Shown: positions 1-64,000 of the stretch, in pieces | Layout of the letters: each line of letters opens with the position of its first letter | Position numbering within the stretch: position 1 is the first letter of the stretch | Source: a virus | Direction: 5' to 3' (one strand) | Virus record (IMG/VR): IMGVR_UViG_3300021961_000073 | Location: 5,076-69,075 of that record | Length of the DNA stretch: 64,000 nucleotides | Program-made: the position numbers and the translations under genes | The notes under the pieces: generated by a model | The model's database searches: none | The model's input: only the letters and a program-made list of their open reading frames with translations | Told to the model about the DNA's origin: nothing

Positions 1-381
1 AATGAAGTAGGAGGATTTTCTGAGCCTCATACACATGGTAGTGGTAATACATTTTTTACGGGAATATATTATCCAGCTGGAAATGAAGACGAAGATTTAG
101 ATCAATTTGATCATAATGATTATATTATTTCGTGGCAAACCGCTAGAAAAGATATGAACCTCGAAGGTTGCTTGCAAATTCATAGCCCAGGATTTTATGA
201 AAAGAAATTAATTAGACCTGATGTACAATATGATCACACCACTCTTTTTGATGCTAGGCTGATAGTTAAGCCTAGACAATCTATGGTTATAATGTTTCCT
301 GCTTACATGTCTCATATGGTTTTTCCAGTTAAGACCCAACTTCCCCGATACAGTATATCCTTTGCTGTAGACAGAATATAA
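1..381 (+). CDS. 2OG-Fe(II) oxygenase (TIGR02466-like), 5' partial
   Basis: Frame is open from base 1 into the 154..381 ORF: ...FSEPHTHG..FTGIYYP...MFPAYMSHMV...RYSISF gives HxH...H...RxS jelly-roll motifs. Confidence 0.75.
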   Translation, partial: NEVGGFSEPHTHGSGNTFFTGIYYPAGNEDEDLDQFDHNDYIISWQTARKDMNLEGCLQIHSPGFYEKKLIRPDVQYDHTTLFDARLIVKPRQSMVIMFPAYMSHMVFPVKTQLPRYSISFAVDRI

Positions 382-399
382 AAATTTCAAAAAAAATGA

Positions 400-438
400 A
401 TTTAGGGGGTTTACAAATGGGCTGTAAAGTGTTATATT
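400..438 (+). promoter_or_regulatory. Early sigma70-type promoter (TAGGGGG-TTTACA class)
   Basis: TTTACA 410-415, 17 bp spacer, TATATT 433-438, upstream A-tract; motif recurs at 1191, 3341 and 63010(-). Confidence 0.75.
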
Positions 439-462
439 ACTAGTATGAAAAAGGAAAAGAAA

Positions 463-582
463 ATGAACGATTCAATAGAATTTCAGCTCCGTCAGATAAA
501 AAAGAAGATCGAAGAACTTCAAGACGAATTAGATACTCTTTTCGAAGAGGAAGCTCAATTTCTAATGGAAAAGGATAGCTAA
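463..582 (+). CDS. Small acidic coiled-coil hypothetical protein (39 aa)
   Basis: AAGGA RBS, MNDSIEFQLRQIKKKIEELQDELD...; stop overlaps next ATG (TAATG); below ORF-track cutoff. Confidence 0.6.
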   Translation: MNDSIEFQLRQIKKKIEELQDELDTLFEEEAQFLMEKDS

Positions 583-761
583 TGAAACTATACCTTATCG
601 AATCTACTAACCTTAAATGGGGGAATACCTTTACCCTTAGTGAAAGGTTTACTACAAGGGCAAAGGCAAAGGCCTATATAAAGAAGCTAGAAGATAATGA
701 GTATTATACCGAACTCCCATGGGATTTCGAACATAAAATAATCTCAGAGGAGATTTCATAA
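582..761 (+). CDS. Hypothetical protein (59 aa)
   Basis: MKLYLIESTNLKWG...EEIS; translationally coupled on both sides. Confidence 0.6.
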   Translation: MKLYLIESTNLKWGNTFTLSERFTTRAKAKAYIKKLEDNEYYTELPWDFEHKIISEEIS

Positions 762-1148
762 ATGGGATTAGCTGGTAGCAAGACAGAAGATAACCTAAGG
801 GAGGCTTTTGCTAATGAAAGCCAAGACCACCGGTTGTTTTTGTATTATGCACAAATAGCTGAATTTGAAGGCTATCATGATGCAGCAGCAGCTTTGAGGG
901 CAACTGCTGAAGCAGAATCGGGTCATGCCCACGGACATCTCGAATACCTTGAGAGTGATCAAACCTCAGAGAATTTAAAAATTGCTATTGACAGAGAAAC
1001 CAATAGCTATGCTAATGTGTATCCTGCTATGGCTCGCACTGCTCGTGAAGAAGGATTTGATGATATAGCTGAATGGTTTGAGATGCTAACAAAGGCCGAA
1101 AACTATCATCTGAGCCGTTTAAAGAAGGCTTTAGAAAGGATTATCTAA
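762..1148 (+). CDS. Short rubrerythrin/erythrin (ferritin-like diiron protein, no rubredoxin domain)
   Basis: KTEDNLREAFANES...AEAESGHA...YPAMARTAREEGFDDIAEWF..L.KAENYH is the typical rubrerythrin signature. Confidence 0.9.
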   Translation: MGLAGSKTEDNLREAFANESQDHRLFLYYAQIAEFEGYHDAAAALRATAEAESGHAHGHLEYLESDQTSENLKIAIDRETNSYANVYPAMARTAREEGFDDIAEWFEMLTKAENYHLSRLKKALERII

Positions 1149-1190
1149 TTTTTTTCAAAAAAAATGAAAAAAAAATGAACTTTTTTCCAT

Positions 1191-1227
1191 TTAGGGGGTT
1201 TACATTTTAATAGAAAACCATTATATT
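1191..1227 (+). promoter_or_regulatory. Early sigma70-type promoter
   Basis: TAGGGGG then TTTACA 1199-1204, 17 bp spacer, TATATT 1222-1227. Confidence 0.75.
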
Positions 1228-1261
1228 AATAATGTAAACAAAGGAAAAGGAATACACACAG

Positions 1262-1522
1262 ATGACAAGCTTTACTTCAATCCTCGATATGAACGAAGTT
1301 GATGAACTCCCTCCAGCTGATTCGAAGATCGTATATCAGTATTACGATGATGAATTAGGACATTGCGAAGTTTCCAGCTTCCTTGGAGATGGTTCTGAAA
1401 AAGACGTCATCCGCACAGTTGATACGTTACGCACTCTTGCAAATGATGATCATCACATCTTCATAGAAGGGTTTAGGCAGCGTGACGAAGACCGCGCATA
1501 CTGTGTAATCTTAGGTTCTTAA
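1262..1522 (+). CDS. Hypothetical early protein
   Basis: ORF downstream of promoter with AAGGA RBS. Confidence 0.6.
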   Translation: MTSFTSILDMNEVDELPPADSKIVYQYYDDELGHCEVSSFLGDGSEKDVIRTVDTLRTLANDDHHIFIEGFRQRDEDRAYCVILGS

Positions 1523-1531
1523 GGATATAAT

Positions 1532-2086
1532 ATGAATACAAAAATCTATCTCGATATGGATGGAGTCATAGCAGACTTCTTCGGTGGTCTTGAGAAACGC
1601 TTCGAGGTTCTTCATTGGAAAGAGATCTCCAACATAGAGAGAGCTCTTGATACCATTAAAGGTACAAACTTTTTCTATAAGCTGGATCAATTCATAGATT
1701 ATGATGCTGATAGTAGTATCAAGATATACAAATCCACTGAGTTAGTAAGATTTGTAAAATCACTAGCTGGAGACGATTGGGGCATTTGCTCTTCTCCGCT
1801 CAGAGGAGATAGTTACAATTCTGCATACTGGAAACGTAGATGGTTAGAAGATAATCGGATGATGCCGGTTGTTCAGAATTGCATATTCACTTCAAATAAA
1901 GAAAAATATGCTATGGACAAAGTTACTGGTACTCCGAATATCTTAATCGACGATAAGAAGTCGAATATCATGAAATGGAAAGCAGCAGGAGGTGTTGGTA
2001 TTCAGTATCAAGCAAATGAAAACGATCTCTTCGACTATCTGTTACCGGAGATTGAATTTCAATATAATGAACTCCAGAAGGGATAA
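1532..2086 (+). CDS. HAD-superfamily 5'(3')-deoxyribonucleotidase (NT5C-like)
   Basis: IYLDMDGVIADF (DxDG), ICSSP, K..W, ILIDD...N...W...GG motifs. Confidence 0.85.
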   Translation: MNTKIYLDMDGVIADFFGGLEKRFEVLHWKEISNIERALDTIKGTNFFYKLDQFIDYDADSSIKIYKSTELVRFVKSLAGDDWGICSSPLRGDSYNSAYWKRRWLEDNRMMPVVQNCIFTSNKEKYAMDKVTGTPNILIDDKKSNIMKWKAAGGVGIQYQANENDLFDYLLPEIEFQYNELQKG

Positions 2087-2088
2087 AA

Positions 2089-3300
2089 ATGAAATCTCCT
2101 TTAGAAGGTATAGTGGTTCTTGATTTTAGCCAAGTACTGGCTGGCCCTTGGGCAGGGTTAATGCTTGCAGATCTCGGTGCAAGGGTTATCAAGATAGAAG
2201 ATCCAAATGGTGGTGAATATGCTCGTCGCCACAACTTGCTGACGGATGGTTCGGGAGAATCAGCTTATTATTTAGCTTATAACCGAAACAAAGAGAGCTT
2301 GGCTCTTGATATTAGAACTAAAGCTGGACAAGAGGCAGCACGACGCCTTGCAGCCAAAGCTGACATTGTGCTTGAAAATTTTAGAGCTGATGTGATGACT
2401 AGGCATGGCCTTGGTTATGAAGATCTTAAAAAAGTCAATGAAGGCATAATTTACTGTTCTATGACTGGATACGGTCACGCTAGTCCAAATAAAATGGTTG
2501 CTGGTTACGATCCAATTGCTCAAGCTGAAAGCGGCATGATGTGGATGCAGGGCGAACCAGACAGACCACCGCTTCGAACTGGTGTCTCCTATGGAGATAT
2601 GTTTACTGGTATGTTTGCCTGTCAAGCAATTTTAGGAGCATTAATTGCCCGAACACGAGACGGTGGGCAAGGTCAACATGTTGATATAGCTCTCTTAGAT
2701 AGTACTGTTGCGGTTGGTGGTAACTACGCCCAGCACGCTTTGCTTACAGGTATAAGTCCGATGCGTTACGGGAATGAACATCCATTCTCAGAACCACTTG
2801 GAACCTATGAATGCAAAGACGGTTTACTTACTTTGATTGCTTCGGCTGAAAACCAGTGGGAGCGGTTCTGTAGAGACGGTCTAGAGAGACCTGACTTACT
2901 AGATGATCCGAAGCTAAAGGGTGTTGAAAATCGTGTTGCCAACAGAGAGCATACACGTAAAATGATTACAGACGTCTTAAAACAAAAAACAAGGGCGGAA
3001 TGGGTCACCAAATTACGCTCAGCTGGATTGGCTGTTGGTGTCATACGTGATTTTGTCGAAGCCCTTTCAGCACCAGAACTTAGAGCTAGGGGCATGGTTC
3101 AAACCACGACCCACAAACGGCTAGGAAACATAGAACATGTTGCTAGTCCGATGCGGCTGTCTCGTACGCCTACGGTGCCAGTGACCTCAGGTGCTTTGTT
3201 AGGAGAGCATAGTCGAGAATGTCTAGTCTGGGCTGGTTATTCGGAAGACGAGATCGAAACACTAATCCAAGAAGGCATAACAATAGAAACTAAGGAATAA
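2089..3300 (+). CDS. Family III (CaiB/BaiF) CoA-transferase
   Basis: PLEGIVVLDFSQVLAGP...LADLGARVIKIE, NRNKES, ADIVLENFR, GYDPIAQAESG (catalytic Asp), LLGEHS. Confidence 0.93.
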   Translation: MKSPLEGIVVLDFSQVLAGPWAGLMLADLGARVIKIEDPNGGEYARRHNLLTDGSGESAYYLAYNRNKESLALDIRTKAGQEAARRLAAKADIVLENFRADVMTRHGLGYEDLKKVNEGIIYCSMTGYGHASPNKMVAGYDPIAQAESGMMWMQGEPDRPPLRTGVSYGDMFTGMFACQAILGALIARTRDGGQGQHVDIALLDSTVAVGGNYAQHALLTGISPMRYGNEHPFSEPLGTYECKDGLLTLIASAENQWERFCRDGLERPDLLDDPKLKGVENRVANREHTRKMITDVLKQKTRAEWVTKLRSAGLAVGVIRDFVEALSAPELRARGMVQTTTHKRLGNIEHVASPMRLSRTPTVPVTSGALLGEHSRECLVWAGYSEDEIETLIQEGITIETKE

Positions 3301-3307
3301 TTTTATG

Positions 3308-3377
3308 AAAAAAATGCAATTTATCTGCATTTTTTTTCTCTAGGGGGGTTTAAATCCTGCTCTAGAACCATTATATC
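3308..3377 (+). promoter_or_regulatory. Stem-loop plus early promoter cassette
   Basis: Inverted repeat AAAAAAATGCA 3308-3318 / TGCATTTTTTT 3326-3336, then TAGGGGGG-TTTAAA 3349-3354, 17 bp, TATATC. Confidence 0.6.
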
Positions 3378-3405
3378 TATATTATCAACAAGAAAGATAT
3401 CGGAT

Positions 3406-3585
3406 ATGACAAAGGCAAACCCACTTAAAAATAAGTACGATGTAACTTCCGAAGTAGCTCGTATCGGGTTTCTTCGTCAGTATCTAATCTCAGAGGGCCT
3501 AGACGCTGAAGGGGTCTACGGACTTACTTTGGAAGAAATGGACATGGCTTATCGATTGCTCAATACAAAAAACGTTGCAGCTTAA
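3406..3585 (+). CDS. Hypothetical protein (59 aa)
   Basis: MTKANPLKNKYDV...KNVAA, first ORF after the promoter; not in ORF track. Confidence 0.55.
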   Translation: MTKANPLKNKYDVTSEVARIGFLRQYLISEGLDAEGVYGLTLEEMDMAYRLLNTKNVAA

Positions 3586-3595
3586 GGAGAAGCTT

Positions 3596-3865
3596 ATGGT
3601 TATGTTAACAACCTATGAAGAGCGTATCGCCTATATCAAAAGCATTGCTGAGCGTCAAGCTCGTATGCGGCGTCTGAAAGAAAAGGGGCGTATTGCTATG
3701 AGGTGGACGGATGAGGAAGAGCCTCGTTCACGTCGGAAGAATCTTACTGCTCAGTATGATAGTGGAGAATCTGAAATCCATTACACTGATGCTAGTAAGT
3801 ACGCTAAGCAATATTATGGTGATGTTGCTTACCACACAACCAAATTTGACAACGATTGGGATTAG
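3596..3865 (+). CDS. Hypothetical protein
   Basis: AGGAG RBS favours ATG 3596 over the track start 3575. Confidence 0.6.
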   Translation: MVMLTTYEERIAYIKSIAERQARMRRLKEKGRIAMRWTDEEEPRSRRKNLTAQYDSGESEIHYTDASKYAKQYYGDVAYHTTKFDNDWD

Positions 3866-3901
3866 GTGATTATTATGATGGAAACTATTGGACAGGAGAT
3901 C

Positions 3902-4162
3902 ATGCTAATGGATATTGAAGAAATGCGCGAAAAGCTCCGCTCTGGTTCACACCAAGTGGTATTCACAAAAGTTGATGGTACAGAACGTAAGATGACCTGC
4001 ACCTTGGATGAATCGTTTATCCCTCAAGCCTTCTGGCCTAAATCCGAAGGTGAGAAACGTAGGAAAACGGCTGCAACGCCAGCTAATCTTCTACAGGTAT
4101 TCGATATTGAAAATCAAGGTTGGAGGTCCTTCCGTTTCGAGAACGTAATATCCTTTGCATAA
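3902..4162 (+). CDS. SH3/Sm-like (WYL_2/DUF2693-type) protein
   Basis: VVFTKVDGTERKMTCTL...VFDIENQGWRSFR; AGGAG RBS before ATG 3902. Confidence 0.75.
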   Translation: MLMDIEEMREKLRSGSHQVVFTKVDGTERKMTCTLDESFIPQAFWPKSEGEKRRKTAATPANLLQVFDIENQGWRSFRFENVISFA

Positions 4163-4183
4163 ATAAAGACAAAAGGAGTGCCT

Positions 4184-4387
4184 ATGTACATCGAACCATG
4201 GATAGTAAATCTGCTCTGGGCGTTCTGTTTTACAGGTACCGGTATCCTTATCGGCTTCTATAAAAATAGAAATGACCACGAACAGATAGTAGAGACAACT
4301 CTAGACTACCTGGTTGATCATGGCTACGTTCTCACTAGGTCGGGTCCAGACGGATTAGAGCTGGTTAAGTTAGTCGAGAAAAAGTGA
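4184..4387 (+). CDS. Small membrane protein
   Basis: N-terminal hydrophobic helix; AAGGAG RBS. Confidence 0.6.
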   Translation: MYIEPWIVNLLWAFCFTGTGILIGFYKNRNDHEQIVETTLDYLVDHGYVLTRSGPDGLELVKLVEKK

Positions 4388-4416
4388 TTTACATCTGCAA
4401 CCAACTATGGTAGAAT
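4388..4416 (+). promoter_or_regulatory. Sigma70-type promoter
   Basis: TTTACA 4388-4393, 17 bp spacer, TG-G-TAGAAT 4411-4416. Confidence 0.65.
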
Positions 4417-4439
4417 GATATCCATAAACATGGAGATAT

Positions 4440-5570
4440 ATGATGGCAGGTAGAAAAATCAGTCTTAAGCCTCGAGCTAAGAAAGCCCCAACTGTACGTC
4501 GATTTAAAACTGGTGTAGAAGCAGCACCTGTCGACTACGGCTTTCGCTGGTTCAAAGAATACTTCCGTCTGGACCTAGACCGTAAGGATGTCTCTAGGAT
4601 CCTTAAAGATTATATTAAAGACAATTATAAAGGCGAAGAAAGATCCTTGCTGCTTTCTGCTCCCGATCATTGGTACACTGGTCGAGGTGAAGTTGCTGCG
4701 AGTATCATGTGGCGCAAGAAGGGTATGGACTTCCCAGACAATTGGGATCCACAACGGCACGTAAATTATTATATCGATCAGGTCCGTCACGCAGCTTTAA
4801 CTAAAGCCCAAAAAGATGAAGATCCTGATAAAGAGATGATAGTACCTACTGTTAGTCCTATGGAAAGAGTCCAGAGAAAGACTGATAGCTTCATTAGTAA
4901 AATTGACGAATATCTCGATACGTGGGAAGAGCGTGAAGGCTTTAGTATGTTTAATGAGATGACTAAAGAAGGTCTAAGCAGCTTTAGTGCCTCTGCAGTT
5001 CTTGCATACTACAAGCGGATCTTTGTCGAGCTTAGAGAGTTGATTGATAAAAAGACTCCTGAACTCGTCGAAGCTTATTCACATTGGTCTGTACCTCAGC
5101 GTAAGAAATACTTTGCATTCGTTTCATCTATAGTTTCTGACGCTGACAAATATGTTCTATCCAAAAAGGCTCAACGTAGACCTAGTAAACCACGTGTCAA
5201 GTCTGCAGATAAACAAGTAGCTAAATTGAATTTTGCAAAAGACTCTGCAGAGTTTAAGCTTACATCTATCGATCCTACAAAAATCATCGGAGCACAAAGA
5301 CTATATACTTTTCATGTAAAGGAAAGAATAGTAACAGAGTTTGTAACCAATAGTGGTAACGGCTTCGAGATCAGTGGTTCGACACTTAAGAATTTCGCTA
5401 CTGAAAGATCTAGATCCATTCGATTGCGTAAGCCCGAGGATACTCTAGTTATCTTCCTTAGAAAGACGACTGCTCAGATTGATAAAGAGTGGTCAGAACT
5501 TACAACTAAGACGACTACTCCAAATGGTCGTATCAATAAGGACATGATCCTTCTGAGGGTAATCGAATGA
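4440..5570 (+). CDS. Conserved hypothetical protein upstream of gp33
   Basis: 376-aa ORF with GGAG RBS; basic C-terminal domain ending PNGRINKDMILL; position recalled from marine T4-like phages. Confidence 0.6.
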   Translation: MMAGRKISLKPRAKKAPTVRRFKTGVEAAPVDYGFRWFKEYFRLDLDRKDVSRILKDYIKDNYKGEERSLLLSAPDHWYTGRGEVAASIMWRKKGMDFPDNWDPQRHVNYYIDQVRHAALTKAQKDEDPDKEMIVPTVSPMERVQRKTDSFISKIDEYLDTWEEREGFSMFNEMTKEGLSSFSASAVLAYYKRIFVELRELIDKKTPELVEAYSHWSVPQRKKYFAFVSSIVSDADKYVLSKKAQRRPSKPRVKSADKQVAKLNFAKDSAEFKLTSIDPTKIIGAQRLYTFHVKERIVTEFVTNSGNGFEISGSTLKNFATERSRSIRLRKPEDTLVIFLRKTTAQIDKEWSELTTKTTTPNGRINKDMILLRVIE

Positions 5571-5791
5571 CAGACTTCTTAACTAAATCCGAGTTTACTA
5601 AACTCGTTGAACGCAACGTGCTAGATAAACACATGAGTTATCTAGAGGCTATATTGTATATCTGTGATGAAAATGGAATCGACCCAGAAGATTCTAAGAA
5701 ATTCATCTCAGCTCCAATCCAAGAGAAGCTCGAAGGTGAAGCTATGAAACTAAATCTCATACCTAAAGGTGGGACATTAGACTTTGACTGA
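5567..5791 (+). CDS. gp33: Late-transcription coactivator gp33
   Basis: F...VE......MSYLEAIL..CDENGIDPE...K.IS..I.EKLE.EAMKLNL; synteny near gp32. Confidence 0.85.
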   Translation: MTDFLTKSEFTKLVERNVLDKHMSYLEAILYICDENGIDPEDSKKFISAPIQEKLEGEAMKLNLIPKGGTLDFD

Positions 5792-6308
5792 GGATCCTTT
5801 CGTAGAGGAAATATTCACTTTAGATGAATTGGAAGAATTTAAATTCCTGGCAGAATCCGAAAACTGGAAACCTGCTGAGGGTTATAGTGGTCAAGATGAA
5901 TCATTCAGGAAATCAGATATAAAAAAACTTAATCATCTCTGGTTTCCTGATTTCAGCCGTAGGTTGATAGAAGCTTCCAGACTAAAAGATCGTAATTTAA
6001 TAGTACGTGAATTTCATTTTCTAAGATATCAAAAGGGTGATTACATCAACGGTCATGTTGACAGACCATCAGCAATTTTTGATACTAATAGGATAGTTTC
6101 AACTGTTACTTTAATCCATGAAAGTGAAGATATAAAAGGGGGAATCTTCGAGATACAAGATAAAGGCAGTGGCAGATGGAACCCAGTCCTACTCAAAAAG
6201 GGCCAGACACTATTCTTTGATTCGGCAAAAACCATACACCGGGTCACAGAACTTCTAAGCGGTGAACGATTCAGTCTTATCGCTTGGATCCATAAACCGT
6301 ATAAATAG
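5784..6308 (+). CDS. 2OG-Fe(II) oxygenase (prolyl-hydroxylase-like)
   Basis: LRYQKGDYINGHVD...GG.F...HRVT....GERFSLIAW. Confidence 0.85.
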   Translation: MTEDPFVEEIFTLDELEEFKFLAESENWKPAEGYSGQDESFRKSDIKKLNHLWFPDFSRRLIEASRLKDRNLIVREFHFLRYQKGDYINGHVDRPSAIFDTNRIVSTVTLIHESEDIKGGIFEIQDKGSGRWNPVLLKKGQTLFFDSAKTIHRVTELLSGERFSLIAWIHKPYK

Positions 6309-6338
6309 GTGTACTATACATTGTTTATATGGTAGAAT
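6300..6338 (+). promoter_or_regulatory. Late promoter (TATAAATA) plus sigma70-like promoter for gp32
   Basis: TATAAATA 6300-6307; TG-G-TAGAAT with -10 at 6333-6338. Confidence 0.65.
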
Positions 6339-6376
6339 ACTTCAGTTAACATTTCAGCAATATAAGGAAACATACA

Positions 6377-7270
6377 ATGTCTTTTGCAAATCTAAAACGT
6401 AACCGCGGACAAATCGAAAAGCTCGTATCTGCTGCCGAAGGAATCTCAGGCAGCACTAGCAACAACTCCTACAAAGATGATCGGATGTGGAAGCCTACCC
6501 AAGATAAAATGGGTAATGGATACGCTGTTGTTCGATTCTTGCCTGCAGGTGAAGGTCAAGATCTTCCATGGGTACGCTACTGGGATCACGGGTTTAAAGG
6601 CCCAACTGGTAAGTGGTACATCGAACGTTCCCTGACCTCAATTGGTAAAGAGGATCCGGTCGGTGAGATGAACTCTCGCCTATGGAATACAGGTAATGAT
6701 GTAGACAAAGAACAAGCACGTGATCAAAAACGTCGTCTACATTATGTGTCGAACGTGCTGGTTATTTCGGATCCAGCTAATCCTGACAACGAAGGTCGTG
6801 TCTTCATGTATCAGTACGGTAAGAAGATCTTCGATAAGATCATGGATATGATGCAACCTCAGTTCCAGGACGAAGCACCAGTTAATCCATTTGATTTCTG
6901 GGAAGGTGCTAACTTTAAGATCAAGATCCGCAAAGTCGACGGTTGGGTAAACTACGACAAATCAGAGTTTGATTCACAGAGTGAGTTATACGATGGTGAT
7001 GATGCAAAGCTTGAATCAGTATACAATGCTATGCATGATCTTGGTGAGTTTACTGATGCTAAGAACTATAAGCCATACGCTGAACTGAAAGCGAAGTTGG
7101 ATTCGGTACTTGGTACTGCTCCTTCTATTCGTGAAGAGATCTCATTGGGTGAAGAAGCACCAGCTCCTCAACTTCGTGAGATGCCAGCTCAGAGTATCGA
7201 AGAAGCCTCGAATGATGATGAGGATGAAGACGATACGATGAAGTATTTCGCTCAGTTAGCTAATAGTTAA
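6377..7270 (+). CDS. gp32: Single-stranded DNA-binding protein gp32
   Basis: DDRMWKPT.DK.GNGYAVVRFLP, HGFKGP.GKWYIE, YGKKIFDKI, NYDKSEF, acidic C-tail. Confidence 0.95.
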   Translation: MSFANLKRNRGQIEKLVSAAEGISGSTSNNSYKDDRMWKPTQDKMGNGYAVVRFLPAGEGQDLPWVRYWDHGFKGPTGKWYIERSLTSIGKEDPVGEMNSRLWNTGNDVDKEQARDQKRRLHYVSNVLVISDPANPDNEGRVFMYQYGKKIFDKIMDMMQPQFQDEAPVNPFDFWEGANFKIKIRKVDGWVNYDKSEFDSQSELYDGDDAKLESVYNAMHDLGEFTDAKNYKPYAELKAKLDSVLGTAPSIREEISLGEEAPAPQLREMPAQSIEEASNDDEDEDDTMKYFAQLANS

Positions 7271-9168
7271 AGATAAGATAGCCCAGGAGTCCCAAGACCA
7301 TATTGATCTATGGTACTGGGACTCCCTTGGGATACATTTATACTTTGATTCGTTGTATTACCAGAAATTTTTCTATTATCAACAGAAACTGGAGCGATAT
7401 TAACACTTCCAGCGGCTCTTCTTGCATTTTGTTGTTCAGTTAGCAATTCACCCATGTCTATATTATTTAAGCCTTGTTGTCTTAATAAGTAGGATCTATT
7501 AACAGCACCTTGTATATCCTCTCCCTTATTAACACCAACGGTTTCCCCTAAATCGAACCCGTTAGGACTAATAGACGTTTTCTTTTCAGGTGTACGAAGC
7601 GCCGGTCTAGGTTTCTTAAGAAATTCTTCGATAATAGCTTTATTTTTTGGATCATTTAACATCTTTGAAAAAGCTGCTTGATTATCCATTAAAAGCCTTC
7701 TATCAACTTGTCCTACTAAATTTTGTATCTCAAGCTGTTTGCTAAGAATATCGTCCACGGTTTTTAAATCTGGATATTTTGCCATTACAGCATCAATATA
7801 ATCTTGGATTTTAAGTGATTGAAATGCTTTAACTGCCCGTGGACCTATATCTTGAGGCGTACCTGTTTTACGTAAAAGTTCTGTTAATTGATCAATCTTA
7901 GCTTGAACACTGTCTAGATCTTTAGGATTCATTTTACCAGAATCTCTGTACTCTTTTAATGCTTGAACTGCATTATCAACTTGAATTCTCTCGCGGTCAG
8001 TTAGTTTATTTGGATCCCCACCCGATTTAAATAATATATCTTCTGCTATTTCAAGCGCTTTAGCTCTATTTTCAATCTCACTTTTCCTCAAATAATCTAA
8101 AACTATATTACCTAGTCCTATCATCATTCCTGCAATGGCGCCAACGATTAATCCCTTTGGCCCGAACATGCTTCCAATTGCCATACCACCAGTGGTCCAT
8201 TGAGCCCATTCAGATACATTATCTTTAGTTGCTTGATCGCCTCCTACAGCTTCACCGAGATAAGCACCTACGGCTGTACCCATAGCAAGTAATGCTGCAG
8301 CATTTAAAAATCTACTACCAAATCCCGTCAGGAAACTGTCTCGAAGAGGTTTCTTTAGCTTTTTAAATCGACCTTTCTCATCTCTTCCTACCTTAGCATC
8401 TTTAAAAGCTAATTCTTGACCACCCAATCCTTTAGTCAGAGCACCATAGATTAAAGCTGGACCGAAGAAGGCTGCTACAGTTGTACCTAATGTAATTAAG
8501 TCTTCGTTGGTAATATCATACTTAATATCATCAGTGAGATTAATTGTGCCTAGTTTTTTCTCTAATGACTCTTTAGACAAAGTAGAACTAATGGCTTTGG
8601 ATATTAAATCTCCTAGGAAGACCGCAATACCAAATTTCTTACCAAATATACTTGCTACAATACCTTTTACTAAAGCCCCATTGATATCCGAAGCTAGACC
8701 CTTCATCTCAGTATCATTTAGATTAAAGATATCATCGACACTTAAACCTTTTAACGCTGATTCGATAATCTGTTCACCGAAAAGACCTACGATTCCTGCT
8801 AATGCACCACGACCTAGAGCTTTGCCCATCCCTCTCGCGAGCGCTCTCGAAAGGGCCGCTCCACCGATGCCTAATCCAAGCCCAGCAAGCAGTTTATTAA
8901 CATCTTCTAATCCTGTGCCTTCAAAAAGGCCTTTTTTAAGTGATGAACCGATACTACCTTTACCTTCACCTCCGTATCTCATTATTTGAGATTTAAGGCT
9001 TTGGTTCTGCTTTCTTTTGGCCTCTAGATCATCGAGCTTTTCTTGTTTTTTAGATCTGGCATCTCTTAACAATTGGGCCTTTACAGCAGCAAAATTCTGC
9101 GTCTGAGCTTTTAGCTGAGAGTTAGTATCTTGTAGTTCTTTGACTACGTCTTCTAATGTTACTGCCAT
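7267..9168 (-). CDS. Probable tail tape measure / baseplate hub protein (gp29-like)
   Basis: 633 aa, helical Ala/Gly-rich with hydrophobic segments; lies directly downstream of gp26/gp51. Confidence 0.6.
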   Translation of the reverse strand: MAVTLEDVVKELQDTNSQLKAQTQNFAAVKAQLLRDARSKKQEKLDDLEAKRKQNQSLKSQIMRYGGEGKGSIGSSLKKGLFEGTGLEDVNKLLAGLGLGIGGAALSRALARGMGKALGRGALAGIVGLFGEQIIESALKGLSVDDIFNLNDTEMKGLASDINGALVKGIVASIFGKKFGIAVFLGDLISKAISSTLSKESLEKKLGTINLTDDIKYDITNEDLITLGTTVAAFFGPALIYGALTKGLGGQELAFKDAKVGRDEKGRFKKLKKPLRDSFLTGFGSRFLNAAALLAMGTAVGAYLGEAVGGDQATKDNVSEWAQWTTGGMAIGSMFGPKGLIVGAIAGMMIGLGNIVLDYLRKSEIENRAKALEIAEDILFKSGGDPNKLTDRERIQVDNAVQALKEYRDSGKMNPKDLDSVQAKIDQLTELLRKTGTPQDIGPRAVKAFQSLKIQDYIDAVMAKYPDLKTVDDILSKQLEIQNLVGQVDRRLLMDNQAAFSKMLNDPKNKAIIEEFLKKPRPALRTPEKKTSISPNGFDLGETVGVNKGEDIQGAVNRSYLLRQQGLNNIDMGELLTEQQNARRAAGSVNIAPVSVDNRKISGNTTNQSINVSQGSPSTIDQYGLGTPGLSYL

Positions 9169-9179
9169 AAGAATAGCCC

Positions 9180-9362
9180 TTATTGATTTCGTTCTTGTGC
9201 TTCTCTTTGTTCTTTTAACTGATTAAGTAACATATCCAAATAAACTTCCCTCTCCCAGGGAATCATGCCATCTATGTCTTGTAGCGAATAATGAAAGTTT
9301 TGAATCAATTGGTAGTTCACCTTATAGAAGTTAACTAAGCTGTCGTGGGAGAGGGTAATTGA
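9180..9362 (-). CDS. gp51: gp51-like module, probably made as a -1 frameshift extension of gp26
   Basis: 60 codons SITLSHDSLVNFYKVNYQLIQNFHYSLQDIDGMIPWEREVYLDML...; no ATG before the conserved N-terminal part. Confidence 0.75.
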   Translation of the reverse strand, partial: SITLSHDSLVNFYKVNYQLIQNFHYSLQDIDGMIPWEREVYLDMLLNQLKEQREAQERNQ

Positions 9363-10066
9363 AAAAAATCTTGTAACCCCTCCAACACAAAGTTTTGTTC
9401 TTTACTGCACGCTTCACAATTAAAATGAACCTCGTGACTAAGCCTTGGCAGTTTCTGTGTAAATGCCACGATCTTGTCAAATTGGCTTGTAGTCAATTCA
9501 TTTAAAAACGTCTCTACGCTTTCTCGTGTCTCGTCCTTGAAAGAGATCCTTTCCTCTTCAGTCTCTAAATGATCTAAGCATTCATATATCAATCCGTATA
9601 AAGCATCGACTTCGGATTGATCGGTGTTCTTTGCTTCCTCAAGTAGTGCATTATATCTGGGATATCTAAGTTTCAGATTCACTGTATCAGTGAGCTGGAC
9701 TGAAGGCACTTTCTCGGGGAGATCAATTTTAACATCTTCTAGTGGTATACTAATCTCTGTGTACTCTTGACACTCATTGCAGGGCATACGAATTATAGAC
9801 GTTTCACCTGCTGACTTCATTCGGATACGAATAAACATATATTCGATATCGAAGGTTGCTAAAGTGTTTACATCGATAGGTTCTTGTACACATGCTGCAA
9901 TTGAATCCATAATTGCTCTTAGGATATGATCAATCTCGCCAGTTTCCAAAGCAATCAATAGAACTTTTTGTTCTTTTACTAGGAAAGGTCTATAGGATAC
10001 TTTCTGTCCAGTAGACGGGATAGTCATATAATAAATGGGTACATCATTAATCTTGGGTAAAGCCAT
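9335..10066 (-). CDS. gp26: Baseplate hub assembly protein gp26
   Basis: MALPKI..P.Y..TIPSTG.KV.YRPFLVKEQKVLL, FDIEY.F..IR.KS.GE, two CxxC motifs, LEGLQDFF. Confidence 0.88.
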   Translation of the reverse strand: MALPKINDVPIYYMTIPSTGQKVSYRPFLVKEQKVLLIALETGEIDHILRAIMDSIAACVQEPIDVNTLATFDIEYMFIRIRMKSAGETSIIRMPCNECQEYTEISIPLEDVKIDLPEKVPSVQLTDTVNLKLRYPRYNALLEEAKNTDQSEVDALYGLIYECLDHLETEEERISFKDETRESVETFLNELTTSQFDKIVAFTQKLPRLSHEVHFNCEACSKEQNFVLEGLQDFFQLPSPTTA

Positions 10067-10080
10067 CTCAAATCATTCCT

Positions 10081-10878
10081 TTATTCACCAATATTATTGC
10101 CAAAAATGTTTGTAATCTGATTACCACTAACTCCGCCGATCGATACTCCACCTGGATTATCTAAGACCTTAGCAGCAATCTTACCAGGTGCACCAAATTT
10201 ACTAAGTACACCACTTAACGGTCCACCGCCAGCACCTACACCACCGGATGTCCAATACTTATATGACAATTGAACATTTAATCTTAAGATGTCATCAGGA
10301 GCATCATTACCAAGTTCAACGAGGGTCATAGTAGTAGGAAATGCTTGTACTAGAGTACACGAATAAACTACTTTGTCTGCTGTTGCAAAACTTAAATCTA
10401 GCTCACCTTGTGCAAAATCGAAGGGACCGATTTTAGGTAGATTATTTTGTATATCTGCAGGTAATCTAGGTATACCTAATGGGGTCTTATAAATTGGTAA
10501 TCCTACGCCTTTTGCCATTTGTTGTATCTGAACATCCTTAGCATAGCTATTCAGATATCCGACCTCACCACGTTCTTGGTTAACACAAAGGCTTTGCCAT
10601 ACGTCAAAGTATTGCCTAACGCCATAGTCGTTTAACAGTAAAAAGGTGAGGTTCACATCATCGTATAAATTGTCTGTAGCAACCTTTTGTTTGATAATTC
10701 CATGTCTTCTTTCCTGGGTCATTATTTGCCGACCAGGAATATTTACGTTTGTGCAAAGGAGGTTTATCTCTGAAGACGTAGCACCAGGCATCGAAGGTAA
10801 TCTAACACTAAATACGTTGCCTCTAGCTATACCGTCTTTCTGAGAAATTATGGACTTTAACTGTTCAATGCTAGCCAT
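10081..10878 (-). CDS. gp54: Baseplate tail-tube initiator gp54-like (tube fold)
   Basis: GIARGNVFSV, C..VNIPGRQI, Y.DV.LTF, F..WQ, AFPT, L.V.LSY.YW. Confidence 0.65.
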   Translation of the reverse strand: MASIEQLKSIISQKDGIARGNVFSVRLPSMPGATSSEINLLCTNVNIPGRQIMTQERRHGIIKQKVATDNLYDDVNLTFLLLNDYGVRQYFDVWQSLCVNQERGEVGYLNSYAKDVQIQQMAKGVGLPIYKTPLGIPRLPADIQNNLPKIGPFDFAQGELDLSFATADKVVYSCTLVQAFPTTMTLVELGNDAPDDILRLNVQLSYKYWTSGGVGAGGGPLSGVLSKFGAPGKIAAKVLDNPGGVSIGGVSGNQITNIFGNNIGE

Positions 10879-11474
10879 TAAAACTTCCTTCTTGAATCTG
10901 CATATATTTTACTCTTACTTGCCTTTTCAAACTGTGCGGTCGGTAAGAATGTTGCAATTTCCCACTCTGGTGCTTCGACCTTAGCAAATCGTGATTGCAC
11001 GTGTTCAGTTAAATAGTGCTTAAAACACGGTTTGAAATACTTCATCTTACCAGCACTTTTAAGTATTTGGTAGGATAAGCGGAATCGAGTGGTATCATCA
11101 TATAGTCTATTGTTAATTACTTCAAGCAAGGCATCTAGAAACTTAGCTCTGAGAAGCGGAGGGAGATAATGCAGATTCAATCCGTAAAATCCTCCTTCAG
11201 CTTTTTCTACCATAATAACAAGAGGGAATCTATCATAATAAGGAAGCGTATCTTTATGCTTAGGATCGTAGTAGAACATGTACATATCACCAGGCATCGG
11301 CTGAGATACTTTTTTTATAGGATCTTCATTCATAAGCTCATTTCGATTAATCCTACTAACGCTTTTTCCTAATTGCGCAGATTTCTTTCTGAACCATTCA
11401 CGAGATTCGCGGGTTCTTAACGTTAATCCCTTTCGGAATGCTTCAATCTCTAGTTTGTAGAATAAATTGCTCAT
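10878..11474 (-). CDS. gp2: DNA end protector protein gp2
   Basis: MYMFYYDPKHKDTLPYYDRFPL, GLNLHYL, PCFKHYL, WEIATFLPTAQF. Confidence 0.92.
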   Translation of the reverse strand: MSNLFYKLEIEAFRKGLTLRTRESREWFRKKSAQLGKSVSRINRNELMNEDPIKKVSQPMPGDMYMFYYDPKHKDTLPYYDRFPLVIMVEKAEGGFYGLNLHYLPPLLRAKFLDALLEVINNRLYDDTTRFRLSYQILKSAGKMKYFKPCFKHYLTEHVQSRFAKVEAPEWEIATFLPTAQFEKASKSKIYADSRRKF

Positions 11475-11479
11475 GATGC

Positions 11480-11487
11480 TATTTATA
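11480..11487 (-). promoter_or_regulatory. Late promoter (TATAAATA)
   Basis: TATTTATA on + strand, just upstream of the gp2 ATG, overlapping the gp4 stop. Confidence 0.6.
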
Positions 11488-11971
11488 CTGTTTTTCTAGA
11501 TTTCTTGGAATAAGCCTTTAATGGTTTCGTAGATTTGGGCTTGATCCCCATCTTTTCTAAATGATGTTCTGTCCAGATCTGGAATCCCCAACCTCGATCA
11601 GCTGCAAAGTTTTGTGCCGCTGACCATTTATTCATATTCTTTATATAGGTCATACCTTCTTGTAGATATCGTCTTGTCTTTCTACCTTTGAACTCTGGCG
11701 GCTTGGTTTCTTTTTCTGGTTTTATTTCAATTAAAAAGGTTTTACCGTCCTCGAAAGTAATCTTTAAGTCCATAAAATATCGATGATATTTCTTATCGAC
11801 TTCATAGTAATAAGGTATTATAACCTCTTCACTCGACCAGCTTTTAACAGAGGAGTTTAAATCACACCATTTGAAGCAGTACTTTTCCCATTGGGATCTA
11901 TAAACTACGTTAGTGAAGTCCCCTTTGTACTTCTCTGGGTTTTTTACTTTATATTTGCCAGAATATGTCAT
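11483..11971 (-). CDS. gp4: Head completion nuclease gp4
   Basis: YSGKYKVKNPEKYKGD..NVVYRS.WE, WSSEE, HRYFMD, IEIKP, N..KW.AA. Confidence 0.93.
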   Translation of the reverse strand: MTYSGKYKVKNPEKYKGDFTNVVYRSQWEKYCFKWCDLNSSVKSWSSEEVIIPYYYEVDKKYHRYFMDLKITFEDGKTFLIEIKPEKETKPPEFKGRKTRRYLQEGMTYIKNMNKWSAAQNFAADRGWGFQIWTEHHLEKMGIKPKSTKPLKAYSKKSRKTV

Positions 11972-11980
11972 GAGTTTCCA

Positions 11981-12012
11981 TATAAATAATGCATGTAACC
12001 TGGATATTTATA
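11981..12012. promoter_or_regulatory. Face-to-face late promoters for the divergent gp4 and gp48 operons
   Basis: TATAAATA on + at 11981-11988 and on - at 12005-12012. Confidence 0.75.
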
Positions 12013-12023
12013 GGAACGATTTT

Positions 12024-13097
12024 ATGTCAATTGAATCATTCGCTGAACTTGGCCCCGGCGGAAGCTTAGTAGGAAGTTTAGCTTCTAAAAAGGCAAAGAG
12101 CGTAGCTTTGAGCTATCCTCTCTCCGGGGGAAATGAATATGCCGGTAAATTAGTATTTCATATCGTCGATGAAGAAGCAGAAAAACCTGCAGCAATAACA
12201 TTTCTCGACGCCAATCCAAGTTCATCGACAAAACAAGCACAAATTGATGATTTTGCAGCGCTTGGGACAGCGACGGCCGTTGATGATTTTGCAGCGCTAA
12301 ACACTAATGCAGCAGTAACTGCTAAGGCAAAATTAGCAAGTACTGAAACCTCACCTGCTTTAGTTAAAGCAACAGACGTTTCGAAAGAGCCTAAGTTAAT
12401 AGCTGGTAGAAAAGTTTCATTATATTTGCCACAAGCCTTACAAATACAGGATGCGGCTGCTTACGATACTAACTTCGAATTAGGAAGATTAGGCGGGGTG
12501 GCAGAAGCTGCTATGGGTGCACAAAACGCTAGTGTAGAAAATATATTCCGTGAGTTTGGCGGCAGCATAAGTGATATGGCGAAAGCTGTTATGAATGGTA
12601 ATGTAACTAGAGATCAAGCTAGATTAGCTGCTCAACAAATGAGTAGATTCATACCAGGTACAGGTATTCCGACTCTTGCATCTGGTGTTTTGGGATTCGC
12701 TAGTAATCCGAACGTAAGAGCATTATTTCGGACAGTACCATTAAGAAATTTCGCATTTACATTTTCTATGCTTCCTACGAGCCCTGAAGAAGCTGAAGAG
12801 ATTAACGCTATTATTAAATTCTTTAGGACAGAACTATATCCAGAATCACTTTCGACTGGCAACGTAGCAATAGGCTATAAATTCCCAAGTAGATTTGTTA
12901 TCAGGGCTCAATATAAAGATGCAAACATCCAAGGTATAAAATTTCTTCCTATGTATCTTCAAGCAATTAATACAGTTTATAACCCAAGTGGGATGGGCAT
13001 GCATTCTGATGGTAATTTTTCAGAATATACTCTTACTCTGTCCTTTACTGAAGCAAAGGCTCTTTCAAGACAAGATGTAGAGCTAGGAGGCTACTAA
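12024..13097 (+). CDS. gp48: Baseplate tail-tube cap gp48
   Basis: LSYP, VSLYLP, NP....LF..VPLRNFAFTFSM.P.S.EEA..I..IIKFFR, L.L.FTE; AGGA RBS supports ATG 12024. Confidence 0.8.
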   Translation: MSIESFAELGPGGSLVGSLASKKAKSVALSYPLSGGNEYAGKLVFHIVDEEAEKPAAITFLDANPSSSTKQAQIDDFAALGTATAVDDFAALNTNAAVTAKAKLASTETSPALVKATDVSKEPKLIAGRKVSLYLPQALQIQDAAAYDTNFELGRLGGVAEAAMGAQNASVENIFREFGGSISDMAKAVMNGNVTRDQARLAAQQMSRFIPGTGIPTLASGVLGFASNPNVRALFRTVPLRNFAFTFSMLPTSPEEAEEINAIIKFFRTELYPESLSTGNVAIGYKFPSRFVIRAQYKDANIQGIKFLPMYLQAINTVYNPSGMGMHSDGNFSEYTLTLSFTEAKALSRQDVELGGY

Positions 13098-13825
13098 TGG
13101 CTGGTTTCTTTTCATCATATCCAATTATAAATTATAGATTTGGCAATGAAATAACACCAACCTTATTTCAGAATCTATCCGTCTATCTAACTTTGGTCGA
13201 TGAGCTTAAAGATGTAGTAGAATCATATACTACAGTGTTCATCGAAGAAGGCGATAGACCAGACTCACTCTCATATAAGCTTTACGGGAACATTCGATAC
13301 TATTGGACCTTTTACTTTTTAAATGATGATATAAGAGAATCTGGCTGGCCGATCGGTATACAAGATCTATATGCTAGAGCTAAAATAGATTATCCACATT
13401 GGGTTGTAACCACACAAGATGATATTACAGATAAATTCGTAGAAGGCGATACGGTAACAGGTCTAACTTCTGGATCGGTTGGAACCGTAGTAAAAAGATA
13501 TTTAGATTTAGGTCAAATTATAATCGATGGACCAGATAATTATAATGTTGGCGAAACAATCAGAGCCAATACTGAAATTGAAAATATAGCTACCGTTAGT
13601 AGTAACGTTAAACAATATAATGCGGTTCACCATTATGAGGACACATCGGGTAATTGGATCGATATAAATCCATATGACCCAGACACAAATGGATTAATAC
13701 CTATTACATATCAGGATCGAATGATAGCTCGAAACGAAGAATTGAAAGAAATTAGAACTTTTAAACCAGCCGTAGTTTCTCAGATCCAAGCTGAATATGA
13801 AAAGGTTCTCAGAAGAGGCTTTTAA
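13097..13825 (+). CDS. gp53: Baseplate wedge subunit gp53
   Basis: FF..YP.INY, IEEGDRPDSLSYKLYG...YYW, WP, AVHHYE. Confidence 0.88.
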   Translation: MAGFFSSYPIINYRFGNEITPTLFQNLSVYLTLVDELKDVVESYTTVFIEEGDRPDSLSYKLYGNIRYYWTFYFLNDDIRESGWPIGIQDLYARAKIDYPHWVVTTQDDITDKFVEGDTVTGLTSGSVGTVVKRYLDLGQIIIDGPDNYNVGETIRANTEIENIATVSSNVKQYNAVHHYEDTSGNWIDINPYDPDTNGLIPITYQDRMIARNEELKEIRTFKPAVVSQIQAEYEKVLRRGF

Positions 13826-15171
13826 TGAGCACAGATTCGAAAACATATCAATCGGGTAACGATTATATATTAACTGCCGTGGTAGTTACCAATGAATATG
13901 GTGAAGCAATAAATGTAAGGAATAATGTACACAGTATCAGTATATACGAGAATCTTGAACGACCTTATCTAACGGGTGACATTATAATTAAAGACGACTT
14001 TGGATTTTATGACAAATTTAAAATCAACGGGACCGAAACAGTAGTTATAACCCTTACCAATCCTACACTAGAATTTACAGTTATTAAAACTTTTATATTA
14101 TCCGAGATACCTAGCTATGCTAAGACTGGCGACTATGCCGAAATACTTCATATAAAATTAATTGAGAAAATAGGGTTTGACAACCAACTGACTAAATTTA
14201 GCAGGTCCTATCAAGGTAATCCAGCAAAGATAATACAAAAGATTGTTCAAGATAATTTAGGCGGTGCTGCTGTTATTGTAGGAGGAATACCTCCAGTTCA
14301 AAGTAATTCAACTAAATTTGTTGTTCCATATTCTACGGCATTTGAAGCATGTGAGATGATAAAAAATAGAGCATGTACACAATACGGTCTTCCTTTCTTT
14401 TTTTATAGAACTTTAGTTGATGATGATTTTCAATTTAAATCCGTTGAAGAGATGATATTAACTCCGCCCTGGAATCAAGGTCTACCATTTAGATATTCTG
14501 AAGCTTTTACTAATTCAGATATACATCACCATTCCCAACTTAATGCATTCATTGTCCAAGGCTTTAGTGCTTTACATAAAGAAAATGCTCTTAAATTGGT
14601 TGAAGCAGCTGCAGTAGGATCTAGCTATCAAATTATAGACGTAACTTCTGGAAGAAGAGAAACTTTCCAATATAATGTAGAAACAGTATTTAATGATTTA
14701 TATGAAGGTAAAATTTTATCACTTGAAGAAAATCCTGTTATGACTACTGACTATCATAGAGGCGATCTACAATTTATAGGTCAACTTCCTTCGAAAGTGG
14801 TTTCGAGGGTAGTAATGAATAATACACACGGGACAGACTTTAAAAATTGGGTAGAAGAGGATCAAATATCTGCCTACCGATTAGATGCTGCTAGGCTTTC
14901 TCTTAGTGCTATGCTTAAGAAAAATTCTATTAATATATCTGTTCCAGGATCAATGTTTTTATATGAAAAGAATAGATCTATAGGTGCACAGATTGATTTC
15001 TTCTATCATACTACTGATACACAACTCCTCGATGCAGGTGAAGTAAGTGAAGATGATATAAGAGATAAGAAAAGGTCTGGTAAATATGTCGTGTATGCAG
15101 CCCGGCATTCTTTCACTTTAACCTCACATGATGTTGAATTATCTGCAGTAAAATTAGGAAACTTGACATGA
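13825..15171 (+). CDS. Baseplate hub protein (gp27-like)
   Basis: ISIYENL..PYLTG.I.I.D, FFFY.T...F.FKS, SGKYVV....H.F; lies between gp53 and gp5. Confidence 0.65.
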   Translation: MSTDSKTYQSGNDYILTAVVVTNEYGEAINVRNNVHSISIYENLERPYLTGDIIIKDDFGFYDKFKINGTETVVITLTNPTLEFTVIKTFILSEIPSYAKTGDYAEILHIKLIEKIGFDNQLTKFSRSYQGNPAKIIQKIVQDNLGGAAVIVGGIPPVQSNSTKFVVPYSTAFEACEMIKNRACTQYGLPFFFYRTLVDDDFQFKSVEEMILTPPWNQGLPFRYSEAFTNSDIHHHSQLNAFIVQGFSALHKENALKLVEAAAVGSSYQIIDVTSGRRETFQYNVETVFNDLYEGKILSLEENPVMTTDYHRGDLQFIGQLPSKVVSRVVMNNTHGTDFKNWVEEDQISAYRLDAARLSLSAMLKKNSINISVPGSMFLYEKNRSIGAQIDFFYHTTDTQLLDAGEVSEDDIRDKKRSGKYVVYAARHSFTLTSHDVELSAVKLGNLT

Positions 15172-16139
15172 AGCCTATAAAAAAAGAATTCTATGGTGAT
15201 AGCTTTAGATGGTTTATTGGGGTAGTTGAGGAACGCTCATCCGATCAACCCCGATTAGGTAGGGTCAAAGTTAGGATATATGGTGTACACGGTAATAGAG
15301 AAGAGATCCCAGTAGCTGATCTACCTTATGCTCAAGTATTAGTACCAACTACTGAACCAGGGGTTTCAGGACTAGGTAGAAATCCTATGCTCACTGAAGG
15401 TGCTACAGTGTTCGGTATATTCTTAGACGGAGAGACTTCTCAGCTTCCGTTAGTTTTAGGATCTCTCCCTGTTATCGAAGTACCTTCTATAGATCAATTG
15501 AATATGGAATCAAATGATGAAGCATTAAACAATACCCTAAAGAAGATACACGGAACTATTATCGGCGGAACTGTTGGTGCTGGCACAGGTGGTACTGCAG
15601 GGATGAGGAGCGCATTAGCCAATGGGTTAGATGGCTTTGAATATGACGTAGATGCAAATGCCGGAAACAATATACAAGTTGCATGGGAATGGTTAACACT
15701 CAGTGGTAAGTTCTCATTCCCAGTTATAGCTGGTCTTTTAGGAAACTTCTTAGTAGAAAATGGATCAGGTAATCCAATTGATTTGAATCCATTTTTCGGA
15801 AGTTCTAAATCAGGTATCGCAGGTTGGGACTCTAAAGGTGTTCGAAAACAGCTACTAGAAAGTTATGCTGCAGAAAGAAAACAAGATCCACGGAGTCTTT
15901 ATGTTCAATTAGAATTTGTCTTATGGGAACTAGCTACATCACCTGAATATAAGAGCGCTGAGTTAAAAACTATGAAGACCCCAGCTGAAGCAGCTTTACA
16001 TGTCCAAAGAAATTATTTGAACGTTCCCTTCGGCGGTGGTATATCATCAGTAGACGGCCAAAAATCCAGACAACAAGAAGGTGAAAGAGTAGCTTATGCT
16101 AGAATGATTTATGATCAATTTACTAGGAAAACAGGCTAA
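15168..16139 (+). CDS. gp5: gp5 N-terminal OB-fold fused to a phage-tail lysozyme domain
   Basis: WFIGVVE...D..RLGRVKVRIYGVH, VFGIFLDG...Q.P.VLGS; C-terminal IAGLLGNF..E, GIAGW...R, QLEFVLWEL. Confidence 0.8.
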   Translation: MKPIKKEFYGDSFRWFIGVVEERSSDQPRLGRVKVRIYGVHGNREEIPVADLPYAQVLVPTTEPGVSGLGRNPMLTEGATVFGIFLDGETSQLPLVLGSLPVIEVPSIDQLNMESNDEALNNTLKKIHGTIIGGTVGAGTGGTAGMRSALANGLDGFEYDVDANAGNNIQVAWEWLTLSGKFSFPVIAGLLGNFLVENGSGNPIDLNPFFGSSKSGIAGWDSKGVRKQLLESYAAERKQDPRSLYVQLEFVLWELATSPEYKSAELKTMKTPAEAALHVQRNYLNVPFGGGISSVDGQKSRQQEGERVAYARMIYDQFTRKTG

Positions 16140-17932
16140 TGGCAATAAGTATAGGGGATCTAAATAAAGCACTAGGCCAATTAAGAAGCCAAGTAAACAC
16201 CTTTGAAGCTACTGCTAAATTTCAAGATGCCTCTGAAGGTATTGAAAAAGCTTATAATAACCCATTCAGTAAATTATCACAAGACCATGGAACAGTAGTT
16301 GACGGTGTAAAAGCTTTAGGACAAAATACTGATAATCTTGCTGATGAAGAAGAAGCTAAACTTAAACCAATGGTCACTAAACTTGATCCAACTATCTCGG
16401 AAAAATTTCCTGAATTAAAAGGAAGTATCGGAGATGCTAGTGCTATGGACAAAATGTTTAAAAGTTATTTGGTTAATGCACAAGCTCTATACACAGCAGC
16501 AAAGCCAGCAGTAACAACTGAAGCCAGGATGTTAGATGAAATAGTACAAGATGGTTCTTTACAATCTACTGTAGTGACTATATCAGATCGAACTGGCAAA
16601 AGCTTAGAAGATACTACAAAAGAATTAGATAAATTTAAACCTGAAAATTTAACTAGTGATTATAATACATTAGTCAAGAAGGTTAAATCCGAAGAATTTC
16701 AGAAAGAGTTCTCCGCGGCCAATAATAAGTTATCTGGTCTTATGGATAGATTTACTGGTGGATTTGGTTCTGGTGGTGGTCTTATGAAAAACTTAACTGA
16801 GAAACTTACTAGTAATATAAGCAGCGCTACTAAAAGCTTAGATCTACCAAATGTAAACAGCAGAGGGATAACGAGTCAGGTTCTATCGGGAGACGCAGCA
16901 GGAGCTAGAAATATTCTATCTTCTAAGGTGACAATCCCATCTAGCCTTTCATCTTTTGCTAGTTCTTTCCCAGGGGCAACCGCAGGATTAGACGGTACAA
17001 CTACTTTTGGAAATAGTAAGCAGTTATCTAGCTTTTTAACTGGAACTAAAAATAAAATAAGTGATCCAGGTTTACAAACCCAACTTGGACAAGCTACTTC
17101 TAAAGCTGATAGTATTTTTACTAAAATTACCGATCGTCTAGGATCTGTAGGTGGGGCAGTTACTCCAGCACCAGAAACGCCAACTAATAATAATCCCGTA
17201 GTTAATTATACTACTAAAAAAGTCAAGCCTTATCAATTAATGAATTCTACTGAAGAAATAGTTAAATATCTTCAAGCCGCAAACCGAGAGCTTAGTACAC
17301 TCACGGTTGGTTGGACTCAATTACCATTAGATAACTCAAATTGGACTGCTTGGAATTATGCAAATGCTGTGACCCAGGCGGTTGGAGCAAATGCTACACC
17401 TGATGATCCTAACTATAGACCATTTCAGGGAGATGTGCTATATGGCACAAGTCATTTCTTTATAAGAAAAGACGGAACCTTAGAAACTGCACGACCAATA
17501 GATCTGCTAAGAGGATATAGCACATATAGACCTGACGGCGTAGACGTTTTCGGTCCATATAACGTGTTTGTAATCTTTAATGCTGGTTATAATTGTTATA
17601 GAAAGAAATTTAAAGGCGGTAAAATTCCTCAATCGGAGTTAACTGCTCAAAGTATTACTGCAGAGCAATGGAAAACATTTAATATGCTATTAGATGCTTG
17701 GTATACTTTCTTCCCAGCTGGTGATGCTTTCGGACAATTAGATTTATATAAAGAATTCAAATCACCATCACCTGGGTTTGACGTACCTTCTTATGTTGGT
17801 AAAGCCCCGTGGAATAAAGCTAATACTGGAGAGCCTAAGGTTCTAAACAGGCTTTTAAGCCCAGACGAAATTGCAATACAGAATAAAGAACAGATGCTAG
17901 TAAAACTTAGAGAAATTAGGGACTATATGTAA
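16139..17932 (+). CDS. Hub-associated protein with C-terminal Amidase_2/PGRP-like domain (probably inactive)
   Basis: SHFFIRKDGTLETARPID, ITAEQWKTFNMLL, PGFDV; the His/Cys zinc-ligand positions appear substituted. Confidence 0.55.
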   Translation: MAISIGDLNKALGQLRSQVNTFEATAKFQDASEGIEKAYNNPFSKLSQDHGTVVDGVKALGQNTDNLADEEEAKLKPMVTKLDPTISEKFPELKGSIGDASAMDKMFKSYLVNAQALYTAAKPAVTTEARMLDEIVQDGSLQSTVVTISDRTGKSLEDTTKELDKFKPENLTSDYNTLVKKVKSEEFQKEFSAANNKLSGLMDRFTGGFGSGGGLMKNLTEKLTSNISSATKSLDLPNVNSRGITSQVLSGDAAGARNILSSKVTIPSSLSSFASSFPGATAGLDGTTTFGNSKQLSSFLTGTKNKISDPGLQTQLGQATSKADSIFTKITDRLGSVGGAVTPAPETPTNNNPVVNYTTKKVKPYQLMNSTEEIVKYLQAANRELSTLTVGWTQLPLDNSNWTAWNYANAVTQAVGANATPDDPNYRPFQGDVLYGTSHFFIRKDGTLETARPIDLLRGYSTYRPDGVDVFGPYNVFVIFNAGYNCYRKKFKGGKIPQSELTAQSITAEQWKTFNMLLDAWYTFFPAGDAFGQLDLYKEFKSPSPGFDVPSYVGKAPWNKANTGEPKVLNRLLSPDEIAIQNKEQMLVKLREIRDYM

Positions 17933-20436
17933 TGGCAGATGAAGACATCAATCTAGACGAAGCAAGTATTACTAATTCTGGTGGCGGATTCTCTGATCCT
18001 AGAGGCGAATATCCTAGAGTAAATTATTATTATAAACCATCTTTAAACCAAGAAATTTATGGTCAAGCAAAAACTATAGTAGGACTTGGTGGTGGGGATC
18101 CTGCTGTTAATTTGATTGGATTTACAGCTGGTGATACGGTACCACCTCAATATGGTAAAATACAAATCCAAGAAACTGCTTCTGGGCATAAATTTATTAT
18201 GGATGATACGCCCGGCGGCGAGCGAGTGGTTGTGTATCATAAGACTGGGGCTGGCGTAGAGCTTAAGCCAGACGGAACTGTAAACATACGTTCTAAAAAT
18301 AATATGGCAATTATGATCGATGCAAATGGTGTAATATACACCGAAGGCGATCTACGAATCTCTGCTAAGAATCTATCTTTAGACGTCCGCGGCGATTTGG
18401 ATATGACAGTTCATAATGACTGGAAGATTAATGTAAAGGGCGATGTGAAGGAAAAGATTGAAGGGGCTTATAGACAAGAGATTCTTAAGAACTTCGGGCA
18501 AGAGGTCCACAAGAACGTTAATAAAACAGTATTGGGATCTGAAACACAAACAGTATTGGGAAATTACTATAACATAGTAAAGCTCAATGCTGAATATACT
18601 GTCGGACAAGAATTTAAGAATGCGGTAGGCGCTGGCTATAAAACTACAGCACAGGGTGAAATGGTACAATCGGCACCAAGCGTTAGTATCTCAGCAGGTG
18701 ATTTAAGTGTCGTAGGAGCTGGTGGTACGATTGGCGGCGATAAGATGATCTACTATGGAAACACCGCTCATATAGATCGTGTAAACTCTACAGCCATGTA
18801 TGCTACCACATTCCATGGCTCATTACACGGCAAAGCAGAGTTCGCTTCAAAGGCAGATCAGGCGGGCGTTGCTCCTCCTGGACCTGGTTCTGGCGGCGGT
18901 ACCTATACCTATGATTCAGCAGATAACAACATGACCACCGAACCAACTGAAGATATGATGGAGAAGGTTCTTACGTATTCTTCAAGAGGCGTGGTAAAAG
19001 TACAGGTTGATAAAGACGATTTCATTAAGAATAAGATCGATCGTACTGTGGATATGGGTAACGTAATTAATAGAAAACTGGATGCTAATGAAGTCCGGGT
19101 CAGAATGAAAGAAGAAAAGCATCAAAACAATTCCAAATTTATCGGTCAGGTAATTGCAGACAAGGTGCTTTCAGAGGCATATATCAATAAGACTCCACCA
19201 AATGTCGGAAGAACTTACAGCGGTCCTGGATCCGTATCGTTTGTCCCACAGGGGGCGAACGTTACAGCAGCTGGTACAGGAACAGGCAAATTCATTACTG
19301 GCAGTAGAGAAAGTTTCAAAGGATTTAAGCCTGATTCTAAATACGATCCAATGGCTATCCCGCCAATTGATGGTGTTACATCCATAAACTCAAAAACTGA
19401 AGTCGGGGCTGGAATACCTATCTCTACGTTCTTAACTGGTAGGGGATTCGCTACTAACCTAGGTCACTTGGGTACTTTCGAAGATAGACAAGCATTAGCC
19501 CGACAGCTCTTGTTACAATCTGAGGTTATTAAATTAGCCAGAAACAATAAGGATGCTTATAAAGATTTCAGATGTGTAGTTACTGAAGGCATATACAAAC
19601 CGTATGATACCGAGGAACTTACAGAGGGGGAAATACTAGATCTTTCTTCTAAGGGAAGAGCTATAACGTATGAATTGTTCGACGAAAGAAATAAACAATA
19701 TACTGAAATTACCTATCAATTCGCCGAATATCTTGCAGAATATCTAGTAGGATATGATAAGATTGCTTTATATTACGATCAATATGATCCCAAGGTTGAT
19801 GCTATTCACAGTCAAATAACTGTTATTATGCCAGAAGTAGATGATGAATATAAATGTGCACCTCCTACATATAAATTAGAAACATACTTCAACGGTAAGC
19901 TGTTAAGCAATAGTGATTTACAAGAAGTTATTAACTATTCTTCACCAGCAGTTGGTAAAATAGGTAACGCTATACCGGGGGAACAGATCTTACAATATGA
20001 GGTAAGTGGCATTCGTGATCTTCCTTGCAATAGATCATTTGAAAGGATATTGGTAGATTCAGCTAAAGCTGTTAAACTCGATAAGGTAGTTATTACCTCA
20101 GCTAAACAGCCTGGTACGAGTGGCAGAAGGCTTGGATCTATGAGACATGATACAGGTAATGCTGCCGATGTTTATTTAGTGTACAAAGGCAGAATCTTAA
20201 ATTCTTCTAAATTGACTGATAGAACTGTTATGATGAAATTTATTTCAGAGTGTGTTGGTCGTGGTGTTAGAGGCGCTGGTCATGGTGAAAAATATATGGG
20301 CCCAACAATTCTCCATTTAGATACGCTAGGACAGAGTCTCGGCTCCGGTCAATTTAATCCACAAATAACAACTACGTGGGGAGATTCTGAATGGCTTTTT
20401 GCTGCAGTAACTGATGCTAGAAACTCAATAGTTTAA
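17932..20436 (+). CDS. gp5 C-terminal beta-helix spike protein with C-terminal M15/LAS-type peptidase domain
   Basis: FSDPRGEYP, ETASGHKFIMDDTPGGER...HKTG, V.GD repeats; C-terminal RHDTGNAAD...LHLD. Confidence 0.75.
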   Translation: MADEDINLDEASITNSGGGFSDPRGEYPRVNYYYKPSLNQEIYGQAKTIVGLGGGDPAVNLIGFTAGDTVPPQYGKIQIQETASGHKFIMDDTPGGERVVVYHKTGAGVELKPDGTVNIRSKNNMAIMIDANGVIYTEGDLRISAKNLSLDVRGDLDMTVHNDWKINVKGDVKEKIEGAYRQEILKNFGQEVHKNVNKTVLGSETQTVLGNYYNIVKLNAEYTVGQEFKNAVGAGYKTTAQGEMVQSAPSVSISAGDLSVVGAGGTIGGDKMIYYGNTAHIDRVNSTAMYATTFHGSLHGKAEFASKADQAGVAPPGPGSGGGTYTYDSADNNMTTEPTEDMMEKVLTYSSRGVVKVQVDKDDFIKNKIDRTVDMGNVINRKLDANEVRVRMKEEKHQNNSKFIGQVIADKVLSEAYINKTPPNVGRTYSGPGSVSFVPQGANVTAAGTGTGKFITGSRESFKGFKPDSKYDPMAIPPIDGVTSINSKTEVGAGIPISTFLTGRGFATNLGHLGTFEDRQALARQLLLQSEVIKLARNNKDAYKDFRCVVTEGIYKPYDTEELTEGEILDLSSKGRAITYELFDERNKQYTEITYQFAEYLAEYLVGYDKIALYYDQYDPKVDAIHSQITVIMPEVDDEYKCAPPTYKLETYFNGKLLSNSDLQEVINYSSPAVGKIGNAIPGEQILQYEVSGIRDLPCNRSFERILVDSAKAVKLDKVVITSAKQPGTSGRRLGSMRHDTGNAADVYLVYKGRILNSSKLTDRTVMMKFISECVGRGVRGAGHGEKYMGPTILHLDTLGQSLGSGQFNPQITTTWGDSEWLFAAVTDARNSIV

Positions 20437-20459
20437 ACTCATAATTCGGATAAAACAGT

Positions 20460-20467
20460 TATAAATA
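20460..20467 (+). promoter_or_regulatory. Late promoter (TATAAATA)
   Basis: Exact T4 late consensus upstream of gp25. Confidence 0.8.
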
Positions 20468-20488
20468 AGAAGAAACCCTGAGGAAAAT

Positions 20489-20929
20489 ATGGCTAGAGCT
20501 TTAGCATTAGAGGATAAAAATCTTTCAGTCTCGTCTGTAAACATGGTGAGACGACGGGTTTATAGTGATATAGATCTAACCTTTGCATCCAAACAAAACG
20601 GTGACATTTATAAGAAGACTGAAGCTGCTGCTGTTAAGCAAGCAGTAAAAAATTTAATTTTAACTAATTATCATGAAAAACCGTTTAATCCTACTTTTGG
20701 ATGTAGCATCAGATCTTTATTATTCGAACTTGCAGACGATGACACAGCATTTGAAATAGAAAATAATGTTAAAAACGCTATTGAAAGATGGGAACCGAGA
20801 GCAAGACTTTTATCGGTTATTGCCAACGTTGCTTTAGATAATAATTCCGTAGATGTAACAGTAATTTTTAAGGTAATTAATACTGAAGAAGAAGTTACCT
20901 TTACTACAACTCTGATAAGGTTGAGATAA
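20489..20929 (+). CDS. gp25: Baseplate wedge subunit gp25
   Basis: YSDIDL.F, AVKQAVKNLILTN..EKPF.P.FG, I.RWEPR. Confidence 0.92.
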   Translation: MARALALEDKNLSVSSVNMVRRRVYSDIDLTFASKQNGDIYKKTEAAAVKQAVKNLILTNYHEKPFNPTFGCSIRSLLFELADDDTAFEIENNVKNAIERWEPRARLLSVIANVALDNNSVDVTVIFKVINTEEEVTFTTTLIRLR

Positions 20930-22756
20930 ATGGCTACTACTATTAGATCCAGCGCACTAGATTTCGAAAACATAAAAGCGAATCTTAGGACTTATATTAA
21001 AGCTAAGCCCGAATTTGCAGATTACGACTTTGAGGCTGCTGGTCTTAGCAATATAATGGATCTACTTGCCTACAATACACACGTAAACGGATTAGTAGCC
21101 AACTTTACCTTAAACGAATCCTTCCTGGGTACAGCACAGCTCAGAGCTTCCGTGGTTTCACTAGCCACTGGTATTGGTTATATTCCTGATACTAAAACCG
21201 CTTCTAGAGGTAGCGTTAGGGTTAGTGTAAATCTATCCGGTTTAGCTGGACGCCCTTCTACTATTACTCTACCAGCTTATACTAGATTTACTTCATCTTT
21301 AGACGATCTTCAATATACGTTCCAAACAATTGATCAATTTTCAGCTGTTGATGATGGATCAGGAGTTTATGTATTTCAAACGAATGATGGTTCCACATCT
21401 TTACCAATATATGAAGGCCAACGGAAAACCAAGACATTTATAGTAGGCGAGTATAGCGAAAAAGACGTCTATATTATTCCAGATGTAAATTTAGATGCTG
21501 ATACCGTTTCAGTCGAAGTATATGAAAGTTTCAGCAGTGATCAGAAAACCAATTATACTAATATCATAGATGCAACTTCTGTTAATGAAAATTCTACAAT
21601 CTATATTTTGAAAGAAGCTCCTAATGAATTTTTCCAATTAAGCTTTGGTGCAAATGATATCTTAGGTAAAGCACCGGTCGCCGGAAATACTATTAGAGTA
21701 AATTATATTTCTACCAATGGTAAAGATGCAAATGCGGCTTCAGGATTTACTGCAGTTGATGACGTAACAGTCTTAGGCGTAGATTATAACTTAAGCGTTA
21801 CTACCGTATCCAAATCAATAGGTGGTGATGATAAAGAATCCATCGAATCAATTCGTAGAAATGCACCGTTCCAATATGCTACACAAAATAGAATGGTTAC
21901 ACCCGAAGACTATACATCAATTATTCTCCGTAACTATTCAACCCTAATTAAAGATATAAAATCTTGGGGTGGAGAGGATAATCCATCTCCAAAATTCGGG
22001 ACGGTATTCTCATCTATTCTTTTCGAAGATGATGTTACTGAAGCACAAGTAAATGAAACGAAAAGAGCTATAGAAGATCTCGTAAAGCAATTAGCTATCA
22101 TTTCTTTCAGGGTGGAATTTGCAGATCCAGTTGAGACATTTGTAGAAACTGACGTATACTTCCAAATTAACCCTAAACTTACTCCTCTTTCATTGAACGC
22201 AGTAAATATAGAAGTTAAAGCTGAAATCGCTAATTATTTCTCTACAACTATAGGTGGATTTAGTCAATCTTTTAGACGTTCTAATCTTTTAACTTTAATA
22301 GATGACATCAGCCCTGCTATTCTTTCCTCGAGAGCAGACGTTCGAATGCAACAAAGAATAACCCCAACTATTGGCGCATTGAACAGTTTTAATTTAACTT
22401 TCCCAGTTAATCTAAGAGTGCCAGACGACGAAGCACCAGTTATCACTAGCACAAGCTTTGTAGTTCAGAATACGACTGTTAGGATTGAAAATAAACTAGG
22501 TTCTAATCAGCTTCGGATCGTAGATGTTGGGTCTGGAGATATTATAGTAGATAACGTAGGAAACTATGAGCCTACTTTGAGAAGAGTGAATTTGGTAGCT
22601 TTCAAGCCTACGAGTTTACTTGGTGGTAACGATTTTATAAAGATATCTGCAATACCAGCTAACCAATCAGCAATCAGTCCTATATTAAATGACATATTAA
22701 AATATGATGAAGATGCGTCAACTATCCAACCAGTACTGACATCGGCCCAGAACTAA
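20930..22756 (+). CDS. gp6: Baseplate wedge subunit gp6
   Basis: LDFENIK.NL, DYDFE..GLS..MDLLAYNTH, ESIESIR.NAP..YATQNRMVT.EDY, WGGEDN.P. Confidence 0.95.
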   Translation: MATTIRSSALDFENIKANLRTYIKAKPEFADYDFEAAGLSNIMDLLAYNTHVNGLVANFTLNESFLGTAQLRASVVSLATGIGYIPDTKTASRGSVRVSVNLSGLAGRPSTITLPAYTRFTSSLDDLQYTFQTIDQFSAVDDGSGVYVFQTNDGSTSLPIYEGQRKTKTFIVGEYSEKDVYIIPDVNLDADTVSVEVYESFSSDQKTNYTNIIDATSVNENSTIYILKEAPNEFFQLSFGANDILGKAPVAGNTIRVNYISTNGKDANAASGFTAVDDVTVLGVDYNLSVTTVSKSIGGDDKESIESIRRNAPFQYATQNRMVTPEDYTSIILRNYSTLIKDIKSWGGEDNPSPKFGTVFSSILFEDDVTEAQVNETKRAIEDLVKQLAIISFRVEFADPVETFVETDVYFQINPKLTPLSLNAVNIEVKAEIANYFSTTIGGFSQSFRRSNLLTLIDDISPAILSSRADVRMQQRITPTIGALNSFNLTFPVNLRVPDDEAPVITSTSFVVQNTTVRIENKLGSNQLRIVDVGSGDIIVDNVGNYEPTLRRVNLVAFKPTSLLGGNDFIKISAIPANQSAISPILNDILKYDEDASTIQPVLTSAQN

Positions 22757-24153
22757 TGTCTGATCAAACTCTAAGAGACCTAAACAGAAGACCGATCTCT
22801 CTGGAGAATAACCAGATTCGTGAGGCTTTGCCTTCGTACTTTCAAGAAGAGTTTCCGACTTTAGTTAAACTCTTTGAATACTATTTTCAATATATGGATT
22901 CTGATGGTGTTAATAATGATCATGCTTTCGGTAGAAAAATTAAAGATTTACATCTTAGTAGAGATATAGGTCAAACACCACAACAAAATCTTACGTATAT
23001 TGAAGACGAATTACTCTTAGGTCAGAACTACCTCGAAGGTATTTTAGACAATAGAACAGGTGCTGAGCTTTCTAATAACTTCTATAGAACAAAGGGCACA
23101 AAATATTCTATAGAAAGATTCTTTCGTTCATTCTTTGCAACTGATCCAGATGTTGTATATGGCAAGGATCTAATCTTTGAAATTAGTGCTCCTTCAACTG
23201 CACATGTTCAAAGATTTACTATTACAACTGGTGCAACATTAACTGAAACTACAAGCACTGTTGGTAGAACAAGATACTACGCTTACTCAGGAAGTTTAAC
23301 AGTAACTTTAGGTGGAAATGAATTTACTGTTCCAATTAGTATTGCAGCCTCAGAAGCTCAAAGACTTAGTACAACACTAACACCAAATGAAACAAGATAT
23401 TATCTCACCCAAGGAAGTTACGTTAAAGACGGAAGAACATTATGGAAAACTAGGGTAAGACCTGCAACTGGTGAATTATGGTTCGAATCACAATATGATG
23501 GATCACAAGTTAATCTATTTAGTATAGAAGGTGGGGCAATAGGTTATAATACCTATGCACAAGTTGTCGGTAAAAGCGGGGTAGGAACACCCATAGGACC
23601 AGCTTCAGGTAAGTACATCTTAAACGATAAGATTTACCAATATTGGGGAATATTACTTAAGACTGATATTGCCCAATCCGAATGGTTAGAACTTTACAAA
23701 TTATTTGTACATCCTGGTGGTATGTACGTAGGATCTGAGGTTCAGATCGTTTCTGTAAATGCTGATATTAGCTTTGATAATATGCCTATCAGCGTACCTC
23801 CTCCATCTATCGATCCAGTCTTCCTCTCGGTTGCTACTATAACAACTACGCCTCTTACTGAAGCATCTGGTATTATTCCACATTCTACCACGGGAGATGG
23901 CAAGGTGCGGACGAATCTTACCCAGTACAGAATTCAAGATTACACTGACAGCAGTTACGTTTCTGGTGATTCCGATCTCTTCGGATCTATCGGATATCAG
24001 ACTGCTTACTATCAGTCGATCAAGGATCTTATCCAAGAAACCTCACCGACTGTCGACGAAGATTCTGACGGCGTAACAGAAACAGCTATGAAGATGTCTA
24101 ACATCCAAGAGACTATGGACCAAGACGAATTCTTCTATTATGATTCAGCATAA
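22756..24153 (+). CDS. Baseplate wedge initiator gp7-like
   Basis: LP.YFQEEFP.LV.LFEYY, FYRTKGTKYS...FFR.FF, YKLFVHPGG; lies between gp6 and gp8. Confidence 0.7.
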   Translation: MSDQTLRDLNRRPISLENNQIREALPSYFQEEFPTLVKLFEYYFQYMDSDGVNNDHAFGRKIKDLHLSRDIGQTPQQNLTYIEDELLLGQNYLEGILDNRTGAELSNNFYRTKGTKYSIERFFRSFFATDPDVVYGKDLIFEISAPSTAHVQRFTITTGATLTETTSTVGRTRYYAYSGSLTVTLGGNEFTVPISIAASEAQRLSTTLTPNETRYYLTQGSYVKDGRTLWKTRVRPATGELWFESQYDGSQVNLFSIEGGAIGYNTYAQVVGKSGVGTPIGPASGKYILNDKIYQYWGILLKTDIAQSEWLELYKLFVHPGGMYVGSEVQIVSVNADISFDNMPISVPPPSIDPVFLSVATITTTPLTEASGIIPHSTTGDGKVRTNLTQYRIQDYTDSSYVSGDSDLFGSIGYQTAYYQSIKDLIQETSPTVDEDSDGVTETAMKMSNIQETMDQDEFFYYDSA

Positions 24154-24157
24154 CTTG

Positions 24158-24165
24158 TATAAATA
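24158..24165 (+). promoter_or_regulatory. Late promoter (TATAAATA)
   Basis: Exact consensus in intergenic space. Confidence 0.8.
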
Positions 24166-24190
24166 CAGATATTACCAAGCAGGATAAACC

Positions 24191-25285
24191 ATGGCACGTC
24201 AAAATATTAATATCGGCTCGGCCGCAAATGATGGGACTGGCGATACGCTAAGAACGACTGGTCGCAAGATCAATGAGAATTTTGTAGAAATCTATCAAAT
24301 CCTCGGTGGCGACAGTAATATTGCTTATAGTAACGTCAGACTCGGTAATAATACCCTTACATTTGAAGGTGTAGCGGAAGACGCTTACGAAACAACGATA
24401 ACAGCTATCGAGCCGGTTGCCGATGCTCAAATTACTATACCGAACACTTCCGGTCAATTTATACTTGACAGTGCTACCCAAACGCTTACAAACAAGACAT
24501 TAGTAGATCCTCTTTTAAAGCATCCCGACATTGGCGATTCGGCTGGCGGTACTTCTTACACATACGCTTTTAGACCTAATAAAGGTTTAGCTGCCAATAG
24601 AAATTTAACACTGCCGCTAATTACAGTTGACGATCACTTAATTTCTAGAACATCGACTGATACCCTTACAAATAAAAGATTGTTTAATGCCAGACTATCT
24701 GGTAAAGATGTTCGAATTGATTCGGATATAAACGATGCAACAGGTAACCCAGTTATCCGTATTGCTACTAGTGCTAGCTCGGTTAATTACATACAGTTTG
24801 AAGGTGCTGCAACAAGTAACGACCCAATCATCCAGACTACTGGTACAGACACAAACATAGATCTGAGATTAGCTGGTAAAGGAACCGGTAGCGTTAGATT
24901 ACTGAGTGCTACACAACATGCTTCCACTAACCATTCTTCTACCGGATCAGAGATTGATCTGAATGACGATGTTAGTTATTTTACAGCTTCATCGGGAACT
25001 CAAAAACACGTGCTCCCTAGAGGAACAGATAGAAGCGGTCACATCCACACCTTCGCAAACGTAGGTGGAGCCATAGCAATAGTTATTGTGGATTCTGATG
25101 GAAGTGGAAATAGCTATTTGGGTTCAAGCGGTGGTACATATGGAAGATTTAGGATTCAACCTTACCAATCTATTCAAGCCGTTTACTCTTCTGCCGGTGA
25201 TGAAGGTTGGTATTTAATCGGACTAGATTCAGATGGCGGTCTAGGATCAAATATTGTCCTAGGTACAAAGGCCACGATGCCATGA
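24191..25285 (+). CDS. Baseplate wedge / fibre connector (gp9/gp10-like N-terminus)
   Basis: MARQNINIGSAANDGTGDTLR..G.KINENF.EIY. Confidence 0.75.
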   Translation: MARQNINIGSAANDGTGDTLRTTGRKINENFVEIYQILGGDSNIAYSNVRLGNNTLTFEGVAEDAYETTITAIEPVADAQITIPNTSGQFILDSATQTLTNKTLVDPLLKHPDIGDSAGGTSYTYAFRPNKGLAANRNLTLPLITVDDHLISRTSTDTLTNKRLFNARLSGKDVRIDSDINDATGNPVIRIATSASSVNYIQFEGAATSNDPIIQTTGTDTNIDLRLAGKGTGSVRLLSATQHASTNHSSTGSEIDLNDDVSYFTASSGTQKHVLPRGTDRSGHIHTFANVGGAIAIVIVDSDGSGNSYLGSSGGTYGRFRIQPYQSIQAVYSSAGDEGWYLIGLDSDGGLGSNIVLGTKATMP

Positions 25286-25302
25286 TGATAAGGAAAAACT
25301 AA

Positions 25303-26709
25303 ATGGCTGCTATAATTACAGATCAACTTAAAAGACAGATAATCCAAGATCTCTTTGATGATATCACGGATTCTGCTGGTGCAAAATATTATATTGGGAT
25401 TGGAAGATCTCAGACCTGGAACGATTCTGATGTAGCTCCTACCCCGATCAACTCAGAGCGGGAAGCTAGAAACTTCCGATTGAATATGCAATCTATGAAA
25501 AGAGTTGCTGATTATTCTTTCGTGGTTCCAAGACATAACTGGTCTTCTGGTACTGTATATTCTCAGTATAACGATAATATTAGCGGTTATCCACTTAACC
25601 CTTACTACGTAATTACTGAAGCCAACTCAGTTTATATCTGCATTCGTCAAGCACGAAATAATGCAGGTGTAGCACAAGTTTCAACGGTAGAGCCAACAGG
25701 GGTATTAACTACACCATTTACAACCTCTGACGATTATACCTGGAAGTTCTTATATAATATTAACACGTTGGACGCTTCTAAGTTCTTATCAGCAAACTAT
25801 ATGCCAGTTCAATACATAGCCAAATTAGACTCTGATGGCGCTGGATCAATAACCTCACCAGCTTCTTATATAGAGCAAAAGGGGGTTCAAAACGCAGCAG
25901 TTGTTGGTGGATTGGCAAACATTACTGTAACTTCTGGTGGAGCAGGATACGATGCATCAAACCCACCAAACATTGTAATTAGAGGCGATGGCAAACATGC
26001 CTCAGCTGTTGCAACTATAACAAGTGGGGTTATAACAAATATAGAATTTGAAGACTCTACTAATGGTGTACCTCTTTTAGGTAACGATTATAACTTTGCA
26101 CAAGTAGTATTCTCTGGTGGTGGTGCACCAACTACAGAGGCAACTGCTAGAGTCGGATTAGCCCCCATCGGCGGATTTGGCGCAGATCCTAGAAATGATT
26201 TACGATCCACTGCAATTATGTTTAACGTCAAGCCTGATGGTGAAGAAGGCGGCGAATTTGTAGTTGGTGGTGCATTTAGACAAATCGGTATTATACGTAA
26301 TCCTGAACTACCAGATTCAGATGCCGCATTTACTGCTATCGCAGGTAATGCTCTCCGTAGACTGCAGCTTGCCGGATCAGGTGGCCCAGGTCTAAATATT
26401 GTGGTAGGTACTACTATCACGGGGCAAACAACTGGCGCTAAAGCTATAGTAGATAAGGTTGATTCTGATGAAGTTTGGTATCATCAAAATGAAACAACTG
26501 GATTTTTACAATTCCAAGAAGCTGAAACTATCTCAGATGGTGCTAACACTGCATCAATACAAGCTGTAATAACAGATGCTGATTCTGATGCTTATGTAGA
26601 AGGTACGGTAGATCCGTTCAGTGGAAAGATCCTATATATTGAGAACAGAGCAAAAGTAGATAGATCTACAACCCAAACTGAAGACATTAAACTGATCATC
26701 CAGATATAA
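25303..26709 (+). CDS. gp8: Baseplate wedge subunit gp8
   Basis: MAAIITDQ, YYIGIGR, VVPR.NW.SG, D.Y.WKFLY, FRQIGIIRNP, SG.ILYIENR, QTEDIKLII. Confidence 0.9.
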   Translation: MAAIITDQLKRQIIQDLFDDITDSAGAKYYIGIGRSQTWNDSDVAPTPINSEREARNFRLNMQSMKRVADYSFVVPRHNWSSGTVYSQYNDNISGYPLNPYYVITEANSVYICIRQARNNAGVAQVSTVEPTGVLTTPFTTSDDYTWKFLYNINTLDASKFLSANYMPVQYIAKLDSDGAGSITSPASYIEQKGVQNAAVVGGLANITVTSGGAGYDASNPPNIVIRGDGKHASAVATITSGVITNIEFEDSTNGVPLLGNDYNFAQVVFSGGGAPTTEATARVGLAPIGGFGADPRNDLRSTAIMFNVKPDGEEGGEFVVGGAFRQIGIIRNPELPDSDAAFTAIAGNALRRLQLAGSGGPGLNIVVGTTITGQTTGAKAIVDKVDSDEVWYHQNETTGFLQFQEAETISDGANTASIQAVITDADSDAYVEGTVDPFSGKILYIENRAKVDRSTTQTEDIKLIIQI

Positions 26710-26718
26710 GGATAGACC

Positions 26719-29700
26719 ATGGTAAGCCAAGTAATTAAAGAGACTTTCAGAAGAAATTACGCAGACGATTACAGGGATAGTGACAACTACTATAAAATCC
26801 TGTTCAATTCTGGTAGGGCTTTGCAGCAAAGAGAATTAAATCAGCTGCAAACTATTATTAATAAAGATATTGAAGAATTTGGCAATAATGAATTTCATGC
26901 TGGTTCAGCTGTTTCAGGCGGAGCTCCTGCGCCTGAAACCTCTGTCCCTTTTATTAAATTAACGGGTCTTGGGGATTTAACAGCAGCTCAGTTAAGAAAT
27001 ACCGAATGGTTACAATCAGGATCAGAAGGTCTTGAATTAAGAATTGAATTTGCTACTGCTGCAACAGACACTGATCCTGCTACCATATTCGTAACATATA
27101 CAAGTAGTAATTCTCAAAGTACTACTGAACAGCTTGTAGCATCAGCAGGAAGAACCTTAACCTACAACGGATCAGCTGCTGCTTTAGTAGGGAAAACATT
27201 AACTATCCAATCCACAGATACTTCTTCTAATCCTGCTACGGGATTTGGAACTTTATATACGATCTCTGCTGGAAGATTCTTTGTTAATGGCCACTTTGTC
27301 TATTCAGATACACAAACTGTCGTTATTTCTAAATACACTAGAACACCTACTGCTGTAATTGGATGGTTAGTTACAGAATCGATCGTTAAGGTAGAAGATG
27401 ATGAAAATCTATACGATAATTCTGGTGCTAATTTAAATATTTCTGCCCCTGGGGCAGATCGATATAAAATAACCTTAACTTTAACTACAAAAGATTTGGT
27501 AGATTCTGATCAGTATTTTATACCGTTAGCAAATATGGAGAATGGATCAGTATATTCAGATCGAAATACTGCAGAATTAAACTTTGGGGATAAAGCTAAC
27601 GAAGACTTTTTTGCTATCCGGCACTATAAAACTCATGGAAATTTTAAGGTTGAAGGTGGAAGAGTAGACATACAATCTTCACCGACGGATGCTACTCAAT
27701 GGCAAGTGGATATACAACCCCTTTTGGCATTCTTAGAAGGTACCTTTATTAGAACAACTGGTAATATTCCTCTAACAACGCCTAAGCCTAGAACTACTAC
27801 TACTTTACAAAATGAGGCAACTACCGTTAGCTTTGGTAATTATATTATCTCAGATAATTTAAATGGTATTTTCAATTTTGAAGCCTTTGAAGAGATTAAT
27901 CTATATTCTGCTGTTACTGCAGGCGGTTCAGTATTAGGTACAGCAAAAGTTAGGGCTATTGATAAATTTGGAACAGACTATAGGATCTACCTCTTTGAAG
28001 TTGACCTAGGATCTAATAATTTCTCTCAAATCAGAAGTATAGGTAATAGTTCTACAGATTATGCTGATATTAAACTTCAAGGCGGCATAGCCAAGCTATA
28101 TGATCAACAAGAAAACAACCTTCTCATGCCGTTGCCTAGAACTAGGCCTTCTGCAGTTAGTGACGTAGTTATTACAGTTCAGAGAGTAGATGAAGTTACC
28201 GATGGCGATAACGACGGCACAATTTCTTTTAATACTGCCTCAGGTTACGTTGTTGACGATACTAGCTCTTGGATCGTAATCCGAACTGATACGGGCGCAG
28301 TAGTTACTGGATATAATACGAGTGGTTCCAGTGGTACCTCTGTAGTAATATCAGGTCTTCCGACTGGTACATTAACTTTCCGTGTAGTTACATATCAGCA
28401 ATCAACTGGATCAGTAGGAAGATCTAAAACTAAAACTTTAGTTAGTGGGGCTACTAAAACAGCAAGTCTATCATCTGGATCATTGGATCTAGATCACGTA
28501 GACATATATGCTCTTAATTCTGTTACGGTAGGTGGTGTAGACGTAACCGATGAATTTATATTCGATGATGGTCAAAGAGATAACTTCTATGATGTAGGTA
28601 ATATTACTTTAAAAGGTGGATCATCAGTAAGCTCTAGTGCTTCAGTTACGGTAAATTATGATTACTTTAGTCATAGTGGTACTGGTAATTTCTTCTCCGT
28701 AAGTAGTTACGGTGGGCAGGTTACTTATGAAAATATCCCAAGCCACCAACAAAAGAACGGTGAAAGAGTTAGTCTAAGAGATGTTTTAGACTTTAGACCA
28801 TCTAGAACACCAGGTGCTACTACCTTCGGAGAAAGATTTAAGTTACCGCAAAATGGCGATAACGTAACTGCTGATATTACCTATTACTTAGGAACTAGGG
28901 CAAGGGTATTTCTTACTAAAGATATGAGAGGAAATATCATACAAGGCCCTCCTGCATTAAATCCAGTACACGTAGACACTGGTGCAGAAACAATGACCAT
29001 TGCAGAGATTGATTTCGCACCATATGGATTGGATGATAAAGATTTTAAAATAAAGTATGTTGGTAATAGACGATATACTATGGCAGATATCGCTCAAATC
29101 GATCGCAGATTAGAGGATCTTGAAGAATTAACTTCTCTTACGATGTTAGAGCTTAATACTCGAAATAAATCTATTTTGGATTCTGATGGGCTAGATCGAC
29201 TTAAGTCCGGTATAACTGCAGATAACTTTACAGACCATTACCAATCAGATAAATGGCTTGAGAATATTCCGGGCAAAGCAGAGCGAGCTAATCCAGAATA
29301 TAGAGCTTCTATTGATTTTGTCAGAGGTGAATTAACTCCTAGAACCTTAGAAAATTCTATTGATCTAGTTTTTGATTCTGCTGACGGGGATAACAGTAAT
29401 GTAGTCTTAAAAGGCGATAATATTATGTTATCCTATACCCAAGAGGAATATAAATTCCAAAATAGTTTTTCTAGAGCAATTGAAGTAGCCCCTCAAGCCC
29501 TTCCAAAATTCGTTGGTCGGATTACACTATCTCCCGCATCTGATGTTTGGATCGATATAGAAAGATTACCTAAAAAGGTTATTACAGGAGATCCTAGAAT
29601 ATCTCAAGATCCAAATGATACTACAAACTGGGCTGGTACATCTTGGACTGGTATGAAAATATCAGATCTTTCAAAAGCACAATTTGGTGATATAGTATAT

Positions 29701-30483
29701 TCGGGCGCTGGAACCACGAGCAGTTACACCGAAACCAGACAAGATCAAAGCGGAGAAGATACTTATGACGTAACATATAAAGTTACAACGACGTCTACTC
29801 CTAAGTTTAAACTAACTGGTTCGACTACTGAAACTGAAACAATAGGCAAGGATGTCGTTAGAGCTAATATTAATATACCTATTTGTAGATCTAGGTTCAT
29901 TTCTTTTAAAGTTACAGGATTGAAACCTAATACTAGACACTATTTCTTCCTTAACATGGTTGCAGTAAATGATTGGATTTATTCTGCACCTGGTGATGGT
30001 GAATTTGTTAGAATGTCTAATCTAGGAAGAAATTCACCATATCTTGATGTAGGTAATACTTTTAAGGATCTTACAGAATTCCCATCTACCGGGGTTTATC
30101 CAGGTAAAACCTCTGCACACTTTACTAACGCTGCTGGTGAAATATCGGGTTATTTCTTGCTTCCCTCAACTGACGCAATAAATTTCCCTACCGGTACTCT
30201 TGGATTTGAAATTGCTGACGTAGATACGCATATGGCAATTCGTGATAATGCCTTCTCCAAAGGCTTTGCTGAATATACGGCTAGTGGAACATTAAGGCAA
30301 ATACAAGATGAAGAATTAACTACTAAGATATATCTAGTGGATTTAGATATAGAAACAGTTGAAACTGGTAGAAATAGGGTATACCCAAGATATGGTGGTG
30401 GTGACGGTGACGGAACCAGTACTGGTACTGGTTCTGGTGGCGTGTGCGGTTCTGTTGATGCTACAAATGGTGATGGATGGTAA
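26719..30483 (+). CDS. Large virion structural protein, VrlC/DUF4815-like (N-terminal part)
   Basis: Y.DDY...NYYKILFNSGRALQ.RELNQLQ, APGADRYKI, LRDVLDFRP, NRRYTM.DI..I..R. Confidence 0.8.
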   Translation: MVSQVIKETFRRNYADDYRDSDNYYKILFNSGRALQQRELNQLQTIINKDIEEFGNNEFHAGSAVSGGAPAPETSVPFIKLTGLGDLTAAQLRNTEWLQSGSEGLELRIEFATAATDTDPATIFVTYTSSNSQSTTEQLVASAGRTLTYNGSAAALVGKTLTIQSTDTSSNPATGFGTLYTISAGRFFVNGHFVYSDTQTVVISKYTRTPTAVIGWLVTESIVKVEDDENLYDNSGANLNISAPGADRYKITLTLTTKDLVDSDQYFIPLANMENGSVYSDRNTAELNFGDKANEDFFAIRHYKTHGNFKVEGGRVDIQSSPTDATQWQVDIQPLLAFLEGTFIRTTGNIPLTTPKPRTTTTLQNEATTVSFGNYIISDNLNGIFNFEAFEEINLYSAVTAGGSVLGTAKVRAIDKFGTDYRIYLFEVDLGSNNFSQIRSIGNSSTDYADIKLQGGIAKLYDQQENNLLMPLPRTRPSAVSDVVITVQRVDEVTDGDNDGTISFNTASGYVVDDTSSWIVIRTDTGAVVTGYNTSGSSGTSVVISGLPTGTLTFRVVTYQQSTGSVGRSKTKTLVSGATKTASLSSGSLDLDHVDIYALNSVTVGGVDVTDEFIFDDGQRDNFYDVGNITLKGGSSVSSSASVTVNYDYFSHSGTGNFFSVSSYGGQVTYENIPSHQQKNGERVSLRDVLDFRPSRTPGATTFGERFKLPQNGDNVTADITYYLGTRARVFLTKDMRGNIIQGPPALNPVHVDTGAETMTIAEIDFAPYGLDDKDFKIKYVGNRRYTMADIAQIDRRLEDLEELTSLTMLELNTRNKSILDSDGLDRLKSGITADNFTDHYQSDKWLENIPGKAERANPEYRASIDFVRGELTPRTLENSIDLVFDSADGDNSNVVLKGDNIMLSYTQEEYKFQNSFSRAIEVAPQALPKFVGRITLSPASDVWIDIERLPKKVITGDPRISQDPNDTTNWAGTSWTGMKISDLSKAQFGDIVYSGAGTTSSYTETRQDQSGEDTYDVTYKVTTTSTPKFKLTGSTTETETIGKDVVRANINIPICRSRFISFKVTGLKPNTRHYFFLNMVAVNDWIYSAPGDGEFVRMSNLGRNSPYLDVGNTFKDLTEFPSTGVYPGKTSAHFTNAAGEISGYFLLPSTDAINFPTGTLGFEIADVDTHMAIRDNAFSKGFAEYTASGTLRQIQDEELTTKIYLVDLDIETVETGRNRVYPRYGGGDGDGTSTGTGSGGVCGSVDATNGDGW

Positions 30484-30533
30484 TTATTAATGATAAATCA
30501 AATTAAAAAAGATATGACCAAAGGAATAAAAAA

Positions 30534-32183
30534 ATGCCAGCAGTAATTCCAGTCCTTGATAGAGTATTATTTAATCCGATGGCACAATCTTTCTTTGTGC
30601 CAGATATGCCTGGAATATTTTTAACTAAGATTGATCTTTGGTTTCAAGCTAAAGGAACTCTACCTATTTCTATCGAGCTTAGAAAAGCTAGTGCAAAGGG
30701 TAATCCTAGTAGAAACGCTATTATACCATCGTCTGTTGTGACATTAGCTGCTGCCGATGTCGTGATAGCAGACGGAACAACAGCGGCAAATAGGCCTACT
30801 GATGGATCTGGCAGTTTTGCTAGCAATGCAACTACTTTTGAATTCGAAGAACCAGTTTTCTTAAAAGGTAATGACTTTTATGCTATAATTATTCGAACGA
30901 ATGCGGGTAAAGACTATAAAATCTGGTCTTCTTTCGAAGGTGACTTTGTTTTAGGTAGTGCAAGTGTTCGAGTAGGTACTACCATCGAACCTGGTATCTT
31001 ATATAGGGCTGGCAACGGTATAGAATACGTTCCTGAAAGAAATGCTGACCTTATGTTTAAGTTATATAGAGCAAAATTCACTGCTACATCGGGCGTGGCA
31101 GTACTTCATTCAAATGCACCTCCAAAAAAGAAATTACCAAATAATCCGTTTGTTACAACTAGTGGTGCAACCGGCGTTATTGTTAATCATCCCAATCATG
31201 GTTTCCAAGTAAATGATAGGGTTAATATTAGTGGTGTTACAGCAGCAGTAAATGGTATTGCAGCTGCTAATATAAATGGAACAAGGTTAATTACACGAGT
31301 AGATCCTTATGGATATAAATTTGTGGCAGGGAGTTCAGATACGGCTTCGTCCTCTGGTAGAGGTGGTGGATCAACAGTTTATGTTACTCAACAACTACAA
31401 TTCGATGCTATCAATCTTCAAATTGATACTTTAAACCCATTACAAAAGTCAGAATATTCATTTAATGTAGATACGACCTCAGGAAAATCTTATGCCTCTT
31501 TAACTGAAGCCCAATATGAGCAATTTACTGATCAGAGATTGCCTAATAAATCGAAATATAATTTCTCAGTGCCAAATGTAATCCTGAGTGATTCTAATGA
31601 AACTGGTGTTTGGGGCAATAATGGTACAGAATCTATGGAAGTTAGAGTGACTATGAGAAATGCAACAACAGATGATAAAATTAGTCCACTTATTGATATA
31701 CAAAGAGCCCATGCAATCTTATATAGCAACATAATTGATTATAACGATGCATCAGATAGTGATGAGGGTAATATTCTTTTAAATTACGTAGCCGAGACAG
31801 ATAAACGTGATGGCTCATCTATATCTAAACACGTTGCTAAAGAAGTAAAATTGGAAAGACCTTCTAATGGTTTAAAAATTATGTTTGGTGCTCACGTACC
31901 ATTAGAGGGGAGAATTGATACTTATTATAGAACTGTTGCTCCTGGTTCTGATGCAAACATCAGAAGTCTTCCTTGGATCGCTGCTAGTTACGATGTTGAA
32001 CCGCCGAAAGATCAGAATCCTAACAAGCTTAGGAGTTATGAAATTACTTTAGGCGGGGAATTTGCAAACACATTAGATGAATTTGATCGATATCAAGTAA
32101 AATTAGTATTGAATTCTAAATCTTCTTCAAAGGTTCCACGTGTAAGAGATCTCAGGACGATTGCTTTAGCAGTTGAGTCTTGA
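30534..32183 (+). CDS. Virion structural protein, VrlC-like C-terminal part
   Basis: NPMAQSFFV, FLTKIDLWF, T.F.FEEPVFL, DLMFKLYRAKF, HPNHG, VPRVRDLRTIALA. Confidence 0.75.
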   Translation: MPAVIPVLDRVLFNPMAQSFFVPDMPGIFLTKIDLWFQAKGTLPISIELRKASAKGNPSRNAIIPSSVVTLAAADVVIADGTTAANRPTDGSGSFASNATTFEFEEPVFLKGNDFYAIIIRTNAGKDYKIWSSFEGDFVLGSASVRVGTTIEPGILYRAGNGIEYVPERNADLMFKLYRAKFTATSGVAVLHSNAPPKKKLPNNPFVTTSGATGVIVNHPNHGFQVNDRVNISGVTAAVNGIAAANINGTRLITRVDPYGYKFVAGSSDTASSSGRGGGSTVYVTQQLQFDAINLQIDTLNPLQKSEYSFNVDTTSGKSYASLTEAQYEQFTDQRLPNKSKYNFSVPNVILSDSNETGVWGNNGTESMEVRVTMRNATTDDKISPLIDIQRAHAILYSNIIDYNDASDSDEGNILLNYVAETDKRDGSSISKHVAKEVKLERPSNGLKIMFGAHVPLEGRIDTYYRTVAPGSDANIRSLPWIAASYDVEPPKDQNPNKLRSYEITLGGEFANTLDEFDRYQVKLVLNSKSSSKVPRVRDLRTIALAVES

Positions 32184-32184
32184 T

Positions 32185-32397
32185 ATGAGTAGGCCGTTAA
32201 TTCCCGTAGAAGGTGAACAAGGTATCTATAGAGATCCTAAAACGGACGCGATAGTTATTATAAATAGCGGGGAACAGGAAAGAAAGAAACGGGCGTTGAA
32301 GGCAATAAAACGAAGAGAACGGGCTGAGATCCAAAATCTAAAAAATGAAATAGGTGAGATAAAGGATTTGCTCAAACAGCTATTAGAGAAGAGTTAA
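32185..32397 (+). CDS. Small coiled-coil protein following VrlC
   Basis: VEG..G.YRDPKT.AI.IN ... LKNEIGEIKDLLKQLL. Confidence 0.7.
   Translation: MSRPLIPVEGEQGIYRDPKTDAIVIINSGEQERKKRALKAIKRRERAEIQNLKNEIGEIKDLLKQLLEKS
32259..32266 (+). promoter_or_regulatory. Late promoter (TATAAATA), intragenic
   Basis: Exact consensus ~130 nt upstream of the 32399 ORF. Confidence 0.5.
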
Positions 32398-32398
32398 A

Positions 32399-33559
32399 AT
32401 GGCAAAGCAATTTATATCACTTACTACTAGGATCGACCTCTGGAAAGATTATTTTAATAATCTAACCAATGATGTAGGCGATATAGCTCTACTGACTACC
32501 GGAGCATCTGCTGGTGGGGACTCTGATCTAGTTACAGCTATCAATGAACATGATGCTGAACTCGGTACGATTACAGCAGTTGCTATGGGAACAACGGCAT
32601 CGACCGTATCTACTGCAATTGCAGAACTCGATGGAAGACTAGATTCCATTAACGATACTCAGATTAACTCGCCACATTTATTCATTACTGATTCTTCTCA
32701 AACAAGTATTATCAAAGGTAATTTAAACCTTCATGGCAACATGGACATCGACGGTACACTTACAGTCGATGGCGTAGTTAATTTTAAGGCTGGATCGAGT
32801 GGGTCTGTTACACTTGGTGATGCGAACACAGATAATGTTGTATTCAATGCTGATATTAATTCTAGCATTATACCAAATACAGATGATACCTATGATCTTG
32901 GTTCTTCCAGCCAAGAATGGAGAGATTTATTTGTAGATAGATTTGCTTATATCGATAGATTAAGAGCAGATTCTGCCACGTTCACTGGATTAGTTACTGG
33001 TACTGGCGCATCATTCGATAGCGCAAATATTACAACTGCTGGTATAGTTACTTTAGATGTAACAGGTATAACTACTCTCGATTCTGCTACTGTAGATGGT
33101 TGGTTAACTTCTAGTAAAATAAGATCATCGGGAGCAGCGCTTAGGCTCGAAGACGGCGGAAATAATATTAATCTTACAGCAAACGGTACGCTGTTTGGCT
33201 CGTTTTCAACACCAGATAATTCACAGTTAGTTATTACTAATGGTTCAAGTGATACTATAACGCTACAAGCAGACGGAGATCTTGCTCTTAGTGGTACCGG
33301 AGATTTTATACCAGGTATTACTCTAATCACTACAGCTACTGGTTTAGGTGGGGCAATTAATGAATTAAAAAGTAGTATATCTACTCTTGAAGGTGTCGAC
33401 TCTAATATCGATTCAAGCTTAGCATCGATTTTTGCTCAAATCGGTGATTTATCAAGTTTAAACGGGGATTCTAAAGATAATCTAGTAAACGCCATTAACG
33501 AAACATGGGACAGAATACCGAATATATACGATGAGAACGATACGCTCCTGAACGGATAA
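32399..33559 (+). CDS. Fibre/whisker-like virion protein
   Basis: Repeated LV.AINE coiled motifs, IIPNTDDTYDLGSSSQEWRDLF fibre motif, C-terminal IYDENDTLLN. Confidence 0.65.
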   Translation: MAKQFISLTTRIDLWKDYFNNLTNDVGDIALLTTGASAGGDSDLVTAINEHDAELGTITAVAMGTTASTVSTAIAELDGRLDSINDTQINSPHLFITDSSQTSIIKGNLNLHGNMDIDGTLTVDGVVNFKAGSSGSVTLGDANTDNVVFNADINSSIIPNTDDTYDLGSSSQEWRDLFVDRFAYIDRLRADSATFTGLVTGTGASFDSANITTAGIVTLDVTGITTLDSATVDGWLTSSKIRSSGAALRLEDGGNNINLTANGTLFGSFSTPDNSQLVITNGSSDTITLQADGDLALSGTGDFIPGITLITTATGLGGAINELKSSISTLEGVDSNIDSSLASIFAQIGDLSSLNGDSKDNLVNAINETWDRIPNIYDENDTLLNG

Positions 33560-33569
33560 GGAATTCGTA

Positions 33570-35576
33570 ATGGCCGAAGTGCTACTTAAACTAGCAGATG
33601 CCAATGGTAACCTAAAAGGCATCACAACATCAGAGCAAGATTATCTTGCCTATCAAGCTGGATTACAGCTTGCTGATGCTGATAGCGCTGAGGTTGGATC
33701 GTTGACTAGATCAGCAACTGGATCGACCAGTATCGGTTCTTTTAGTGATACCGCATTCGATCAAGCTATCGGTACACATCCCGGAACTTCAATCACGACC
33801 AGTACTACAACTACTACAGTTTATCAGAAAACTGGTACTGCATCTGAGGCTGGTTCAGATTTTCATCGTCCAGTAGCCTTAATGGATGATACTGATACTA
33901 CTCCGCCACAAGATATTAAAGTGATGAATGATACAAGATTAAATACTCTTGTAAACAGCTTAATCAGCACCATTTTCACTAATGATTATCCTGGAACTTA
34001 TCGCTTAGGTACAAGTGCTCCAAGTGGCGATTATGCTACATATATTTCTGGTATCTTCACAGATACGCGTACAGATGGCACAAGTGTAACTTATAATCTT
34101 TATAAAAGAAATACGTATACACCTCCAACCGCAGTAAATCCTTTAAGAATTGCTAACACATTCGATTTAAAAGAAATGTCTGATGCTGAGATTAAGTACA
34201 CTCTCGGTCAGCGTGCTAAGACACAGATCATGTCAACTGGGGTTGGTAAGTATCAGTTAAGAAGCTCTGTACAAGGTGTACCATCAGATCCTGGTACATG
34301 GGTGGCAAAAGGTACTGCAACAGATACGAAAACCACTACTGCTGATGTAAATTATACTAGGACTTCACAAACAGATTATCAATCAAATTATGATGCGGCG
34401 TATATTCGCAACTACGAAGGAAACTATATTAATACCTATAGCAGAACCAGAACCTCTGCATATACTACAGATTATGTCGGATATTCTGGTGCATATGTAG
34501 CCACTTATATCAGTAACTATGAAGGCGACTATATCTCTAATTACGAAGGCGATTATACGGGAGCCAATTACGAAGCAGCATATGATGGCACTTTCTATGA
34601 GTCAGCATATGAAGGTGCTTTCTATGAGTCAGCATATGATGGCACTTTTTACGACGGTGCTGATTATCAAGCAGCATATGAAGGCGCTGATTTCCAAAGA
34701 ACTTCGTTCCTAACGTATCAAACAAATTATCAAGGAAACTATATAGGGGATTATCTTGGTAATTTCCAGGGAACATATGTAGGTGACCAAGGGTATACTC
34801 CATCGGTAAATTATCAGAGAACTAGGGTTACTACATTTATTAACTTCTTCAGTAATCCTATTTTTTACGGCGGAAGACTTCATGGATATTTTGGATCATA
34901 TGGAGGATATTTCGAAGGCAACTTCCTCGGGGATTACGTTGGTGTTCAAAATTTCCAAAGAACTAGTACAAGATCTAGATCTTCAACATATACAAATGTT
35001 CAAAACTACAATGGTCGTATTCTTTACTTTGGTGGAGTCACGGTTTTCTTTGCAGGTAATTATTTAGGAGACTTTGGTGCAAATACATATGATGGTGATG
35101 GGCCATCATTCGTAGGATCTGTTACTTCCATTTTCACTAGAACTTCAATAACGCCTTATACCGGAGATTATCAAGCTGGATATCTAGGTAACTATATAGG
35201 AAATTTTTTAACAGATTACCAAGGGACTTACCAAGGGACATATATCTCAAATTACGTAGGTGATTACATTTCTAATTACGTTGGGACATATCTCACGGAT
35301 TATGAGGGTACGTACATAACTGCCTATGAATCAGCCTACCAATCCGCCTACGAGTCTGCTTATGATGGGGATTATGTGGGCGATTACACTGGGGATTATA
35401 TAGCTGATTACGAAGGCAACTATGATAGAGACTTCGTGGGGGACTACGAAGCTGATTATATAGCCACATATATATCTAACTACACGGGAGATTATACCGG
35501 AGACTTTTCTGGAGAAACCATTCAAGCGCCCACTACAACTGTAGAAACGTATACTTTATACGTGAGGACTTCTTAG
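33570..35576 (+). CDS. Tetrapeptide-repeat fold-back fibre protein A (668 aa)
   Basis: ~260-aa base domain paralogous to 35592..37976, then Tyr/Gly-rich x-x-Y-x repeats, ends ETYTLYVRTS. Confidence 0.7.
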   Translation: MAEVLLKLADANGNLKGITTSEQDYLAYQAGLQLADADSAEVGSLTRSATGSTSIGSFSDTAFDQAIGTHPGTSITTSTTTTTVYQKTGTASEAGSDFHRPVALMDDTDTTPPQDIKVMNDTRLNTLVNSLISTIFTNDYPGTYRLGTSAPSGDYATYISGIFTDTRTDGTSVTYNLYKRNTYTPPTAVNPLRIANTFDLKEMSDAEIKYTLGQRAKTQIMSTGVGKYQLRSSVQGVPSDPGTWVAKGTATDTKTTTADVNYTRTSQTDYQSNYDAAYIRNYEGNYINTYSRTRTSAYTTDYVGYSGAYVATYISNYEGDYISNYEGDYTGANYEAAYDGTFYESAYEGAFYESAYDGTFYDGADYQAAYEGADFQRTSFLTYQTNYQGNYIGDYLGNFQGTYVGDQGYTPSVNYQRTRVTTFINFFSNPIFYGGRLHGYFGSYGGYFEGNFLGDYVGVQNFQRTSTRSRSSTYTNVQNYNGRILYFGGVTVFFAGNYLGDFGANTYDGDGPSFVGSVTSIFTRTSITPYTGDYQAGYLGNYIGNFLTDYQGTYQGTYISNYVGDYISNYVGTYLTDYEGTYITAYESAYQSAYESAYDGDYVGDYTGDYIADYEGNYDRDFVGDYEADYIATYISNYTGDYTGDFSGETIQAPTTTVETYTLYVRTS

Positions 35577-35578
35577 GA

Positions 35579-35586
35579 TATAAATA
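35579..35586 (+). promoter_or_regulatory. Late promoter (TATAAATA)
   Basis: Exact consensus 5 nt before ATG 35592. Confidence 0.7.
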
Positions 35587-35591
35587 GCATC

Positions 35592-37976
35592 ATGCCTATA
35601 ACTCATATACCACTTCAACTGAAAGACGCATCCGGCAATCTGGAGATCATGAATGATTCTTCGGATCTGAATTATCTTGCGTACAGAGCTGGCATTTGGC
35701 TTTCTAATACTGCTGATTCTTCAGACGTTAGTCGTATAGGTTCTTCCGGTTCAGTTGCTGATGAGATCGGTTTACATAGTGATACAGTATATGATCAAGC
35801 TGTTGGTGCTCACAGTGCGCTATCGATTACGACTACGACTACTAAGATATATCAAAAAGATGGCAGCGCATCAGTATCAGATGCAGCTGGTTGGAGACGA
35901 CCAACTTATTGGAATAGTGGTATAGTAGAAATGGCTGATAGTGATTTATCAGTTTTAGGAGATAATCTAGCTGGTCGTATTTTTACCAATGATTATCCTG
36001 GAAGTTATAAACTTCAGTCTTCAAGCCCTGGTGCAGATTATACTGCAGTATTAACGAATATTTTTACTGATACTAGAACAGATGGTACTACCGTTAACTA
36101 CACATTATGGCAGAGAACTGCCATTTCTTCTGGTACGCCAACGGGTAAGACATACTTAAGAATTAAAGGAACTCAATCAGACGAAGGAAGTTCTTACTCT
36201 GGTACACAAGAAGCTACAGATGCTCAAGTCCAATATACTTTAGGTAAGACTGTAGGAAACAGGATTATGTCATCTGGGGTTGGGAAATACCAATTGCGCT
36301 CTTCTGCTCAAGGTGTCCCAACAGATCCTGGCACATGGGCATCTAAAGGTTCAGCTAGCGATACTCGTCAGGATGTAGGGCAAGTTAATTATACAAGGGA
36401 CGCTATAGAAAACTACACCCGTACAAGCCAGACAATTTATGTAGGTAACTACACTACAAATAGTACTGCTTTCTATACTAGAATTAGAACAAGTCTTTTC
36501 TTAAATAACTATACTCGTGCTTCTGCGATTACTTTCCAACAAAATTATACAAGAGCAGTTAACGTTGATTACACTCGAGACAGTACTCGTATAACAAACG
36601 TTGATTACACTCGCGACAGTACTCGTGACGCTCAGGAGAATTATACAACTAATTTTCAGCGTACCAGCACTCGTATAACAAACGTAAACTATACTCGTAA
36701 TAGTACTCGTGACGCTCAAGAGAATTATACCACAGCTTATACGCGTGATAGTACTAGGGTGTCAAACGTAAACTACACCAGAGATAGTACTCGTGACGCT
36801 CAGGAGAATTATACCACAGCTTATACTCGCGACAGTACTCGTATAACAAACGTTGATTATACTAGAAATAGTACTCGTGACGCTCAGGAGAATTATACTA
36901 CAGCTTATACTCGCGACAGTACTCGTATAACAAACGTTGATTATACTAGAAATAGTACTCGGCTTTCTCAACGGACAACATTTGTAAACTACACAAGACA
37001 AAGACAAACTAACTATACTCGTGAATCGAACGTAAACTATCAAAGAACTAGAGCTACAAATTATACGAGAAATAGTGCTGTAAATTTCCAAAGAATTAGC
37101 ACTCGCCAGCGCATCAGCTTCTTCAGTAATCCTATTTTTTACGGCGGAAGACTTCTTGGATATTTCGGAGGATATGGAGGTTATTTCCAGGGCAACTTCC
37201 TTGGCGACTTTGTAGGCGACTTTATAGGCGACTTCGTGGGCAACTTCCTTGGCGACTATGTAAGAGGATTTATAGGCGACTTCGTGGGCAACTTTGACGG
37301 TGATTATATTAGAGGATTTTTAGGGGATTACACAGGCGATTTTACGGGAAACTACATCAGAGGGTTTGATGGTAACTACGTTGGTAACTACGACAGGGAT
37401 TTCCTAGGCAATTATACAGGCGATTTTGCGGGAAACTACATCAGAGCGTTTGATGGTAACTACGTTGGTAACTACGACAGGGACTTTTTGGGAAATTATA
37501 CAGGTAACTTTATTGGAGACTACGTCAGAGGGTTTACTGGTAACTACGTTGGTAACTACGACAGGGACTTTTTGGGGAATTACACTGGGGATTACGTAGG
37601 CGACTATATAAGAGCGTTTGATGGTAACTACGTTGGTGATTTCATAGGAGATTACCTAGGTAATTATACTGGTAACTATACAGGTAACTATATAAGAGCG
37701 TTTACAGGAAATTACATAGGTAACTATATAGCAACGTATGAGGGAAATTATACGGCAGATTACCAGTCTAATTACATTGGTGATTACACTGGGGACTATG
37801 AAGCTGCATTTGAGGGTAATTACCAAAATGATTACTTAGGAGACTTTATCGGTAATTACACCGGGGATTATTTAGGAAACTTCGACGGCAACTATATTGG
37901 CGATTATTCTGCATCGACCATTTTAGGGACGTCGTCTGGAATAGAGGTATATACACTATACGTCAGAATATCATGA
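35592..37976 (+). CDS. Tetrapeptide-repeat fold-back fibre protein B (794 aa)
   Basis: Base domain, 61 R/T/N/Y-rich tetrapeptides, aromatic/Gly tip, 60 G-[DN]-[YF]-x tetrapeptides, ends EVYTLYVRIS. Confidence 0.75.
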   Translation: MPITHIPLQLKDASGNLEIMNDSSDLNYLAYRAGIWLSNTADSSDVSRIGSSGSVADEIGLHSDTVYDQAVGAHSALSITTTTTKIYQKDGSASVSDAAGWRRPTYWNSGIVEMADSDLSVLGDNLAGRIFTNDYPGSYKLQSSSPGADYTAVLTNIFTDTRTDGTTVNYTLWQRTAISSGTPTGKTYLRIKGTQSDEGSSYSGTQEATDAQVQYTLGKTVGNRIMSSGVGKYQLRSSAQGVPTDPGTWASKGSASDTRQDVGQVNYTRDAIENYTRTSQTIYVGNYTTNSTAFYTRIRTSLFLNNYTRASAITFQQNYTRAVNVDYTRDSTRITNVDYTRDSTRDAQENYTTNFQRTSTRITNVNYTRNSTRDAQENYTTAYTRDSTRVSNVNYTRDSTRDAQENYTTAYTRDSTRITNVDYTRNSTRDAQENYTTAYTRDSTRITNVDYTRNSTRLSQRTTFVNYTRQRQTNYTRESNVNYQRTRATNYTRNSAVNFQRISTRQRISFFSNPIFYGGRLLGYFGGYGGYFQGNFLGDFVGDFIGDFVGNFLGDYVRGFIGDFVGNFDGDYIRGFLGDYTGDFTGNYIRGFDGNYVGNYDRDFLGNYTGDFAGNYIRAFDGNYVGNYDRDFLGNYTGNFIGDYVRGFTGNYVGNYDRDFLGNYTGDYVGDYIRAFDGNYVGDFIGDYLGNYTGNYTGNYIRAFTGNYIGNYIATYEGNYTADYQSNYIGDYTGDYEAAFEGNYQNDYLGDFIGNYTGDYLGNFDGNYIGDYSASTILGTSSGIEVYTLYVRIS
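36560..36960 (+). repeat. 84-bp (28-aa) tandem repeat, N-arm
   Basis: Unit approx RITNVDYTRDSTRDAQENYTTAYTRDST, ~4.5 copies, with near-identical DNA in the last copies. Confidence 0.9.
37345..37720 (+). repeat. 84-bp (28-aa) tandem repeat, C-arm
   Basis: Unit approx GNYIRAFDGNYVGNYDRDFLGNYTGDFA; ggtaactacgttggtaactacgacaggga recurs at 84-bp spacing. Confidence 0.9.
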
Positions 37977-37985
37977 GGATGACTA

Positions 37986-38447
37986 ATGGAAAAATCATGG
38001 AAGTACCCGTTTTGGGAAAATTATCAAAAAGATCGAATTACTGCAAGACTTTTAATTAAACATAACGACGGTAAAGAGACCTGGTCTACTGCTACTATCA
38101 GTAAATATGATGCAAAGGGTAATCTTAACCCAGATTTTCAAGCGTGTGTGGACCAAAATACAATCGAAGCTATAGACAAGCACACTGCTGAACGGCAAGA
38201 GCGCCATAAGCAAAGAAGAGAAGACGATAAAAAAGCAGATAAGGAAAGAAAACAAGCTAAAAAGCTTGAAGAGCTTTTTAATGATAAATTAGAGATCTTT
38301 GAAATTGATATAGTTAAAAATTCTAAGAATAGACTACTTAAGTCTAAAATCAGGAAAGCCAAAAACCGTTATGAAATGATTGGCTTTTTATCAATATTAA
38401 TGAAAGAAGAATATGATGCCGAAACAGCAGCAGCAGCAGCCGAGTAG
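37986..38447 (+). CDS. Hypothetical protein, candidate fibre assembly chaperone
   Basis: Directly follows the repeat fibres; charged coiled coil and LFNDKLEIFEI.IVKNSKNR.LKSKIRKAK. Confidence 0.55.
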   Translation: MEKSWKYPFWENYQKDRITARLLIKHNDGKETWSTATISKYDAKGNLNPDFQACVDQNTIEAIDKHTAERQERHKQRREDDKKADKERKQAKKLEELFNDKLEIFEIDIVKNSKNRLLKSKIRKAKNRYEMIGFLSILMKEEYDAETAAAAAE

Positions 38448-39210
38448 AGGATTTGTAGTAGTAGCTTCTAAAAAAATTGCTTTCTACTACTCTGCTATAA
38501 ATTTAATAGAATCCATATTAGATTATATGCCTGATGCACAGTTTGCCTTTTTCTGCGAACCGTGGATGAGAGATCATAGGTGCGAAGATCCCAACATTCA
38601 ATTATTTGACTGTGGCGATCATATCAGGGAAAAGCTTTACGGCATGGCTAACTCACCGTTTGACTATACCTTCTACATTGACGCGGACTGTGAATGTTGT
38701 CATGAAGATATTGTTACTATTTGGGATCAATTTGAAGGTGATGATATTAAATTTGTAGAACTTACTAAGGATGAAGTAGCACAAAGATCTTTTGTAGAAG
38801 TAAATGCTAGAATACCTAGTATTGATGCAGATATTGATTTAAGACTTTGTGGTGGTGTTTGTTTATATGATAATAGTAATCCCCTGGTAAAAGAATTTAT
38901 AAGAGACTGGTATGAAAAATATCTTATTCAAGAGGCAATAGGTGAGGCGAAAGAATATGGGCTGCCTAATGTATGGTTTCCTCCTGACACTCCAAGATCT
39001 ATGTTAAGATGGGATCAATTTACTTTATGGTGGATGGTTAATATGGAAGATAAATATAAAGATCTTAAAATAGGAATATTTAAGGAAAATTATAGATGGA
39101 ACTGGTTTACTAGTTTCAGAATAGGGTCTGACGGTAAACATAGATTAGTAGATAAACCACCTGTGATTGTCCACAATTCTGCAAATATGAATAAGGATGC
39201 TGCATACTAA
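38413..39210 (+). CDS. GT-A fold glycosyltransferase (nucleotide-diphospho-sugar transferase-like)
   Basis: GFVVVAS, KLYGMANSPFDYTFYIDAD (DxD), GGVCLY, WDQFTLW, RWNW, VIVH. Confidence 0.75.
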   Translation: MMPKQQQQQPSRGFVVVASKKIAFYYSAINLIESILDYMPDAQFAFFCEPWMRDHRCEDPNIQLFDCGDHIREKLYGMANSPFDYTFYIDADCECCHEDIVTIWDQFEGDDIKFVELTKDEVAQRSFVEVNARIPSIDADIDLRLCGGVCLYDNSNPLVKEFIRDWYEKYLIQEAIGEAKEYGLPNVWFPPDTPRSMLRWDQFTLWWMVNMEDKYKDLKIGIFKENYRWNWFTSFRIGSDGKHRLVDKPPVIVHNSANMNKDAAY

Positions 39211-39893
39211 TGACGATAATGAGGAAGATACAACTGAATAATAAAGAAGTGTTAGAATCTTTAAACAAATATTCTTCACTTATTCAGGAATCTTATCACA
39301 ATGGTAATATGGATAAAGCATTTATGTTGAATTCTGATAGACATACCCGTGACAGATGGATAGCTGACGATTACCGGGATCGAATCATACAAAGATTCGA
39401 TCAACATGAGGGCTACCCAGAAAGTATGAGGTGTTATCACGGTACTGCTCCCTCTAATGGTAGCGATAAAATGGATCGTTTTAAAGATTCGAAAGTAGCA
39501 TATCCTATTAGAGAAGCTGCAGTAGAATTAAATTCAGAAATGATGACTTCTCTTTCAGCTAAAAGAAACGCGCTTTGTGCAACCTACCCGCCGGGTGGAT
39601 GGATTAGCTGGCACAATAATGCAAATGCTTCTGGTTATAATATTCTTTTTACATGGTCTGAAAATGGAAATGGATGGTTTAGATATTATGATTTAGAAAA
39701 AAAAGAAAATGTAACGATCTATGATAAGCCAGGTTGGCAGTGTAAAATGGGATACTTTGGGCCTTATGATAACCCAGATAGTCTTTGCTATCACTGTGCA
39801 TCAACTGAGGATCTTAGGATTACTGTAGCTTACATGTTTATCGAAGCAGATAACTTCTGGGAAGAAGTAGTCTATGACATTGAAAACGGTTAA
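39210..39893 (+). CDS. 2OG-Fe(II)/cupin-like dioxygenase
   Basis: YPPGGWISWHNN...CYHCA....RITVAY (HxN...H...R). Confidence 0.6.
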   Translation: MTIMRKIQLNNKEVLESLNKYSSLIQESYHNGNMDKAFMLNSDRHTRDRWIADDYRDRIIQRFDQHEGYPESMRCYHGTAPSNGSDKMDRFKDSKVAYPIREAAVELNSEMMTSLSAKRNALCATYPPGGWISWHNNANASGYNILFTWSENGNGWFRYYDLEKKENVTIYDKPGWQCKMGYFGPYDNPDSLCYHCASTEDLRITVAYMFIEADNFWEEVVYDIENG

Positions 39894-40629
39894 TGTCGTA
39901 TGCGTTAAATGGGGTAAAACCTATACCTACGAACATGTAAATAGACTTTTTAAAATGGTTAAGAGGAATCTTTCGATCCCTTTTACATTCTATTGTTTAA
40001 CCGAAGATCCTGAAAATTTAAACAACGAAATAGTACCAATTCTCCTAAACGAAGAATTATGTTTAGAAGGATTTTGGTGGAAGATGTGTATGTTCCAAAG
40101 ATCCTTATATAAGGAAGATTTACCCACATTATATTTTGACATTGACACAATTATACAAAAAGATATTACTTCATTCTTCGATAATTTTCAAGAAGATAAA
40201 ATTAGAATACCTTATCTTGGTGCATATCCAGAAGGAGATGCTTATAAAAATCCTGCAGTAGTAAATTCTTCAATTATGCTATTTAGACCTAGCAAATCAG
40301 AAAAAATATTTAATTCATTTATACAGGATGCTGATTACAATATAATTGAATATCAGGGCGTTTGTCGATATTTATGGGGCAAACATAGTGACAATTTAAT
40401 ATATTATAATTATATGAATCATTTTTATTCTGCGATATCAGTTCCCTATGTAGCGAAGCTATATAGAGATGGTATGGAAAAATATAAAGGAAAAGTAAAA
40501 TCTAAAATTCGTCGAGGCTCTGTAGCATATTTTTATATAGAAGATGTTCCAGTCTGTCTCCTAAACGGAGCTACCAGAGATGGTGTCCTAGATCAACTTT
40601 ATGAGAAATTTTCTTCGTATTACGATTAA
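39874..40629 (+). CDS. Glycosyltransferase (GT-A)
   Basis: VVCVKWG..Y...HVNRL..MV.RNL..PF.FYCLTED, WWK..MF, LYFDID, NSSIM. Confidence 0.8.
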   Translation: MTLKTVNVVCVKWGKTYTYEHVNRLFKMVKRNLSIPFTFYCLTEDPENLNNEIVPILLNEELCLEGFWWKMCMFQRSLYKEDLPTLYFDIDTIIQKDITSFFDNFQEDKIRIPYLGAYPEGDAYKNPAVVNSSIMLFRPSKSEKIFNSFIQDADYNIIEYQGVCRYLWGKHSDNLIYYNYMNHFYSAISVPYVAKLYRDGMEKYKGKVKSKIRRGSVAYFYIEDVPVCLLNGATRDGVLDQLYEKFSSYYD

Positions 40630-40647
40630 TTTTAAAAGTGCTTCTGT

Positions 40648-40655
40648 TATAAATA
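40648..40655 (+). promoter_or_regulatory. Late promoter (TATAAATA)
   Basis: Exact consensus in intergenic space. Confidence 0.8.
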
Positions 40656-40689
40656 AAGCAGAATATTTAACTTAAGCTAAGAGTATGTA

Positions 40690-41040
40690 ATGGCACAATA
40701 CGAAGATCTCATGATTGATCAAGGAACTGATGTTGCTATTGAGCTAGATCTCCTTGACAAAGACGGTGATAGAAAAAACCTTGCCGGTTATTCTGTTGCT
40801 GCGAAAATGAAGAGAACGTATAATAGTGATAGTGATAATACTACAACTTTTTCAGGTCTTATTACAGATGCCAGCAAAGGTCAAATTACACTTAGCTTAA
40901 CCAATACACAAACTGATGCTTTAAAAGCTGGTCGTTATGTATATGATGTAGAGATTTCGTATGTTGATAGTGATTCAAATACTATCATCGAAAGAATCCT
41001 TGAGGGAAATATACACGTTTCACCATCTGTTACAAGGTAA
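40690..41040 (+). CDS. Ig/BppU-like virion adaptor protein
   Basis: L.IDQGTD, LAGYSVAAKM, G.ITLSLT..QT.AL.AGRYVYDVEI, RILEG.I.VSP.VT. Confidence 0.75.
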   Translation: MAQYEDLMIDQGTDVAIELDLLDKDGDRKNLAGYSVAAKMKRTYNSDSDNTTTFSGLITDASKGQITLSLTNTQTDALKAGRYVYDVEISYVDSDSNTIIERILEGNIHVSPSVTR

Positions 41041-41044
41041 ATGA

Positions 41045-41281
41045 ATGACCATTAAGGCGAATGTCCGAGAACAACAGACAGTAGTTAAAACTATTGTGGT
41101 AGGGACCCCTATTCGTAGGGTGTCTAATTCTACATCAGTTAGTGTTGATAATATATCTGGAATTTCTACCTCAGGCAGAGCAGATGGCGCAGTGCTAATT
41201 TGGAATGGTACTACTGAACAATATGAACCTAAAACAGAAATTTCTAACGCAAACACATCCTTTAACGGGGGCAACTTCTAA
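41045..41281 (+). CDS. Small fibre connector protein
   Basis: ADGAVLIWNG....Y fibre motif; C-terminal NGGNF. Confidence 0.6.
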   Translation: MTIKANVREQQTVVKTIVVGTPIRRVSNSTSVSVDNISGISTSGRADGAVLIWNGTTEQYEPKTEISNANTSFNGGNF

Positions 41282-42891
41282 TGGCAATTATTCGTATTAA
41301 ACGTTCAACCCTGGCATTAGCGCCCTCCAGTCTATCGACTGCAGAACTAGCTTACACCATGGGTACAGGCACTGCCAGTAATGGTGGTGACAGATTATAC
41401 TTCGGTAAAGGTGACGACGGATCAGGTAACGCTACTTCAATCGTAGTTATTGGCGGTGAATATTTCGTCAATATGCTAGATCATACACCGGGCACTTTAA
41501 CCGCCTCGAGTGCTATTATTACAGATTCTGCTAATAAGATCGATCAGTTAAATATTGATAATCTAACAATCAATGGAAATACTATTTCCGCACAAAATAC
41601 GGATGGAAGTATTTTTATCCACCCTGATGGTGCTGGCACAGTAGATGTTGATAACCATAGAATTACTAATGTAACTGATCCAACTGGTGCACAAGATGCG
41701 GCAACAAAAAATTATGTTGATGGCTTAATTGGGGGTGGCGCTGCAGCCTTTAGAATAACTGCTGATGTAGGATTAGATTCAGATGAGATTGCAACTGGAG
41801 GATTAGTCCGAATCGTAGGTGATTCAGATATATTAACTACACTTGCTAATAACGAAATCACTATATCCCACAGATCTTCAGACGTTAGCCCAGGCACTTA
41901 TGGATCTGCCACAGAAATTCCAGTTATCACAGTTAATTCTAACGGCCACGTAGATGCCATTAGCACAGCAAGCGTTGCTACTGTTTTAAATGTTAGTACT
42001 GATAGTGGTTCCGGCGTCAGTATAGATCTATTAGATTCCAATCTCACGCTATCGAGTGGCGAAGGTATTAACGTATATCAAAGTAATGGTACAACGATCG
42101 TAATCCAAGCTGAAGAAGCTTCGGATATTAATAAGGGCGTAGCATCGTTTGATAATACGGACTTTACCGTTACAGACGGAAATGTGGTAGTCAATGCTAT
42201 CACACTTGGTACTACTTCTCTTAACCCCGGTGAGACCGATTCTAGTCTTGATGGACTATCCGCAATTGGCGTAGGCGATATCTTAATTGGTGGTGCACCT
42301 GGTAACAATGTAATTAGCTCCAAGTCAGGCGGTTTCCTTTACATTGATCCTAATCCAACAGGCGACTCAGCTGGAGGATATGGTGGTTCATTAGTTATTC
42401 GCGGTAACCTAACTGTCCAAGGCACTACTACAACCGTTAACTCTACAACAGTTTCTATTAATGATGTAAACCTTGTACTTGCTGATTCAGCAGCTGATGC
42501 AGCTGCAGCAGATGGCGCTGGTATTACGATCGGCGGTGCATCTTATTCAGGTACAAAGGCTACTATAACCTATGACGGTGCTAATGACCGTTGGGACTTT
42601 AATAAGCCTCTTGATATATCATATAATACACTTGATAGTGCGGTCTTCTTAGGCGGCGTTGGATTAGGTGAAAGAATTGAAGATCATTTATCAAACTTCT
42701 TCTTAGAAGGTGAAGGTATTGATATTACGTACAATGATGGAGCTGGTTCGATGACCTTCTCAGCTGAAGTTGCTACGGCAGCTTATACAGCTGGTGGAGC
42801 AAATCTTGGCGTTGCATCGTTTAACGACAGTGACTTTACCGTTACCTCTGGTTATGTAAGAATTGATACGGTAGACGGGGGAACATTTTAA
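41281..42891 (+). CDS. Tail fibre-like protein
   Basis: N-terminal IRIKRS...ELAY, DPT.AQDAATKNYVD, GTYGS...IPVITV, GNLTVQGTTTTVNST; C-terminal DGGTF. Confidence 0.75.
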   Translation: MAIIRIKRSTLALAPSSLSTAELAYTMGTGTASNGGDRLYFGKGDDGSGNATSIVVIGGEYFVNMLDHTPGTLTASSAIITDSANKIDQLNIDNLTINGNTISAQNTDGSIFIHPDGAGTVDVDNHRITNVTDPTGAQDAATKNYVDGLIGGGAAAFRITADVGLDSDEIATGGLVRIVGDSDILTTLANNEITISHRSSDVSPGTYGSATEIPVITVNSNGHVDAISTASVATVLNVSTDSGSGVSIDLLDSNLTLSSGEGINVYQSNGTTIVIQAEEASDINKGVASFDNTDFTVTDGNVVVNAITLGTTSLNPGETDSSLDGLSAIGVGDILIGGAPGNNVISSKSGGFLYIDPNPTGDSAGGYGGSLVIRGNLTVQGTTTTVNSTTVSINDVNLVLADSAADAAAADGAGITIGGASYSGTKATITYDGANDRWDFNKPLDISYNTLDSAVFLGGVGLGERIEDHLSNFFLEGEGIDITYNDGAGSMTFSAEVATAAYTAGGANLGVASFNDSDFTVTSGYVRIDTVDGGTF

Positions 42892-42892
42892 T

Positions 42893-42928
42893 TATAAATA
42901 CTAAGTCCGGTATTTTTATACCGGACTT
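42893..42928 (+). promoter_or_regulatory. Late promoter immediately followed by a perfect 11-bp hairpin
   Basis: TATAAATA 42893-42900; AAGTCCGGTAT-TTTT-ATACCGGACTT 42903-42928. Confidence 0.75.
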
Positions 42929-42955
42929 TAAACAAGGACCTTTTTAGGGATTGAT

Positions 42956-43450
42956 ATGGCTACTATTCGATTAAAGAAGTCCTCAGTGGCTTCAAATGCA
43001 CCAGGTATTGGCGATCTTGCCTACGGCGAGATTGCTATTAACTATGCTGACGGTCGTTTATACTATAAAAATTCCTCGAATGTCATTAAAAACTTTGTAG
43101 ACTCCGATTTGATGCAATCAAGCATTAACGCCGCCATTAGCGGTGCCGGCAACATAATGCTTTCAGACGGTTCTGTTACTATGACAGGCGTCTTAGATAT
43201 GGGTGCATTCAGGATCACTGATCTTGGTGCACCGTCGACAGCAAGTGATGCTACTAATAAGGCCTATGTCGATTCTTCAGTTCAAGAGGCTTTATCAGCT
43301 ATCGGAGCTTCAATTTTTCCAGCAGGGGTTTATGGACGTGTAGATTCCGCTGGTGGTCTTGACGCCTTTGGAATAGCGGTCGATGTTAACTACGATTGCC
43401 GGACTCAACCAGCAGGAAACTTAATTACAAAAGACCTAGGCGGTCTGTAG
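42956..43450 (+). CDS. Short fibre connector protein
   Basis: IRLKKSSV...P...L.YGEIAINYADGRLYYKN, DATNKAYVD, C-terminal DLGGL. Confidence 0.7.
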   Translation: MATIRLKKSSVASNAPGIGDLAYGEIAINYADGRLYYKNSSNVIKNFVDSDLMQSSINAAISGAGNIMLSDGSVTMTGVLDMGAFRITDLGAPSTASDATNKAYVDSSVQEALSAIGASIFPAGVYGRVDSAGGLDAFGIAVDVNYDCRTQPAGNLITKDLGGL

Positions 43451-43462
43451 AGGGAAATTTAG

Positions 43463-46102
43463 ATGCCTACAGTTGTTCAATTTAGAAGAGGTACTACGGC
43501 ACAGAACGATGCCTTTACTGGTGCGGCCGGTGAGATTAGTGTAGATACGGACCTACTAGTTCTTAGGGTCCACGACGGCTCGACCCAAGGTGGTCATGCC
43601 CTGATGGATGCTAGCTCATCACAAATTATTACTAATAAAAGATACGGAAGTCACTTACTCCCTTCTGCAGATAGTACCTATGATCTTGGTGATTCAGCAA
43701 TAAAATGGAGATCATTATACCTTTCCGGTAATACAATATACCTTGGTAACATTCGATTATCTGCTGTCGATGGATCCTTACAGATCTTAGATAGTAATGG
43801 TGTAACAGGTACTACTAGTTTTGATCTTGGACAGAATTCCACTTCAGACCTATCTGAAGGAACTAACTTATATTATACGACTGCAAGAGCAGATTCGGCT
43901 TTTGATGTACGGTTAGCAACTAAAACAACGACAAACGTAGCTGAAGGGTCTAACTTATATTATACATCTGCAAGAGCAGATTCGGATGCTAAAAATGCTA
44001 TTAGTGTATCTGGTGATCTTAGCTATAATCCAGCAACAGGCGTCATTAGTTTAAATGTAGAGGCACAATATACTCAAGCTAATTTTGAATCAGATTTAGG
44101 TGCAGCTATTGCCGGTGGTACTGGTATTACCTACGATTCTTCTACAGATACAATTAGCATTACAAACACAGGCGTTTCTGCAGGAACATACGGTTCTACT
44201 ACAGCAATTCCGGTATTCACAGTTAATGCTCAAGGTCAGATAGATTCAGCTGGTACAGTTGCAGTAGCAGGTGTAGATTCTGCACATTATAATACATCAA
44301 CTGGTGCATTTACAATTTATACTGCAGATGGTGGTAGTTTAAGTGACACCATTACTTTAGCACCATTTACTACAACAGACGTTACATTTGCTAAAATCAC
44401 AGGTGATTCAGCTTCAGTCGGTCAAGTTAACTTCCGAACAAACTGGGTTGATAGCCATATCCCAGTAACCGAAGGCGCTGTTTGGTACGATCCGTATCAT
44501 AAGAACCTAAACTACTACGCTGATGTCGATCATCCAATCGAAATCGGTATGCAGATGGTTGAAAGGGTTTACAATAATACTGGATCAACAATTGCTAAAG
44601 GTGCACCACTCTACTATTCAGGCAACTATACAAACGATGCTGGACAAGAATCTCCAACGGTAGCTCTAGCAGATGCTACATCAGCAAGTGCATATAACGT
44701 TCAAGGTCTTGCTGGCGAGGCTATAGCAAATGGCTCATACGGTCTTATCGTAGTTGCAGGTGTTATTGATGGATTCGATACTTCTGGACTAACAGCAGGT
44801 CAAAACTTCTTCGTTGGTCTTACACCAGGTGCAGTACAAAATGCTCCTCCGGCTTATCCTAACTATCCAATGTGTCTTGGTTGGGTTATTAAATCAGATG
44901 CTACTTCTGGTAAGGTAATTATCAATCAACAGAATCACTCAGTCAACACATTCCGTGTTCAAGGTAATACGCACATCGGTGCGGATCTTAGAATCGACGG
45001 AGACTTAACTGTTGTTGGTTCACAGATTATTACCTCTACTCAAAACATTTCAATTGGTGGTAATATTCAATATCTGAATGCTGGTAATAGTATCGGCGAA
45101 GCTGGTACAACATTCGTTGGCAGCGGTTTAGATGATGCGTTTTTCTCAGGTCATTATTCTGGAGATTCTGCATCTAAGAGCTTCTTCGTAAAGATCGACG
45201 CAACTGGAACCCCAGATACGTTTGAATGGGGATATGATTCATCAATAGGTACACAGGCAACTGGCATAGCTATTACTGGCTCAGCTCAAATCCTAGACAG
45301 TGCATATGGTATTAGCATCGACTTCGGTGCAACAACTGGTCACACCACTGGTGATAAATGGACTGGTACAGCTACTGCAATAGATATTGATACTGGTATA
45401 TTCTCTAACAGACATACTGGTACAGATTACACTCACGTCGGTTTATTCTTCGACGTATCAGAGAATAAATGGACGTTCTTAAACGATTACGAGCCAGAGC
45501 CGGAAACAACCATTAACCTTGGTGCAGCAGGTACAGTACTTGGTGCTGTTAAAGCAGCATCCTTTGAAGGTGCATTAACTGGTAACGTAACTGGTAATGC
45601 AAGCACTGCAACGATCTTGGCAACCGGTAGAACAATCGGTATGACAGGTGACGTTACTTGGACATCCGCTTCATTTAACGGCAGTGGTAACGTTACCGGA
45701 ACATCCACACTGGCAACAGTTAACTCAAACGTTGGATCGTTTGGATCATCTTCAGCTGTTCCAGCAATTACTGTTAACGCTAAAGGTTTAATAACAGCTG
45801 TTACTGCTACTAGCGTCGATCACGATGCTCTTACAAACTTCGTAGCTAACGAACATATCGACCACAGTGGAGTTACTCTTACAGCAGGTAAAGGATTAAG
45901 TGGCGGTGGTACGATCGCAGCTTCAAGAACATTTAATATTGATTCAGCTGAGCTTACTTCTACATTTGGTGCTACTATCTTTACTGATATTAAAACAAGA
46001 GATGGCGCAGGGTCTGGATTAGATGCTGATACACTCGACGGTCAACAAGGCACTTACTATCGAATAGACGTATACGATGCATCAGGCACATTGCTGAACT
46101 GA
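43463..46102 (+). CDS. Long tail fibre protein with Mtd_N-like N-terminus
   Basis: [42 protein letters not shown] repeats, [12 protein letters not shown]-terminal [10 protein letters not shown]. Confidence 0.8.
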
Positions 46103-46127
46103 TAAATAAAAGGAAAAAGGTTAGAAT

Positions 46128-46883
46128 ATGGCTAATCCTAGTACTAGACAAGGCCTGATCGATTACTGCCTAAGAAGACTAGGCGATCCAGTAATTGAAA
46201 TTAACCTTGATCCAGATCAAATCGAAGATCGTATAGACGAAGCTATCCAGTATTGGAGAGAGTATCACTCTGATGCTACGTACAGAACGTATGTAACCCA
46301 TCTGGTAACTGATAGTGACGTAAGCAACGAATACGTTGACGTTTCGAGTGATGTGTTACAAGTCACAAGATTATTCCGTATTTCTTCATCTTTCAATACA
46401 TCTTTTAATTTCTTTGATATCAAATATCAAATGATGCTAAATGACATTGCCGATATGCAAAACTTTGCTGGCGATCTAGCATACTACGAACAATTGAATC
46501 AGTATCTTTCCCTTCTCGATATGAAGCTTAATGGACATCCGCAGACTACTTGGTCTAGACATCAGAATAGATTATATCTACATGGTGACTTTGCAGATAA
46601 AGATGTCAAAGCAGATGAATACATTGTGTATGAAGCTTATAAAACAGTAGATCCCTCCACACATACTGCAGTATATAACGATATGTGGTTAAAAGAGTAT
46701 AGCACTGCATTGCTTAAGCAACAGTGGGGATCAAATTTAAGTAAATTCGAAGGCATGCAATTACCAGGTGGTGTTACCCTAAACGGTAGACAGATATATG
46801 ATGACGCTACAACGGATATAGATAAACTTAGGGAGAAAATTAGACTCGACTTTGAAATGCCACCAGACTTCTTCGTAGGGTAA
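46128..46883 (+). CDS. gp13: Neck protein gp13
   Basis: RQGLIDYCLRRLG.PVIEIN...QIEDRIDEA, WLKEY.TAL.KQQWG.NL.KF.G.QLPGGVTLNG. Confidence 0.95.
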   Translation: MANPSTRQGLIDYCLRRLGDPVIEINLDPDQIEDRIDEAIQYWREYHSDATYRTYVTHLVTDSDVSNEYVDVSSDVLQVTRLFRISSSFNTSFNFFDIKYQMMLNDIADMQNFAGDLAYYEQLNQYLSLLDMKLNGHPQTTWSRHQNRLYLHGDFADKDVKADEYIVYEAYKTVDPSTHTAVYNDMWLKEYSTALLKQQWGSNLSKFEGMQLPGGVTLNGRQIYDDATTDIDKLREKIRLDFEMPPDFFVG

Positions 46884-46886
46884 ATC

Positions 46887-47807
46887 ATGGCCAGAAACGT
46901 TTATTTCAGTCAAGCCGTAAAATCTGAGCAGAATCTTTACGAAGACATTATCATTGAGTCTATGAAAATCTATGGTCAGGACGTTTATTACCTACCAAGA
47001 GATACAGTAAAAGAAGATAGGGTATTAGGCGACGAGATCCCGTCACGCTTTAACTCATCATATAAAGTTGAAATGTACATTGAGAATGTTGAAGGGTTTG
47101 ATGGCGAAGGTGATCTGTTTACAAGATTCGGCGTAGAGATACGAGACGAAGCTACATTCATTGTAGCTAGAAAACGTTGGGCTAATACTGTTTCCCGATA
47201 CGATAACGAAATTACATCAGTAAGACCTTTAGAAGGTGATCTGATATATCTGCCTATGAGTAATTCATTATTCCAAATCATGCATGTTGAGCACGAACAA
47301 CCGTTCTATCAATTACAGAATCTACCTACCTACAAAATGCGTTGTCAACTATTCGAGTACAACGACGAAGATTTTGACACTGGCGTAGATGCTGTCGATA
47401 AGATCGAAAAAGACTACGCTTACAGATATTCGGTTACCCTTGATAGCGCATCTTATGGATATGCAATTGGTGACATTGTTACTTCCACACTGACAGACGG
47501 AACCGTACTTAGTGGTGAAGTTGCAAGATGGTCTGATTCAGATCTTACCCTACATCTTATACATGTTGGTGCGGATGATGGAAATTATCATACTTTCACC
47601 GCAACTAATACTATTGTAAATTCTACGCTTGGTGGCGGAAGTGGTACCATCGGTGATCCTTATTACTATGCAAACGGTACTATCGTCTCAGCTTCTGAAA
47701 TTAATACTATATCGTCAAATGAACAAAATGACGATTTTGATACTACATCATCGGATCTGGATTTCTTAGACTTCAGTGAAGATAATCCGTTCGGAGATCC
47801 GCAATAA
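46887..47807 (+). CDS. gp14: Neck protein gp14
   Basis: EQNLYEDIIIES.KIYGQDVYYLPR, FGVEI.DE, RPLEGDLIY, VEHEQPFYQ, FSEDNPFG. Confidence 0.95.
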   Translation: MARNVYFSQAVKSEQNLYEDIIIESMKIYGQDVYYLPRDTVKEDRVLGDEIPSRFNSSYKVEMYIENVEGFDGEGDLFTRFGVEIRDEATFIVARKRWANTVSRYDNEITSVRPLEGDLIYLPMSNSLFQIMHVEHEQPFYQLQNLPTYKMRCQLFEYNDEDFDTGVDAVDKIEKDYAYRYSVTLDSASYGYAIGDIVTSTLTDGTVLSGEVARWSDSDLTLHLIHVGADDGNYHTFTATNTIVNSTLGGGSGTIGDPYYYANGTIVSASEINTISSNEQNDDFDTTSSDLDFLDFSEDNPFGDPQ

Positions 47808-48613
47808 TGCTTGGCACATATTTCTATCATGAACGTATAAGAAAAAGCGTAGCCATGTTTGGCTCCTTGTTTAATAACATATATGTGCTTCGAAAAAATG
47901 CAAGCGGTGAGGTATTAAGCCAGGTAAAGGTTCCCTTGGCATATGCACCAAGAAGAGATTATATAGAGCGTATAAGAGAAAATCCTGATTTAGATACAGA
48001 TACCAAGGTTGCACTTAAACTACCACGTATGTCTTTTGAGGTTCTTGGTTATTCTTATGCACCAGAAAGACAGCTAACCAAAATAGGAAAAAGAACTCCT
48101 ACTGCTACTTCTGGAAGTACAAGTCAAAAGGCAAAACTTTTCAATTTTGTTCCCTACAATATTGATATGCAACTTAACGTCTATACTAAGACGCAAGATG
48201 ATGCTTTGCAGATTGTAGAACAAATATTACCATACTTTAGTCCGCAATATAGTTTAACGATTAAACCATTTTCAAACTACGCAGATATAAAAGAAGACGT
48301 TCCTATTATTCTTAACAGTGTATCATATTCTGATGATTTCGAAGGGACATTAGGTGATCGTAGATCTATAATGTACCAATTAGATTTCATAATGCACGCT
48401 AACTTCTATCAAGGTATCGAAGATACAGGTATTATCCGTAAGGTTACTAACAATTTCTATGTTGGTGGTAATTTAAAAGATTCTGATGGATTTGGCGGCG
48501 AGCTTACCCCTTCACCAATATTAACAGTAGAGCCAAATCCTCTTAACGTAAGTCCAGACAGCGATTATGGATTTACTGTAACTCTTAGCAATATACCCGG
48601 AGATTCTGCATAA
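47807..48613 (+). CDS. gp15: Tail sheath stabilizer/terminator gp15
   Basis: YFYHERIRK.V..FG.LFNNI, KVPLAYAP, LPRMSFE, QIVEQILPYF.P. Confidence 0.95.
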   Translation: MLGTYFYHERIRKSVAMFGSLFNNIYVLRKNASGEVLSQVKVPLAYAPRRDYIERIRENPDLDTDTKVALKLPRMSFEVLGYSYAPERQLTKIGKRTPTATSGSTSQKAKLFNFVPYNIDMQLNVYTKTQDDALQIVEQILPYFSPQYSLTIKPFSNYADIKEDVPIILNSVSYSDDFEGTLGDRRSIMYQLDFIMHANFYQGIEDTGIIRKVTNNFYVGGNLKDSDGFGGELTPSPILTVEPNPLNVSPDSDYGFTVTLSNIPGDSA

Positions 48614-49143
48614 TGAAATATTTTGACTATATAGCATGGAACGGGAATGTGTTATCAACAAAGGTATGTGAAGATATTATAGAATGGTTTGAAGATAAAA
48701 AAGATCATATAATAGAAGAAAGAAAAGAAGGCGTTCACCAAGATATTATATCTAATCCCAGTAAATTCGATTCTTTCGGTTTTTTACATAAAGAGATTAT
48801 AAACGGGCTTAAGATTCAGTTTGATACATATAGAAAAGAGTTTAGATGGTGTCCAAGTAATTTTGACTCGATGTCTTATAAGATACAAAAGTCATATCCG
48901 GGAAAAGGATTTACCGCTTGGCATGCTGAAGATGGAAATAATACAAATAGATTTTTAGTGTGGATGATTTATTTGAATCATACTATAGGTGGTCAAACAC
49001 AATTTTATGATCAGCATAAACATTTTAAACCGGAACCAGGCTTATGTCTTATTTGGCCTTCTGGCTGGAGTCATACTCATAGATCTATGCCGAATTTAAA
49101 AAGTAATAAATATATCATGACAGGATGGTGGCATTATGCGTGA
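48613..49143 (+). CDS. 2OG-Fe(II) oxygenase
   Basis: KIQK..PG.GF.AWHAE, R.LVWMIYLN..GG.T.F, WP..W.HTHR, KYIMTGW. Confidence 0.88.
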   Translation: MKYFDYIAWNGNVLSTKVCEDIIEWFEDKKDHIIEERKEGVHQDIISNPSKFDSFGFLHKEIINGLKIQFDTYRKEFRWCPSNFDSMSYKIQKSYPGKGFTAWHAEDGNNTNRFLVWMIYLNHTIGGQTQFYDQHKHFKPEPGLCLIWPSGWSHTHRSMPNLKSNKYIMTGWWHYA

Positions 49144-49474
49144 TTCAGATCAATTCAAAAACGACTACGAATATTCTAGAGAAACCTTATTCGATTTAAT
49201 TAATAAGGGAAGAGATGCACTAGAAGAAATGATCGCGGTCGCCCGCGAGAGCGAGCACCCGAGAGCGTTCGAAGTATTATCGGGGCTAATTAAAAACGTT
49301 GCTGATGTAAACGATAAGCTTATGGATCTGAATAAGAAACATAAAGATATGAACAAAAAAGAAGAACAAAAACAGATTGGTAATACAACCAATAATTTAT
49401 TCGTAGGATCTACCTCGGATCTACAGAGAATGCTGCAAAGGCAAACAGTGGATATTACACCTGATGATTCATGA
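49136..49474 (+). CDS. gp16: Terminase small subunit gp16
   Basis: DYEYSR..L..LI.KG, A.ESEHPRAFEV, NNLFVGST.DLQ. Confidence 0.93.
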   Translation: MRDSDQFKNDYEYSRETLFDLINKGRDALEEMIAVARESEHPRAFEVLSGLIKNVADVNDKLMDLNKKHKDMNKKEEQKQIGNTTNNLFVGSTSDLQRMLQRQTVDITPDDS

Positions 49475-51053
49475 AAGTTATCTGGGCAACCCTAACGTTA
49501 AACGTGACGGTGTTGTTCAGAATTGGGATATAGAAACAGTACAAGAATATGCCAAATGTATGCAAGATCCAGTATACTTTGCAAAAAACTATTGTAAGGT
49601 TATATCACTTGATAGGGGTTTAGTTCCATTTGACCTATATCCTTATCAAGAGAAAATGTTTAAACAATTTAATGACCATCGCTTTAATATAGTTCTTGCT
49701 TGCCGGCAATCTGGTAAATCTATTTCAGCTTGTGCATATCTCCTTTGGTTTGCTTTATTTCATACAGAAAAAACAATTGCTATATTGGCTAACAAAGGTG
49801 CCACTGCTAGGGAGATGCTATCACGTGTTACGCTTATGCTTGAAAATATACCATTCTTCTTACAACCTGGTTGCAAAGCCCTCAACAAGGGATCTATTGA
49901 GTTTAGTAATAACAGTCGTATTCTGGCTGCAGCTACTAGCGGTTCTAGTATTCGTGGTTTATCTGTTAGCTTACTCTACCTCGACGAGTTTGCGTTCGTC
50001 GAAAGAGCATCTGAGTTCTATACATCAACATATCCTGTTGTATCTTCCGGTAAAGACACAAAGGTTATTGTTACCTCAACAGCCAACGGTATTGGTAATA
50101 TGTTCTACAATCTGTGGCAAGGTTCAACACAGGGCGTAAATGAATATAAAGCATTTAGGGTAGATTGGTGGGACGTACCCGGTAGAGATGAAACTTGGAA
50201 ACTTCAAACTATATCAAATACCAGTCAGTTACAATTCGATCAGGAATTTGGTAACACATTCTTTGGTACAGGTGATACACTAATAAATGCCGAGACCCTT
50301 ATGAAATTAAGGGCTAAACAACCTATAGAAATCTTAGAGGATGGCAATTTTTTAGTATATGAAAAAGTACAGAAAGACCATCAATATGTCTGTTGTGTAG
50401 ATGTGTCGAGGGGAAGAGGTCAGGATTATTCTACTTTTAATTTGATCGATACCAGTGTTTCACCTTTTAGACAGGTGGCTGCGTATCGCTGTAACACTAT
50501 CTCTCCAATACTCTTCCCTAACATTATATATAAATATTCTAAGCTTTACAACGATGCTTATACGATCGTAGAATCAAATGACCAGGGAATGATGGTTGCT
50601 CGAGGTCTATATTACGACTTTGAATATGAAAATCTTCATGTAGAATCTGCTGTTAAAGCTAATGCACTAGGCATTGAAATGACTCGTAGGACCAAAAGAC
50701 TTGGATGTTCCGGATTTAAAGATATCTTAGAGAATGGTAAATTAGAGATTGTAGATGAACAGACCATATTAGAAATATCTACATTTGAAGGCAGGGGTCA
50801 ATCATATGAGGCTTCAGATGGTAATCATGACGATTTAGTAATGAACTTTGTAATGTTTGGTTACTTTGCAACTACCCAGATGTTCCAAGATATGACTAAT
50901 ATCAATTTAAAAGAAATGTTATTTAAAGAACGAATGGAAGCAATTGAGGAAGATCTTCCGCCGTTTGGGTTCATTGATGATGGGAGAACAGAGCTATTGC
51001 AACCAGACCCAGAATCGCCATGGGCTATCGATTATGAGCACAAACACTTCTAA
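49464..51053 (+). CDS. gp17: Terminase large subunit gp17
   Basis: YLGNPNVK, RQSGKS (Walker A), LYLDEFAFV (Walker B), STANG, HDDLVM. Confidence 0.97.
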   Translation: MIHESYLGNPNVKRDGVVQNWDIETVQEYAKCMQDPVYFAKNYCKVISLDRGLVPFDLYPYQEKMFKQFNDHRFNIVLACRQSGKSISACAYLLWFALFHTEKTIAILANKGATAREMLSRVTLMLENIPFFLQPGCKALNKGSIEFSNNSRILAAATSGSSIRGLSVSLLYLDEFAFVERASEFYTSTYPVVSSGKDTKVIVTSTANGIGNMFYNLWQGSTQGVNEYKAFRVDWWDVPGRDETWKLQTISNTSQLQFDQEFGNTFFGTGDTLINAETLMKLRAKQPIEILEDGNFLVYEKVQKDHQYVCCVDVSRGRGQDYSTFNLIDTSVSPFRQVAAYRCNTISPILFPNIIYKYSKLYNDAYTIVESNDQGMMVARGLYYDFEYENLHVESAVKANALGIEMTRRTKRLGCSGFKDILENGKLEIVDEQTILEISTFEGRGQSYEASDGNHDDLVMNFVMFGYFATTQMFQDMTNINLKEMLFKERMEAIEEDLPPFGFIDDGRTELLQPDPESPWAIDYEHKHF

Positions 51054-51065
51054 AATCGGGATTCT

Positions 51066-51073
51066 TATAAATA
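51066..51073 (+). promoter_or_regulatory. Late promoter (TATAAATA)
   Basis: Exact consensus upstream of gp18. Confidence 0.85.
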
Positions 51074-51133
51074 GAAATATGAAATTCCGTATTATGTTTA
51101 TAAGCTTATAATTTAACTCGAAGGGAAAGAGTC

Positions 51134-52966
51134 ATGGCAATTTCAACTCCATTACAATCTCCTGGCATTTTCGTCAGGGAGATCGACTTAACTGGGGTTG
51201 TTCCAAACGTTCCTACAAGTACAGGTGCCTATGCAGGCAATTTCCGCTGGGGCCCAGTGGAAGAGCCAGTATTGGTTGCAAATGAAACTGGTCTTGTTAC
51301 ACGCTTTGGCGCTCCAGATAGTGCAAGTACTGTAGCTTTTCATGAAGCTGCTTACTTCTTAAGATATTCAAATTCACTCCAAGTAATACGTGCTGTTCCA
51401 GACACCGGGATCTACAATGCATACGATTCAGATGCATATGGATCTGCAACTGATCCGATTCCATTAGCAGATGGTGGTAAGCCACTTGTCAAAAATAGAG
51501 ATAATTTTGACATTCAGGCAGCTACTTTGGCAAATTCCACTGTAGATAGTGCAAGCCTAAAGCACACCTTTATTGCTAAGTATCCTGGTGAGCTCGGTAA
51601 CGCTCTGGAGGTTCACCTCGCATTCGGCGCTGACGCATCTGGCTCAGGCGCAACTGATGCAAGGGATTCAGATTTTAATGCTTGGACATATAAATCATAC
51701 TTCGATAACGTACCAGAAACCTCTACAAACGCAGCAGATTTCGGTTGTACAGGTGACGAAGTACACGTAGTAGTTGTAGATAGAACAGGCGCATTCGGTG
51801 TAAGAGGACAGGTTCTTGAGGTCTTCCCATACCTTTCACTCGCACCTAACGCAGTTAATGCCGATGGATCTACTAACTACGTTGTAAACGTTGTCAATAA
51901 CGCATCAAACTATGTTTGGATGGCTGGCTTCGGCCATAAGGGTAATGCTTCCGTCTTTTCAACTAATTCAGGCACAAGCTTTAGTGTAGATGAGCCTGTA
52001 AATTACGATTCAGGAAGAAGCGGTACTTACACCCAAAGCATTCGTCTCAGAAACGGTAACGATGGTGGAGCACTAGACGTTGGCGATTATCAGACAGCAT
52101 TCGATCAAGTAGAAGACAAGGAAAATATCCTCGTTGACTTCCTGATTGCTCCTGGTATGAACAGCAGAGTAGCTCAAACATCAATCGTTAATGATCTTGT
52201 TGCAATTGCACAATCAACAAGAAAAGACTGCGTGGTTGTTACATCTCCGGCACGTTCGGACATCATTAACAACAGCGATCCAGTTGGTTCAACAGTATTA
52301 ACTGCTGCTAGCTTTACCCAGTCTTCATATCTGGTCATGGACAACAACTACCTAAAAATCTACGATAAGTACAACGATCAGTACATTAACCTAGCAGCAG
52401 CATCATCTGTTGCAGGTCTTATGGCTGGTACAGATCAGGTAGCTGCTCCTTGGTTCTCTCCAGCAGGTCCAAGACGTGGTCAACTTTTAGGTATTACAAA
52501 TATTGCTTACTCTCCAAACCAAACCCAGAGAGACACCCTTTATAAGGTTGGTGTTAACCCAATTGCTAACATCCCTGGTCAAGGCGTCCTTCTGTTTGGT
52601 GATAAGACTAAGCTCGCACGTCCAAGTGCATTTGATCGTATCAACGTTCGGAGACTGTTCTTGGCAATCGAAAGAGCGATCGCAATCGCAGCTCGTAACG
52701 TTCTGTTCGAGTTCAACGATGAGTTCACTCGTGCAGAGTTTAAGAATATCGTAGAACCTTTCCTTCGGGAGATTCAAGGCAGACGTGGTATTACTGACTT
52801 CCGCGTAGTTTGTGACGAGACAAACAACACGGCAGCGGTAATAGACAGAAACGAATTTGTTTGCAACATCTTCATCAAGCCTGCACGCTCTATTAACTTC
52901 GTCACACTGAACTTTGTGGCTGTTAGAACGGGCGTCGACTTTGAAGAAGTTGTAGGCACGGTATAA
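51134..52966 (+). CDS. gp18: Tail sheath protein gp18
   Basis: SPGIFVREIDLT, F.WGP, PWFSPAG..RG, FDRINVRRLF, FEFNDEFTR, IKPARSINF. Confidence 0.97.
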   Translation: MAISTPLQSPGIFVREIDLTGVVPNVPTSTGAYAGNFRWGPVEEPVLVANETGLVTRFGAPDSASTVAFHEAAYFLRYSNSLQVIRAVPDTGIYNAYDSDAYGSATDPIPLADGGKPLVKNRDNFDIQAATLANSTVDSASLKHTFIAKYPGELGNALEVHLAFGADASGSGATDARDSDFNAWTYKSYFDNVPETSTNAADFGCTGDEVHVVVVDRTGAFGVRGQVLEVFPYLSLAPNAVNADGSTNYVVNVVNNASNYVWMAGFGHKGNASVFSTNSGTSFSVDEPVNYDSGRSGTYTQSIRLRNGNDGGALDVGDYQTAFDQVEDKENILVDFLIAPGMNSRVAQTSIVNDLVAIAQSTRKDCVVVTSPARSDIINNSDPVGSTVLTAASFTQSSYLVMDNNYLKIYDKYNDQYINLAAASSVAGLMAGTDQVAAPWFSPAGPRRGQLLGITNIAYSPNQTQRDTLYKVGVNPIANIPGQGVLLFGDKTKLARPSAFDRINVRRLFLAIERAIAIAARNVLFEFNDEFTRAEFKNIVEPFLREIQGRRGITDFRVVCDETNNTAAVIDRNEFVCNIFIKPARSINFVTLNFVAVRTGVDFEEVVGTV

Positions 52967-52969
52967 ATA
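52962..52969 (+). promoter_or_regulatory. Late promoter (TATAAATA)
   Basis: Overlaps the gp18 stop, upstream of gp19. Confidence 0.75.
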
Positions 52970-52988
52970 GCGCTAATAGGAGAATAAA

Positions 52989-53513
52989 ATGAGCCTTTCA
53001 GTAGATGATTTCAAGGCCAAATTAAAAGGCGGTGGCGCTAGACCGAATCTGTTTAAAGCCACCATTAACTTTCCAACCTACGCAAATGGGGACGTAGAAC
53101 TTACGTCCTTCATGTGCGAGGCTGCTCAATTGCCTGGCTCTATCATGGGAACGATTATTATCCCATTTAGAGGCAGACAGCTTAAAATCGCTGGGGATCG
53201 TACGTTTGACGTATGGACCCCACAGATCATTAATGACACAGATTTTAAGATTCGTAACGCAATGGAACGTTGGATGAACGGTATTAATGCACACAGTGCA
53301 AATACTGGTCTTACAGCTCCTACCGATTACGAAGCTGACCTACTCGTCGAGCAGCTTGATCGGGACGATTCAGTAGTAAAAACATACACATTCCGTGGAT
53401 GTTTCCCGACTGCTATTTCTCCCATTGATTTGAACTACGGATCAAACGATGAAATCGAAAGATTCACCGTTGAATTCCAAGTTCAGTACTGGGAATCAGC
53501 CACTACAAGTTAA
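52989..53513 (+). CDS. gp19: Tail tube protein gp19
   Basis: GGGARPNLF, PFRGRQLKIAGDRTF..W, QLDR, IE.FTVEFQVQYW. Confidence 0.97.
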   Translation: MSLSVDDFKAKLKGGGARPNLFKATINFPTYANGDVELTSFMCEAAQLPGSIMGTIIIPFRGRQLKIAGDRTFDVWTPQIINDTDFKIRNAMERWMNGINAHSANTGLTAPTDYEADLLVEQLDRDDSVVKTYTFRGCFPTAISPIDLNYGSNDEIERFTVEFQVQYWESATTS

Positions 53514-53546
53514 GGTGGTATATAAAGAGTATAAAGATAGCTGGGT

Positions 53547-53568
53547 AGCTGGGCGGAAACGTCCAGCT
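53547..53568 (+). other. GNRA-capped RNA hairpin between gp19 and gp20
   Basis: AGCTGGGCG-GAAA-CGTCCAGCT (9 bp with one G-U); no long U-tract follows. Confidence 0.55.
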
Positions 53569-53590
53569 CCCTCTTAAAATAGGATTGACT

Positions 53591-55174
53591 ATGGCAGATA
53601 ACGGTCTTACGCTTTTCGGATTTGAGATCCGTAGATCAAAAAAAGAAGAACAAGAGGATAAAAACCTTCGATCCATTGTCCCGAAAGTGGACGAGGATGG
53701 TGCTGGTTATGTTACTGCATCAGGTGCACACTATGGCCAATATGTAGATATTGATGGCGATAGATCTAAAGATAATGCTACTCTTATTCAAAAATATCGT
53801 GGTGTTGCTATGCATCCTGAAGTGGATATGGCAATTGAAGATATTGTAAATGAAGCCATTGCAGGTGAAGATGAGATGTCTGTATCACTGCAGATGGATG
53901 ATCTAGAATTATCTAAAGGTATTAAGAATAAGATACAAGAAGAATTCGATAACATTCTATACATGCTTAAGTTCAATGATCTTGCGCATGACATTTTCAG
54001 AAAATGGTATATCGATGGTAGATTAAACTATCATCTAGTTGTGAATGAGGATAGACCTAAAGAAGGTATCCAAGATATTCGTCCAATTGACTCGGCTAAA
54101 ATTCGTAAAGTAAAAGAGGTCAAGAAGAAAAAAGATCCTATTACTGGTGCGAATATTATTGAGGGTCAGAATGAATACTACATCTATCAGGAAAAACCAG
54201 GACAACAAAATAGCGGTGTAAAGCTTACTAAAGATTCAGTTGTATACGTTACATCTGGTCTATTAGATGCTACACAAAGACATGTAGTTTCTTATCTACA
54301 TAAAGCTCTAAAACCAATTAACCAATTGCGTATGATGGAAGACTCGCTTGTCATCTATCGTCTCGCACGTGCGCCCGAGCGTCGTATATTCTATATTGAT
54401 GTTGGTAACTTGCCTAAGGGTAAAGCTGAAGAGTATATGAAAGGTATCATGACTCGCTATAGGAATAAGCTAGTCTATGATGCTAATACGGGTGAGGTAA
54501 AAGATGATCGCAAGCATATGTCAATGCTTGAGGATTTTTGGCTACCTAGACGCGAAGGTGGCAGAGGTACAGAAATTTCTACATTACCAGGTGGTGAAAA
54601 TCTGGGCCAAATTGACGATATCGTCTACTTCCAAAAAAGATTATATCGTGCACTCAACGTACCTATTAATAGGCTAGAACAAGAAGCTCAATTCTCACTT
54701 GGTAGATCTACTGAGATCTCACGTGACGAGCTAAAATTCCAGAAGTTTATCGATCGTATCCGTAAGCGTTTCTCTATACTGTTTAGGGAGATTCTGAGAA
54801 AGCAGCTTATCTTAAAAGGTATTATTACCGAAGAAGATTGGGAAGATTTCTCTAATGATATTCAGTTTGATTTCTCCAGAGATAATCACTTTGCAGAATT
54901 AAAGAATGCTGAAATCCTAAGAGAAAGACTCCAGACTATGGATATGGCACAACAATATGTTGGCGAATATCTATCTAAAGAATGGGTGATGAAGAACGTT
55001 CTTTACTTCGATGATGAAGAGATCCAAAAGATCAAAGATCAAATCGAAGGAGAGACCCCAGCAGAAGATGAATTCCCTCAACAAGATCAACAGGACCAAG
55101 ATCAACCTCCTGAACAAGAACAGGACCAGGATGAAGGTCAAACCCATACGGTGAAACTAAAAATAGCTAAATAA
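53591..55174 (+). CDS. gp20: Portal protein gp20
   Basis: LFGFEI, WYIDGR, SYLHKALKP.NQLRMMEDSLVIYR..RAPERRIFYIDVGNLPK, EDFWLPRREGGRGTEI. Confidence 0.97.
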   Translation: MADNGLTLFGFEIRRSKKEEQEDKNLRSIVPKVDEDGAGYVTASGAHYGQYVDIDGDRSKDNATLIQKYRGVAMHPEVDMAIEDIVNEAIAGEDEMSVSLQMDDLELSKGIKNKIQEEFDNILYMLKFNDLAHDIFRKWYIDGRLNYHLVVNEDRPKEGIQDIRPIDSAKIRKVKEVKKKKDPITGANIIEGQNEYYIYQEKPGQQNSGVKLTKDSVVYVTSGLLDATQRHVVSYLHKALKPINQLRMMEDSLVIYRLARAPERRIFYIDVGNLPKGKAEEYMKGIMTRYRNKLVYDANTGEVKDDRKHMSMLEDFWLPRREGGRGTEISTLPGGENLGQIDDIVYFQKRLYRALNVPINRLEQEAQFSLGRSTEISRDELKFQKFIDRIRKRFSILFREILRKQLILKGIITEEDWEDFSNDIQFDFSRDNHFAELKNAEILRERLQTMDMAQQYVGEYLSKEWVMKNVLYFDDEEIQKIKDQIEGETPAEDEFPQQDQQDQDQPPEQEQDQDEGQTHTVKLKIAK

Positions 55175-55887
55175 TGAAACCTGAAAATGTGAATACTTTC
55201 GTTATAGTGATTCGTGGGAACGAGGTCTCTGAATATTACTACGAACAAATAAAAGAATCTTGGGAATCAAATGGATTTAAATTAAATCGATTTGATGCAT
55301 ATCATCCTGGAAATTATGATAGTAGGGTTAAACTAAACTTTGGGGTAAGTAATTCTAACAAATATGTTAAGAAACAGATCGTAAAAGAATATACTCCATC
55401 CGAGAAGGCTGCCTTCGTTTCTCATTATATGATATGGAAAAGGATATTCGAAAAGAATATAAAAGACGCTTTAATAATAGAGCATGATTCTAGGCTTAGA
55501 GATTATGAATTATTTGAAAAAGAATGGGATTTAGATGAAAAAATAGATGTTAAATTATTTGGGCAAGGCGCATCTTGCTATAGAATAAGCCCCCGAGCAG
55601 CTGGATCTATCCGTAACTTTATACATTTAAATCCAGTAATAGATGCTGGGCCTATGGGATATATTGCTGATATGAAAGGTAATACACATCCTTATAATGT
55701 CGAAAGAACATTTGAAAAGCTTGGTGGTGAGATACACTTACCAGTAGAACACATCTACAATAAAGACAAAAAGAACACCATAGATAAATATAGTAACATA
55801 CCAAAAAAGTGGGCTAGACATTTTCAAAAACAACAAGACAATGTTAGTCAAGAACGATGGGTTTTTGTAGGAGAAGAAAATGAATGA
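55174..55887 (+). CDS. Glycosyltransferase family 25-like protein
   Basis: FVIVI, RFDA, SEKAAFVSHYMIWKRI...ALIIEHD, CY.ISP.AA. Confidence 0.7.
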   Translation: MKPENVNTFVIVIRGNEVSEYYYEQIKESWESNGFKLNRFDAYHPGNYDSRVKLNFGVSNSNKYVKKQIVKEYTPSEKAAFVSHYMIWKRIFEKNIKDALIIEHDSRLRDYELFEKEWDLDEKIDVKLFGQGASCYRISPRAAGSIRNFIHLNPVIDAGPMGYIADMKGNTHPYNVERTFEKLGGEIHLPVEHIYNKDKKNTIDKYSNIPKKWARHFQKQQDNVSQERWVFVGEENE

Positions 55888-56191
55888 TGAGGAAGATAAT
55901 ATGGAAGTAGAACAACCTAACCCCCTGAATAATATGATAGACTTTGTACAAAACGCAGAGTTCAATAAAGCTAGTAATATTTTCAGTGGTCTTATAGGAC
56001 AAAAAGTAGCTGATGCTTTGGAGCAAGAAAAAATTGGTATAGCTTCTACTATGTGGGGACAACCAGAAGACGAAGATATTAGCGATGAGGATCTAGAAGC
56101 AGCAGCGGCTGAAATGGACGATGAAGATGGCGACGACATTGAATACGATGAAGACGGCGACTATGACGAAGACGAAGTCGGCCAATCCTGA
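55880..56191 (+). CDS. Acidic prohead core protein (gp67-like)
   Basis: MIDFV.N.EF..A..IF......KV.DALEQ.K..IA followed by D/E-rich tail; lies between portal and protease. Confidence 0.65.
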   Translation: MNDEEDNMEVEQPNPLNNMIDFVQNAEFNKASNIFSGLIGQKVADALEQEKIGIASTMWGQPEDEDISDEDLEAAAAEMDDEDGDDIEYDEDGDYDEDEVGQS

Positions 56192-56963
56192 TAGTCCAGA
56201 TTTTAAAGCATCTGAATGGGAAAGACTGCAACGTTCTTATTGGCAGCCAGTACTTTATTTTCACCGTAATAGAGAAGTAAAAAGCACTCCTGTAGATTTT
56301 TGTATGTGTGCAAAAAATGCATGCTCTACTGTTAAAGTATTTTTTACTTGGACTATAGACAAAGACTTAGATAAATTATACAGTGAAGAATATTATGAGT
56401 TTTATAAAGATTGGGCTAATCAGAAGAATCTCCCACCAGAAAGTGCACCGGAACAAAAGGATTTTTTAAATTATGGATTTCAAAATCATTTTGATACCAG
56501 AAGATTTAGCAGGGTAAAACATGCCAGAAATCTAGATACAGATCTTGTAACTTTTTTCAGGAAAAAGTCTAGTACTTTTGCAATAAAAAGAGATCCGATC
56601 AAAAGATTTTTATCTTCATATACTCATACGCATGTAAAGACTGGACCAGCTTGGCATGGAGACCATGAATATTCAATAGAAGATTTAATAGAACATTTGA
56701 AAGATGGGACATATTGGAATGAACATTTAGAAACTCAGTCGTGGTGGATGGGTGAACCTGATTGGTATGACCACGTCTATCATATAAATGATACTAAAAA
56801 ATGTCTTCGTCATATGGCTGGAATGCTTGGGGTTGTAGAAAAAGATGAAATACCAGATTTTCATTTTATGAAGAATCCTAATGAAAAACCAGAAATAACC
56901 AGGAAACAAATTTCAATGATTGAGCAATTTTATATTAAAGATTATGAAAATGGATGGTATTAA
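56121..56963 (+). CDS. Sulfotransferase (Sulfotransfer_2-like); start uncertain
   Basis: 5'-PSB-like AKNACSTV and 3'-PB RDPIKRFLSSY, H...Q..W, FYIKDY. Confidence 0.75.
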   Translation: MKMATTLNTMKTATMTKTKSANPDSPDFKASEWERLQRSYWQPVLYFHRNREVKSTPVDFCMCAKNACSTVKVFFTWTIDKDLDKLYSEEYYEFYKDWANQKNLPPESAPEQKDFLNYGFQNHFDTRRFSRVKHARNLDTDLVTFFRKKSSTFAIKRDPIKRFLSSYTHTHVKTGPAWHGDHEYSIEDLIEHLKDGTYWNEHLETQSWWMGEPDWYDHVYHINDTKKCLRHMAGMLGVVEKDEIPDFHFMKNPNEKPEITRKQISMIEQFYIKDYENGWY

Positions 56964-56986
56964 TTCATTTTAAAAATATAAAAATA

Positions 56987-56994
56987 TATAAATA
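56987..56994 (+). promoter_or_regulatory. Late promoter (TATAAATA)
   Basis: Exact consensus upstream of gp21. Confidence 0.8.
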
Positions 56995-57032
56995 AAATCG
57001 TAACGGAATACTACGTTCGGAGTGAACAACAA

Positions 57033-57689
57033 ATGAAACTTATTACTGAATACACCGAAACGAATGTGCAGTGCTTAGTCGAGAAAAAAGAAGACGGGAC
57101 TAAGAATTACACAATCGAAGGTATATTTGCTCAATCCGAAGGTAAAAACCGCAACGGAAGAATTTACCCTAAAGCCGTAATGGAAGCAGCGGTAAACAAG
57201 TACGTTGATCAACAAGTTAAGACTAAGCGAGCAGTTGGAGAGCTAAATCATCCAGATGGCCCCACTGTTAACTTAGATAAAGTATCCCATCTAATTACTG
57301 ACCTAAAAATGGAAGGTAATGATGTGATGGGTAAAGCACGCATCTTGGATACTCCTATGGGCCAAATTGTAAAAGGCCTGCTTGAAGGCGGAGTTCAACT
57401 GGGTGTGTCGACTCGTGGTATGGGAAGCCTCGAGAATAGAAATGGTGTTATGTATGTCAAAGACGATTTCATGTTGAATACCGTCGACATCGTCCAAGAT
57501 CCATCTGCTCCTAACGCTTTTGTTAATGGAATTATGGAAGGCGTAGACTGGGTTTGGAATAACGGCATTATCGAAGCTCGAGAAATTGAAAAAATGGAGA
57601 CTGAAATTAAAAAGGCTCCACGTGCTGATCTCTATGAAGCTCAGGTGCGTGAGTTTAAGAATTTCCTCTCGTTGTTAAACCAAAAGTAA
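57033..57689 (+). CDS. gp21: Prohead protease gp21
   Basis: MKLITE, IEGIFAQ...KNRNGRIYP, GELNHP, GVSTRGMGSL, DIVQDPSAP.AFV.GIME. Confidence 0.96.
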   Translation: MKLITEYTETNVQCLVEKKEDGTKNYTIEGIFAQSEGKNRNGRIYPKAVMEAAVNKYVDQQVKTKRAVGELNHPDGPTVNLDKVSHLITDLKMEGNDVMGKARILDTPMGQIVKGLLEGGVQLGVSTRGMGSLENRNGVMYVKDDFMLNTVDIVQDPSAPNAFVNGIMEGVDWVWNNGIIEAREIEKMETEIKKAPRADLYEAQVREFKNFLSLLNQK

Positions 57690-57699
57690 GGAGTCTAAC

Positions 57700-58641
57700 A
57701 TGACTGATCAAATTATTGACCAGGATGTTGAGCTCGATGACGAGGAAGTCGTAGAAGCTCATGATCCGAAGAATGCTGAAGAGCAGTCTGTAGCTTCTGT
57801 TAAAGCCGCTGAAGGTGCTGGTAAAACAGCAGGTAAGCGTAAAGGTGATAAGTCCAACTCACAGCCAATGGAAAAAGGCAAAGGTGGCGATCCTGAAAAG
57901 GCAACAGAAGGTTATGACTTCTCTGATGATCTGGATGCTCTTATTTCTGAGGAGGCAACTCTCTCCGAAGGATTCAAGGGTAAAGCAGCAATCATCTTTG
58001 AAGCAGCAATCAAATCAAAACTCTCTGAAGAGGTAGATCGCCTCGAAGAGCAATATGCAACCCAGCTTCAGGAAGAAATCAGCTCTTTCAAGGAAGATCT
58101 CGTTGAAAAAGTTGACGGGTACCTGAACCTCGTAGTCGAACAATGGATGGAAGACAACAAGTTGGCAATTCAGAACGGACTCCGTACTGAAATCGCCGAA
58201 GGCTTCATGAACAGCCTTAAAGCTGTTTTTGAAGAGAACTATGTTGAAGTTCCTGATTCCAAAGTTGACCTCGTAGATGATCTTGCAAGCCAGGTCGAAG
58301 ACCTCGGCGGTAAGCTCGATGAGCAAACCAGCAAGATGATCGAAATGAAAGAAGAGCTTGAGCAATTTAAGCGTTACGAAGTAATTCGTGAGGCTGCCCA
58401 AGGTCTTGCAGATACAGAAGTAGAAAAGCTCGTTAAGCTTTCTGAGGACGTAGATTTTGTTGACCAAGCTACCTTCGCTGACAAAGTTAAGACCATCAAA
58501 GAAGCTTATTTCAAGAAGAAAACTTCTGACACAATCGCTGAATCATTCGAAGAAGATACCGACGCATCTGACGATGTTGTAGAAGTAGCAGGTTCGATGG
58601 CAGCATATGTTAACGCCCTTAAAAAAACAAGTAATAAGTAA
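57700..58641 (+). CDS. gp22: Prohead scaffolding protein gp22
   Basis: LSEGFK.KA..IFEAA, KVDGYL..VVEQWM..N.LAI..GLRTEI.E.F, M.AY..AL. Confidence 0.93.
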   Translation: MTDQIIDQDVELDDEEVVEAHDPKNAEEQSVASVKAAEGAGKTAGKRKGDKSNSQPMEKGKGGDPEKATEGYDFSDDLDALISEEATLSEGFKGKAAIIFEAAIKSKLSEEVDRLEEQYATQLQEEISSFKEDLVEKVDGYLNLVVEQWMEDNKLAIQNGLRTEIAEGFMNSLKAVFEENYVEVPDSKVDLVDDLASQVEDLGGKLDEQTSKMIEMKEELEQFKRYEVIREAAQGLADTEVEKLVKLSEDVDFVDQATFADKVKTIKEAYFKKKTSDTIAESFEEDTDASDDVVEVAGSMAAYVNALKKTSNK

Positions 58642-58653
58642 GGAGATCCAAAA

Positions 58654-59982
58654 ATGGAATCTTATGATCGCTTGATCGAAAAATGGGCTCCAGTTCTCAA
58701 TGAAGAATCTGCTGGCGCCATTAAAGATCACCACAGAAAGGCAGTTACTGCTGCTGTTCTAGAAAACCAAGAGCGCGCTCTCATGGAAGAGGGTGCACTC
58801 TACGAAGCTGCTCCAGGCAACGCTACCGGTTCGGCTGCTAACTGGAATCCAGTTCTTATCTCTCTCGTTCGTCGCGCTATGCCAAACATGATGGCATATG
58901 ACGTATGCGGTGTTCAGCCAATGACCGGCCCAACCGGCTTGATCTTCGCAATGAAGTCACGCTATGGCGCTGGTTCAACCAGCTCAACGGAAGCTCTCTT
59001 CAACGAAGCTAACACTGCTTGGTCTGGCGACTCTTCAAGCTCCAACGGTTCTGCTGGCGCTTCCGGTCTTTCTGGTGTAACCGATGCAGACGCAGACAGC
59101 ACCATCGACGATCAACGCGTTACTGCTATCTTCGCTGGCGGTATGCCAACGGGAGACGCGGAAGGTCTTGGATCATCGGGTGGTGGTCCTGCTTCAACCT
59201 TCAACGAGATGGGCTTCACCATCGAAAAGGCAACCGTTACTGCAAAGTCACGTGCGCTCAAAGCTGAGTACAGCTTGGAATTGGCTCAGGACCTTAAGGC
59301 TATCCACGGTCTTGACGCTGAGACGGAACTCGCAAACATTCTCAGCACGGAAATCCTTGCTGAAATCAACCGCGAAGTTATCCGGACCATCAACAGCCAA
59401 GCTAAGACTGGCGCTCTGACCGCTAACATAACAACTCAAGGCATCTTCGACCTCAGCACCGACGCTGATGGCCGTTGGTCCGTAGAGAAGATCAAAGGCT
59501 TGATCGTACAGATCGAGCGCGAAGCTAACGTAATCGCTAAAGAAACCCGTCGCGGTAAAGGCAACTTCATCATCTGCTCGTCAGACGTTGCTTCTGCTCT
59601 TGCTGCTTCAGGCATGCTCGACTATGCTCCTGCTATGTCCACAAGCCTGAACGTTGACGACACGGGCAACACCTTCGCTGGTGTTCTTAACGGTCGTACG
59701 CGAGTCTACGTTGACCCATATGCTTCCGTTGATTACGTCAACGTTGGCTACAAGGGCACAAACCCATACGACGCAGGCGTATTCTACTGCCCATACGTAC
59801 CATTAACAATGGTTCGTGCAGTTGCGGAAGACACCTTCCAGCCAAAGATCGGCTTCAAGACACGCTACGGCATGGCTTCGAATCCTTTCGTTGGTGCTAC
59901 ACCTGCTGATGGTCTTGCAGCTGTTAAGACCAACCAGTACTACAGAATCTTCCGGGTTGATAACCTGCTAGTTTCTGCATAA
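58654..59982 (+). CDS. gp23: Major capsid protein gp23
   Basis: LISLVRRAMP, GVQPMTGPTGLIFAM, KSRALKAEYSLELAQDLKAIHGLDAE, YCPYVPL, FQPKIGFKTRYG. Confidence 0.98.
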   Translation: MESYDRLIEKWAPVLNEESAGAIKDHHRKAVTAAVLENQERALMEEGALYEAAPGNATGSAANWNPVLISLVRRAMPNMMAYDVCGVQPMTGPTGLIFAMKSRYGAGSTSSTEALFNEANTAWSGDSSSSNGSAGASGLSGVTDADADSTIDDQRVTAIFAGGMPTGDAEGLGSSGGGPASTFNEMGFTIEKATVTAKSRALKAEYSLELAQDLKAIHGLDAETELANILSTEILAEINREVIRTINSQAKTGALTANITTQGIFDLSTDADGRWSVEKIKGLIVQIEREANVIAKETRRGKGNFIICSSDVASALAASGMLDYAPAMSTSLNVDDTGNTFAGVLNGRTRVYVDPYASVDYVNVGYKGTNPYDAGVFYCPYVPLTMVRAVAEDTFQPKIGFKTRYGMASNPFVGATPADGLAAVKTNQYYRIFRVDNLLVSA

Positions 59983-60008
59983 TAAAAAGAACAGGGCTAA
60001 CCTGTCGG

Positions 60009-60037
60009 AAAGAGCGGCTTCGGCCGCTCTTTTTTTT
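60009..60037 (+). terminator. Rho-independent terminator after gp23
   Basis: AAAGAGCGGC-TTCG-GCCGCTCTTT plus T-run; cUUCGg loop typical of T4-like phages. Confidence 0.92.
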
Positions 60038-60038
60038 G

Positions 60039-60046
60039 TATAAATA
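60039..60046 (+). promoter_or_regulatory. Late promoter (TATAAATA)
   Basis: Immediately after the terminator, upstream of gp3. Confidence 0.8.
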
Positions 60047-60065
60047 TGTCTGAAGGAGAGCTCCT

Positions 60066-60572
60066 ATGGTTGAAAACACACCACTTCAGAATAGTAATTT
60101 CTTACAACCCACTGGTTATAAGGTAGTGATTAATCGTAAGAAATTTGCTAATTTAGAATTTTTCGCACAAAGTATTTCACACCCCGATGTATCCATGACA
60201 CCGGCACCTACTCCTTTTCGGCGCGTTGATACATTTCAACCTGGGGATAAATTAGTATTTTCAGAACTAACAATACAAGCTATATTAGATGAAGGTATGT
60301 ACGTATATCAAGAAGTTTTCAAGTGGATGGAAGAATTAGTAGAGACCTCTCAAATTAGAGGTAATAGAGTCCGTCCCGACCCTGGGGACTCTCCTTTTTT
60401 CGATATCACTGTATCAGTGCTAAATAGCTCAAATAATGTAGTTCGTAATATAGTTTATAGGGATGCATTTCCTACGAATATAGGTACTATTGAATTTACT
60501 TCTACAGTAGGAGATGTTCAAGGGATTATAATGCCTATTGTGTTTAGGTATACCCAGTTTACTTTTACCTGA
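60066..60572 (+). CDS. gp3: Tail completion protein gp3
   Basis: NFLQPTG.K, EFFAQ....P, PGDKL.FSEL....LDE, DAFPT. Confidence 0.85.
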   Translation: MVENTPLQNSNFLQPTGYKVVINRKKFANLEFFAQSISHPDVSMTPAPTPFRRVDTFQPGDKLVFSELTIQAILDEGMYVYQEVFKWMEELVETSQIRGNRVRPDPGDSPFFDITVSVLNSSNNVVRNIVYRDAFPTNIGTIEFTSTVGDVQGIIMPIVFRYTQFTFT

Positions 60573-60586
60573 TATTTTGATATAAT
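60558..60586 (+). promoter_or_regulatory. Sigma70-type promoter for uvsY-uvsW
   Basis: TTTACT 60558-60563, 17 bp spacer, TG-A-TATAAT 60581-60586. Confidence 0.65.
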
Positions 60587-60613
60587 AGTAGATAAAGTGA
60601 GTGGAGATTGATT

Positions 60614-61054
60614 ATGAATTTAGAAATGATTCTTGGTATGTGGCAAGAAGATTGTAAGATCCAAGATCCATTAGACGAAGCATCGCGGCAAAGTCCCATA
60701 TTACATTCCAAATACCTAAATATGCTCACTGAAGCAAAGCTTCAGCTGAAGCGAGCCGAAATGGCGCAGAAGACTTTGTTGAAATCAAAGTGGCTTTACT
60801 ACAATGGTAAAATGACAAAGGAAGAAATCCAGGAATTAAATTGGGACTTTGATCCATTTAGAGGTTTAAAAGTATTAAAAGGTGAAATGGATTACTATTA
60901 CGACGCGGACACAGATATACAAAAGTCTGAAGAAAAAATCCAATACTGGAAGACAAACGTAGAGACGTTAACAGAGATAATAGATAATATTAAATGGCGT
61001 CATCAAAATATAGGTAATATGATACGCTGGAGACAATTTGAAGCAGGCGGTTAA
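60614..61054 (+). CDS. uvsY: Recombination mediator UvsY
   Basis: W..DCKI...LD..S...P.LHSKYL, KWLYYNGK, PF...KVLK, Y.DAD.DI, I.WR.F..G. Confidence 0.9.
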   Translation: MNLEMILGMWQEDCKIQDPLDEASRQSPILHSKYLNMLTEAKLQLKRAEMAQKTLLKSKWLYYNGKMTKEEIQELNWDFDPFRGLKVLKGEMDYYYDADTDIQKSEEKIQYWKTNVETLTEIIDNIKWRHQNIGNMIRWRQFEAGG

Positions 61055-62541
61055 TGGAAACAATAAAAATAAAAAATAAAAATTATTCCGTTATGCAGGT
61101 TGGTTGTGACTACGGAATTGCAAATGAACTAAGTGAATACTTTTCATTTTATGTGCCGGGATACAAATATATGCCGGCATATAAGAATAGAGTATGGGAT
61201 GGTAAGATTCGCTTATTTAATGTACAATCCATGGAATTACCTTGTGGGTTGTTTCCGTTCTTAAAAGAGTTCGCGCGTCCGCGAAACTATCAGCTAGAAG
61301 TTATACACGATAACTACTATGGCAGGTGTGATAGCACCGTAGCAATCGATGCAAATGAAATTAATCAGTTTGTAGAATCTTTAAATCTGCCACATAAAAT
61401 TCGAGACTATCAATTCGAGGCTGTTTGTGAGGGATTGCATCGTAAACGTGCTATTCTTATATCACCTACTGGTAGTGGTAAGTCTTTAATTATTTACGTA
61501 ATTGCAAAATATTTCTTAGAAAAAATCCGCCGAAATGAAAGGACCAAGCTTTTAGTTATAGTTCCTACCACATCACTAGTAGAGCAAATGTCCAATGACT
61601 TTGCTGAATATGGATATGATAGTGAAGTACATAAAATCTATTCTGGTAAGGATAAAAAGACTGATAAAGATATTGTTGTATCCACATGGCAATCCATTTA
61701 TAAACTACCAGCAGATTGGTTCGAACAATTCGGATGTGTAATCGGTGACGAATGTCACGGATTTAAATCTAAATCTCTTACCACTATTATGAATAAATGT
61801 CGTGAGGCTGAATATAGATTTGGTACTACTGGTACGCTTGATGGCACGCAAACACATGAGCTCGTATTACAGGGTTTATTTGGTAAGATATATAATGTGA
61901 CAACGACAAAAAAATTACAGGATGAAGATACACTCGCGAAACTTAAAATCAACATACTCCTCCTAAAGTATAATGAAGAATTAAGAAAGGGATGGGGTAA
62001 ACAAGACTACCAAACTGAATTAGATTTTATAGTTAGACATGATGGGAGAAATAATCTTATCTCTAATTTAGCTCTTGACGTTTCCGGAAATACTCTCGTT
62101 CTATTCCAATTTGTTGATAAGCACGGTAAACCATTATATGATTTAATTAGGGGTAAGGCGCATGAGAAAAGAAAAATATTCTTTGTATCCGGAGATACCG
62201 ACACATCAGATCGAGAGGCTATACGAAAGATCGTGGAAACACAAAGTAATGCAATCATCGTGGCTTCACTGGGGACTTTTAGCACTGGCATTAATATCAG
62301 GAATTTGCACAATATTATCTTTGCAAGCCCTTCAAAATCACAGATTCGAGTACTACAATCTATCGGTAGAGGACTGCGAAAAAGCGATGACGGCGCCATG
62401 GCAACACTATACGATATTGCAGACGACTTGCATTGGCGCGGAAGAAAAAATTACACTCTCGAGCACTCAGCAGAGAGAATAAAGATGTACGTTAAAGAGC
62501 AATTCCCTTACAAAATTTACGAGGTCGAATTAAATGAATAA
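61054..62541 (+). CDS. uvsW: DNA helicase UvsW
   Basis: WDGKIRLF, SPTGSGKS, STWQS, DECH, GTTGT, FSTGINI.NLH, LQSIGRGLR. Confidence 0.96.
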   Translation: METIKIKNKNYSVMQVGCDYGIANELSEYFSFYVPGYKYMPAYKNRVWDGKIRLFNVQSMELPCGLFPFLKEFARPRNYQLEVIHDNYYGRCDSTVAIDANEINQFVESLNLPHKIRDYQFEAVCEGLHRKRAILISPTGSGKSLIIYVIAKYFLEKIRRNERTKLLVIVPTTSLVEQMSNDFAEYGYDSEVHKIYSGKDKKTDKDIVVSTWQSIYKLPADWFEQFGCVIGDECHGFKSKSLTTIMNKCREAEYRFGTTGTLDGTQTHELVLQGLFGKIYNVTTTKKLQDEDTLAKLKINILLLKYNEELRKGWGKQDYQTELDFIVRHDGRNNLISNLALDVSGNTLVLFQFVDKHGKPLYDLIRGKAHEKRKIFFVSGDTDTSDREAIRKIVETQSNAIIVASLGTFSTGINIRNLHNIIFASPSKSQIRVLQSIGRGLRKSDDGAMATLYDIADDLHWRGRKNYTLEHSAERIKMYVKEQFPYKIYEVELNE

Positions 62542-62980
62542 AGCCTATCAACAATTTAAGTTACAAAGTGGGGAAGAAATAATTTGCGAGGTTGTAGAGT
62601 GGCAATCATATGAAACTGACGAAGAAACTTGGGACGTAGTTGTAGTTAAACACGCTTTCACATTATATGCCACAGTAGATTTTGCAAGAGGTATAAGATA
62701 TTATACATTTAAACCGTTTATGATGTATCAAGAAAATTCAGATCAAAAAATTACTATTGCTGCGCAGCATATCACCTCGATGGCAGAACCACATCCGTAT
62801 ATAGTAGGTCAGTGGATGGAATTTATAGATAATCTAGCAAGGATAGCAGCAGAAGAGACACCTCATGTAGATCCTTTAGATACGAAAATGGATGAGCTAG
62901 AAGAGGTCTTACGTAATATGTCTGATTCGGACAAAATAAAGATCGTCGATTTCAGGGGCAATAAAGATAAATTACACTAG
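62534..62980 (+). CDS. Conserved hypothetical protein (Sm-like N-terminus)
   Basis: QFKL.SGEEIICEV; lies between uvsW and gp55. Confidence 0.6.
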   Translation: MNKAYQQFKLQSGEEIICEVVEWQSYETDEETWDVVVVKHAFTLYATVDFARGIRYYTFKPFMMYQENSDQKITIAAQHITSMAEPHPYIVGQWMEFIDNLARIAAEETPHVDPLDTKMDELEEVLRNMSDSDKIKIVDFRGNKDKLH

Positions 62981-63009
62981 TATACTATCCTCCCTCGAAA
63001 GCACTCTTT

Positions 63010-63050
63010 ATTATACCGTTTTTTTAAATATTTGTAAACCCCCTAAATTT
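63010..63050 (-). promoter_or_regulatory. Antisense early-type promoter
   Basis: On the - strand AAATTTAGGGGG-TTTACA (63038-63033), 17 bp spacer, TATAAT (63015-63010). Confidence 0.7.
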
Positions 63051-63082
63051 AAAAATTTAGGATTTTTATTCCTTAGATCCTA

Positions 63083-63091
63083 TGATATAAT
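63083..63091 (+). promoter_or_regulatory. Extended -10 promoter for gp55
   Basis: TG-A-TATAAT with -10 at 63086-63091, upstream of the AGGAG RBS. Confidence 0.55.
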
Positions 63092-63116
63092 AGGATATAT
63101 ACGCTAGGAGCATATT

Positions 63117-63710
63117 ATGAGTAAAGAAAAACCACATTATGTGAACAATCGACAATTTAGTTTAGCTGTAGTAGAATATGTTAGAACAGTAAACGAAGCT
63201 GCAGCAGCCAATGATGATATACCAAAAGTTACAGATTATATTGCTATGTCATTCCTTAAAATCGCTGAAGGATTATCCCATAAGGCAAACTTCATCCGGT
63301 ATACCTATCGTGAAGAAATGGTCATGGATGCCGTAGAAAATTGTCTGAAAGCTATACATAACTACGATATAGACGCTGCTACACGCTCAGGTAATCCGAA
63401 TGCATTCGCATACTTTACCCAAATATGTTGGTATGCATTCCTACGCCGTATAGCAAAAGAAAAGAAACAGCAAGATATTAAATTAAAATATATTTCCCAA
63501 TCACCTCTTACTGATTTCATAGCAGATGGTGACGAGGAATCAGTCCAAGCAGCAAATATGTTTGTAGATCAATTGAGATCTAAGATTGATCAGATAAAAG
63601 AAAAAGATAGCTATTTTGACAATCTGGTCAAAGAAGAAAAAGTTAAAATACGTAAGAAGAAATATATGGCTTCAACTAGAGATTCTGACTTAGGTGAAAT
63701 ATTAGCATGA
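63117..63710 (+). CDS. gp55: Late sigma factor gp55
   Basis: HYVNN..F, FLKIAEGLSHK.NF..YTYREEM..DA.ENC, NAFAYFTQI.WYAFLRRI.KEKKQ. Confidence 0.96.
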   Translation: MSKEKPHYVNNRQFSLAVVEYVRTVNEAAAANDDIPKVTDYIAMSFLKIAEGLSHKANFIRYTYREEMVMDAVENCLKAIHNYDIDAATRSGNPNAFAYFTQICWYAFLRRIAKEKKQQDIKLKYISQSPLTDFIADGDEESVQAANMFVDQLRSKIDQIKEKDSYFDNLVKEEKVKIRKKKYMASTRDSDLGEILA

Positions 63711-64000
63711 AAGTAGCATTTCTAAATGACACACACTGTGGTGTACGAAATTCTTCTGATATCTTTTTAGATTATCAAGAGCAATTTTATGATGAAATAT
63801 TTTTTCCATACTTAATAGAAAATAATATTAAACGCATTGTACATTTAGGAGATGCATTTGATAATCGTAAGTTCATTAATTTCAAAGCATTGCATCGATA
63901 TCGTAAACATTTCTTAGCGAAGCTTAGAACTCATGGAATGCATATGGATATTATTCCAGGTAACCATGACACGTTCTATAAAAATACAAATGAGCTAAAT
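63707..64000 (+). CDS. gp47: Recombination endonuclease gp47 (Mre11/SbcD-like), 3' partial
   Basis: ATGA overlap with gp55; MKVAFLNDTHCGVRN...VHLGDAFDNRK...IIPGNHD phosphoesterase motifs. Confidence 0.92.
   Translation, partial: MKVAFLNDTHCGVRNSSDIFLDYQEQFYDEIFFPYLIENNIKRIVHLGDAFDNRKFINFKALHRYRKHFLAKLRTHGMHMDIIPGNHDTFYKNTNELN

What the first reader, a model, noticed from the sequence alone, without database searches (positions are those of the whole stretch)
35592..37976. A mirror-image protein: two ~240-aa tetrapeptide arms in exact antiparallel register, a candidate giant fold-back hairpin appendage
Seen in sequence: after a ~264-aa base domain come 61 uninterrupted tetrapeptides rich in R/T/N/Y (VNYT, RDST, RDAQ...), a ~25-aa aromatic/Gly tip (SFFSNPIFYGGRLLGYFGGYGGYFQ), then 60 uninterrupted mostly G-[DN]-[YF]-x tetrapeptides. 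Counting outward from the tip, N-arm V-[DN]-Y-x units at 7, 11, 15, 22, 29, 36 and 43 match the exceptional C-arm R-[GA]-F-x units at exactly 7, 11, 15, 22, 29, 36 and 43. N-arm TAYT at 18, 25, 32 matches C-arm RDFL at 18, 25, 32. N-arm Arg units mostly face C-arm Gly units, every C-arm Arg unit faces a non-Arg unit, and the arms carry opposite charge. The insert sits between DT and YTLYVR, the position of a short loop in an earlier internal repeat of the base domain (FTDTRTDGTTVNYTLWQR). Inference: the chain runs out and folds back as a very long antiparallel beta-ribbon (up to ~80 nm if fully extended) presenting the tip as a receptor probe. That is unlike the parallel trimeric T4 fibres.
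Basis: partly seen in the sequence, partly recalled or inferred. Interest (0 to 1): 0.92.

Follow-up and report, generated by a model that had tools for sequence, protein, structure and literature searches.

The report
Fold-back repeat fibre of marine phage
A marine T4-like phage gene encodes a fibre whose shaft seems to be one protein chain running out and back on itself for about 250 residues each way, a design shared by hundreds of uncharacterised phage proteins and not yet seen in any solved structure.

Summary
ORF 35592-37976 (794 aa) has a 264-aa base, 61 N-arm and 60 C-arm tetrapeptides and a 25-aa tip. Of 42 registers tried, only the mirror register at shift 0 gives no Arg/Arg clash and places all 10 C-arm Arg units opposite aromatic, non-Arg N-arm units. 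There is no DNA inverted repeat; each arm carries its own 84-nt tandem array.

The protein belongs to a large unnamed family: 330 clusters, no Pfam hit, and Phage C48C1 as the only hit in the phage-record collection searched. Members share the base domain and a near-invariant C-terminal strand, ETYTLYVR.

The mirror rule holds across the family. 99 of 165 strong N-half repeat arrays have a same-period partner at the mirrored distance; the null mean is 11. Close relatives show paired equal-length indels more often than chance, but many lone indels remain.

AlphaFold2 models the base confidently as three beta-beta-alpha-hairpin units. It pairs strands 249-283 with 756-792 and fails on the arms. 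The base resembles MABP beta-prisms at Z about 7.

The fold-back is well supported. The extended ribbon, the oligomeric state and the receptor function are inferred. Other notes on this same window had already flagged these features; the one look-up by sequence found no look-alike in another genome.

The parts
35592..37976 (+). Whole CDS, 794 aa (P0001), member of an unnamed phage fibre family
   Evidence: 330 clusters found with the base domain alone
35592..36383 (+). Base domain, aa 1-264. It has three beta-beta-alpha-hairpin units (helices 23-39, 116-132, 210-228; hairpins 56-67/79-89, 150-161/167-175, and 249-283 with 756-792)
   Evidence: AlphaFold2 pLDDT above 90 over most of aa 1-270. 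Best fold matches are MABP-type beta-prisms, Z 7.2, 7.1, 6.2 and 5.3, with the next row at 2.5. The same four lead with a second model
36384..37115 (+). N arm (outgoing), aa 265-508, 61 tetrapeptides. Arg 36, Thr 53, Gly 1; net charge +15
36569..36961 (+). 84-nt (7-unit, 28-aa) tandem array in the N arm, 4.7 copies
37116..37190 (+). Tip, aa 509-533, rich in aromatics and Gly, with one Arg and one Pro. The palindrome F516-Y517-G518...G523-Y524-F525 is centred at i+j = 1041
   Evidence: The 38 nt at 37118-37155 are identical to 34844-34881 in the paralogue
37191..37910 (+). C arm (returning), aa 534-773, 60 tetrapeptides G/R-[DN]-[YF]-x. Gly 49; net charge -25
37327..37703 (+). 84-nt tandem array in the C arm, 4.5 copies, mirroring the array in the N arm
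37911..37973 (+). Return segment, aa 774-794, ending in the family's near-invariant strand (here EVYTLYVR). It re-enters the base domain beside aa 249-270
   Evidence: pLDDT above 90 for aa 770-794 and strand 756-792; the invariant and near-invariant columns at aa 785-792 of alignment A1
33570..35576 (+). Paralogue A, 668 aa (P0003), immediately upstream. It has the same base domain and return strand, with several shorter out-and-back units
   Evidence: Two complete family genes stand in tandem in 17 of 73 related loci
37986..38447 (+). Conserved 153-aa partner gene (P0004), charged and of unknown function
   Evidence: A 130-170-aa ORF follows the last family gene in 42 of 73 loci, and 41 of those 42 are homologous to P0004 (E at most 4.7e-20). 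No Pfam or PHROG hit

Best explanation
This is a fibre protein of a marine T4-like myovirus, and it probably serves host recognition. An N-terminal domain of about 260 aa is built from three beta-beta-alpha-hairpin units and resembles a MABP-type beta-prism. It probably anchors the protein on the virion.

The third hairpin of that domain has been stretched enormously. The chain leaves the domain after Asp257-Thr258 and runs out for about 250 residues as an Arg/Thr/Asn/Tyr tetrapeptide arm. It turns at an aromatic, Gly-rich tip and runs back for about 250 residues as a Gly-[Asp/Asn]-[Tyr/Phe]-x arm that lies antiparallel and in register with the first. It then re-enters the base domain as the conserved strand ETYTLYVR.

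The most consistent residue register is i+j = 1041. That register puts an Arg opposite an aromatic in 42 rungs, Gly opposite a small residue, Asn/Asp opposite Asn/Asp, and Thr opposite Ile/Val/Leu.

Length changes by tandem duplication of blocks of 4n residues, and a change tends to be matched in the other arm. The distal turn, or in relatives a globular module inserted there, is the displayed and fast-changing binding element.

Shown: the mirror register, its conservation in the family, and the pairing at the base of the hairpin in the AlphaFold2 model. Inferred: the extended beta-ribbon geometry (about 80-85 nm at the usual 0.33 nm per residue, a figure from my own knowledge), the anchoring role of the base, presence in the virion, and receptor binding.
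For: Mirror register within the protein:
- It is unique among 42 registers tried, with 0 Arg/Arg clashes.
- All 10 C-arm Arg units face N-arm units with an aromatic at position 3 (p = 1.1e-4).
- It is not a DNA palindrome: 0 inverted repeats, and each arm has its own 84-nt array.

Family-wide evidence:
- 204 of 246 stored proteins end with the return strand.
- 99 of 165 strong N-half arrays have a same-period partner within 25 aa of the mirrored distance. The null mean is 11.2 and the maximum 23 in 1000 shuffles; a translation control gives 42.
- Long members show several nested mirrored pairs of different periods, for example L042_7001 and L038_7001.
- 32 of 107 indels of at least 8 aa in 113 close pairs form same-sign, equal-length mirrored pairs. 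The null mean is 8.1 and the maximum 24 in 2000; a translation control gives 8. Examples are 36 and 38 aa in P0073 against P0175, each 86 residues from its end by the fixed offsets (92 and 82), and 20 and 20 aa in P0190 against P0064.
- The N arm is more basic than the C arm in 149 of 211 members.

Structure prediction:
- AlphaFold2 pairs strands 249-283 and 756-792 (sums 1041 and 1039) with high confidence next to the base domain.
- The same holds in the 397-aa homologue P0061, strands 238-272 and 359-395.
- The tip palindrome and 42 Arg:aromatic pairs with 0 Arg:Arg pairs occur at i+j = 1041.
- There is no Pro in 484 arm residues.

Context:
- The gene lies between baseplate-wedge genes plus a DUF4815 protein and the neck genes.
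- In pelagimyophages the stretch between the VrlC gene and gp14 is called the host recognition cluster (passages of PMC7029224). That DUF4815 marks VrlC is my recollection.
- Tips vary: the tip motif occurs in 6 of 280 members, and one homologue carries an FG-GAP propeller.
Against: - No predictor gives the arms a structure. AlphaFold2 pLDDT is about 35 for aa 280-762 and below 50 for aa 270-359 of P0061.
- 38 of 107 indels are lone and off-centre. The clearest case is a 32-aa tandem block present in P0203 and P0185 but absent from P0244, with no partner anywhere.
- 66 of 165 strong arrays have no partner under my test.
- A crude comparison of the first uninterrupted run in each arm correlates only moderately (Spearman 0.38; 56 of 133 within 12 aa, against a null of 33).
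- The beta-prism match is only Z 5-7, and Foldseek found nothing at E of 0.001 or below.
- There are no proteomic or imaging data for presence in the virion.
- The one hit in the phage-record collection, C48C1, has no host on record.
- The array copy numbers were not confirmed independently.
Confidence: 0.65

Rival explanations
1. The chain folds back, but the shaft is a homo-oligomer. The likeliest form is a trimer whose three hairpins make a six-stranded antiparallel tube like the needle of T4 gp37. Each arm may then also pair with a neighbour's arm, not only with its own.
For: Phage fibres are usually trimers (my own knowledge). The gp37 needle is a fold-back, six-stranded antiparallel structure (passages read in PMC6957217 and PMC7291167). 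At i+j = 1041 one face of the ribbon carries Thr:Ile/Val/Leu and Asn/Asp:Asn/Asp pairs, which could form a core. A mirror register fits own-chain and swapped pairing equally well.
Against: The base domain is itself a pseudo-threefold single chain, and only one of its three hairpins is extended. The arms have no His, so gp37-type HxH iron sites are absent. There is no sequence relation to any solved chain at E of 1 or below apart from chance-level rows.
Confidence: 0.22
2. The two arms are paired, but the paired ribbon is not straight. It coils or zig-zags into a compact body, so the appendage is far shorter than 80 nm.
For: A lone two-stranded ribbon of 250 rungs has no precedent that I know of. 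Relatives have inserts of up to about 2000-3000 aa, which would give implausibly long straight fibres. Some members have mirrored kinks, with NP-type breaks opposite GP-type breaks in P0061 and P0037 (my reading of the sequences printed).
Against: Super-repeat periods differ within one protein (12, 16, 20, 24, 28 and 44 aa), which does not fit a solenoid of fixed turn size. P0001 has 61 and 60 units without a single phase break or Pro outside the tip.
Confidence: 0.1
3. The arms are low-complexity, largely disordered linkers or independent parallel repeats, and the mirror pattern is a by-product of repeat evolution.
For: AlphaFold2 gives very low confidence and no secondary structure for the arms. 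Tandem arrays arise easily by slippage.
Against: Slippage in one array cannot set the copy number, period and position of a second array 750 nt away. The mirror relation recurs in 99 of 165 arrays across diverged members, against a null of 11, and in paired indels. The tetrapeptide phase is unbroken for 240 residues in each arm, and 60 of 60 C-arm units have an aromatic at position 3.
Confidence: 0.03

Closest known systems
Needle (domains D10-D11) of the T4 long tail fibre protein gp37
   Same: The chain leaves a proximal domain, runs to a distal receptor-binding tip and returns, so the out and back strands lie antiparallel. It belongs to a T4-type phage and needs helper proteins to assemble. 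(Passages read in PMC6957217, and PMC7291167.)
   Different: gp37's needle is short: the whole crystallised part spans residues 811-1026. It is trimeric and held by seven irons on His residues. Here each arm has about 250 residues, is made of tetrapeptide repeats and has no His. The base is a different fold, with T4 gp11 scoring only Z 2.4, and there is no sequence similarity to any solved chain. The oligomeric state is unknown.
MABP (MVB12-associated beta-prism) domains, including that of perforin-2/MPEG1 with its elongated beta-hairpin
   Same: These are the best structural matches of the base domain in two independent models (Z 7.2, 7.1, 6.2, 5.3 and Z 7.1, 6.9, 6.0, 5.0, with 112-124 residues aligned). 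In MPEG1 one hairpin of the prism is described as an 'extraordinary elongated' hairpin whose basic and hydrophobic tip binds membranes (passages read in PMC6753088). Here too one hairpin is elongated and ends in an aromatic tip with one Arg.
   Different: Z stays below 8, Foldseek finds nothing and there is no Pfam hit. The phage domain has three extra helices. Its hairpin is about ten times longer or more (my estimate) and is built from repeats. Lipid binding was not tested.
The 3347-aa hypothetical protein of Phage C48C1 (WJE88074.1, Kyanoviridae)
   Same: It is the only hit to the base domain in the phage-record collection searched (E 3e-38). It has the same base domain, the same C-terminal ETYTLYVR strand and the same 153-aa gene downstream. 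It also has a mirrored 12-aa array pair, at 235 residues from the start of the insert and 212 from its end.
   Different: It is four times longer and has several globular modules between the repeat arms. It is annotated only as hypothetical.
Tetrapeptide (G-[ND]-[VL]-T)n region in the S-RIM2 cyanophage 'structural protein'
   Same: It has a four-residue repeat beginning Gly-Asn/Asp and sits in a T4-like marine phage fibre protein.
   Different: There is no shared base domain or return strand. The match is 20% of the query at 35% identity and falls within the repeats only. I saw no Arg-rich partner arm in the printed sequence.

Membership tests
Unnamed phage family defined here (beta-prism-like base + insert + ETYTLYVR return strand) | Homology of the N-terminal domain of about 260 aa | tested here: met
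   phmmer with aa 1-264 alone: 330 clusters at E of 0.001 or below and 139 at 1e-30 or below, with matches spanning query residues about 5-262
Unnamed phage family defined here (beta-prism-like base + insert + ETYTLYVR return strand) | C-terminal return strand [ET]-x-Y-T-L-Y-V-R within the last 14 residues | tested here: met
   P0001 ends ...IEVYTLYVRIS. 204 of 246 stored proteins carry the motif. T788 and Y790 are invariant in alignment A1
Unnamed phage family defined here (beta-prism-like base + insert + ETYTLYVR return strand) | Mirror-related repeat arms in the insert | tested here: met
   P0001. Family: 99 of 165 arrays against a null of 11.2
MABP beta-prism fold | Structural superposition on solved MABP domains | tested here: inconclusive
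   Z 7.2, 7.1, 6.2, 5.3 and Z 7.1, 6.9, 6.0, 5.0, clearly above the next rows (2.5 and 2.9) but under the Z 8 that the tool advises. Foldseek gave no match at E of 0.001 or below
MABP beta-prism fold | Sequence-profile membership | tested here: not met
   No Pfam family at E of 1 or below. No PDB chain by profile at E of 1 or below other than one unrelated row
MABP beta-prism fold | Binding of acidic lipids through the hairpin tip | not testable with these tools
   Needs a liposome or lipid-strip assay
T4 gp37-type needle | HxH motifs that coordinate iron along the shaft | tested here: not met
   0 His in the 484 arm residues and in the tip
T4 gp37-type needle | Sequence or fold relation to gp37, or to the gp10/gp11/gp12 collar | tested here: inconclusive
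   No gp37 row in the sequence searches. T4 gp11 scores only Z 2.4 over 49 residues. The arms themselves could not be modelled, so their fold could not be compared
T4 gp37-type needle | Homotrimer | not testable with these tools
   Needs biophysics or cryo-EM
Pentapeptide-repeat or other fixed-turn beta-solenoids | Constant repeat length matching one face or turn (5 residues for pentapeptide repeats) | tested here: not met
   The basic period is 4 residues throughout. Super-periods vary between 12 and 44 aa within single proteins. No Pfam repeat family matched
Collagen-like triple helix | Gly every third residue | tested here: not met
   In the C arm Gly comes every fourth residue, and the N arm has a single Gly

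The most novel reading that the evidence does not exclude
The shaft is a single polypeptide folded once into a free-standing two-stranded antiparallel beta-ribbon, tens of nanometres long here and perhaps hundreds in relatives. It would be stabilised by an Arg-aromatic ladder on one face, and its length would be set by paired duplications of 4n-residue blocks. That would be a new class of protein fibre, used by abundant marine T4-like phages as a thin 'fishing line' that carries interchangeable binding tips.
Probability: 0.4. Interest if true: 0.92.

Novelty: new variant of a known kind. Interest (0 to 1): 0.8.

Why it matters
If the model holds, it describes a fibre design not represented among solved structures and one that AlphaFold2 could not model here. 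The shaft would be built from one chain paired with itself, with its length encoded twice and kept in step.

It would give a function to a large unannotated family. The family has 330 clusters at 50% identity and 309 relatives in viral contigs. In this window the gene lies in the stretch that a pelagimyophage paper calls the host recognition cluster.

The paired-repeat rule could serve two purposes. It is a sequence-only signal for finding fold-back structures, and it suggests a way to build length-tunable scaffolds that display binding modules.

The shared 38-nt tip cassette in the two paralogues points to the part most likely to set host specificity.

Tried and rejected
- DNA palindrome as the source of the mirror: rejected. 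No inverted repeat of 20 nt or more lies in the gene.
- Homology to cultured cyanophage fibres: rejected. The 63 Synechococcus phage records among the 66 matches (the 29 listed are all S-RIM2) match about 20% of the query, within the repeats. The base domain alone hits only C48C1.
- Close relatives of P0001, wanted for a direct test of paired copy-number change: none found. The best is 38% identical, and there is no close locus in viral contigs.
- Foldseek against the PDB and BFVD: no match at E of 0.001 or below.
- ESM Atlas: best scores 0.85, all unnamed clusters. These are leads only.
- Complex prediction with three copies of aa 429-613 returned 'no answer' (score 0.00, controls not run). 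This is no evidence either way on oligomerisation.
- The look-up of sequencing runs and read laying: no RNA holder is listed. Three DNA runs hold at least half of the sampled words, but only as short contigs. No listed piece spans the repeat arrays and no indel rows were reported. So there is no independent check of copy number and no information on expression.
- Literature: searches for 'cyanophage' + 'tetrapeptide repeat', cyanomyovirus/cryo-EM/fiber, T4-like cyanophage/structural protein/repeats/fibre, 'C48C1', pelagimyophage + tail fiber and two-stranded/beta-ribbon/phage/fiber/hairpin repeats turned up no description of this family. I saw listings only, except for the passages named elsewhere in this report. 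Supplementary files were not opened and could hold virion proteomics that bear on presence in the particle.
- My first-run length test is noisy and adds little.
- The first automated indel count dropped 43 of 113 pairs because my boundary pattern failed. One search repeats it on all 113.
Full report
**What is there.**
The ORF 35592-37976 on the + strand encodes 794 aa. The tip string of the finding lies at aa 509-533. Cutting outward from it in fours gives 61 N-arm units (aa 265-508) and 60 C-arm units (aa 534-773).

The C arm is strictly periodic. Position 3 is Tyr or Phe in 60 of 60 units. Position 1 is Gly in 45 and Arg in 10. Position 2 is Asn or Asp in 51.

The N arm has Arg at position 1 in 32 of 61 units, Thr at position 4 in 35, and Tyr or Phe at position 3 in 28. 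The two arms together hold no Pro, Lys, His, Cys, Met or Trp in 484 residues. The N arm has one Gly and the C arm 49.

**Is the mirror real?**
There is one omission: N-arm V-[DN]-[YF] units also occur at 3, 46 and 61, where the facing C-arm unit has no Arg.

I scanned 21 mirror and 21 parallel registers. Only the mirror register at shift 0 gives:
- no Arg/Arg clash;
- 7 V.Y:R.F matches;
- 3 TAYT:RDFL matches;
- 42 of 60 rungs with exactly one Arg-first unit.

All 10 C-arm Arg units face N-arm units that lack Arg at position 1 (p = 1.7e-4) and carry an aromatic at position 3 (p = 1.1e-4).

The pattern does not come from the DNA. The gene has no inverted repeat. Each arm has its own 84-nt tandem array, 36569-36961 with 4.7 copies and 37327-37703 with 4.5 copies, and the two arrays differ in sequence. 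Two separate arrays with the same period, about the same copy number and mirrored positions point to selection on the protein.

**The family.**
Pfam finds nothing, and PHROGs gives only weak hits to families of unknown function within the repeats.

The base domain alone (aa 1-264) finds 330 clusters at 50% identity, 139 of them at E of 1e-30 or below, with lengths from 244 to 4046 aa. 204 of 246 stored proteins end with the same strand, consensus ETYTLYVR.

The only hit in the phage-record collection is a 3347-aa hypothetical protein of Phage C48C1. No relative is closer than 38% identity.

In viral contigs, 309 stretches encode relatives. In the 73 loci with a complete family gene:
- 17 have two complete family genes in tandem, as in this window (33570-35576 and 35592-37976);
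- 42 are followed by an ORF of 130-170 aa, and 41 of those 42 are homologous to the window's 153-aa ORF at 37986-38447.

**Does the mirror rule hold in the family?**
I took 211 family proteins that were non-redundant by shared 6-mers and detected tandem arrays with periods of 12-64 aa. Of 165 strong arrays in the N half of the insert, 99 have an array of the same period in the C half at the mirrored distance, within 25 aa. The lengths are usually similar.

Taking the partner arrays from a random other protein gives a mean of 11.2 and a maximum of 23 in 1000 trials. A translation control in place of the mirror gives 42.

Long members show several nested pairs in mirrored order. In L042_7001 the periods 12, 44, 12, 28, 12 and 20 start 124, 132, 323, 461, 578 and 680 residues from the beginning of the insert; their partners end 111, 140, 309, 446, 567 and 666 residues before its end.

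I also examined 113 pairs of close relatives (at least 65% identity) and found 107 indels of 8 aa or more in the insert:
- 32 form same-sign, equal-length, mirrored pairs. Random positions give a mean of 8.1 and a maximum of 24 in 2000 trials; a translation control gives 8.
- 37 lie in the central (tip) region.
- 38 are lone and off-centre.

The 16 paired rows are not independent; I estimate about nine separate events.

Clear examples, each with its distances from the two ends of the insert by the fixed offsets:

| Pair | N-arm indel | C-arm indel | Distances from the ends |
|---|---|---|---|
| P0073 vs P0175 | 36 aa | 38 aa | 86 and 86 |
| P0190 vs P0064 | 20 aa | 20 aa | 101 and 106 |
| P0182 vs P0058 | 16 aa | 16 aa | -2 and 21 |
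| P0202 vs P0062 | 8 aa | 8 aa | 34 and 31 |
| P0003 (window paralogue) vs P0009 | 14 aa | 12 aa | 96 and 93 |

The clearest exception is a 32-aa tandem block present in P0203 and P0185 and absent from P0244, with no partner. In P0203 the two arms carry matched 16-aa arrays, so P0244 may be a real mismatch or a collapsed assembly.

Two weaker trends agree. The N arm is more basic than the C arm in 149 of 211 members. The first uninterrupted runs of the two arms correlate (Spearman 0.38).

**Structure.**
AlphaFold2 was run with an alignment of 121 sequences. It models aa 1-270 and 770-794 with pLDDT mostly above 90, as three units of two short strands, a helix and a hairpin.

The third hairpin is formed by strands 249-283 and 756-792. 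The model then loses all confidence (pLDDT about 35 for aa 280-762). A 397-aa homologue behaves the same way, with strands 238-272 and 359-395.

The strand ends sum to 1041 and 1039. The tip contains the palindrome F516-Y517-G518-G519-R520 / L521-L522-G523-Y524-F525, which is centred at i+j = 1041.

At that register the arms give 42 Arg:aromatic pairs, 0 Arg:Arg, 28 Gly:small, 31 Asn/Asp:Asn/Asp and 29 beta-branched pairs out of 241. Neighbouring registers give far fewer.

So the AlphaFold2 pairing at the base, the unit count and the tip symmetry agree within two residues over about 250 rungs. The residue-level register remains an inference.

The second unit's short hairpin (aa 158-175, FTDTRTDGTTVNYTLWQR) aligns with DT(257-258) and YTLYVR(787-792).

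**Fold of the base.**
The wide structural search puts four MABP-type beta-prism domains first: Mp2Ba1, a Photorhabdus MACPF protein, human MVB12B and murine perforin-2 P2. They score Z 7.2, 7.1, 6.2 and 5.3, and the next row scores 2.5.

The independent model of P0061 gives the same four, at Z 7.1, 6.9, 6.0 and 5.0, with the next row at 2.9. The tool warns that Z under 8 is common, and Foldseek found nothing. I treat this as a likely shared fold, not as membership.

In MPEG1 one hairpin of this prism is described as extraordinarily elongated, and it binds membranes through a basic and hydrophobic tip (passages of PMC6753088). That is a useful analogy for a hairpin that has grown out of a prism.

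Some homologues carry a globular insert of about 150-300 aa (my estimate from the alignment offsets), apparently in the first hairpin's loop. One carries an FG-GAP propeller, which I take to lie in the insert. The distal loops therefore appear to be display sites.

**Genomic setting.**
The major capsid protein is 67% identical to that of C48C1 and about 60% to those of the Methylophilales phage Melnitz and Pelagibacter phage HTVC008M. The phage is therefore a marine T4-like myovirus of unknown host.

The gene lies downstream of baseplate-wedge genes and of two ORFs matching phrog_358, one of which carries DUF4815. It lies upstream of the neck genes.

A pelagimyophage study names the stretch between the VrlC gene and gp14 the host recognition cluster, rich in tail fibres and glycosyltransferases (passages of PMC7029224). 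That DUF4815 marks VrlC is my recollection.

The tip shares 38 identical nucleotides with the upstream paralogue (34844-34881 and 37118-37155). Yet the motif occurs in only 6 of 280 family proteins. This fits a fast-changing, exchangeable binding element.

**How it probably works.**
The base domain anchors the protein. One of its hairpins is extended by tetrapeptide repeats into a long antiparallel pair of strands. The distal turn or module makes first contact with the host. Length is altered by block duplications, which persist when matched in the other arm.

The fold-back is shown as far as sequence can show it. The extended two-stranded geometry, the oligomeric state, the site of attachment and the ligand are inferred.

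The main open alternative is a trimeric six-stranded tube like the gp37 needle. gp37's His-iron sites are absent here.

**Novelty.**
I found no description of this family in the searches listed under Tried and rejected. It is a phage host-recognition fibre, which is a known kind, built on a shaft principle that is not among solved structures. If the ribbon proves to be a free-standing single-chain hairpin, it would be a new class of protein fibre.

Noticed in passing
34844-34881 and 37118-37155: An identical 38-nt stretch encoding FFSNPIFYGGRL, within about 90 nt of high similarity, is shared by the tips of the two otherwise diverged paralogues. It suggests gene conversion or strong constraint on the tip. 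The close homologue P0009 of paralogue A has a different tip.
   Followed up: partly
37986-38447: A 153-aa charged protein with no Pfam or PHROG hit is a conserved downstream partner of the family. It is homologous to 41 of the 42 small ORFs found downstream in the 73 related loci. C48C1 also has an ORF of the same length directly behind its family gene. It is a candidate assembly helper or adaptor.
   Followed up: partly
26719-30483 and 30534-32183: Two adjacent ORFs of 1254 and 549 aa match successive parts of one PHROG profile (phrog_358, positions 577-1393 and 1765-2055 of 2056). The first carries DUF4815. Together they look like a large VrlC-like protein (the name is recalled) encoded in two pieces.
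   Followed up: no
43463-46102: The 879-aa protein starts with a Major tropism determinant N-terminal domain (Mtd_N, E 5.8e-11). I did not look for a diversity-generating retroelement.
   Followed up: no
38413-40629: Three overlapping genes follow the 153-aa ORF. The last has weak glycosyltransferase signals (phrog_1962 at E 2.9e-11; Pfam Nucleotid_trans below its cut-off). The arms hold 25 N-x-S/T sequons against 2 in the base, so modification of the fibre is worth testing.
   Followed up: partly
L001:8001-18044 (Phage C48C1): The 3347-aa homologue contains a long exact direct duplication, which I judge at about 70 aa (starting KTRHRSYLYYSTD...), inside one globular module. It may be a real duplication or an assembly artefact.
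   Followed up: no
proteins P0133, P0142, P0151, P0145, P0130: Some family members carry a globular insert of roughly 150-300 aa early in the base domain, apparently in the loop of the first hairpin. That would make it a second display site.
   Followed up: partly
L002:1417-7155 (Synechococcus phage S-RIM2): An unrelated 1912-aa structural protein has two runs of (G-[ND]-[VL]-T)n tetrapeptides separated by a short break. I did not test whether that region also folds back.
   Followed up: no
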